Origin: Eledone cirrhosa
Lineage: Eukaryota
Direction of reading: 5' to 3'
Assembly (NCBI GenBank): GCA_964016885.1
Contig: OZ024748.1
Location: 40,548,001-40,612,000, forward strand
DNA: 64,000 nt
Below the pieces are notes generated by a model. It was given only the letters and a program-made list of their open reading frames with translations, was not told the DNA's origin and searched no databases. Below are positions 1-64,000 of this stretch, piece after piece. The position numbers and the translations under genes were made by a program. Position 1 is the first letter of the stretch. Each line of letters opens with the position of its first letter.

Positions 1-89
1 TTCACAGATTGACTTTGTTAGTTTCAGAAGATCCCGTTAAGAGTGAAAGCAGCGATTCTTTGCTTAAACTTTAATCTGTTATTTTAATA

Positions 90-90
90 A

Positions 91-123
<33 letters not shown>

Positions 124-471
124 CATACATATATATGCATACATAATTACATACATACATATATATACATATATAGATATACATACATATATACACATAC
201 ATACATATATACATATGTACATACATACATACATATATATACATATACATACATACATATATATATACATACATACATATATATACATACATATATACAT
301 ATACATACATATATATATATGTACATACATACATACACATACATACATATATATACATATGTACATACATACGCATATACACATACATACACACACACAT
401 GCATACATACACACACATACATACAGACATATATACATACACACATATATACATACATAATTACATACATA
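90..471. repeat. Compound (TA)n/(CATA)n/(CA)n microsatellite
   Basis: Directly visible low-complexity tract; the overlapping Y/I/M/V/C ORFs are artefacts. Confidence 0.97.
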
Positions 472-689
472 CAAGCCTGATCCCTAAAAAGGACCAAAAT
501 CTTTCCTCTATAAACTCTATCGTCACCAAATATTTAAGGTATTTACCCCACAACCTAACATTCACAAAGTATTGATCTACTAAAACTGTTCCTTCTTACA
601 GGAGTCAAGAAAATATATACCCTCGGGTCCCAAATAATGCGCCCCATCCCTACCCCACTTATTAATCTTTCAGATTTTTTTCCATTACT

Positions 690-1915
690 CATTTACATTA
701 CTCTATATACACTATTGTATTTTCACAGTAAAGGCTTTACCTCACATAATACCTCACATAACATTTACATTACTCTATATACACTATTGTATTTTCACAG
801 TAAAGGCTTTACCTCACATAATATCTCACATAACATTTACATTACTCTATATATACTATTGTATTTTCACAGTAAAGACTTTACCTCACATAATATCTCA
901 CATAACATTTACATTACTCTATATATACTATTGTATTTTCACAGTAAAGACTTTACCTCACATAATATCTCACATAACATTTACATTACTCTATATATAC
1001 TATTGTATTTACACAGTAAAGACTTTACCTCACATAATATCTCACATAACATTTACATTACTCTATATATACTATTGTATTTTCACAGTAAAGATTTACC
1101 TCACATAATATCTCACATAACATTTACATTACTCTATATATACTATTGTATTTTCACAGTAAAGACTTTACCTCACATAATATCTCACATAACATTTACA
1201 TTACTCTATATATACTATTGTATTTTCACAGTAAAGGCTTTACCTCACATAATATCTCACATAACATTTACATTACTCTATATATACTATTGTATTTTCA
1301 CAGTAAAGACTTTACCTCACATAATATCTCACATAACATTTACATTACTCTATATATACTATTGTATTTTCACAGTAAAGGCTTTACCTCACATAATATC
1401 TCACATAACATTTACATTACTCTATATATACTATTGTATTTTCACAGTAAAGACTTTACCTCACATAATATATCACATAACATTTACATTACTCTATATA
1501 TACTATTGTATTTTCACAGTAAAGGCTTTACCTCACATAATATCTCACATAACATTTACATTACTCTATATATACTATTGTATTTTCACAGTAAAGACTT
1601 TACCTCACATAATATCTCACATAACATTTACATTACTCTATATATACTATTGTATTTTCACAGTAAAGACTTTACCTCACATAATATCTCACATAACATT
1701 TACATTACTCTATATATACTATTGTATTTTCACAGTAAAGGCTTTACCTCACATAATATCTCACATAACATTTACATTACTCTATATACACTATTGTATT
1801 TTCACAGTAAAGGCTTTACCTCACATAATATCTCATATAACATTTACATTACTCTATATACACTATTGTATTTTCATAGTAAAGGCTTTACCTCACATAA
1901 TATCTCACATAACAT
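690..1915 (+). repeat. 60-bp tandem array (about 20 copies), left half; derived from a MITE end
   Basis: Unit CATTTACATTACTCTATATATACTATTGTATTTTCACAGTAAAG(G/A)CTTTACCTCACATAATATCTCACATAA recurs with 60-bp period and matches the reverse complement of MITE 22714-22921. Confidence 0.97.
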
Positions 1916-1927
1916 CTCGTATACGAG

Positions 1928-1934
1928 AGACGTG
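1928..1934 (+). promoter_or_regulatory. AGACGTG DPE-like motif, candidate LINE internal promoter element
   Basis: Motif lies 12 nt inside the element's 5' end and resembles downstream promoter motifs of LINE 5' UTRs. Short, so it could be chance. Confidence 0.35.
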
Positions 1935-2117
1935 TGTGAACAAGCTCGGCTACCGAGTCGGATTTACTTACTCAAAAAGTGAGTTTTGATTAATTTTTTT
2001 TATACTGTAATATACGTTAACCCCTTGCCTTGGTCGTCAAACTTTGAGTTTATTTATTTTCGCCCCTTTTTGGGGCGAATTTTCCAGTTAAAAATTTATT
2101 ACGGCAAACTAATAGAA

Positions 2118-3727
2118 ATGGACGGAATTTTCACATCTCATCCTAACGTGAAAGCCACGCCCCCTACGAAAGGTGATACAGAGAAGCTAGAAGCACAAGG
2201 CTCTAAGTCTTCCCTCCTGACTTCTGCAAAAGAAACATGGAACACGGAATTAAAAGAAAAATTTGTAAAAATGGGTGAAAACCCAGAAAGTCACATAAAC
2301 GCAGACAAAAACAACAACGACAATAACAGCAATAGTCACAACACCAACCAAGGAAAAAATAACGATAACACCAAACAAAGCGAACCCACTACTGGTGCCT
2401 CCTTTGCACAGGCGGTCCGGAAAACACAAACCTGCAAGCAACTGGACATTACAACTCTGAGAGAAAAGATGAAGGAAGCGAAACAGTATGTAACTTTCAA
2501 AGAAGGAGGAGACTTCACAATCACCTCCCCACAAGAAATCAAAAGAGACACGACGCTAAGAACGATATCTTTCAGAACAATTTCCAACATAACAAGGAAA
2601 CCAACTCAATTATCCCAAAAAGAGATTGAGCTGGTCCTAAAAAATGTGTGGAGTGATATATCGTTCATACAAAAAGGGCCACTCTATGGGAATATAACGG
2701 TCCTAATGAAGGATCAATTGACGGCCAGGAAATACTCTGTGGCGCCAATTGTTTCCAAGCTACATACATTTTTTCCCACATATTTAGGGAAAAGAACGCA
2801 GAAAATAAGGGTCTCTGGAATCCGTCCAAATGCATGCATTTCCTGGGTACTAACAGGATTTTTAGAAGACGAGGACGGAATCCTCTCAGTAGGAGAAGTC
2901 ACCACAGACGTTTTCGGCGGTTTGAGCGTGGAGGTTCTGGTCCAAATGAGACCAGAACGAATAGCTAGAATACCACAGAGGGTGTCCCTCGATGGAGAAA
3001 CATTTATATATATTTCAGCCGAGGGTAGGAGGCCCATATGTTACTACTGTTCAAGCAGGGGTCATCTAAGGGCTGCTTGTCCTCAATTGACAAAAAAAAG
3101 GCTCTTTTGCCTACACACCACACACCACCACCGCCACCACCACTACCCGACAGCACGGACGAGGACCCAGCGGAAACGGCACCTAGTGACGAAGAGGGGG
3201 AACCCTTCCAACCTGTAAAAAGGAAAAAAAGAAAGCACCACTCGAACATAAACGAAACAAACACACAACCACCAACAAAAACAAAACAAACAGAACAAAC
3301 AAAATCCGCCCCACCCTAAAACATAACACATACAACAAAACGTAAGCACACACAAGAACAACAAACAAACACAACACAAATAAAACAGTATACATACATT
3401 AACACAAATAACAAAGAACTAGTAAAAACAATACACAAAGACCCTTTGGTGGAAACTGAAGGGCAATTCTTTGCAAGCGCGGCCAACAAACCGCATTTAA
3501 AAATGATAAGACTCCCAATGGACACCTATGTAAAACTAAGAGAGAACTTTCCTGAGGACGTGGGGAAAACATGTACTCGACCCTATAACCGCGTCCTCTT
3601 GAAACGTTTCCCCACCCACACCTCACCAAACACCCCCACTCCACCACAGAACAACACCCCACCAAACAACCCCTCCAATACGCCCATGGATATTGTGCAA
3701 CCTGCTCCTCAGGAGCCGAACAGGTAG
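2118..3727 (+). pseudogene. LINE ORF1 (nucleic-acid chaperone, CCHC zinc knuckle), disrupted
   Basis: ATG at 2118; SFAQAV motif; CYYCSSRGHLRAAC knuckle; -1 shift at the A8 run near 3092-3099 into a Pro/acidic/KRKKRK tail; in-frame TAA at 3317-3319, then the frame runs to TAG 3727, just before ORF2. Confidence 0.85.
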
Positions 3728-3748
3728 GTCCTTCCTCTTTTAACCAAC

Positions 3749-6700
3749 ATGGCTGATATAAGAGTTGGGTGTCTGAATGTACGTGGCCTGGGACTGTCTT
3801 GGAAACAAGGCAAACTTTTAAACGATCTCAGGTCGCATAGAATGGATGTAATGGCTATTTGCGAGTCCAGGATCAGCAGCGAGCACCAACTGGCGCCCCT
3901 CTTCGACAACTTTGAGATCTTCGCATCTCTCTGTCAACCGGGGGGTGGGGGTGGAGTTGTCGTTCTGCTGCGAAAACACCTGGGCCTCGCCATACAGAAG
4001 GTGCACCTGGACCCGGAGGGTCGACTGGTGGTTTTAGACGTCGGCAGTAGTGAAAGTGGAGCCCTTAGACTAATAGCTGTGTACGCCCCTTTTTGGGCAG
4101 CGCGGCCGGAATACTTCCAACGTCTGGAAACTTTTCTGGGAACGTCCCGCTCCTTGCTTTTAGTGGGGGACTGGAATGGTATCCTGGATGCACGTTGGGA
4201 CTATGTAGGGGCATGTGCCAATAGAGGGGGGTGTAAAAGCCTCAAAAGGTTAATCGGCCGATTTGACCTGGCCGATAGATATCGACTAGATTTTCCGACT
4301 GTACCACTATGGACGTGGACCAATCGCAGTGGAACATCTAGGTCGTACCTAGATAGGGTCCTAGTTAGAGAGAACGATAGGGACACATTTAGCTGTCCAA
4401 AAATGTTCATGGTTGACTATTCGGATCACAAGTTAGTGACCTGCATAGCCAACCTTGATAGAACCCATAGACAGGGACCCGGTTACTGGAAGCTGAACTT
4501 GTCCTTACCGAGAAGCAAAGCTTACAGTAAACGGATTAGCACGTTAGTTAAGCAGAGTTTGACAGGGGCAATTGTCAACAACAGGTGGTGGAGCTCTCTT
4601 AAGAGAGCAATTAGAATAGAATCGATAGGTTTTAGTCAGGAATTAGCAAGGGATAGGAACAAGACGGAAAGGGAATTAGTAGATAGAGTAGAAGAGGCGA
4701 TTAGGAGTGGCAATGTAGCCGGCGTGCTGGCATCAAGAATGGCCTTAGACCAGTTCTTTGAGGTGAAGCATGAAGGCTGCGTTGTCAGGAGTAAAATACG
4801 TGCTCTGGGTAATGAGGGAGCCAAAGCTGTGAGCTGGGCCCGAGTGACAGAGGCAAAAAGTGGGAACAAGTCCACGATTCGGTCTTTGAAGGACCAGGAT
4901 GGGCGTGTGATCCTTGAACCTGGGCAGATGTGTGCGGCCTTTCAGCGGCACTTTGCACGACTGTTCGAGAGGGGCGGCGCGCCGGGTGAGACTATGGATT
5001 TCAATCCATACCTCGACGGTCTGCCGCGCCTCTCGGACGCGGAGGCAAGTCCTGCGAAAGGACGATTTCAGCTGCTGAGATAGGGGCGGCGCTGAGCCAA
5101 TGCGGCAAACGCAAATCCCCGGGTCTCGATGGTCTACCATACGAGCTATATGTAGCGATGCCGGACTTGTTCTCCGATATCCTCGAAGCGGTCTACTGCA
5201 ACTGGCAGCAGAACGGGAGAATTCCCAGTTCTGTGACCAAGGGCGTAGTTACGCTGGTGAGGAAGGATGAGAACAAGGGGGATGACATAAGTAACTTCAG
5301 GCCCATAACTCTGCTAAATACAGAGTTAAAGATTTTGGCCAAGGTGTTAGCGAAGAGGTTGGCGCTTGTCGTTGGAAACCTGGTGGGAGAAGCGCAGACA
5401 TGCGCAATCCCGTCCAGGTCCATTCACGACAATCTCCACCTTATGCGATACATCATAGAGAGGGTAGGGAATGAACCCGGCTTTGGTGGGGCCCTGATCA
5501 ACTTGGATCAATCTAAAGCTTTCGATAGGGTTGACCATCGTTATCTGGATGCGGTGCTCGCGGCGGCAGGCTTCGGACCCGTTTTCAGGGGTTGGATTGC
5601 TGCGATGCACAGCAGCAACGTCTGCTCAAGGGTCAAGGTGAACGGCCACCTCTCGGAGCCGTTCCAAATCATGCGATCCATCCGACAGGGATGCCCTCTC
5701 TCCTCCCTACTGTATGTGCTGGCTCTTGAGCCACTACTGCGGAAGTTGGAGCGGTTGCAGGGCATCCCTTTGGAACCGGGATTGCAGAAAGCGGCGTCGG
5801 CCTACGCCGATGACGTGACAGTAATGGTGTCGAAAACCTCGCAAATCGGTGAGATCGGCACCTTACTGGAGGAATATGAAAGGTTTACAGGAGCCAAGCT
5901 GAACCGGGACAAGTCCGTCGGTTTGCAACTCGGAACATGGAGAGGCAAACCGATGCCCTCCAACGACGTCGTCGGACGCTGGACGGAGGGCCCGGTGAAG
6001 CTGCTTGGGGTCTGGTTCGGACCAGACCTCCAGGTGGAGAAAAACTGGAACGAGGTAACGGCCAGGGTGTTTGCACTCACCCAGAAGTGGGCCCAGTGCA
6101 AACTATCCCTGAAAGGTCGAGCGGAGGTGGCGAATACTTATATAGCATCCGTCATCTACTACCGCTTGACCGTCGTGCCTTGCCCAGTGAAAAGACTCGC
6201 CAAAATGGAGTGCGCGCTGTTCCAATTTCTTTGGAACAAGCGGACCCCTTTGGTGAGGAGATCCATCTGCTGTTAACACCCTTCGAAAGGAGGGCTGGGG
6301 ATGCCGTGGCTACAGATGCGTAAACACGCATTAAGGCTACGGCACCTCCAGGTATTCCTCACCGGTCAACCGGTGTGGGCCCCGTTTGTGAGGCGAGCCT
6401 TTCCCAGACTCGTCTCGCTCACCGAGCTGCAATCCTGGGTCAAGCAAAGACCGAGAAAAGTGGGCGACTGGCACATTGAATGTGCCCAGGCGCTCACGGC
6501 CCTCTGGAAAGCGGACCCGGCAATCAGTGGAGACTCCACGTCGACATTCTATAGAGGGTTGGTACGCAGCAGGTGCGACGATGCTCTCGGAGAAGCTCTA
6601 GGCATGGAGGAAGATGAACTGGCCAGTCTGTTCGGTAGGACGTTTGGCCCTGGACCGATGGACAACTTCCAAAAGTCCATGGCTTGGCAGTGCTACCGAG

Positions 6701-7185
6701 GGGCTCTACCCGTTCGAGACAAGCTCCACAGGCATGGGAGCCTGGGTAGAGATCCTTTGAATAAGATCTGTCCGAGATGCGTGCATGTTGACGAAACCGT
6801 TGCGCACGCATTCGTACACTGCCCAGGCATTGCTGACCTGTGGGGCTATGTGGAACGACTACTGTCGAGGGTGGGACCAATCCGGTTGACCACCGAGTCC
6901 ATTGTCACGATCAAACCGCCTCCCCCTTTCAAAAACGAAGGAGAGGCGGTTTTTCTCTGTGTGGTAGCCATGGCTAAAGAAGTTGTATGGTGGACGAGGC
7001 TGAAAGGGCTGAGGTCAGACACCTTTCTCTCCGGCCAACAACTGGTCCCCTTTTTCAAATACCATTTTAAAAGAAGGATCAGAATGGAGAGAGAGGTGCT
7101 CTACCCCAGCAAGTTTTATGAAAGGTGGGTGAAAGTAGGGAGAATGGCCAGAGTGAATGGGTCTTCTCTCTATATCAGCCTGTAG
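3749..7185 (+). pseudogene. LINE ORF2: AP-endonuclease, reverse transcriptase and C-terminal zinc-binding domain, disrupted
   Basis: APE motifs LNVRGL, VYAP, GDWN, LDRV, SDH. A 1-nt loss near 5048 restores KSPGLDG. RT motifs FRPITLLN, DQSKAFDRV, RQGCPLS, YADDV. Nonsense TAA at 6274-6276. C-terminal CPRC..ETVAHAFVHC. Confidence 0.95.
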
Positions 7186-7421
7186 GTGAAAGAAGAGGAA
7201 AAAGAGGAGACGAGGGAAGCACCTACTCTTTGTGCTCCTGAGGAGAAGGGTTACACATTTTTTCCGGGGTGTGTGCGACCCATGTTAATGCCCCCTCCCT
7301 ATTGAGGACTTCGTTTGTTGTTGTTATTTCATTGTTATATTTTTGTACTCGTTAATTATATGTAAACTTCCCCCTTGTATCTGTCCCTACCTTTTGTGCC
7401 CTAGTGGCAAATAAAGAAACC

Positions 7422-8750
7422 ACTCTATATATACTATTGTATTTTCACAGTAAAGGCTTCACCTCACATAATATCTCACATAACATTTACATTACTCTAT
7501 ATATACTATTGTATTTTCACAGTAAAGACTTTACCTCACATAATACCTCACATAACATTTACATTACTCTATATATACTATTGTATTTTCACAGTAAAGA
7601 CTTTACCTCACATAATATCTCACATAACATTTACATTACTCTATATATACTATTGTATTTTTACAGTAAAGGCTTTACCTCACATAATATCTCACATAAC
7701 ATTTACATTACTCTATATATACTATTGTATTTTCACAGTAAAGGCTTTACCTCACATAATATCTCACATAACATTTACATTACTCTATATATACTATTGT
7801 ATTTTTACAGTAAAGGCTTTACCTCACATAATATCTCACATAACATTTACATTACTCTATATATACTATTGTATTTTCACAGTAAAGGCTTTACCTCACA
7901 TAATATCTCACATAACATTTACATTACTCTATATATACTATTGTATTTTCACAGTAAAGACTTTACCTCACATAATATCTCACATAACATTTACATTACT
8001 CTATATATATACTATTGTATTTTCACAGTAAAGGTTTTACCTCACATAATATCTCACATAACATTTACATTACTCTATATATACTATTGTATTTTCACAG
8101 TAAAGACTTTACCTCACATAATATCTCACATAACATTTACATTACTCTATATATACTATTGTATTTTCACAGTAAAGACTTTACCTCACATAATACCTCA
8201 CATAACATTTACATTACTCTATATATACTATTGTATTTTCACAGTAAAGACTTTACCTCACATAATACCTCAAATAACATTTACATTACTCTATATATAC
8301 TATTGTATTTTCACAGTAAAGGTTTTACCTCACATAATATCTCACATAACATTTACATTACTCTATATATACTATTGTATTTTCACAGTAAAGACTTTAC
8401 CTCACATAATATCTCACGTAACATTTACATTACTCAATATTTACTATTGTATTTTCACAGAAAAGGCTTTACCTCACATAATATCTCACATAACATTTAC
8501 ATTACTCTATATATACTATTGTATTTTCAAAGTAAAGGCTTTACCTCGCATAATATCTCACATAACATTTACATTACTCTATATATACTATTGTATTTTC
8601 ACAATAAAGGCTTTACCTCACATAATATCTCACCTAACATTTACATTACTCTATATATACTATTATATTTTCACAGTAAAGGTTTTACATTACTCTATAT
8701 ATACTATTGTATTTTCACAGTAAAGGCTTTACCTCACATATCTCACATAA
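7422..8750 (+). repeat. 60-bp tandem array (about 22 copies), right half
   Basis: Same unit as 690-1915; becomes more divergent toward 8750. Confidence 0.97.
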
Positions 8751-8890
8751 TATGGAAGCAATGAGACTTTGATGTTATTTATTTTGAGAACAATACCTTA
8801 ACATCAGTATGAGCAGCGGGTTATAGCTGGTTTGAACAGAAAGTGGTGAGAGAATTCTGGTCAGATATGGCCAGTTTCAATGCTAAAGGG
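8690..8890 (+). mobile_element. Body and right TIR of the piggyBac-type MITE that seeded the 60-bp array
   Basis: Colinear with the reverse complement of 22714-22921 (ATTTATTTTGAGAACAATACCTTAA...GCTGGTTTGAACAGAAAG...GAGAGAATTCTGG); ends AATGCTAAAGGG|TTAG. Confidence 0.9.
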
Positions 8891-9189
8891 TTAGGTTGTA
8901 GCATTCCTGCGATAATTAATTTCCTTTAGACACTAAAACCCATTATACATGACAAACAAGTACATTACTAGAAATTCCATTTGTTATAAAATAAATAGGT
9001 TGGGTTGGGGCCTCAATATGTAAACTAAACAACTAATTCTGGTTTTTAAAAACAATCAATGAAGACAACCTAGAAAAATTATTGATTTTCCACACATCCC
9101 CAATCCTATTTATTCCACCCCACCCACCCCAATTATTTGGGACCCAAGAATATAATTTTAAGTGTTTTTCTTTTTCTTTGTTTATGAAG

Positions 9190-9353
9190 TGGAGAAAATG
9201 GAAGAATCAAGAAAAATGGCAACTGCCCACATGAACTTAACGATGGAATTGGCTTTATTCTATGACCAATCAATATACAACTACTTGGAGGAAAAGACCA
9301 ATTCCATATCTTTGGAAGATAAACTACAATATCTTTTGACTTCTTGGAATACT
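9190..9353 (+). CDS. ADAMTS-like exon 1 (start of catalytic domain)
   Basis: EKMEESRKMATAHMNLTMELALFYDQSIYNYLEEKTNSISLEDKLQYLLTSWNT; AG acceptor and GTAAGT donor. Confidence 0.8.
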
Positions 9354-12300
9354 GTAAGTAAATACTCTAAATATGAACTTTCTGATTTTAAACATAATTT
9401 CCTTTTTCTATTTGAAAATATTTTTTGAAATATGTTAAGAAATAAAAGCTATAATTTCAATACTTCTTCTTGTCTGCTTCAGGTCCAGTATGAATTTAAT
9501 AAAGAAAACCAACTAGGATATTCGATAAAGCTAGTTATTAAGTATATTAATGTTTTCAAAGAAAATCCTGTAAGCTTTATTTGATTCAAAATTTCCACAA
9601 TAATATTATTTTTATCCAATACAGTTTTTAAAAAATAATGTACATCATGAAATATATGGTGTATAGTATATATCATGAAATATATATTGTATAATATATA
9701 TCATGAAATATATGTTGTATAATATATATTGTGAAATATATGTTGTATTATATCATGAAGTATATGTTGTATAGTATATATCATGAAATATATGTTGTAT
9801 AATATATATCATTAAATATATGTTGTATAATATATATCTTGAAATATATGTTGTATAATATACATCATGAAATATATGTTGCATAATATCATGAAATATA
9901 TGTTGTATAATATCATGAAATATATGTTGTATAATATATATCGTGAAATATATGTTGTATTATATCCTGAAATATTTGTTGTATAATATATATCGTGAAA
10001 TATATGTTGTATAATATATATCATGAAATATATGTTGTATTATATCATGAAGTATATGTTGTATAATATCATGAAATATTTGTTGTATTAAATCATGAAA
10101 TATATGTTGTATTATATCATGAAATATCATCATCATCATCATCATTTTACATCCGCTTTTCCCTGTTGTATAATATCGTGAAATATATGTTGTATAATAT
10201 CGTGAAATATATGTTGTATAATATATATCATGAAATATATGTTGTATAATATCATGAAATATATGTTGTATTATATCATGAAATATATGTTGCATAATAT
10301 CGTGAAATATATGTTGTATAATATTGTGAAATATATGTTGTATAATATATATCATGAAATATATGTTGTATAATATCATGAAATATATGTTTATTATATC
10401 ATGAAATATATGTTGTAAACTGAATGTTTGAGTTAATTAGCTAATTGTTAATTTATTGACAAACATTTGTATGAACCATCGATTATTTCCAGTCCTGGTA
10501 CAAGACAAACAGTTTTGCAATGACTCTACGAAGTGTTTGTGAATGGGCAGCGAAAAGAAAACTTAACTTTGATCACATACATATCATAACTAAGTGAGTT
10601 TTATTATTGATCTCTGTTACATTGATCTCTGTTTCAATAAGTGTTTCAGTGAGAATGTTCTACTACTTCCCTTGATTAAATAGTTTAGAAACATCTGTCT
10701 TTCTCTGATGTCAGTAAAACTACAGTCAGTCAAGAATCTCTCTCACACACAACCTCCTTTCTCATAGGCTCACTATGAAGGAGTGATGCTAGAGCTGTGA
10801 ATCTTGCATGCATTAATTTCAACTCTTCTTATTAATTACTGCCTTGTTTCTTTCCAGGGTCTATATTGAAAAATAAACCTCATTTAGTCATTTCATGAGA
10901 GTATCTTGGTCAGTCTATCAATTTTTCAGCTGACCCTCATGTAATAACCATATTGCTTCTTTCCAGGGTCTATGTTGAAAAATAAACCTCATTTGGTCAT
11001 TCCATGAGAGTATCTTGGTCAACCTATCAACCTTCTGTGGTTAGAAAAAGCTATCTCACTTACCGCTTTTCATAGGCGCCGCTAAATCCAATTGCCGGTT
11101 TCTCCTCTTCCACGTGCGTCCAACTCATTAACACCGGGAGCTGCCAAACTCACGTCCACCACGTTCCTGATCACCACTAGAGAGAGGCCGACCTGCTGGC
11201 CCTTCCGGTCGAGCACCCTTCCGGCCAAGCACCCTTCCGGTCAAGCACTCTTCCGGTCGAGCACTCCCCAGCTTCCGGCCACCGCACACCACACTATACC
11301 TACACCTTCCATATTTGTTAACCTCAACATGTGTACAACATTCATGGATAGAAGTTAATTTTGTAATTGGATATTTAATTAAATTATGCTATGTTTATCT
11401 TGATGTTGTTGCCAGTCTATGACACCATTGAAGGTACTTTTGAATTTTTCCCACTGACCAATCATTGCTTAGGTCCTAACCACCCCAGAAATCAATGGAA
11501 CTCACTGCATAATTCACATTCTGACTAATTTTTCACCTTTAGTTTTAGGTGTATCATGCAACATCAGGGGATGTGTTAAATGTTTTTAACAAGTTTCATT
11601 AGAACCTTTGATGATATCGCAGACTGTAAATAGAAAATTAACAAAAATATTCTTTTTTCTTTCTTTAAATCCCTAAAATAATTACTATTTCAGCAATAAA
11701 AATAGTAACTTACTTGGTCTTGGAGGTTCTGGAGGAATTTGTGGAGATGGTAAATGTGCAATTTCGAAATCAATCAAGTGGGGCCATTCCAATACTTTAA
11801 GTCATGAAATAGCACATGGGTGAGTAATTTATTTGTCTACCTAGGACTACATTTTCCAGTGTGCACATGGATAGTAAATTATTGCAGCTATGATCAGTTA
11901 TGTTAGTCGTCTACCTTGGACTACATTTTCCAGTGTGTACATAGATAGGTAAATTATTACAGCTATGACAGTTATGTTAGTTGTCTACCTTGGACTATAT
12001 TTTCCAGTATGCACAGGACTAGGTAAATTATTACAGTTATGACCAGTTATCTACCCGTAAAATCCCAAATAAAAATATGAATTATTAATCAGCAAAAAAG
12101 ACATTTGTAATCTTTGGATGTATCTAAATTGTTGTTGTTGTTATTTCAGTATTGATATCCCCCATGACGACCACTCCAACTGTAAGAATTATACAAGTAG
12201 AGATGGTTTAATGGGAAACAGGAACACTGGATGGAGTCTATGTTCTGCTAAATACTTCAATAGATGGTTAAAATGGTAATTCTTTTTAAACTTTTCCTTA

Positions 12301-15143
12301 CAAGATAGGGAAATACGTATATTTAGCATGCTTACATGTCTATCTTCTTCTTCGCCCACTTATTTCTGAGAGGGTCGTGGGGGCAGAGTCCTCAAACACT
12401 CCCTCCAGCAGATCATGCCAGAAGCTGATCCGGCTGGATCACCAAGCATGACCAGCTGAGTTCATGGATGTTATCCAATCATCTTGCTCGAGGTTTACCC
12501 CTGGGTCTCCTACCTGTTGGTTTTGCCAGTAAAATCTGTCCAGCGATTCTTTCCCAAGACATTCTAACCACATGACCGTAGTATCGGAGATGTGATCTCT
12601 TAATGTCTATATACAAATTGTGTTATTTTACATATACATTTACACAGTATTTATTATCTCTATACTGTATCATCATCATCATCATCATCATTATAATCAC
12701 TGTTTAATGTCCATTTTTCTATGCTAACATGGGTTAGACAAATTGTCCCATTGTGAGACAAGTCAAATCAGATGACTGTGTCTTGCTCATCTAGAACTGT
12801 TTCTTATTTGGTTTCTACAGCTTGATGGCCTTTCTAACACCAACCACTTTACAGTGTGGACTGGAGGCTTTTTACCAACATGACCACTTTACAGTGTGGA
12901 CTGGGGGCTTTTTATTGTGGCACCAACACGACCACTTTACAGTGTGGACTGGGGGCTTTTTATTGTGGCACCAAAGTTGATCACTTTACAGTGTGGACTG
13001 GGGGCTTTTTATTGTGGCACCAATATGACCATTTTACAGTGTGGACTGGGGGCTTTTTATTGTGGCACCAACACGACCACTTTACAGTGTGGACTGGGGG
13101 CTTTTTATTGTGGCACCAAAGTTGATCACTTTACAGTGTGGACTGGGGGCTTTTTATTGTGGCACCAATATGACCATTTTACAGTGTGGACTGGGGGCTT
13201 TTTATTGTGGCACCAACATGACCACTTTACAGTGTGGACTGGGGTCTTTTTATTGTGGCACCAAAGTTGATCACTTTACAGTGTGGACTGGGGGCTTTTT
13301 ATTGTGGCACCAATATGACCATTTTACAGTGTGGACTGGGGGCTTTTTATTGTGGCACCAACATGACCACTTTACAGTGTGGACTGGGTACATTTTATTG
13401 TGACATCAACATGACCACTTTACAGTGTGGACTGGGTACATTTTATTATGACACCAACACGACCACTTTACAGTGTGGACTGGGGGTTATTATTGTGGCA
13501 CCAACATGACCACTTTACAGTGTGGACTGGGAGCTTTTTATTGTGGGACCAACACGACGACTTTACAGTGTGGACTGGGTACTTTTTATTGTGACACCAA
13601 AATGACCACTTTACAGTGTGGACTGGGTACTTTTTATTGTGGCACCAACATGACCACTTTACAGTGTGGACTGGGGGCTTTTTATTGTGGCATCAACATG
13701 ACCACTTTACAGTGTGGACTGGGGCTCATTATTGTGGAACCAACATGACCACTTTACAGTATGGACTGGGGGCTTTTTATTGTGGCACCAACATGACCAC
13801 TTTACAGTGTGGACTGGAGGATTTTTATTGTGACACCAACATGACCACTTTACATTGTGAACTGGCGGCTTTTTATTGTGGCACCAGCATAACCAGTTTA
13901 CAGTATGAACTGGCGGATTTTTATTGTGGCACCAGCACGACCACTTTACAGTGTGGACTGGGTACTTATTATTGTGGCACCAACATGACTACTTTACAGT
14001 GTCTACGGTGTGCTGGAGTTGCTACAACTGGAGAGGTTGGTCTAGGGGGGGGGGACTATATATAAATATATTGTCGATTGACCAAGTTTTTTTTATTTCA
14101 GGGGCAAAGGGAAATGTTTGCAGGAAGAAAATATTTTCTTCAACGTAACTAAAGTAAAAACAACCACAGTTGTAAATACTTTCGGAAATGGTTTACTACC
14201 TGGTAAGTGTGTGTGTATGGGGGCGGAGTATGTGTGTGTGAGAGAGTGTGGGTGGGAGAAAGTGAGTGTGTGTGTGAGAGGGAATGAGTGTGTGTGTGTG
14301 TGTGTGAGTATGTATGTGTGTGTGTGTGTCAAACCGGTCATAACTGGCTGCTCATACTGATGTTAACATATTGTTCTCAAAATAAATATCAAAATCTCTA
14401 GATTCAATATTATGTGAGATAAAGCCTTTTTATGTGAAAATACAGTAGTAAATTTAGAGTAATGTGAATGCTAAAGGGTTAAAGCCCCAGCTGAGTTCAC
14501 TGGAGCAGCATGAAATGAAATGTTATGTTCAAGAACTCGACACAACCCACCCAGGAATCGAACCCATGACATTATGATTGTAAATTCAACACCCTTACCA
14601 TTAGGCCATACACCTCTACTAGTCAAATACTGGGGTGAAATTAATCTCCTTCCATATTGCTGGCCTTGTGTCTAATTTAAAAACCCTTAATCTATTCACA
14701 GCATCATATACAACCCCAGATGATTACTGCCGAATGATGTACGGAAGAGGCTTCACTTCTGTCGATTTGTATCCAAAACAAGTGAGTATATTTTACAACA
14801 GTCCAACTCTTAAATATTCTTTTCATTTATTTTCCTCACAAACATTTCATAGTTCTGAAAAGGACGGAGAAAAAGTTCTCACATTTCCTCCCGTTTCTTT
14901 CTACACAGAATAATATAAAAGGTTTCTTTTATATGTTTCACAGTTATTTAGATGTTCATCAGGAAAAAAATACCTTTATTCTCCCACTTATAAAGAAAAC
15001 TCACAGCAAATGGGACTTGTCCTCACATGAACAGGGTTAGACGAGCTGTCCCATTGTGAGACGAGCCAGGTTGGAGGACCGTGTTTTGCTCACACAGAAA
15101 TGATTTTGGCTTGGTTTCTACAGCTTGATGCTCTTCTTAATGC

Positions 15144-15175
<32 letters not shown>

Positions 15176-18100
15176 GAAGTTGTATTTAATTTGTTGGAAT
15201 TCCGACAAACATAAATGTTTATAACTGATTTAGAGCGCTCAACAAGTTACTGGAGTAAATATTCAATGATATTAAATAATTGGAAACTATATTTATAAAA
15301 CCATATTTATTTTATTATATATATTTCAAGGGCAACCAAGCCAACCTTGGTGCGCTTTCATCAGATAAAATACAAAGTTTGTTTTATAAATAAAGACGTA
15401 CCCATGAAGATTCAACCTTATCGGTCGGAAATTCGCTGGATAGTCAATATATATATATATATATATATTCTCCACGTATATATATATACATATGTAGATA
15501 GATAGATAGATATCTTTCTTTATTTGCCACAGGGGCGTACAAAAATGGGACATTACAAGACGTGACGGCGGGGGTTTTACATAAAAATAACTTTAACATT
15601 AATAAATAACAATAAACTATATATAATCAGTTGTAGTGCACCTGAGCACTGTACACAATAATTTCATTATTATTATTTTTTTTAATAATAAAATAACAAT
15701 CGAAATCCCCAATAGGGGGGAAGATATATTACTGCAGGGTTGTTTTACACCCCGTGGATAGAACAACCCTCAACACCAGGAACACGTTTTGTAGGTGTTC
15801 CTGTCTTCCTTCTGTTTATCTTCCTCAACCTACAGGTTTATATACAGAGAAGGCCCATCCACTCGGGCCATTTTTGCCACATTCACCCACCTTTCAGCGA
15901 ATTTACTGGGGTATAGCACCTCTCTCCCCACTCTCACCTTCCTTCTGAAGTGATGCTTAAAGAAGGGGATAAGTTGTTGTCCGGAGAGAAAGGTGTTTGC
16001 CCTCAGTCCTTTTAACCTCGCCCGCCATATTACCTCTTTCGCCGTAGCCACCAAACAGAGGAAAACCGCCTCTTCTTCGTTCTTAAATGAAGGCGGCGGG
16101 GTGATCCTCACAATGGACTCGGCTGACAACTGGATGCATCCCACACGTGACAGCAGCTGTTTGACATAATTCCACAGGTCGGTCACCCCTGGGCACTGAA
16201 CAATTGCGTGCAGAACGGTTTCGATGTCCTGCTCGCATCTTGGACAGGTCCTTTTGGCGGGATCTTTGCCAGGGCGTCCGTGCCTGAAGATTTTGTCTCG
16301 AACTGGTAGAGCTCCTCGGTAGCACTGCCAGGCCAGAGACCTCTGGAAGTTATCCATAGGCCCTGGACGGAAAGTCCTCCCGAACAGACTGGTCAGTTCG
16401 TGCTCCTCGATGCCTAGAGTTTCCCCGAGAATGTCGTCGCACTTATCCTCCACTAATCCCCTATAGAATGTCGAAGTAGAGTCTCCACTGATTGCTGTTT
16501 TCACTGAGCGCGTGTTTGCGCATCATCAGCCACGGCATTCCCAGCCCTCCGTTAGAAGGGTGTTGACAGCAGATGGATCTCCTCACCAATGGAGCCTGTT
16601 TCTTTCAGAGGAACTTGAAGAGTAGGCGTTCTATTTTGGTAGATAGATAGATAGATAGATACATACATACATACACACACACATATATGTGTATATACAT
16701 ATACACACACATATATATATGTATATATACTTTCAGAAATGTGGAATAATTGCGTGTGCTTATCTGGAAAAAGGTAATAAACATGGACTTCTTAGAATCG
16801 GCACAGGTGGTATCGATGGTCTTCCTTGCGGTCAACAAATGGTAAGCAAAGTATTTCTGTCAATCAATTCTTATTTAACATCGATTTAAAAAAAAAAGAT
16901 TTTTTAGTGTTTAGTAAAATTGTAATGAGCCCTGCCTCTTGCAGTTCCCCATAAAAGTCTGTCTGAAGGCTCGTGAGGCCAGTGCTTCTCCCGGTTTCAT
17001 GGTGTGAAACGACTGAGAGTACAAGACTTCTTCCTGGACAAGATGCTAGTCCATTGCAGGGTTAAACGCCCAGTTATTACTGGTACTCATTTGCTGGGGC
17101 AATGTGAAATGAACTGTCTTGCTCAAGAATACAACACACAACCCAGCCCAGGAATCGAACCCATAACATTATGATCATAACTCTGTTTCCAAGTAACATA
17201 CACATTACTGAGCCCCACTGGTCACTTCCCTTCAGCCATAGCTATCTAGATGACCTCTTGACCCCCGCTGATCACTGACCTCTTGACCCCCACTGGTCAC
17301 TGACCTCTCGACCCCCCACTGGTCGCTGACCTCTCAACCCCCCACCACTGGTCACTGACCTCTCGACCTCTTCTGGTCACTTCTCTTCAGCCATAGCTAT
17401 CTAGATGACCTCTTGACCCCCCTCTGGTCAATGACCTCTCGACCCCCACTGGTCACTTCTCTTCAGCCATAGTTATCTAGATGACCCCTTAACACCCACT
17501 GGTCACTTCCCTTCAGCCATAGCTATCTAGATGACCTCTCGACCCCCACTGATCACTGACCTCTTGACCCCCACTGGTCACTGACCTCTCGATCCCCCCC
17601 ACTGGTCACTGACCTCTCGACCCCCTCCCCACTGGTCACTGACCTCTCGACTTCTTCTGGTCACTTCTCTTCAGCCATAGTTATCTAGATGACCCCTTGA
17701 CACCCACTGGTCACTTCCCTTCAACTATAGCTATCTAGATGACCACTCGACCTCCACTGATCACTTCAGCCATTGCTATCTAGATGACTCTCTTCCTCCT
17801 GTTTGCTCCCTTAATGTCCAGAGTTCCATAAACTTTTCAAACGGAACGAACCACAAACCCTCAGTTGCCAACCTCCACTGGCATGCACCTAATTCTCCCC
17901 CTCTTCCTGCAGTAGTCCTCCATCAACTTCTAGTACTTTCTTCTCTGTCCCTCCCATCGTCTCTTCCTAGGCAACATCTCCAGTAGAATATCTTCACAAT
18001 AAAGTTGAATGTACCAGATGTCATATAATGGACTCTAAAATTACATTTTAACAATTTAGGTTTGCCGTTCCAATATGCGTTGCGAGAGTTTGAATGAAAC

Positions 18101-21100
18101 TAATTTATGGGTACCATTACCAGTAATAACAGGGGGATGGAGTGCATGGAGTCCTTACTCAGCCTGTAATCAAATGTGTGGAACAGGTGTGAGATTGTCC
18201 ACACGGTACTGCAACAATCCTAAGTAAGTTATCTTATTCTTCTTTTTCTTTTTCTTCACCCACTTATTCCTGAGAGGGTTGTGGAGGCAGAGTCCTTAAA
18301 CAAACAGTCTCCAACTGATCCAGCTGGATCCCCAAGACAACTGTTATGGTTTGCTCTCTTTCCGACCCTCTTTGGGGGTCTCAGGATAAGTAAGTTAACA
18401 TGTTGTCATATGTCTAAAAGCTGGTCATGAGTCTTGGAGGCTCATCAGGCTGGTACTTATCTCGGTTTCTGTGGTGTTAAGTGACTGAAAGTACAGCACT
18501 TTCCCCTGGACAGCACGCCAGTCTATCACTGGATTAAACCCCCAGCTATTGCTGGTACTCATTTTCAGCTTAGTATACTGGAGCAACATGAAATGAGGTG
18601 TTTTGTTCAAGAACACAACACAAGGAATGTAACCCACAACACTATGATCATAAGTCCAACACCCTTACCACTAGGCTATGTGCTGTCATATTGTTGTATT
18701 AGTTTCTAAGTTAAAGCTGATAATTAGAGAATCATTTTCTCTCTTTTCCAGACCTTTTGGTACAGAATGGTGCAAAGGAAGCAGTGTACGAGCCAAGTTA
18801 TGTAATATCCACGTATGTATAATTATGTTTCCTTATAATTACACATTTAAGTCTTATGTCCCCTATACTGTTTTACAACAAAACATGTTAATAAAAGGGT
18901 TAATGACATATCGTAATGAAAGGGTTAAAAACTATTCTATAAAGTGTTGTAGTTTGCTTGAAGCATTGTTGAATAGGAAATATATGTTTAAATAATTTTG
19001 AATACCATACAATGCATTAGAAAATTAAAAGTGCCAAGACAACAATAGAATCTTACCTTAGCAAATTTGTTATTTTGGCACTTTTAATTTTCTAATACAT
19101 GGTTTTCAAAATTATTCAAATTTATATTCTACAAAGTTTGTCCCCTTTTTTTTACAGCCATGTAATAGAAGGGAGAGAAATGTTGCTGAAATCATCCGTC
19201 AACGTGCATCTGAGCATTGTGCCTTGTACGTCAGACATAATTATATTGATCCAAAGCAGTTTAATGGAACAGGAAAATCTCTTTCTGACATTTTTTCAGG
19301 TTAGTGTTAATACTGCTTTGATTTTAGTTCAGTTATACTGTACAGAGGGAGGCCATAATTAGATTGCTGCTGCTAACAAAGAAACACAATAAAGGTGAAG
19401 TAAGGACCGAAACTCTCACTTGAGATGGGGAGGGTTTCTTCTCTGAAGACCTTCTGCTGACCAGCTCACCTGAGAGTTTTACTTGAAGACCTTCTGCTGT
19501 CCAGCTCACCTGAAAGTTTTACTTGAAGACCTTCTGGTGACCAGCTCACCTGAAAGTTTTACTTGAAGACCTTCTGCTGACCAGCTCACCTGAAAGTTTT
19601 ACTTGAAGACCTTCTGGTGACCAGCTCACCTGAAAGTTTTACCTGAAGACCTTCTGCTGTCCAGCTCACCTGAAAGTTTTACTTGAAGACCTGCTGACCA
19701 GCTCACCTGAAAGTTTTACTTGAAGACCTTCTGCTGACCAGCTCACCTGAAAGTTTTACTTGAAGAGCTTCTGCTGACCAGCTCACCTGAGAGTTTTACC
19801 TGAAGACCTTCTGCTGTCCAGCTCACCTGAAAGTTTTACTTGAAGACCTGCTGACCAGCTCACCTGAAAGTTTTACTTGAAGACCTTCTGCTGACCAGCT
19901 CACCTGAAAGTTTTACTTGAAGAGCTTCTGCTGACCAGCTCACCTGAGAGTTTTACCTGAAGACCTTCTGTTGAACAGCTCACCCGAGAGTTTTACCTGA
20001 AGACCTTCTGTTGAACAGCTCACCTGAGAGTTTTACCTGAAGACCTTCTGTTGAACAGCTCACCTGACAGTTTTACCTGAAGACCTTCTGTTGAACAGCT
20101 CACCTGACAGTTTTGTACCACTGTTTTATTACAAACAGAGAATATTTTCACATTTAATATAATTATATAAACTCATATACCTGTAATTCAAAAAGCTAGT
20201 TTTGTCACAAACTACGTCATGCTGAATCTCCCTGAGAATTATGTTTAACCTGTTGATTGGCACGTGTATTTTACACAGCTGCAGTTACTGTGCTGGTTTT
20301 TTTTTTTCCAGTAAAATGAAATTATGAACTGCTGGAAACGAGTTATCAGTGGCACTGGAATGCCTACATGTTAGGACGAGTTATCTTGTCTATAGCACGG
20401 AAGAGGTTAAAGGTCAACATGTCTGTGGAATACTCAGCCATTTTCATGAGCCGGGTCATTGTGTTGATCAAACAACTGGAACTCTCTTCATTGAAACAGA
20501 CAGAAGTCCATTCCATCCCTGTATTTCTTTATCACAAACTATTATTTTAATTAAATCAACATCACAACTAATTATTTTATTTCTATATCTACCAGAACTT
20601 CGTTATTTTCTTAATTATCCTCATCAGTCAATTGGTGGCTTTGATGATCTGGGTCGCCATTTCAACGTCAGTCCCTCCGATTGTGCAGCTCTCTGCATCA
20701 GCAATGATAAATGTCATTCTTTTGAATATAAGAGGGAAAACAGGAAGTGTGATCTTTCAACCATAACAATTTCTAATCAAACCATCGGGGTACAACAACA
20801 CTGGGACCTCTACATGTTGCCGTCGACAGGTGAGGTATTACTTTACACTAATAATTGTTTCTACTTGTGGCACAAGGCCAGCAATTACCCAGTACATTAC
20901 TGGTACTTTATTTTATCGACCCCGTAAGAATGTAAGGCAAAGTTAACCTCGATGGGATTTGAACTCAGACCATAAAGGGACGTAACTATGCTAGAAAGCA
21001 TGACGTCCAACCCTCTACCGATATTGCCAATTCTCCGCCCTTTATTTTATTTTACACTAATAATTGTTTCTACTTTTGGCACAAGGCCAGCAATTACCCA

Positions 21101-22020
21101 ATACATTACTGGTACTTTATTTTATCGACCCCGTAAGGATGAAAGGCAAAGTTAACCTCGGCAGGATTTGAACTCAGATCAGAAAGGGGCGTAACTCTGT
21201 GCTACAAAGCATGTTGTCCGACCCTCTACCGATACTGCCAATCCACCAAATGGTTTCAAATTTAGAAAGAACTAGGCCAACAATTTTGTGAGAGAGAGGA
21301 GAATATTGATTAAATCAACCTCAGTATATGACTGGTATTCAGAGTTTAATGATTCTGAAAGGGTGAATTGTATTGTTGAGTCTCTTTAACTTTTCTTTCA
21401 TCCGATACCAGCAGTCACCTATACATACCAGTCTCTCCTCTCCACACCACCGATGTTGTCCAAGGGAAAGGTGATGGCTGATACAGCTTGGCACCAGTGA
21501 CATCACAACTCATTCCTATATTATATATACATTAAACCTGTGCTGTCCGTAATATATTTTTATGTAAACCCTTTGTGGTCAATAAAGAAAACCTCATTAT
21601 TATTATTGTAATTTCATTTATCTTGCTTCATGTTCATACGAGTTATCACCAAGTCACAACCAGTGACCTCAAGAGACAACAAGGTCCGCCATGTTCAAGA
21701 AAAACACACACATGTATCTTTAGGTGTTTAGACTTGTGATGTATTTATATTGACAGAATCTTCCTTAGTATATGGGCAGTTCCCATTAGTACTATCTTTT
21801 CTATTTTTTCTATACGTGCGTTTCCTGGGATTTGGGATAAGTAATCACGAGACCCCTTAGGTATCATTCCTAGAGCGCCTACAATAACTGGTATTGTTTT
21901 AGTTCTCAATTTCCACATTTTTACAATTTCTATCTCTAGGTCTTTATACTTGCTCAAATTTTCAAATGTTTTTATAAATACATTCTTGTCTATTGGAACA
22001 GTCATGTCAATTAGCAGGCA

Positions 22021-22086
<66 letters not shown>

Positions 22087-22255
22087 CACTACTACCACCA
22101 CTACTACTACTACCACTACTACCACCACCACCACTACTACCACCACCACCACTACTACTACTACCACCACCACCACCACTACCACCACTACTACTACCAC
22201 CACCACCACCACCACCACCACCACCACCACCACCACCACCACCACCACCACCACC

Positions 22256-22311
<56 letters not shown>

Positions 22312-32100: not shown

Positions 32101-35100
32101 AGAGGTTACAGGTCCTTATATTACTGGACTTCATCAGAGGTTACAGGTCCCTATATTACTGGAGTTTATCAGGAGTTACAGGTCCTTATATTGCTGGACT
32201 TCATCAGGAGTTACAGGTCCTTATGTTACTGGATTCATCAGAGGTTACAGGTCACTATGTTACTGGACTTCATCAGAGGTTACAGGGCCTTATATTACTG
32301 GACTTCATCAGGAGTTGCAGCTCCTTATATTTCTGGACTTCATCAGAGGTTACAGGTTCTTATATTACTGGACTTCATCAGGAGTTACAGGTTCCTATAT
32401 TACTGGACTTCAACAGAGGTTACAGGTCCCTATATTACTGGACTTCATCAAGAGTTGCAGCTCCTTATATTTCTGGACTTCATCAGAGGTTACAGGTCCT
32501 TATATTACTGGACTTCATCAAGAGTTACAGGTCATTATATTACTGGACTTCATCAGAGGTTACAGGTCCTTATATTACTGGACTTCATCAGGAGTTACAG
32601 GTCCCTATGTTACTGGACTTCATCAGAGGTTACAGGTCCCTATATTACTGGACTTCATCAGGAGTTGCAGCTCCTTATATTTCTGGACTTCATCAGAGGT
32701 TACAGGTACTTATATTACTGGACTTCATCAGAGGTTACAGGTACTTATATTACTGGACTTCATCAGAGGTTACAGGTCCCAATATTACTGGACATCATCA
32801 GGAGTTACAGGTCCTTATATTACTGGACTTCATCAGGAGTTACAGGTTCCTATATTACTGGACTTCAACAGAGGTTACAGGTCCCTATATTACTGGACTT
32901 CATCAGAGGTTACAGGTCCTTATATTACTGGACTTCATCAGAGGTTACAGGTCCCAATATTACTGGACATCATCAGGAGTTACAGGTCCTTATATTACTG
33001 GACTTCATCAGGAGTTACAGGTCACTATGTTACTGGACTTCATCAGAGGTTACAGGTCCCTATATTACTGGACTTCATCAGAGGTTACAGGTCCCTATAT
33101 TACTGGACTTTATCAGAGGTTACAGGTTCTCATATTAGTGGACTTCATCAGGATTTAAAAGTCCCTATATTATTGGACTTCATCAGAGGTTACAGGTCCT
33201 TATATTACTGGACTTCATGAGGAGTTACAGGTCCCTATGTTACTGGACTTAATCAGAGGTTACAGGTCCCTATATTACTGGACTACATCAGAGGTTTCAC
33301 GTCCTTATATTACTGGACTCATCAAAGGTTACAGGGCCCTATATTACTGGACTTCATCAGCAGTTACAGGTCCCAATATTACTGCACATCATCAGAAGTT
33401 ACAGGTCCCTATATTACTGGACTTCATCAGGAGTTACAGGTCCCTATATTACTGGACTTCATCAGAGGTTACAGGTCCTTATATTACTGGACTCATCAGA
33501 GGTTACAGGTCCTTATATTACTGGACTTCATGAGGAATTACAGCTCCCTATATTACTGGACTTCATCAGAGGTTACAGGTCGCTATATTACTGGACTTCA
33601 TCAGAGGTTTACAGGTCCCTATATTACTGGACTTTATCAGGACTTACAGGTACTTATATTAGTGGACTTCATCAGGAGTTACAGGTCCCTATATTACTGG
33701 ACTTCATCAGAGGTTACAGGTCCTTATATTACTGGACTTCATCAGAGATTACAGGTCCCTATATGACTGGATTTCATCAGAGGTTACAGGTCCCTATATT
33801 ACTGGACTTCATCAGGATTTAAAAGTCCCTATATTATTGGACTTCATCAGAGGTTATAGGTCCTTATATTGCTGGACTTCATCAGATGTTACAGGTCCTT
33901 ATATTACTGGACTTCATCAGGAGATTCAGGTCCCTATATTACTGGACTTCATCAGAGGTTACAGGTACTTATATTACTGGACTTCATCAGAGGTTACAGG
34001 TCCCAATATTACTGGACATCATCAGGAGTTACAGGTCCTTATATTACTGGACTTCATCAGGAGTTACAGGTTCCTATATTACTGGACTTCATCAGAGGTT
34101 ACAGGTCCCTATATTACTGGACTTCATCATAGGTTACAGGTCCCTATATTACTGGACTTCATCTGAGGTTACAGGACCTTATATTACTGGAGTTCATCAG
34201 GAGTTAATGGTCCCTATATTACTGGACTTCATCAGGAGATACAGGTCCCTATATTACTGGACTTCATCAGAGGTTACAGGTACTTATATTACTGGACTTC
34301 ATCAGAGGTTACAGGTCCCTATATTACTGGACTTCATCAGAGGTAACAGGTTCTTATATTACTGAACATCATTAGAGGTTACAGGTCCTTATATTACTGG
34401 GCTTCAGCAGGAGATACAAGTCCCTATATTACTGGATTTCATCAGAGGTTACAGGTCCTTATATTACTGGACTTCATCAGAGGTTACAGGTCCTTATATT
34501 ACTGGACTTCATCAGGCGTTACAGGTCCTATTTTACTGGAATTTATCAGAGGTTACAGCTCCTTATATTACTGGACTTCATCAGAGATTACAAGTCCCTA
34601 TATTACTGGACTTCATCAGGAGTTACAGGCCCTTATATTACTGGACTTCATCAGAGGTTACAGTACCCTATATTACTGGACTTCATCAGAGGTTACAGGT
34701 CCCTATATTACTGGACTTCATAAGAGGTTCCAGATCCTTATATTACTGGACTTCATCAGAATTTACAGCCCCTTATATTAATGGACTTCATCAGGAGTTA
34801 CAGGTCCTTATATTACTGGACTTCATCAGGAGTTACAGGTCCCTATATTACTGGACTTCATCAGAGGTTACAGGTCCCTATATAACTGGAATTCATCAGA
34901 GGTTACAGGTCCCTATATTACTGGACTTCATCAGGAGATACAGGTCCCCATATTGCTGGATTTCATCAGAGGTTACAGGTCCTTATATTAATGGACTTCA
35001 TCAGGAGTTACAGGTCCTTATATTACTGGACTTCATCAGGAGTTACAGGTCTTTATATTACTGGACTTCATCAGAGGTTACAGGTATTTATATTACTGGA

Positions 35101-38100
35101 CTTCATCAGAGGTTACAGGTATTTATATTACTGGACTTCATCAGAGGTTACAGGTCCCTATATTACCGGACTTCATCAGAGGCTACAGGTCCTTATATTA
35201 CTGGACTTCATCAGGAGTTACAGGTCCCTATATTACTCGACTTCATCAGAGGTTACAGGTCCCTATATTACTGGACTTCATCATAGGTAACAGGTTCTTA
35301 TATTACTGGATATTATCAGATGTTACAGGTCCTTATATTACTGGACTTCCTCAGAGGTTACATGTCCCTATATTACTAAACATCATCAGGAGTTACAGGT
35401 CCTTATATTACTGGAATTCATCAGGAGTTACAGGTCCTTATATTACTGGACGTCATCAGAGGTTACAGGTCCTTATATTACTGGACTTCATCAGAGACTA
35501 TAGGTCCCTATATTACTGAACTTCATCAGAGGTTACAGGTCCTTATATTACTGGACTTCATCAGAGGTTACAGGTCCCTATATTACTGGAGTTTATCAGG
35601 AGTTACAGGTCCTTATATTGCTGGACTTCATCAGGAGTTACAGCTCCTTATATTACTGGACTTCATCAGAGGTTACAGGTCCTTATATTACTGGACTTCA
35701 TCAGGCGTTACAGTTCCTTATTTTACTGGACTTCATCAGAGGTTAAGGGTCCTTATATTACTGGACTTCATCAGAGATTACAGGTCCCTATATTACTGGA
35801 CTTCATCAGGAGTTACAGGCCCTTATGTTACTGGACTTCATCAGAGGCTACAGGTCGTATATTACCGGACTTCATCAGAGGTTACAGGTCCCTATATTAC
35901 TGGCCTTCATCAGAGGTTACAGGTCCCTATATTACTGGACTTCAGCAGAGGTTCCAGGTCCTTATATTACTGGAGTTCATGAGGAGTTAAAGGTCCCTAT
36001 ATTACTGGACTTCATCAGGAGATACAGGTCCCTATATTACTCGACTTCATCAGAGGTTACAGGTCCTTATATTACTGGACTTCATCAGAGGTTACAGGTC
36101 CTTATATTACTGGACTTTATCAGGAGTTAAAGGTCCCTATATTACTGGACTTCATCAGGAGATACAGGTCCCTATATTACTGGACTTCATCAGAGGTTAC
36201 AGGTACCTATATTACTGGACTTCATCAGAGGTTACAGGTCCCTATATTACTGGAGTTTATCAGGAGTTACAGGTGCTTATATTGCTGGACTTCATCAGGA
36301 GTTACAGGTCCTTATATTACTGGACTTCATCAGGAGATACAGGTCCCTATATTGCTGGACTTCATCAGAGGTTACAGGTCCTTATATTACTGGACTTCAT
36401 CAGAGGTTACAGGTCCCTATATTACTGGAGTTTATCAGGAGTTACAGGTCCTTATATTACTGGACTTCATCAGGAGTTACAGGTTCCTATATTACTGGAC
36501 TTCAACAGAGGTTACAGGTCCCTATATTACTGGACTTCATCAGGAGTCACAGGTCCCTATATTACTGGACTTCATCAGGAGTTACAGGCCCTTATGTTAC
36601 TGGACTTCATCAGAGGCTACAGGTCCTATATTACCGGACTTCATCAGAGGTTACAGGTCCCTATATTACTGGCCTTCATCAGAGGTTACAGGTCCCTATA
36701 TTACTGGACTTCAGCAGAGGTTCCAGGTCCTTATATTACTGGAGTTCATGAGGAGTTAAAGGTCCCTATATTACTGGACTTCATCAGGAGATACAGGTCC
36801 CTATATTACTCGACTTCATCAGAGGTTACAGGTCCTTATATTACTGGACTTCATCAGAGGTTACAGGTCCCTATATTACTGGACTTTATCAGGAGTTAAA
36901 GGTCCCTATATTACTGGACTTCATCAGGAGATACAGGTCCCTATATTGCTGGACTTCATCAGAGGTTACAGGTCCTTATATTACTGGACTTCATCAGAGG
37001 TTACAGGTCCCTATATTACTGGAGTTTATCAGGAGTTACAGGTCCTTATATTACTGGACTTCATCAGGAGTTACAGGTTCCTATATTACTGGACTTCAAC
37101 AGAGGTTACAGGTCCCTATATTACTGGACTTCATCAGGAGTCACAGGTCCCTATATTACTGGACTTCATCAGAGGTTAGAGGTCTATATATTACTGGACT
37201 CATCAAAGGTTACAGGGCCCTATATTACTGGACTTCATCAGGAGTCACAGGTCCCTATATTACTGGACTACATCAGAGGTTTCAGGTCCTTATACTACTG
37301 GACTCATCAAAGGTTACAGGGCCCTATATTACTGGACTTCATCAGGAGTTACAGGTCCCAATATTACTGGACATCATCAGGAGTTACAGGTCCTTATATT
37401 ACTGGACTTCATCAGGAGTTACAGGTCCTTATATTACTGGATTCATCAGAGGTTACAGGTCACTATGTTACTGGACTTCATCAGAGGTTACAGGACCTTA
37501 TATTACTGGACTTCATCAGGAGTTGCAGCTCCTTATATTTCTGGACTTCATCAGAGGTTACAGGTCCTTATATTACTGGACTCATCAGAGGTTACAGGTG
37601 CTTATGTTACTGGACTTCATGAGGAATTACAGGTCCCTATATTACTGGACTTCATCAGAGGTTACAGGTCCTTATATTACTGGACTTCATCAGATGTTAC
37701 AGGACCTTATATTACTGGAGTTCATCAGGAGTTAATGGTCCCTATATTACTGGACTTCATCAGGAGATACAGGTCCCTATATTGCTGGATTTCATCAGAG
37801 GTTACAGGTCCTTATATTACTGGATTTCATCAAGAGTTACAGGTCCCTGTATTACTGGATTCATCAGGAGATACAGGTCCCTATATTACTGGATTTCATC
37901 AGAGGTAACAGGTTCTTATATTACTGAACATCATCAGAGGTTACAGGTCCTTATATGACTGGGCTTCAGCAGGAGATACAGGTCCCTATATTACTGGATT
38001 TCATCAGAGGTTACAGGTCCTTATATTACTGGACTTCATCAGAGGTTACAGGTCCTTATATTACTGGACTTCATCAGGCGTTACAGGTCCTATTTTACTG

Positions 38101-41100
38101 GAATTCATCAGAGGTTACAGCTCCTTATATTACTGGACTTCATCAGAGATTACAAGTCCCTATATTACTGGACTTCATCAGAGGTTACAGGTCCCTATAT
38201 TACTGGACTTCATAAGAGGTTCCAGATCCTTATATTACTGGACTTCATCAGAGTTTACAGCCCCTTATATTAATGGACTTCATCAGGAGTTGCAGGTCCT
38301 TATATTACTGGACTTCATCAGGAGTTACAGGTCCCTATATTACTGGACTTCATCAGAAGTTACAGGTCCCTATATTACTGCAATTCATCAGAGGTTACAG
38401 GTCCCTATATTACTGCAATTCATCAGGAGTTACAGGCCCTTATATTACCGGACTTCATCAGGAGTTACAGGTCCTTATATTACTGGACTTCATCAGGAGT
38501 TACAGGTCCCTATATTACTGCAATTCATGAGAGGTTACAGGTCCCTATATTACTGCACTTCATCAGGAGTTACAGGTCCTTATTTTACTGGACTTCATCA
38601 GGCGTTACAGTTCCCTATATTACTGGACTTCATCAGAGGTTACAGGTCCCTATATTACTGGCCTTCATCAGAGGTTACAGGTCCCTATATTACTGGACTT
38701 CATCAGAGGTTCCAGGTCCTTATATTACTGGAGTTCATGAGGGGTTAAAGGTCCCTATATTAGTGGACTTCATCAGGAGATACAGGTCCCTATATTACTC
38801 GACTTCATCAGAGGTTACAGGTCCTTATATTACTGGACTTCATCAGAGGTTACAGGTCCTTATATTACTGGACTTCATCAGGCGTTACAGTTCCTTATTT
38901 TACTGGACTTCATCAGAGGCTACAGGTCCTATATTACCGGACTTCATCAGAGGTTACAGGTCCCTATATTACTGGACTTCATCAGAGGTTCCAGGTCCTT
39001 ATATTACTGGAGTTCATGAGGAGTTAAAGGTCCCTATATTACTGGACTTCATCAGGAGATACAGGTCCCTATATTACTCGACTTCATCAGAGGTTACAGG
39101 TCCTTATATTACTGGACTTCATCAGAGGTTACAGGTCCTTATATTACTGGACTTTATCAGGAGTTAAAGGTCCCTATATTACTGGACTTCATCAGGAGAT
39201 ACAGGTCCCTATATTACTGGACTTCATCAGAGGTTACAGGTCCTTATATTAATGGACTTCATCAGGAGTTACAGGTCTTTATATAACTGGACTTCATCAG
39301 AGGTTACAGGTATTTATATTACTGGACTTCATCAGAGGTTACAGGTCCTTATATTACTGGAGTTTATCAGGAGTTACAGGTCCTTATATTACTGGACTTC
39401 ATCAGGCGTTACAGTTCCTTATTTTACTGGACTTCATCAGAGGTTACAGGTCCTTATATTACTGGACTTCATCAGAGATTACAGGTCCCTATATTACTGG
39501 ACTTCATCAGGAGTTACAGGCCCTTATGTTACTGGACTTCATCAGAGGCTACAGGTCCTATATTACCGGACTTCATCAGAGGTTACAGGTCCCTATATTA
39601 CTGGACTTCATCAGAGGTTACAGGTCCCTATATTACTGGACTTCATCAGAGGTTCCAGGTCCTTATATTACTGGAGTTCATCAGGAGATACAGGTCCCCA
39701 TATTGCTGGACTTCATCAGAGGTTACAGGCCCTTAAATTACTGGACTTCATCAGGAGTTACAGGTCCTTATTTTACTGGACTTCATCAGAGGTTACAGGT
39801 CCTTATATTACTGGAGTTCATCAGGAGATACAGGTCCCCATATTGCTGGACTTCATCAGAGGTTACAGGTCCTTATATTACTGGAGTTTATCAGGAGTTA
39901 CAGGTCCTTATATCACTGGACTTCATCAGGAGATACAGGTCCCTATATTGCTGGACTTCATCAGAGGTTACAGGTCCTTATATTACTGGACTTCATCAGA
40001 GATTACAGGGCTTTAAATTACTGGACTTCATGAGGAGTTACAGGTCCTTATATTACTGGACTTCATCAGAAGTTACAGGGCTTTAAATTACTGGACTTCA
40101 TCAGGAGTTACAGGTCCCTATATTACTGGACTTCATCAGAGGTTACAGGTCCCTATATTACTGCACTTCATCAGGAGTTACAGGTCCTTATATTACTGGA
40201 CTTTATCACGAGTTACAGGTCCCTCTTTTCTGGACTCCATCAGGAGTTACAGGTCTTTATATTACTGGACTTCATCTGGAGTTACAGGTCCTTATATTAC
40301 TGGACTTCATCAGAGGTTACAGGTCCCTATATTACTGGACTTCATCAGAGGTTACAGGTTCTTATATTACTGGATTTAATCAGAGGTTACAGGTCCCTAT
40401 ATTATTGGATTTCATCGGTAGTTACAGGTCTTATATTACTGTACTTCATCAGGAGATACAGGTCCCTATATTGCTGGACTTCATCAAAGGTTACAGGTCC
40501 TTATATTACTGGACTTCATCAGAGCTTACAGGTCCTTATATTACTGGACTTCATCAGGAGTTACAGGTCTTTATATTACTGGACTTCATCAGAGGTTACA
40601 GGTCCCTATATTATTGGATTTCATCGGTAGTTACAGGTCTTATATTACTGTACTTCATCAGGAGATACAGGTCCCTATATTGCTGGACTTCATCAAATGT
40701 TACAGGTCCTTATATTACTGGACTTCATCAGAGCTTACAGGTCCTTATATTACTGGACTTCATCAGGAGTTACAGGTCTTTATATTACTGGACTTCATCA
40801 GAGGTTACAGGTCCTTATATTACTGGACTTCATCAGAAGCTACAGGTCCCGATATTACTGGACTTCATCATGAGATACAGGTCCCTATATTACTGGATTT
40901 CATCAGAGGTAACAGGTTCTTATATTACTGAAAATCATCAGAGGTTACAGGTCGTTATATTACTGGGCTTCATCAGGAGTTACAGGTCCCTATATAACTC
41001 GACTTCATCAGAGGTTACAGGTCCTTATATTACTGGACTTCATCAGGCGTTACAGGTCCTTATTTTACTGGAATTCATCAGAGGTTACAGCTACTTATAT

Positions 41101-44100
41101 TACTGGACTTCATCAGAGATTACAGGCCCTTATATTACTGGACTTCATCAGAGGTTACAGTACCCTATATTACTAAACATCATCAGGAGTTACAGGTCCT
41201 TATATTACTGGAATTCATCAGGTGTTACAGGTCCTTATATTACTGGACTTCCTCAGAGGTTACATGTCCCTATATTACTAAACATCATCAGGAGTTACAG
41301 GTCCTTATATTACTGGAATTCATCAGGAGTTACAGGTCCTTATATTACTGGACGTCATCAGAGGTTACAGGTCCTTATATTACTGGACTTCATCAGAGAC
41401 TATAGGTCCCTATATTACTGAACTTCATCAGAGGTTACAGGTCCTTATATTACTGGACTTCATCAGAGGTTACAGGTCCCTATATTACTGGAGTTTATCA
41501 GGAGTTACAGGTCCTTATATTTCTGGACTTCATCAGGAGTTACAGCTCCTTATATTACTGGACTTCATCAGAGGTTACAGGTCCTTATATTACTGGACTT
41601 CATCAGGCGTTACAGTTCCTTATTTTACTGGACTTCATCAGAGGTTAAGGGTCCTTATATTACTGGACTTCTTCAGAGATTACAGGTCCCTATATTACTG
41701 GACTTCATCAGGAGTTACAGGCCCTTATGTTACTGGACTTCATCAGAGGCTACAGTCCTATATTACCGGACTTCATCAGAGGTTACAGGTCCCTATATTA
41801 CTGGCCTTCATCAGAGGTTACAGGTCCCTATATTACTGGACTTCAGCAGAGGTTCCAGGTCCTTATATTACTGGAGTTCATGTGGAGTTAAAGGTCCCTA
41901 TATTACTGGACTTCCTCAGGAGATACAGGTCCCTATATTACTCGACTTCATCAGAGGTTACAGGTCCTTATATTACTGGACTTCATCAGAGGTTACAGGT
42001 CCTTATATTACTGGACTTTATCAGGAGTTAAAGGTCCCTATATTACTGGACTTCATCAGGAGATACAGGTCCCTAAATTACTGGACTTCATCAGAGGTTA
42101 CAGGTACCTATATTACTGGACTTCATCAGAGGTTACAGGTCCCTATATTACAGGAGTTTATCAGGAGTTACAGGTCCTTATATTGCTGGACTTCATCAGG
42201 AGTTACAGGTCCTTATATTACTGGACTTCATCAGGAGATACAGGTCCCTATATTGCTGGACTTCATCAGAGGTTACAGGTCCTTATATTACTGGACTTCA
42301 TCAGAGGTTACAGGTCCCTATATTACTGGAGTTTATCAGGAGTTACAGGTCCTTATATTACTGGACTTCATCAGGAGTTACAGGTTCCTATATTACTGGA
42401 CTTCAACAGAGGTTACAGGTCCCGATATTACTGGACTTCATCAGGAGTCACAGGTCCCTATATTACTGGACTTCATCAGGAGTTACAGGCCCTTATGTTA
42501 CTGGACTTCATCAGAGGCTACAGGTCCTATATTACCGGACTTCATCAGAGGTTACAGGTCCCTATATTACTGGCCTTCATCAGAGGTTACAGGTCCCTAT
42601 ATTACTGGACTTCAGCAGAAGTTCCAGGTCCTTATATTACTGGAGTTCATGAGGAGTTAAAGGTCCCTATATTACTGGACTTCATCAGGAGATACAGGTC
42701 CCTATATTACTCGACTTCATCAGAGGTTACAGGTCCTTATATTACTGGACTTCATCAGAGGTTACAGGTCCTTATATTACTGGACTTTATCAGGAGTTAA
42801 AGGTCCCTATATTACTGGACTTCATCAGGAGATACAGGTCCCTATATTACTGGACTTCATCAGAGGTTACAGGTACCTATATTACTGGACTTCATCAGAG
42901 GTTACAGGTCCCTATATTACTGGAGTTTATCAGGAGTTACAGGTCCTTATATTGCTGGACTTCATCAGGAGTTACAGGTCCTTATATTACTGGACTTCAT
43001 CAGGAGATACAGGTCCCTATATTGCTGGACTTCATCAGAGGTTACAGGTCCTTATATTACTGGACTTCATCAGAGGTTACAGGTCCTTATATTACTGGAC
43101 TTCATCAGGAGTTACAGGTCCCTATGTTACTGGACTTCATCAGAGGTTACAGGTCCCTATATTACTGGAGTTTATCAGGAGTTACAGCTCCTTATATTAC
43201 TGGACTTCATCAGGAGTTACAGGTTCCTATATTACTGGACTTCAACAGAGGTTACAGGTCCCTATATTACTGGACTTCATCAGGAGTCACAGGTCCCTAT
43301 ATTACTGGACTTCATCAGAGGTTAGAGGTCTATATATTACTGGACTCATCAAAGGTTACAGGGCCCTATATTACTGGACTTCATCAGGAGTCACAGGTCC
43401 CTATATTACTGGACTACATCAGAGGTTTCAGGTCCTTATACTACTGGACTCATCAAAGGTTACAGGGCCCTATATTACTGGACTTCATCAGGAGTTACAG
43501 GTCCCAATATTACTGGACATCATCAGGAGTTACAGGTCCTTATATTACTGGACTTCATCAGGAGTTACAGGTCCTTATATTACTGGATTCATCAGAGGTT
43601 ACAGGTCACTATGTTACTGGACTTCATCAGAGGTTACAGGACCTTATATTACTGGACTTCATCAGGAGTTGCAGCTCCTTATATTTCTGGACTTCATCAG
43701 AGGTTACAGGTCCTTATATTACTGGACATCATCAAGAGTTACAGGTCATTATATTACTGGACTTCATCAGAGGTTACAGGTCCTTATATTACTGGACTTC
43801 ATCAGGAGTTACAGGTCCCTATGTTACTGGACTTCATCAGAGGTTACAGGTCCCTATATTACTGGACTACATCAGAGGTTTCACGTCCTTATATTACTGG
43901 ACTCATCAAAGGTTACAGGGCCCTATATTACTGGACTTCATCAGGAGTTACAGGTCCCAATATTACTGCACATCATCAGGAGTTACAGGTCCCTATATTA
44001 CTGGACTTCATCAGGAGTTACAGGTCCCTATATTACTGGACTTCATCAGAGGTTACAGGTCCTTATATTACTGGACTCATCAGAGGTTACAGGTCCTTAT

Positions 44101-47100
44101 ATTACTGGACTTCATGAGGAATTACAGGTCCCTATATTACTGGACTTCATCAGAGGTTACAGGTCGCTATATTACTGGACTTCATCAGAGGTTTACAGGT
44201 CCCTATATTACTGGACTTTATCAGGACTTACAGGTCCTTATATTAGTGGACTTCATCAGGAGTTACAGGTCCCTATATTACTGGACTTCATCAGAGGTTA
44301 CAGGTCCTTATATTAGTGGACTTCATCAGATGTTACAGGACCTTATATTACTGGAGTTCATCAGGAGTTAATCGTCCCTATATTACTGGACTTCATCAGG
44401 AGATACAGGTCCCTATATTGCTGGATTTCATCAGAGGTTACAGGTCCTTATATTACTGGATTTCATCAAGAGTTACATGTCCCTGTATTACTGGATTCAT
44501 CAGGAGATACAGGTCCCTATATTACTGGATTTCATCAGAGGTAACAGGTTCTTATATTACTGAACATCATCAGAGGTTACAGGTCCTTATATGACTGGGC
44601 TTCAGCAGGAGATACAGGTCCCTATATTACTGGATTTCATCAGAGGTTACAGGTCCTTATATTACTGGACTTCATCAGAGGTTACAGGTCCTTATATTAC
44701 TGGACTTCATCAGGCGTTACAGGTCCTATTTTACTGGAATTCATCAGAGGTTACAGCTCCTTATATTACTGGACTTCATCAGAGATTACAAGTCCCTATA
44801 TTACTGGACTTCATCAGAGGTTACAGGTCCCTATATTACTGGACTTCATAAGAGGTTCCAGATCCCTATATTACTGGACTTCATCAGAGTTTACAGCCCC
44901 TTATAATAATGGACTTCATCAGGTGTTGCAGGTCCTTATATTACTGGACTTCATCAGGAGTTACAGGTCCCTATATTACTGGACTTCATCAGGAGTTACA
45001 GGTCCCTATATTACTGCAATTCATGAGAGGTTACAGGTCCCTATATTACTGCACTTCATCAGGAGTTACAGGTCCTTATATTACTGGACTTCATCAGAGG
45101 TGACAGGTCCTTATTTTACTGGACTTCATCAGGCGTTACAGTTCCCTATATTACTGGACTTCATCAGAGGTTACAGGTCCCTATATTACTGGCCTTCATC
45201 AGAGGTTACAGGTCCCTATATTACTGGACTTCATCAGAGGTTCCAGGTCCTTATATTACTGGAGTTCATGAGGGGTTAAAGGTCCCTATATTACTGGACT
45301 TCATCAGGAGATACAGGTCCCTATATTACTCGACTTCATCAGAGGTTACAGGTCCTTATATTACTGGACTTCATCAGAGGTTACAGGTCCTTATATTACT
45401 GGACTTCATCAGGCGTTACAGTTCCTTATTTTACTGGACTTCATCAGAGGCTACAGGTCCTATATTACCGGACTTCATCAGAGGTTACAGGTCCTTATAT
45501 TACTGGACTTTATCAGGAGTTAAAGGTCCCTATATTACTGGACTTCATCAGGAGATACAGGTCCCTATATTGCTGGACTTCATCAGAGGTTACAGGTCCT
45601 TATATTACTGGACTTCATCAGAGATTACAGGGCTTTAAATTACTGGACTTCATGAGGAGTTACAGGTCCTTATATTACTGGACTTCATCAGAAGTTACAG
45701 GGCTTTAAATTACTGGACTTCATCAGGAGTTACAGGTCCCTATATTACTGGACTTCATCAGAGGTTACAGGTCCTTATATTATTGGACTTCATCAGGAGT
45801 TACAGGTCCTTATATTATTGGACTTCATCAGGAGTTACAGGTCCCTATATTACTGCACTTCATCAGAGGTTACAGGTCCCTATATTACTGCACTTCATCA
45901 GGAGTTACAGGTCCTTATATTACTGGACTTTATCACGAGTTACAGGTCCCTCTTTTCTGGACTCCATCAGGAGTTACAGGTCTTTATATTACTGGACTTC
46001 ATCTGGAGTTACAGGTCCTTATATTACTGGACTTCATCAGAGGTTACAGGTCCCTATATTACTGGACTTCATCAGAGGTTACAGGTTCTTATATTACTGG
46101 ATTTAATCAGAGGTTACAGGTCCCTATATTATTGGATTTCATCGGTAGTTACAGGTCTTATATTACTGTACTTCATCAGGAGATACAGGTCCCTATATTG
46201 CTGGACTTCATCAAAGGTTACAGGTCCTTTTATTACTGGACTTCATCAGAGCTTACAGGTCCTTATATTACTGGACTTCATCAGGAGTTACAGGTCTTTA
46301 TATTACTGGACTTCATCAGAGGTTACAGGTCCCTATATTATTGGATTTCATCGGTAGTTACAGGTCTTATATTACTGTACTTCATCAGGAGATACAGGTC
46401 CCTATATTGCTGGACTTCATCAAAGGTTACAGGTCCTTATATTACTGGACTTCATCAGAGCTTACAGGTCCTTATATTACTGGACTTCATCAGAGGTTAC
46501 AGGTTCTTATATTACTGGATTTAATCAGAGGTTACAGGTCCCTATATTATTGGATTTCATCGGTAGTTACAGGTCTTATATTACTGTACTTCATCAGGAG
46601 TTACAGATCTTTATATTACTGGACTTCATCAGAGGTTACAGGTCCTTATATTACTGGACTTCATCAGAAGCTACAGGTCCCGATATTACTGGACTTCATC
46701 ATGAGATACAGGTCCCTATATTACTGGATTTCATCAGAGGTAACAGGTTCTTATATTACTGAAAATCATCAGAGGTTACAGGTCGTTATATTACTGGGCT
46801 TCATCAGGAGTTACAGGTCCCTATATTACTCGACTTCATCAGAGGTTACAGGTCCTTATATTACTGGACTTCATCAGGCGTTACAGGTCCTTATTTTACT
46901 GGAATTCATCAGAGGTTACAGCTCCTTATATTACTGGACTTCATCATAGATTACAGGCCCTTATATTACTGGACTTCATCAGAGGTTACAGTACCCTATA
47001 TTACTGGACTTCATCAGAGGTTACAGGTCCCTATATTACTGGACTTCATAAGAGGTTCCAGGTCCTTATATTACTGGACTTCATCAGAGATTACAGGTCC

Positions 47101-50100
47101 TTATATTACTGGAATTCATCAGGAGTTACAGGTCCCTATATTACTGGACTTCATCAGAGGTTACAGGTCCCTATATTACTGGAATTCATCAGAGGTTACA
47201 GGTCCTTATATTACTGGAGTTTATCAGAGTTTACAGGTCCCTATATTACTGGACTTCATCAGGCGTTACAGGTCCTTATATTACTGGACTTCATCAGAGG
47301 TTACAGGTCCCTATATTACTGGAATTCATCAGAGGTTACAGGTCCCTATATTAGTGGACTTCATCAGAGATTCCAGGTCCTTATATTACTGGAGTTCATG
47401 AGGAGTTAAAGGTCCCTATATTACTGGAGTTCATGAGGAGTTAAAGGTCCCTATATTACTGGACTTCATCAGAGGTTACAGGTCCCTATATTACTGGACT
47501 TCATCAGAGGTTACAGGTTCTTATATTACTGGACTTCATCAGACGTTACAGGTCCCTATATTACTGGTCTCATCAGGGGTTACAGGTCCTTATATTACTG
47601 GACTTCATCAGAGGTTACAGGTCCTTATATTATTGGACTTCATCAGAGGTTACAGGTCCTTATATTACTGGACTTCATCAGGAGTTACAGGTCCTTATAT
47701 TACTGGACTTCATCAGGAGATACAGGTCCCTATATTACTGGACTTCATCAGAGGTTACAGGTCCTTATATTACTGGACTTCATCAGAGGTTACAGGTCCT
47801 TATATTACTGGACTTCATCAGGAGTTACAGGTCCTTATATTACTGGATTTTATCAGGAGTTACAGGTCCCTATATTACTGGACTTCATCAGAGGTTACAG
47901 GTCTTTATATTACTGGACTTCATCAGAGGTTACAAGTCCCTATATTACTGGACTTCATCACGAGTTACAGGTCCCTATATTACTGGACTTCCACAGAGGT
48001 TACAGGTCCCTATATTACTGGACTTCATCAGAGGTTACACGTCTCTATATTACTGGATTTCATCAGAGGTTACAGGTCGTTATATTACTGGACTTCATCA
48101 GATGTTACAGTTCCTTATATTACTGGACTTCATCAGAGGTTACAGGTCCCTATATTACTGGACTTCTTCAGAGCTTACAGGTCCCTATATTACTGGACTT
48201 CATCAGAGGTTACAGGTCCTTATATTACTGGACTTCATCACAGGTTACAGGTCCCTATATTACTGGACTTCATCAGAAGCTACAGGTCCCTATATTACTG
48301 GACTTCATCAGGAGATTCAGGTCCCTATATTACTGGACTTCATCAGAGGTAACAGGTTCTTATATTACTGATCATCATCAACGGTTACAGGTCCTTATAT
48401 TACTGGACTTCATCAGAGGTTACAGGTCCTTATATTATTGGACTTCATCAGGAGATACAGGTCCCTATATTGCTGGACTTCATCAAAGGTTACAGGTCCT
48501 TATATTACTGGACTTCATCAGAGGTTACAGGTCCTTATATTACTGGACTTCATCAGGAGTTTCAGGTCCCTATATTACTGGACTTCATCAGGAGTTACAG
48601 GTCCCTATATTACTGGACTTCATCAGGAGTTCCAGGTCCCTGTATTACTGGACTTCATCAGAGGTTACAGGTCCCTATATTACTGGACTTCCTCAGAGGT
48701 TACAGGACCTTATTTTACTGGACTTCATCAGGAGTTACAGGTCCCTATATTACTGGACTTCATCAGGAGTTACAGGTCCCTATATTACTGGACTTCATCA
48801 GAGGTTACAGGTCCTTATATTACTGGACTTCATCAGAGGTTACAGGTCCTTATATTACTGGACTTCATCAGAGGTTACAGGTCCCTATATTACTGGATTT
48901 CATCAGAGGTTACAGGTCCTTATATTACTGGTCTCATCAGGAGTTACAGGTCCCTATATTACTGGACTTCATCAGGAGTTACAGGTCCCTATATTACTGG
49001 ACTTCATCAGAGGTAACAGGTCCTTATATTACTGGAATTCATCAGAGGTTACAGGTCCTTATATTACTGGACTTCATCAGAGATTACAGGTACTTATATT
49101 ACTGGACTTCATCAGAGGTTACAGGTTCTTATATTACTGCACTTCATCAGAGGTTACAGGTCCCTATATTACTGGACTTCATCAGACGTTACAGGTCCTT
49201 ATATTACTGGACTTCATCAGAGGTTACATGTCCTTATATTACTGGACATCATCAAAGGTTACAGGTCCCTATATTATTGGACTTCATCAGAGGTTACAGG
49301 TCCTATATTACTGGACTTCATCAGAGCTTACAGGTCCTTATATTACTGGACATCATCAGGAGTTACAGGTCCCTATATTACTGGACTTCATCAGAGGTTA
49401 CAGGTCCCTATATTACTGGACTTCATCAGAGGTTACAGGTCCCTATATTACTGGACTTCCATCAGAGGTAACAGGTCCCTATATTACTGGACTTCATCAG
49501 AGGTTACAGGTCCCTATATTACTGGACTTCATCAGAGGTTACAGGTCCCAATATTACTGGACTTCCACAGAGGTTACATGTCCCTATATTAATGGAGTTA
49601 ACCAGGAGTTACAGGTCCTTATATTACTGGACTTAATCAGGAGTAACAGATCCTTATATTACTGGACTTCATCAGAGGTTACAGGTCCTTTTTTACTGGA
49701 CTTCGTCAGGTGTTACAGGTTCTTATATTACTGGACTTCATCAGACGTTACGGGTCCCTATATTACTGGTCTCATCAGGGGTTACAGGTCCTTATATTAC
49801 TGGACTTCATCGGAGGTTACGGGTCCTTATATTACTGGACTTCATCAGAGGTTACAGGTCCTTATATTACTGGACTTCATCAGGAGTTACAGGTCCTTAT
49901 ATTACTGGACTTCATCAGGAGATACAGGTCCCTATAGTACTGGACTTCATCAGAGGTTACAGGTCCTTATATTACTGGACTTCATCAGAGGTTACAGTTC
50001 CTTATATTACTGGACTTCATCAGAGGTTACAGGTCCTTATATTACTGGACTTCGTCAGGAGTTACAGGTACTTATATTACTGGACTTCATCAGGAGTTAC

Positions 50101-53100
50101 AGGTCCTTATATTACTGGATTTTATCAGGAGTTACAGGTCCCTATATTACTGGACTTCATCAGAGGTTACAGGTCTTTATATTACTGGACTTCATCAGAG
50201 GTTACAAGTCCCTATATTACTGGACTTCATCAGGAGTTACAGGTCCCTATATTACTGGACTTCCACAGAGGTTACATGTCCCTATATTACTGGACTTCAT
50301 CAGGAGATTCAGGTCCCTATATTGCTGGACTTCATCAGAGGTTACAGGTCCTTATATTACTGGACTTCATCAGAGGTTACAGGTCCTTATATTACTGGAC
50401 TTCATCAGGAGTTACAGGTCCTTATATTACTGGACTTCATCAGGAGTTACAGGTCCCTATATTACTGGACTTCTTCAGAGCTTACAGGTCCCTATATTAC
50501 TGGACTTCATCATAGGTTACAGGTCCTTATATTACTGGACTTCATCACAGGTTACAGGTCCCTATATTACTGGACTTCATCAGAAGCTACAGGTCCCTAT
50601 ATTACTGGACTTCATCAGGAGATACAGGTCCCTATATTACTGGACTTCATCAGAGGTAACAGGTTCTTATATTACTGAACATCATCAGAGGTTACAGGTC
50701 CTTATATTACTGGGCTTCATCAGGAGTTACAGGTCCCTATATTACTCGACTTCATCAGAGGTTACAGGTCCTTATATTACTGGACTTCATCAGAGGTTAC
50801 AGGTCTCTATATTACTAAACATCATCAGGAGTTACAGGTCCTTATATTACTGGACTTCATCAGAGGTTACAGGTCCTTATATTACTGTACTTCATCAGGG
50901 GTTACAGGTCCTTATATTACTGGACTTCATCAGGCGTTACAGGTACTTATTTTACTGGAATTCATCTGAGGTTACAGGTCCTTATATTACTGGACTTCAT
51001 CAGAGATTACAGGTCCCTATATTACAGGATTTCATCAGGAGTTACAGGCCCTTATATTACTGGGTTCATCAGAGGTTACAGGACCCTATATTACTAGACT
51101 TCATCAGAGGTTCCAGGTCCTTATATTACTGGACTTCATCAGAGTTTACAGGTCCTTATATTACTGGACTTCATCAGGAGTCACAGGCCTTATATTACTG
51201 GACTTCATCAGGAGTTACAGGTCCCTATATTACTGGACTTCATCAGAGGTAACAGGATCTTATATTACTGGATATTATCAGAGGTTACAGGTCCTTATAT
51301 TACTGGACTTCATTAGAGGTTACAGGTCGCTATATTACTAAACATTATCAGGAGTTACAGGTCCTTGTATTACTGGAATTCATCAGGAGATACAGGTCCA
51401 TATATTACTGGACTTCATCAGAGGTACAGGTCCCAATACTACTGGACTTCATCAGGAGTTACAGGCCCTTATGTTACTGGACTTCATCAGAGGCTACAGG
51501 TCCTATATTACCGGACTTCATCAGAGGTTACAGGTCCCTATATTACTGGCCTTCATCAGAGGTTACAGGTCCCTATATTACTGGACTTCAGCAGAGGTTC
51601 CAGGTCCTTATATTACTGGAGTTCATGAGGAGTTAAAGGTCCCTATATTACTGGACTTCATCAGGAGATACAGGTCCCTATATTACTCGACTTCATCAGA
51701 GGTTACAGGTCCTTATATTACTGGACTTCATCAGAGGTTACAGGTCCTTATATTACTGGACTTTATCAGGAGTTAAAGGTCCCTATATTACTGGACTTCA
51801 TCAGGAGATACAGGTCCCTATATTACTGGACTTCATCAGAGGTTACAGGTACCTATATTACTGGACTTCATCAGAGGTTACAGGTCCCTATATTACTGGA
51901 GTTTATCAGGAGTTACAGGTCCTTATATTGCTGGACTTCATCAGGAGTTACAGGTCCTTATATTACTGGACTTCATCAGGAGATACAGGTCCCTATATTG
52001 CTGGACTTCATCAGAGGTTACAGGTCCTTATATTACTGGACTTCATCAGAGGTTACGTGTCCCTATATTACTGGAGTTTATCAGGAGTTACAGGTCCTTA
52101 TATTACTGGACTTCATCAGGAGTTACAGGTTCCTATATTACTGGACTTCAACAGAGGTTACAGGTCCCTATATTACTGGACTTCACCAGGAGTCACAGGT
52201 CCCTATATTACTGGACTTCATCAGAGGTTAGAGGTCTATATATTACTGGACTCATCAAAGGTTACAGGGCCCTATATTACTGGACTTCATCAGGAGTCAC
52301 AGGTCCCTATATTACTGGACTACATCAGAGGTTTCAGGTCCTTATACTACTGGACTCATCAAAGGTTACAGGGCCCTATATTACTGGACTTCATCAGGAG
52401 TTACAGGTCCCAATATTACTGGACATCATCAGGAGTTACAGGTCCTTATATTACTGGACTTCATCAGGAGTTACAGGTCCTTATATTACTGGATTCATCA
52501 GAGGTTAAAGGTCACTATGTTACTGGACTTCATCAGAGGTTACAGGACCTTATATTACTGGACTTCATCAGGAGTTGCAGCTCCTTATATTTCTGGACTT
52601 CATCAGAGGTTACAGGTCCTTATATTACTGGACATCATCAAGAGTTACAGGTCATTATATTACTGGACTTCATCAGAGGTTACAGGTCCTTATATTACTG
52701 GACTTCATCAGAGGTTTACAGGTCCCTATATTACTGGACTTTATCAGGACTTACAGGTCCTTATATTAGTGGACTTCATCAGGAGTTACAGGTCCCTATA
52801 TTACTGGACTTCATCAGAGGTTACAGGTCCTTATATTACTGGACTTCATCAGATGTTACAGGACCTTATATTACTGGAGTTCATCAGGAGTTAATGGTCC
52901 CTATATTACTGGACTTCATCAGGAGATACAGGTCCCTATATTGCTGGATTTCATCAGAGGTTACAGGTCCTTATATTAGTGGATTTCATCAAGAGTTACA
53001 GGTCCCTGTATTACTGTATTCATCAGGAGATACAGGTCCCTATATTACTGGATTTCATCAGAGGTAACAGGTTCTTATATTACTGAACATCATCAGAGGT

Positions 53101-56100
53101 TACAGGTCCTTATATGACTGGGCTTCAGCAGGAGATACAGGTCCCTATATTACTGGATTTCATCAGAGGTTACAGGTCCTTATATTACTGGACTTCATCA
53201 GAGGTTACAGGTCCTTATATTACTGGACTTCATCAGGCGTTACAGGTCCTATTTTACTGGAATTCATCAGAGGTTACAGCTCCTTATATTACTGGACTTC
53301 ATCAGAGATTACAAGTCCCTATATTACTGGACTTCATCAGAGGTTACAGGTCCCTATATTACTGGACTTCATAAGAGGTTCCAGATCCTTATATTACTGG
53401 ACTTCATCAGAATTTACAGCCCCTTATATTAATGGACTTCATCAGGAGTTGCAGGTCCTTATATTACTGGACTTCATCAGGAGTTACAGGTCCCTATATT
53501 ACTGGACTTCATCAGAAGTTACAGGTCCCTATATTACTGCAATTCATCAGAGGTTACAGATCCCTATATTACTGCAATTCATCAGGAGTTACAGGCCCTT
53601 ATATTACCGGACTTCATCAGGAGTTACAGGTCCTTATATTACTGGACTTCATCAGGAGTTACAGGTCCATATATTACTGCAATTCATGAGAGGTTACAGG
53701 TCCCTATATTACTGCACTTCATCAGGAGTTACAGGTCCTTATATTACTGGACTTCATCAGAGGTTACAGGTCCTTATTTTACTGGACTTCATCAGGCGTT
53801 ACAGTTCCCTATATTACTGGACTTCATCAGAGGTTACAGGTCCCTATATTACTGGCCTTCATCAGAGGTTACAGGTCCCTATATTACTGGACTTCATCAG
53901 AGGTTCCAGGTCCTTATATTACTGGAGTTCATGAGGGGTTAAAGGTCCCTATATTACTGGACTTCATCAGGAGATACAGGTCCCTATATTACTCGACTTC
54001 ATCAGAGGTTACAGGTCCTTATATTACTGGACTTCATCAGAGGTTACAGGTCCTTATATTACTGGACTTCATCAGGCGTTACAGTTCCTTATTTTACTGG
54101 ACTTCATCAGAGGCTACAGGTCCTATATTACCGGACTTCATCAGAGGTTACAGGTCCCTATATTACTGGCCTTCATCAGAGGTTACAGGTCCCTATATTA
54201 CTGGACGTCATCAGAGGTTCCAGGTCCTTATATTACAGGAGTTCATGAGGAGTTAAATGTCCCTATATTACTGGACTTCATCAGGAGATACAGGTCCCTA
54301 TATTACTGGACTTCATCAGAGGTTACAGGTCCTTACATTAATGGACTTCATCAGGAGTTACAGGTCTTTATATTACTGGACTTCATCAGAGGTTACAGGT
54401 ATTTATATTACTGGACTTCATCAGAGGTTACAGGTCCTTATATTACTGGAGTTTATCAGGAGTTACAGGTCCTTATATTACTGGACTTCATCAGGCGTTA
54501 CAGTTCCTTATTTTACTGGACTTCATCAGAGGTTACAGGTCCTTATATTACTGGACTTCATCAGAGATTACAGGTCCCTATATTACTGGACTTCATCAGG
54601 AGTTACAGGCCCTTATGTTACTGGACTTCATCAGAGGCTACAGGTCCTATATTACCGGACTTCATCACAGGTTACAGGTCCCTATATTACTGGACTTCAT
54701 CAGAGGTTACAGGTCCCTATATTACTGGACTTCATCAGAGGTTCCAGGTCCTTATATTACTGGAGTTCATCAGGAGATACAGGTCCCCATATTGCTGGAC
54801 TTCATCAGAGGTTACAGGCCCTTAAATTACTGGACTTCATCAGGAGTTACAGGTCCTTATTTTACTGGACTTCATCAGAGGTTACAGGTCCTTATATTAC
54901 TGGAGTTCATCAGGAGATACAGGTCCCCATATTGCTGGACTTCATCAGAGGTTACAGGTCCTTATATTACTGGAGTTTATCAGGAGTTACAGGTCCTTAT
55001 ATCACTGGACTTCATCAGGAGATACAGGTCCCTATATTGCTGGACTTCATCAGAGGTTACAGGTCCTTATATTACTGGACTTCATCAGAGATTACAGGGC
55101 TTTAAATTACTGGACTTCATGAGGAGTTACAGGTCCTTATATTACTGGACTTCATCAGAAGTTACAGGGCTTTAAATTACTGGACTTCATCAGGAGTTAC
55201 AGGTCCCTATATTACTGGACTTCATCAGAGGTTACAGGTCCTTATATTATTGGACTTCATCAGGAGTTACAGGTCCTTATATTATTGGACTTCATCAGGA
55301 GTTACAGGTCCCTATATTACTGCACTTCATCAGAGGTTACAGGTCCCTATATTACTGCACTTCATCAGGAGTTACAGGTCCTTATATTACTGGACTTTAT
55401 CACGAGTTACAGGTCCCTCTTTTCTGGACTCCATCAGGAGTTACAGGTCTTTATATTACTGGACTTCATCTGGAGTTACAGGTCCTTATATTACTGGACT
55501 TCATCAGAGGTTACAGGTCCCTATATTACTGGACTTCATCAGAGGTTACAGGTTCTTATATTACTGGATTTAATCAGAGGTTACAGGTCCCTATATTATT
55601 GGATTTCATCGGTAGTTACAGGTCTTATATTACTGTACTTCATCAGGAGATACAGGTCCCTATATTGCTGGACTTCATCAAAGGTTACAGGTCCTTATAT
55701 TACTGGACTTCATCAGAGCTTACAGGTCCTTATATTACTGGACTTCATCAGGAGTTACAGGTCTTTATATTACTGGACTTCATCAGAGGTTACAGGTCCC
55801 TATATTATTGGATTTCATCGGTAGTTACAGGTCTTATATTACTGTACTTCATCAGGAGATACAGGTCCCTATATTGCTGGACTTCATCAAAGGTTACAGG
55901 TCCTTATATTACTGGACTTCATCAGAGCTTACAGGTCCTTATATTACTGGACTTCATCAGGAGTTACAGGTCTTTATATTACTGGACTTCATCAGAGGTT
56001 GCAGGTCCTTATATTACTGGACTTCATCAGAAGCTACAGGTCCCGATATTACTGGACTTCATCATGAGATACAGGTCCCTATATTACTGGATTTCATCAG

Positions 56101-59100
56101 AGGTAACAGGTTCTTATATTACTGAAAATCATCAGAGGTTACAGGTCGTTATATTACTGGGCTTCATCAGGAGTTACAGGTCCCTATATTACTCGACTTC
56201 ATCAGAGGTTACAGGTCCTTATATTACTGGACTTCATCAGGCGTTACAGGTCCTTATTTTACTGGAATTCATCAGAGGTTACAGCTCCTTATATTACTGG
56301 ACTTCATCAGAGATTACAGGCCCTTATATTACTGGACTTCATCAGAGGTTACAGTACCCTATATTACTGGACTTCATCAGAGGTTACAGGTCCCTATATT
56401 ACTGGACTTCATAAGAGGTTCCAGGTCCTTATATTACTGGACTTCATCAGAGATTACAGGTCCTTATATTACTGGAATTCATCAGGAGTTACAGGTCCCT
56501 ATATTATTGGACTTCATCAGAGGTTACAGGTCCCTATATTACTGGAATTCATCAGAGGTTACAGGTCCTTATATTACTGGAGTTAATCAGAGTTTACAGG
56601 TCCCTATATTACTGGACTTCATCAGGCGTTACAGGTCCTTATATTACTGGACTTCATCAGAGGTTACAGGTCCCTATATTACTGGAATTCATCAGAGGTT
56701 ACAGGTCCCTATATTAGTGGACTTCATCAGAGATTCCAGGTCCTTATATTACTGGAGTTCATGAGGAGTTAAAGGTCCCTATATTACTGGACTTCATCAG
56801 GCGTTACAGGTCCTTATATTACTGGACTTCATCAGAGGTTACAGGTCCCTATATTACTGGAATTCATCAGAGGTTACAGGTCCCTATATTAGTGGACTTC
56901 ATCAGAGATTCCAGGTCCTTATATTACTGAAGTTCATGAGGAGTTAAAGGTCCCTATATTACTGGACTTCATCAGAGGTTACAGGTCCCTATATTACTGG
57001 ACTTCATCAGAGGTTACAGGTCCCAATATTACTGGACTTCCACAGAGGTTACATGTCCCTATATTAATGGAGTTAACCAGGAGTTACAGGTCCTTACATT
57101 ACTGGACTTAATCAGGAGTAACAGATCCTTATATTACTGGACTTCATCAGAGGTTACAGGTCCTTATATTACTGGACTTCGTCAGGTGTTACAGGTTCTT
57201 ATATTACTGGACTTCATCAGACGTTACAGGTCCCTATATTACTGGTCTCATCAGGGGTTACAGGTCCTTATATTACTGGACTTCATCAGAGGTTACAGGT
57301 CCTTATATTATTGGACTTCATCAGAGGTTACAGGTCCTTATATTACTGGACTTCATCAGGAGTTACAGGTCCTTATATTACTGTACTTCATCAGGAGATA
57401 CAGGTCCCTATATTACTGGACTTCATCAGAGGTTACAGGTCCTTATATTACTGGACTTCATCAGAGGTTACAGGTCCTTATATTACTGGACTTCATCAGG
57501 AGTTACAGGTCCTTATATTACTGGATTTTATCAGGAGTTACAGGTCCCTATATTACTGGACTTCATCAGAGGTTACAAGTCCCTATATTACTGGACTTCA
57601 TCAGGAGTTACAGGTCCCTATATTACTGGACTTCCACAGAGGTTACAGGTCCCTATATTACTGGACTTCATCAGAGGTTACACGTCTCTATATTACTGGA
57701 TTTCATCAGAGGTTACAGGTCGTTATATTACTGGACTTCATCAGATGTTACAGGTCCTTATATTACTGGACTTCATCAGAGGTTACAGGTCCCTATATTA
57801 CTGGACTTCTTCAGAGCTTACAGGTCCCTATATTACTGGACTTCATCAGAGGTTACAGGTCCTTATATTACTGGACTTCATCACAGGTTACAGGTCCCTA
57901 TATTACTGGACTTCATCAGAAGCTACAGGTCCCTATATTACTGGACTTCATCAGGAGATTCAGGTCCCTATATTACTGGACTTCATCAGAGGTAACAGGT
58001 TCTTATATTACTGATCATCATCAGAGGTTACAGGTCCTTATATTACTGGGCTTCATCAGAGGTTACAGGTCCTTGTATTACTGGACTTCATCAGAGGTTA
58101 CAGGTCCCTATATTACTAAACATCATCAGGAGTTACAGGTCCTTATATTACTAGACTTCATCAGAGGTTACAGGTCCTTATATTACTGTACTTCATCAGG
58201 GGTTACAGGTCCCTATATTACTGGACTTCATCAGAGGTTACAGGTCCTTATATTACTAGACTTCATCAGAGGTTACAGGTCCCTATATTACTGGAGTTTA
58301 TCAGGAGTTACAGGTCCTTATATTTCTGGACTTCATCAGAGGTTACAGGTCCTTAAATTACTGGATTTCATCAGGACTTACAGGTCCCTATATTACTGGA
58401 CTTCATCAGGAGATACAGGTCCCTATATTGCTGGACTTCATCAGAGGTTACAGGTCCTTATATTACTGTACTTCATCAGAGGTTACAGGTCCTTATATTA
58501 CTGGACTTCATCAGGCGTCACAGTTCTTTATTTTACTGGACTTCATCATAGCTTACAGGTCCTTATATTACCGGACTTCATCAGAGGTTACAGGTCCTTA
58601 TATTACTGGACTTCATCAGAGGTTATAGGTCCTTATATTACTGGACTTCATCAACAGTTACAGGTCCTTATATTACTGAACTTCATCAGAAGTTAAAGGC
58701 CCTTATGTTACTGGACTTCGTCAGAGGTTACAGGTCCTTATATTACTGGACTTCATCAGAGCTTATAGGTCCTTATATTACTGGACTTCATCAACAGTTA
58801 CAGGTCCTTATATTACTGGACTTCATCAGGAGTTACAGGTCCCTATATTACTGGACTTCATCAATGGTTACAGGTCCTTATATTACTGGACTTCATCAGG
58901 AGTTACAGGTCCCTATATTACTGGACTTCATCAGGAGTTACAGGTCCCTATATTACTGGACTTCATCAGAGGTTACAGGTCCTTATATTACTGGACTTCA
59001 TCAGAGGTTACAGGTCCTTATATTACTGGACTTCATCAGAGGTTATATGTACTTATATTACTGTACTTCATCAGAGGTTACAGGTCCCTATATTACTGGA

Positions 59101-62100
59101 CTTCATCAGAGGTTACATGTCCCTATATTAATGGAGTTAGCCAGGAGTTACAGGTCCTTATATTACTGGAATTCATCAGAGGTTACAGGTCCTTATATTA
59201 CTGGACTTCGTCAGGTGTTACAGGTTCTTATATTACTGGACTTCATCAGAGGTTACAGGTCCCTATATTACTGGTCTCATCAGGGGTTACAGGTCCTTAT
59301 ATTACTGGACTTCATCAGGAGTTACAGGTTCTTATATTAATGGACTTCATCAACGGTTACAGGTCCTTATATTACTGGACTTCATCAGAGGTTACAGGTC
59401 CTTATATTATTGGACTTCATCAGGAGATACAGGTCCCTATATTGCTGGAATTCATCAAAGGTTACAGGTCCTTATATTACTGGACTTCATCAGAGGTTAC
59501 AGGTCCTTATATTACTGGACTTCATCAGGAGTTTCAGGTCCCTATATTACTGGACTTCATCAGGAGTTACAGGTCCCTATATTACTGGACTTCATCAGGA
59601 GTTCCAGGTCCCTGTATTACTGGACTTCATCAGAGGTTACAGGTCCCTATATTACTGGACTTCCTCAGAGGTTACAGGACCTTATTTTACTGGACTTCAT
59701 CAGGAGTTACAGGTCCCTATACTACTGGACTTCATCAGGAGTTACAGGTCCCTATATTACTGGACTTCATCAGAGGTTACAGGTCCTTATATTACTGGAC
59801 TTCATCAGAGGTTACAGGTCCTTATATTACTGGACTTCATCAGAGGTTACAGGTCCCTATATTACTGGATTTCATCAGAGGTTACAGGTCCTTATATTAC
59901 TGGTCTCATCAGGAGTTACAGGTCCCTATATTACTGGACTTCATCAGGAGTTACAGGTCCCTATATTACTGGACTTCATCAGAGGTAACAGGTCCTTATA
60001 TTACTGGAATTCATCAGAGGTTACAGGTCCTTATATTACTGGACTTCATCAGAGATTACAGGTACTTATATTACTGGACTTCATCAGAGGTTACAGGTTC
60101 TTATATTACTGCACTTCATCAGAGGTTACAGGTCCCTATATTACTGGACTTCATCAGACGTTACAGGTCCTTATATTACTGGACTTCATCAGAGGTTACA
60201 TGTCCTTATATTACTGGACTTCATCAAAGGTTACAGGTCCCTATATTATTGGACTTCATCAGAGGTTACAGGTCCTATATTACTGGACTTCATCAGAGCT
60301 TACAGGTCCTTATATTACTGGACATCATCAGGAGTTACAGGTCCCTATATTACTGGACTTCATCAGAGGTTACAGGTCCCTATATTACTGGACTTCATCA
60401 GAGGTTACAGGTCCCTATATTACTGGACTTCCATCAGAGGTAACAGGTCCCTATATTACTGGACTTCATCAGAGGTTACAGGTCCCTATATTACTGGACT
60501 TCATCAGAGGTTACAGGTCCCAATATTACTGGACTTCCACAGAGGTTACATGTCCCTATATTAATGGAGTTAACCAGGAGTTACAGGTCCTTATATTACT
60601 GGACTTAATCAGGAGTAACAGATCCTTATATTACTGGACTTCATCAGAGGTTACAGGTCCTTATATTACTGGACTTCGTCAGGTGTTACAGGTTCTTATA
60701 TTACTGGACTTCATCAGACGTTACGGGTCCCTATATTACTGGTCTCATCAGGGGTTACAGGTCCTTATATTACTGGACTTCATCGGAGGTTACAGGTCCT
60801 TATATTACTGGACTTCATCAGAGGTTACAGGTCCTTATATTACTGGACTTCATCAGGAGTTACAGGTCCTTATATTACTGGACTTCATCAGGAGATACAG
60901 GTCCCTATAGTACTGGACTTCATCAGAGGTTACAGGTCCTTATATTACTGGACTTCATCAGAGGTTACAGTTCCTTATATTACTGGACTTCATCAGAGGT
61001 TACAGGTCCTTATATTACTGGACTTCGTCAGGAGTTACAGGTACTTATATTACTGGACTTCATCAGGAGTTACAGGTCCTTATATTACTTGATTTTATCA
61101 GGAGTTACAGGTCCCTATATTACTGGACTTCATCAGAGGTTACAAGTCCCTATATTACTGGACTTCATCAGGAGTTACAGGTCCCTATATTACTGGACTT
61201 CCACAGAGGTTACATGTCCCTATATTACTGGACTTCATCAGGAGATTCAGGTCCCTATATTGCTGGACTTCATCAGAGGTTACAGGTCCTTATATTACTG
61301 GACTTCATCAGAGGTTACAGGTCCTTATATTACTGGACTTCATCAGGAGTTACAGGTCCTTATATTACTGGACTTCATCAGGAGTTACAGGTCCCTATAT
61401 TACTGGACTTCTTCAGAGCTTACAGGTCCCTATATTACTGGACTTCATCATAGGTTACAGGTCCTTATATTACTGGACTTCATCACAGGTTACAGGTCCC
61501 TATATTACTGGACTTCATCAGAAGCTACAGGTCCCTATATTACTGGACTTCATCAGGAGATACAGGTCCCTATATTACTGGACTTCATCAGAGGTAACAG
61601 GTTCTTATATTACTGAACATCATCAGAGGTTACAGGTCCTTATATTACTGGGCTTCATCGGGAGTTACAGGTCCCTATATTACTCGACTTCATCAGAGGT
61701 TACAGGTCCTTATATTACTGGACTTCATCAGAGGTTACAGGTCTCTATATTACTAAACATCATCAGGAGTTACAGGTCCTTATATTACTGGACTTCATCA
61801 GAGGTTACAGGTCCTTATATTACTGTACTTCATCAGGGGTTACAGCTCCTTATATTACTGGACTTCATCAGGCGTTACAGGTACTTATTTTACTGGAATT
61901 CATCTGAGGTTACAGGTCCTTATATTACTGGACTTCATCAGAGATTACAGGTCCCTATATTACAGGATTTCATCAGGAGTTACAGGCCCTTATATTACTG
62001 GGTTCATCAGAGGTTACAGGACCCTATATTACTGGACTTCATCAGAGTTTACAGGTCCTTATATTACTGGACTTCATCAGGAGTCACAGGCCTTATATTA

Positions 62101-64000
62101 CTGGACTTCATCAGGAGTTACAGGTCCCTATATTACTGGACTTCATCAGAGGTAACAGGATCTTATATTACTGGATATTATCAGAGGTTACAGGTCCTTA
62201 TATTACTGGACTTCATCAGAGGTTACAGGTCGCTATATTACTAAACATTATCAGGAGTTACAGGTCCTTGTATTACTGGAATTCATCAGGAGATACAGGT
62301 CCATATATTACTGGACTTCATCAGAGGTACAGGTCCCAATACTACTGGACTTCATCAGGAGTAACAGGTCCCTATATTACTGGACTTCATCAGAGGTTAC
62401 AGGTCCTTATATTACTAGACTTCATCAGAGGTTACATGTCCCTATATTACTGGAGTTTATCAGGAGTTACAGGTCCTTATATTTCTGGACTTCATCAGAG
62501 GTTACAGGTCCTTAAATTACTGGACTTCATCAGGACTTACAGGTCCTTATATTACTGGACTTCATCAGGAGATACAGGGCCCTATATTGCTGGACTTCAT
62601 CAGAGGTTACAGGTCCTTATATTACTGGACTTCATCAGGCGTCACAGTTCCTTATTTTACTGGACTTCATCATAGTTTACAGTTCCTTATATTACCGGAC
62701 TTCATCAGAGATTACAGGTCCCTATATTACTGGACTTCATCAGGAGTTACAGGCCCTTATGTTACTGGACTTCGTCAGAGGTTACAGGTCCTTATATTAC
62801 TGGACTTCATCAGAGGTTACAGGTCCTTATATTACTGGACTTCATCAGAGGTTATAGGTACTTATATTACTGGACTTCATCAACAGTTACAGGTCCTTAT
62901 ATTACTGTACTTCATCAGAGGTTATAGGTACTTATATTACTGGACTTCATCAACAGTTACAGGTCCTCATATTACTGGACTTCATCAATGGTTACAGGTC
63001 CTTATATTACTGGACTTCATCAGGAGTTACAGGTCCCTGTATTACTGGACTTCATCAGAGGTTACAGGTCCCTATATTACTGGACTTCCTCAGAGGTTAC
63101 AGGACCTTATATTACTGGACTTCATCAGGAGTTACAGTTCCCTATATTACTGGACTTCATCAATGGTTACAGGTCCTTATATTACTGGACTTCATCAGGA
63201 GTTACAGGTCCCTGTATTACTGGACTTCATCAGAGGTTACAGGTCCCTATATTACTGGACTTCCTCAGAGGTTACAGGACCTTATATTACTGGACTTCAT
63301 CAGGAGTTACAGGTCCCTATATTACTGGACTTCATCAGGAGTTACAGGTCCCTATATTACTGGACTTCATCAGAGGTTACAGGTCCTTATATTACTGGAC
63401 TTCATCAGGAGATAAAAGGTCCCTGTATTACTGGACTTCATCAGAGGTTACAGGTCCCTATATTACTGGACTTCATCAGAGGTTACAGGTCCTTATATTA
63501 CTGGACTTCATCAGGAGTTACAGGTCCCTATATTACTGGACTTCATCAGAGGTTACAGGTCCTTATATTACTGGACGTCATCAGAGGTTACAGGTCCTTT
63601 TATTACTGGACTTCATCAGAGGTTACAGGTCCCTATATTACTGGACTTCATCAGAGGTTACAGGTCCTTATATTACTGGTCTCATCAGGAGTTACAGGTC
63701 CCTATATTACTGGACTTCATCAGGAGTTACAGGTCCCTATATTAGTGGACTTCATCAGAGGTTACAGGTCCTTATATTACTGGACTTCATCAGAGGTTAC
63801 AGGTCCTTATATTACTGGACTTCATCAGAGATTACAGGTACTTATATTACTGGACTTCATCAGAGGTTACATGTCCTTATATTACTGCACTTCATCAGAG
63901 GTTACAGGTCCCTATATTACTGGACTGCATCAGATGTTACAGGTCCTTATATTACTGGACTTCATCAGAGGTTACATGTCCCTATATTACTAGACTTCAT
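26186..64000. repeat. 35-bp satellite array, about 1080 copies, running off the window end
   Basis: Unit TTACTGGACTTCATCAG(AG/GA)GTTACAGGTCC(C/T)TATA, uninterrupted for 37.8 kb, with multi-kb duplicated blocks. Confidence 0.98.

Follow-up and report, generated by a model that had tools for sequence, protein, structure and literature searches.

A site-specific LINE in tandem arrays derived from a MITE of Eledone cirrhosa, with young shared units inside old MITE bodies

Results

A tandem array with a LINE in the middle and a MITE at the end

We analysed a window of 64,000 nucleotides from Eledone cirrhosa (assembly GCA_964016885.1, contig OZ024748.1, positions 40,548,001 to 40,612,000 of the forward strand); coordinates are counted from its first nucleotide. 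The locus lies on the forward strand and begins with a left array (690..1915) of 17 units of 72 bp, plus the CAT of the next unit. A LINE of 5506 bp follows (1916..7421), which agrees with the 5.5-kb mid-array LINE of an earlier, sequence-only reading of the window. The right array (7422..8681) has 16 full units together with two partial ones, of 62 bp and 44 bp. The locus ends with the terminal unit and the rest of the host MITE (8682..8890), whose right TIR is at 8877–8890. The sequence-only reading had counted about 42 copies of a 60-bp unit; instead, TRF reports a period of 72 bp with 17.0 + 17.6 copies, or about 35–36 units in total.

Two more copies of the MITE are on the reverse strand. 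The first is intact (22714..22921), with 208 bp, 14-bp TIRs, and TTAA on both sides. The second (14329..14482) is truncated: only MITE positions 2–158 are matched, and the other end is absent. Both contain a single unit, as had been noted for the copies at 22714 and 14331. The array unit corresponds to a stretch of the intact MITE that lies directly inward of one TIR (local alignment score of 89; none of 1000 shuffled sequences reached this, and the best scored 40). Also as proposed earlier, the remainder of the MITE and its right TIR follow the last unit and end at 8890: positions 8684–8893 align to the intact MITE with 85% identity over 210 bases (E = 9e-67).

The sequence-only reading went further and described a 208-bp MITE inflated whole to 8.2 kb, with parent and product both in the window. 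But neither a left TIR nor its TTAA precedes the array, which begins at 690 straight after unrelated sequence, and the right TIR borders on TTAG instead of TTAA. The array locus is therefore not a complete inflated MITE. Nor is the intact MITE a special parent, although it belongs to the array's family: its unit differs from the window array's unit at 7 of 60 columns, and its body is 89.6% identical to that of the window array, with closer bodies in 5 of 100 single MITEs elsewhere. The window array's unit differs at 1 of 60 columns from the type that is common to arrays elsewhere.

The MITE family has 14-bp TIRs that start with CCC, a small non-coding body, and a high copy number. Exact matches to three variants of its left end (8865 + 1326 + 1510) indicate at least 11,701 left ends in the genome. 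The TTAA target duplication is present at many genomic loci as well as around the intact copy (and is missing from the array locus in the window). We call the MITE piggyBac-type provisionally, with reference to the TTAA and the CCC...GGG ends only. We also considered a variant of the left TIR as a marker for a subfamily that carries arrays, and rejected it: most copies with that TIR have a single unit.

The LINE is young and encodes an APE-type endonuclease

The LINE is a full-length APE-type non-LTR retrotransposon without a poly(A) tail. It has two ORFs, both of them broken in the window copy. The ORF1 region (2118..3727) has a weak CCHC zinc knuckle, which is below the Pfam cut-off, and is split across more than one frame. 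ORF2 (3749..7185) encodes an APE endonuclease (Exo_endo_phos), a reverse transcriptase (RVT_1), and a C-terminal zinc motif (zf-RVT); its reading frame shifts near 5080, and a stop codon interrupts it at 6274–6276. Across 48 full-length copies from the genome, the pairwise difference is 1.4%, and 7 of the 48 have both long ORFs intact.

Judging from its reverse transcriptase, the LINE likely belongs to the Tx1 clade. Among the 120 matches listed, the sole one named TX1 is 38% identical (251 bits), and this name is an automatic label. In a separate search, the reverse transcriptase matched human L1 ORF2 with 130 bits and R2 with 62–85 bits. At the LINE's 5' end, a search of Rfam found no match to a ribozyme or any other RNA family. 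We also noticed that the 5' region folds better than shuffled sequence does (z = -3.1).

The LINE inserts at one base of the unit

To find 3' ends of the LINE, we searched the 3.0-Gb genome with 26 bases from close to that end; of 285 exact matches, 251 join the unit at one base. We then fetched 60 of the first 100 LINE 3'-end places listed, skipping tandem neighbours. Fifty-five copies are on target, each with 95.9% identity or more to the LINE of the window. The remaining five are relatives (78–91% identical) whose ends lie at simple repeats resembling TATC or TA. In other words, all of the young copies (55/55) are on target, at the same single base, and all 55 lack a poly(A) tail. Both fractions (251/285 and 55/60) lie above the 20% of flanks in one repeat that has been used to define target preference (PMC4494074). 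This LINE is not a chance insert: it is a site-specific family, with around 250 places in the genome. In four runs from other individuals or organisms, contigs cover the LINE 3' end and also the unit, but none of the listed pieces spans the junction with 31 letters on each side (one reaches 30), so we do not count these runs in support.

The 5' junction is just as uniform. Fifty copies keep their 5' end, and 49 of these have one upstream junction with 7 unit bases lost, which is also the loss at the insertion point in the window. Among the five copies that are truncated at the 5' end, four repeat 2, 6, 9, or 16 bases starting from unit column 11, so we place the nick by the LINE's endonuclease between columns 10 and 11.

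The stretch of unit directly before the LINE (columns 47–72) is nearly invariant, with 4 substitutions in 1235 positions across 48 copies; for comparison, the preceding unit (columns 52–72) has 19 substitutions in 674 positions. This stretch therefore likely travels with the LINE, or else is needed for joining. In the window, the putative 5' leader would be the roughly 29 bases of target-like sequence at 1887..1915. The match to the leader is just upstream of the nick in arrays and downstream of it in a single MITE. Among the matches listed for the 50 copies that keep their 5' end, the only single-unit host that we recognised is locus L180, where 51 host bases are duplicated.

The array preceded the LINE

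The sequence-only reading proposed that the MITE gave rise to a satellite which then received the LINE. This order holds. There are many arrays without the LINE. At 24 loci, the units that flank the LINE on both sides have 1.75 differences, versus 1.38 and 1.54 between neighbouring units (P = 0.21). Furthermore, across 48 copies, the relatedness of the LINEs does not predict the flanking units (Mantel tests: r = 0.07, P = 0.18 on the left and r = 0.02, P = 0.40 on the right). Since the flanking units are no more different than neighbours are and are not predicted by LINE relatedness, the LINE mostly entered arrays that already existed.

Two other ideas about the insertion did not hold. One is that whole units travel with the LINE, which is not consistent with the negative Mantel tests or with the lack of a sequence step across the LINE. 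A 65-bp target duplication fails as a general rule: the last unit on the left and the first unit on the right are identical at just 1 of the 34 loci with variants, so long duplications are rare.

Inner array units are younger than their hosts and are shared among loci

The other part of the earlier proposal, a one-off local inflation, did not stand up: the array is present at very many loci, and its inner units are young and shared. The MITE bodies around the arrays are old, with 79.5% pairwise identity versus 81.6% for single MITEs. And array hosts form no clade, as a tree of 115 bases, which has little power, requires 40 label changes versus 42.3 if labels are shuffled (100 of 500 shuffles are as low). 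Because the array bodies are as old as the single MITEs and form no clade, the composite has not moved recently as one unit.

These results bear on whether a piggyBac transposase spread a MITE subfamily with arrays, or the whole composite of MITE, array, and LINE. Such spread would explain why both TIRs are kept at many loci, and having one junction everywhere fits with a single origin. However, none of the 2317 pairs of array bodies is over 97% identical, so there are no young clones, while the LINEs differ by so little; and the copy in the window has no left TIR. Recent movement of the composite by transposase is refuted, and we view any version of this explanation as highly improbable. (We also looked for recent movement of a two-unit MITE, but the only identical pair that we found has common flanks, which makes it a segmental duplicate.)

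The inner units of the arrays are younger than the bodies that enclose them and are common to many loci. At 30 stable columns, and with loci that had been retrieved by their likeness to the window array omitted, the rate of substitutions is highest in single MITEs (4.5%), intermediate for inner units (2.3%) and per-locus majorities (1.2%), and lowest in the LINE (0.8%). One haplotype is found in 32 of 50 arrays versus 2 of 102 single MITEs, where it was via the LINE, which may select one array type, that 36 of these 50 arrays had been found. For the 14 arrays that were not found via the LINE, the rate is 3.4% (2.2–4.5%), which overlaps that of the single MITEs (3.7–5.4%). Last units are different in that they retain features of the host at their far end: a MITE-type unit tail was seen in 21 of the 70 last units and in 1 of the 70 second-last ones.

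The junction between units is shared as well. In the genome, the common junction has 34,716 exact matches, versus 238 for the junction that would be expected from a local ACAT microhomology (these counts tally units, not events). On contig C1, the junction is present in 12 of the 33 MITEs within 31 Mb of the contig's end and in 0 of the 83 further in, with the caveat that the cut-off was chosen after seeing the data and that the loci sampled for this expanded fraction, 116 in number, are all on this one contig. Two of the 83 inner MITEs (L262 and L275) have duplications that fail the strict junction match, and arrays deep inside contigs do exist. Given the old and unrelated bodies, the young shared units, the excess of one junction, and the bias towards the end of C1, it is likely that units moved between loci, most probably by ectopic conversion near chromosome ends.

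Alternatively, each array might have grown alone, by slippage from its own host MITE, and the LINE might just prefer one type of array sequence. Some arrays do look like this. Three LINE-free arrays are largely of their own host's sequence (L132, L220, and L262; L141 is so in part), and there are other local expansions of the MITE (L004 and L275). Also, in columns 11–50, 57 of 167 private variants are common to the last and second-last units, which is above the background of 3–11%. But this sharing drops to the background (5%) in columns 51–60, with just 5 of 66. Independent growth also does not explain why the common junction, which lacks local microhomology, outnumbers the microhomology junction by about 146 to 1, or why inner units have fewer private changes than single MITEs do. 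As an account of the arrays in general, we find independent growth quite unlikely.

A model for the spread of the repeat

We propose that the repeat spread among old MITE copies by ectopic gene conversion in distal regions and then grew locally, and that the LINE rides along. We put the probability of this reading at about 60%. Conversion is how we interpret what can be observed directly: the LINE nested in the MITE-derived repeat, its 3' and 5' junctions at fixed positions, MITE bodies that are old and unrelated, and inner units that are young and shared between loci.

In this model, the junction between units would have arisen once or rarely, and recombination repair, with an existing array as template, would have carried it into further copies of the MITE. 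Each array would then have grown locally by slippage or unequal exchange, which would leave host sequence mainly in the last unit. At many loci, an old TTAA-flanked MITE would thus come to bear its own left end as a tandem repeat of 72 bp, and the young LINE would enter at one fixed base of this repeat. The LINE's transcript probably starts with about 29 bases of unit sequence. These leader bases could anneal just upstream of the nick, as has been proposed for some R2 elements, which would give the uniform 5' junction and the 7-bp loss. Since arrays offer the upstream match to the leader and single MITEs do not, full-length LINEs would collect in arrays.

Could the LINE's own machinery seed and spread its target, and so create new landing sites? 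The reverse transcriptase might use read-through or array RNA as template, write the junction into a single MITE that has been nicked, and stop early, or a nick by the endonuclease might trigger repair from an array. Several observations would fit. The LINE's leader and the array-type tail of the unit have one and the same sequence, and the array majorities and the LINE copies are similar in age (1.2% and 0.8% substitutions). Both LINEs and arrays cluster toward contig ends: on C1 and C2, of 35 exact LINE 3' ends, 33 are no more than 31 Mb from an end, and the other two, in the interior, are older off-target relatives. The nick site is present, and used, in single MITEs (L187 as well as L180 with its host duplication), and L187 and L196 have inserts of around 50 bases or less. 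At column 20, the array type is already seen in the first unit of 64 out of 76 arrays, versus 43 out of 103 single MITEs. And R2 makes tandem target duplications, according to excerpts from PMC3774820.

On the other hand, LINE relatedness is not linked to the flanking units and the sequence has no step across the LINE, as described above. Among five independent two-unit arrays, which we inspected by eye, one fits the polarity that seeding predicts (L335), one is the opposite (L129), and the rest are local or mixed. Ordinary turnover of arrays also yields gradients at the edges. Overall, we doubt that the LINE seeds its target, and the broader idea is similarly tentative: that the LINE builds its own habitat, with the junction copied into thousands of dead MITEs that become minisatellite arrays and better landing sites for full-length copies, in a self-amplifying loop. 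If true, a retrotransposon would drive both the birth and the homogenisation of a satellite.

Discussion

These results bear on how satellites that are born from transposons get started, and on how they remain uniform across scattered copies. In this family, tens of thousands of junctions are available in hosts whose age is known, and single-unit, two-unit, and long-array stages occur together. Having these stages side by side could make it possible to separate local slippage, ectopic conversion (our preferred reading), and seeding driven by a LINE. The LINE itself is a clean example of a site-specific APE element: most copies are full-length, and its natural target is multicopy.

Among titles and abstract openings in the literature (most subscription papers and Repbase were outside this scope), we found none on this LINE or MITE family, or on a LINE that seeds its target satellite. 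PMC13282606, in excerpt, gives counts of L1-Tx1 and piggyBac elements without target analysis. Several other systems resemble parts of what we see in Eledone.

Tx1L elements target the internal tandem repeats of Tx1D. Excerpts from PMC4494074 and PMC1950540 describe this pair from Xenopus laevis, in which the LINE Tx1L is at a specific sequence of the non-autonomous piggyBac-type element Tx1D (the composite is Tx1C). As far as these excerpts show, Eledone is similar in having an APE-type LINE at a fixed site inside a non-autonomous element that we put in the piggyBac type; the likeness we draw is one of arrangement. In contrast, the host in Eledone is a MITE of 208–229 bp whose own left end forms the repeat, and its full-length LINEs have the uniform 7-bp loss and the target-like 5' leader.

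Other members of the Tx1 clade, as excerpted from PMC4494074, also insert into repeats: Tx1-Mar of crocodilians prefers Mariner-N4_AMi, and Kibi and Koshi prefer microsatellites. The Eledone family likewise has another transposon as its target, and its older relatives end at simple repeats (5/60). In contrast to what those excerpts report, all copies of the young Eledone family (55/55) are on target, at a single base.

The endonuclease of R2 differs in type from that of an APE-type LINE. Nevertheless, the 5' junctions are alike. In excerpts from PMC3774820, R2 elements of springtail, earwig, and silkmoth have target sequence at the 5' end of their RNA, and uniform 5' junctions form as the cDNA anneals to the target. 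The springtail R2 has a uniform 7-bp deletion, and the earwig R2 carries downstream target sequence (PMC3774820). Full-length Eledone LINEs similarly have a near-invariant, target-like stretch at the 5' junction. Unlike R2 with its HDV-like ribozyme, the 5' end of the Eledone LINE has no match in Rfam.

Finally, Xstir and miDNA4 of Xenopus are tandem repeats from inside a MITE, which are found as single units or as arrays; in excerpts from PMC12628747 and PMC6947457, the models for their growth are a local stem-loop, microhomology, or NAHR. The Eledone repeat was also born from the interior of a MITE. Unlike in those accounts, old hosts that are unrelated to one another have a junction and a haplotype in common, and an active LINE targets these. 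The nesting itself is a strategy already known from frogs, and what is new in Eledone is the young, shared units inside old, unrelated MITE bodies.

Left TIR base at LINE-bearing loci

At the LINE-bearing loci (L151-L210), 19 of 27 have C or A as the left TIR base that precedes the unit. Genome-wide, this base is C or A in 24% of cases (P = 6e-7), and among the distal arrays of contig C1, it is C or A in 4 of 12.

Origin of the LINE's 5' end, target and tandem runs

The first bases of the LINE form a 14-bp palindrome (window 1913-1930), and by eye, 9 of 13 positions match the part of the MITE that continues past the unit. Judging from these sequence features, we suggest that the start of the LINE is target sequence from downstream that the element captured at an earlier time.

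Five older relatives of the LINE (L157, L165, L175, L176, and L197; 78-91% identical to the window LINE) have the same 3' end. Their insertion sites are TATC- or TA-like simple repeats, which suggests that the LINE switched targets, from a microsatellite to the similar-looking site in the MITE.

At two places (G000:C1:4.22-4.26 Mb and C10:40.72-40.75 Mb), 5-6 LINEs lie in tandem at a spacing of ~6 kb, separated by spacers of 1-20 units. Two of the spacers have identical variants in common, and these shared variants point to local duplication as the probable source of the tandem runs.

Other repeats and rearrangements

The MITE has also given rise to further local repeats: by eye, a repeat of ~44 bp from its right part lies 3' of the array at L004, and a 39-bp repeat at L275 arose from the left TIR. 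Within the arrays at L059, L077, and L189, there are fold-back inversions, at or close to a hairpin-prone stretch of the unit. Long 62-bp arrays with the rarer, microhomology junction are clustered in one region (G000:C12:45.5-48.8 Mb).

In the window, a 29-bp inverted match lies on both sides of the array-LINE-MITE structure (610-638 and 9132-9159). The right flank of this structure is part of another dispersed repeat, which also adjoins the MITE in L010. A larger element may enclose the MITE.

This stretch is rich in repeats: besides the 72-bp array, five minisatellites are packed into it, at 9644-10417 (24-52 bp units), 12874-14002 (48-bp unit), 17251-17665 (25-bp unit), 19444-20114 (40-bp unit), and 23901-25073 (14-bp unit). 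A satellite with a 35-bp unit (~1082 copies) occupies 26186-64000, up to and past the window's end.
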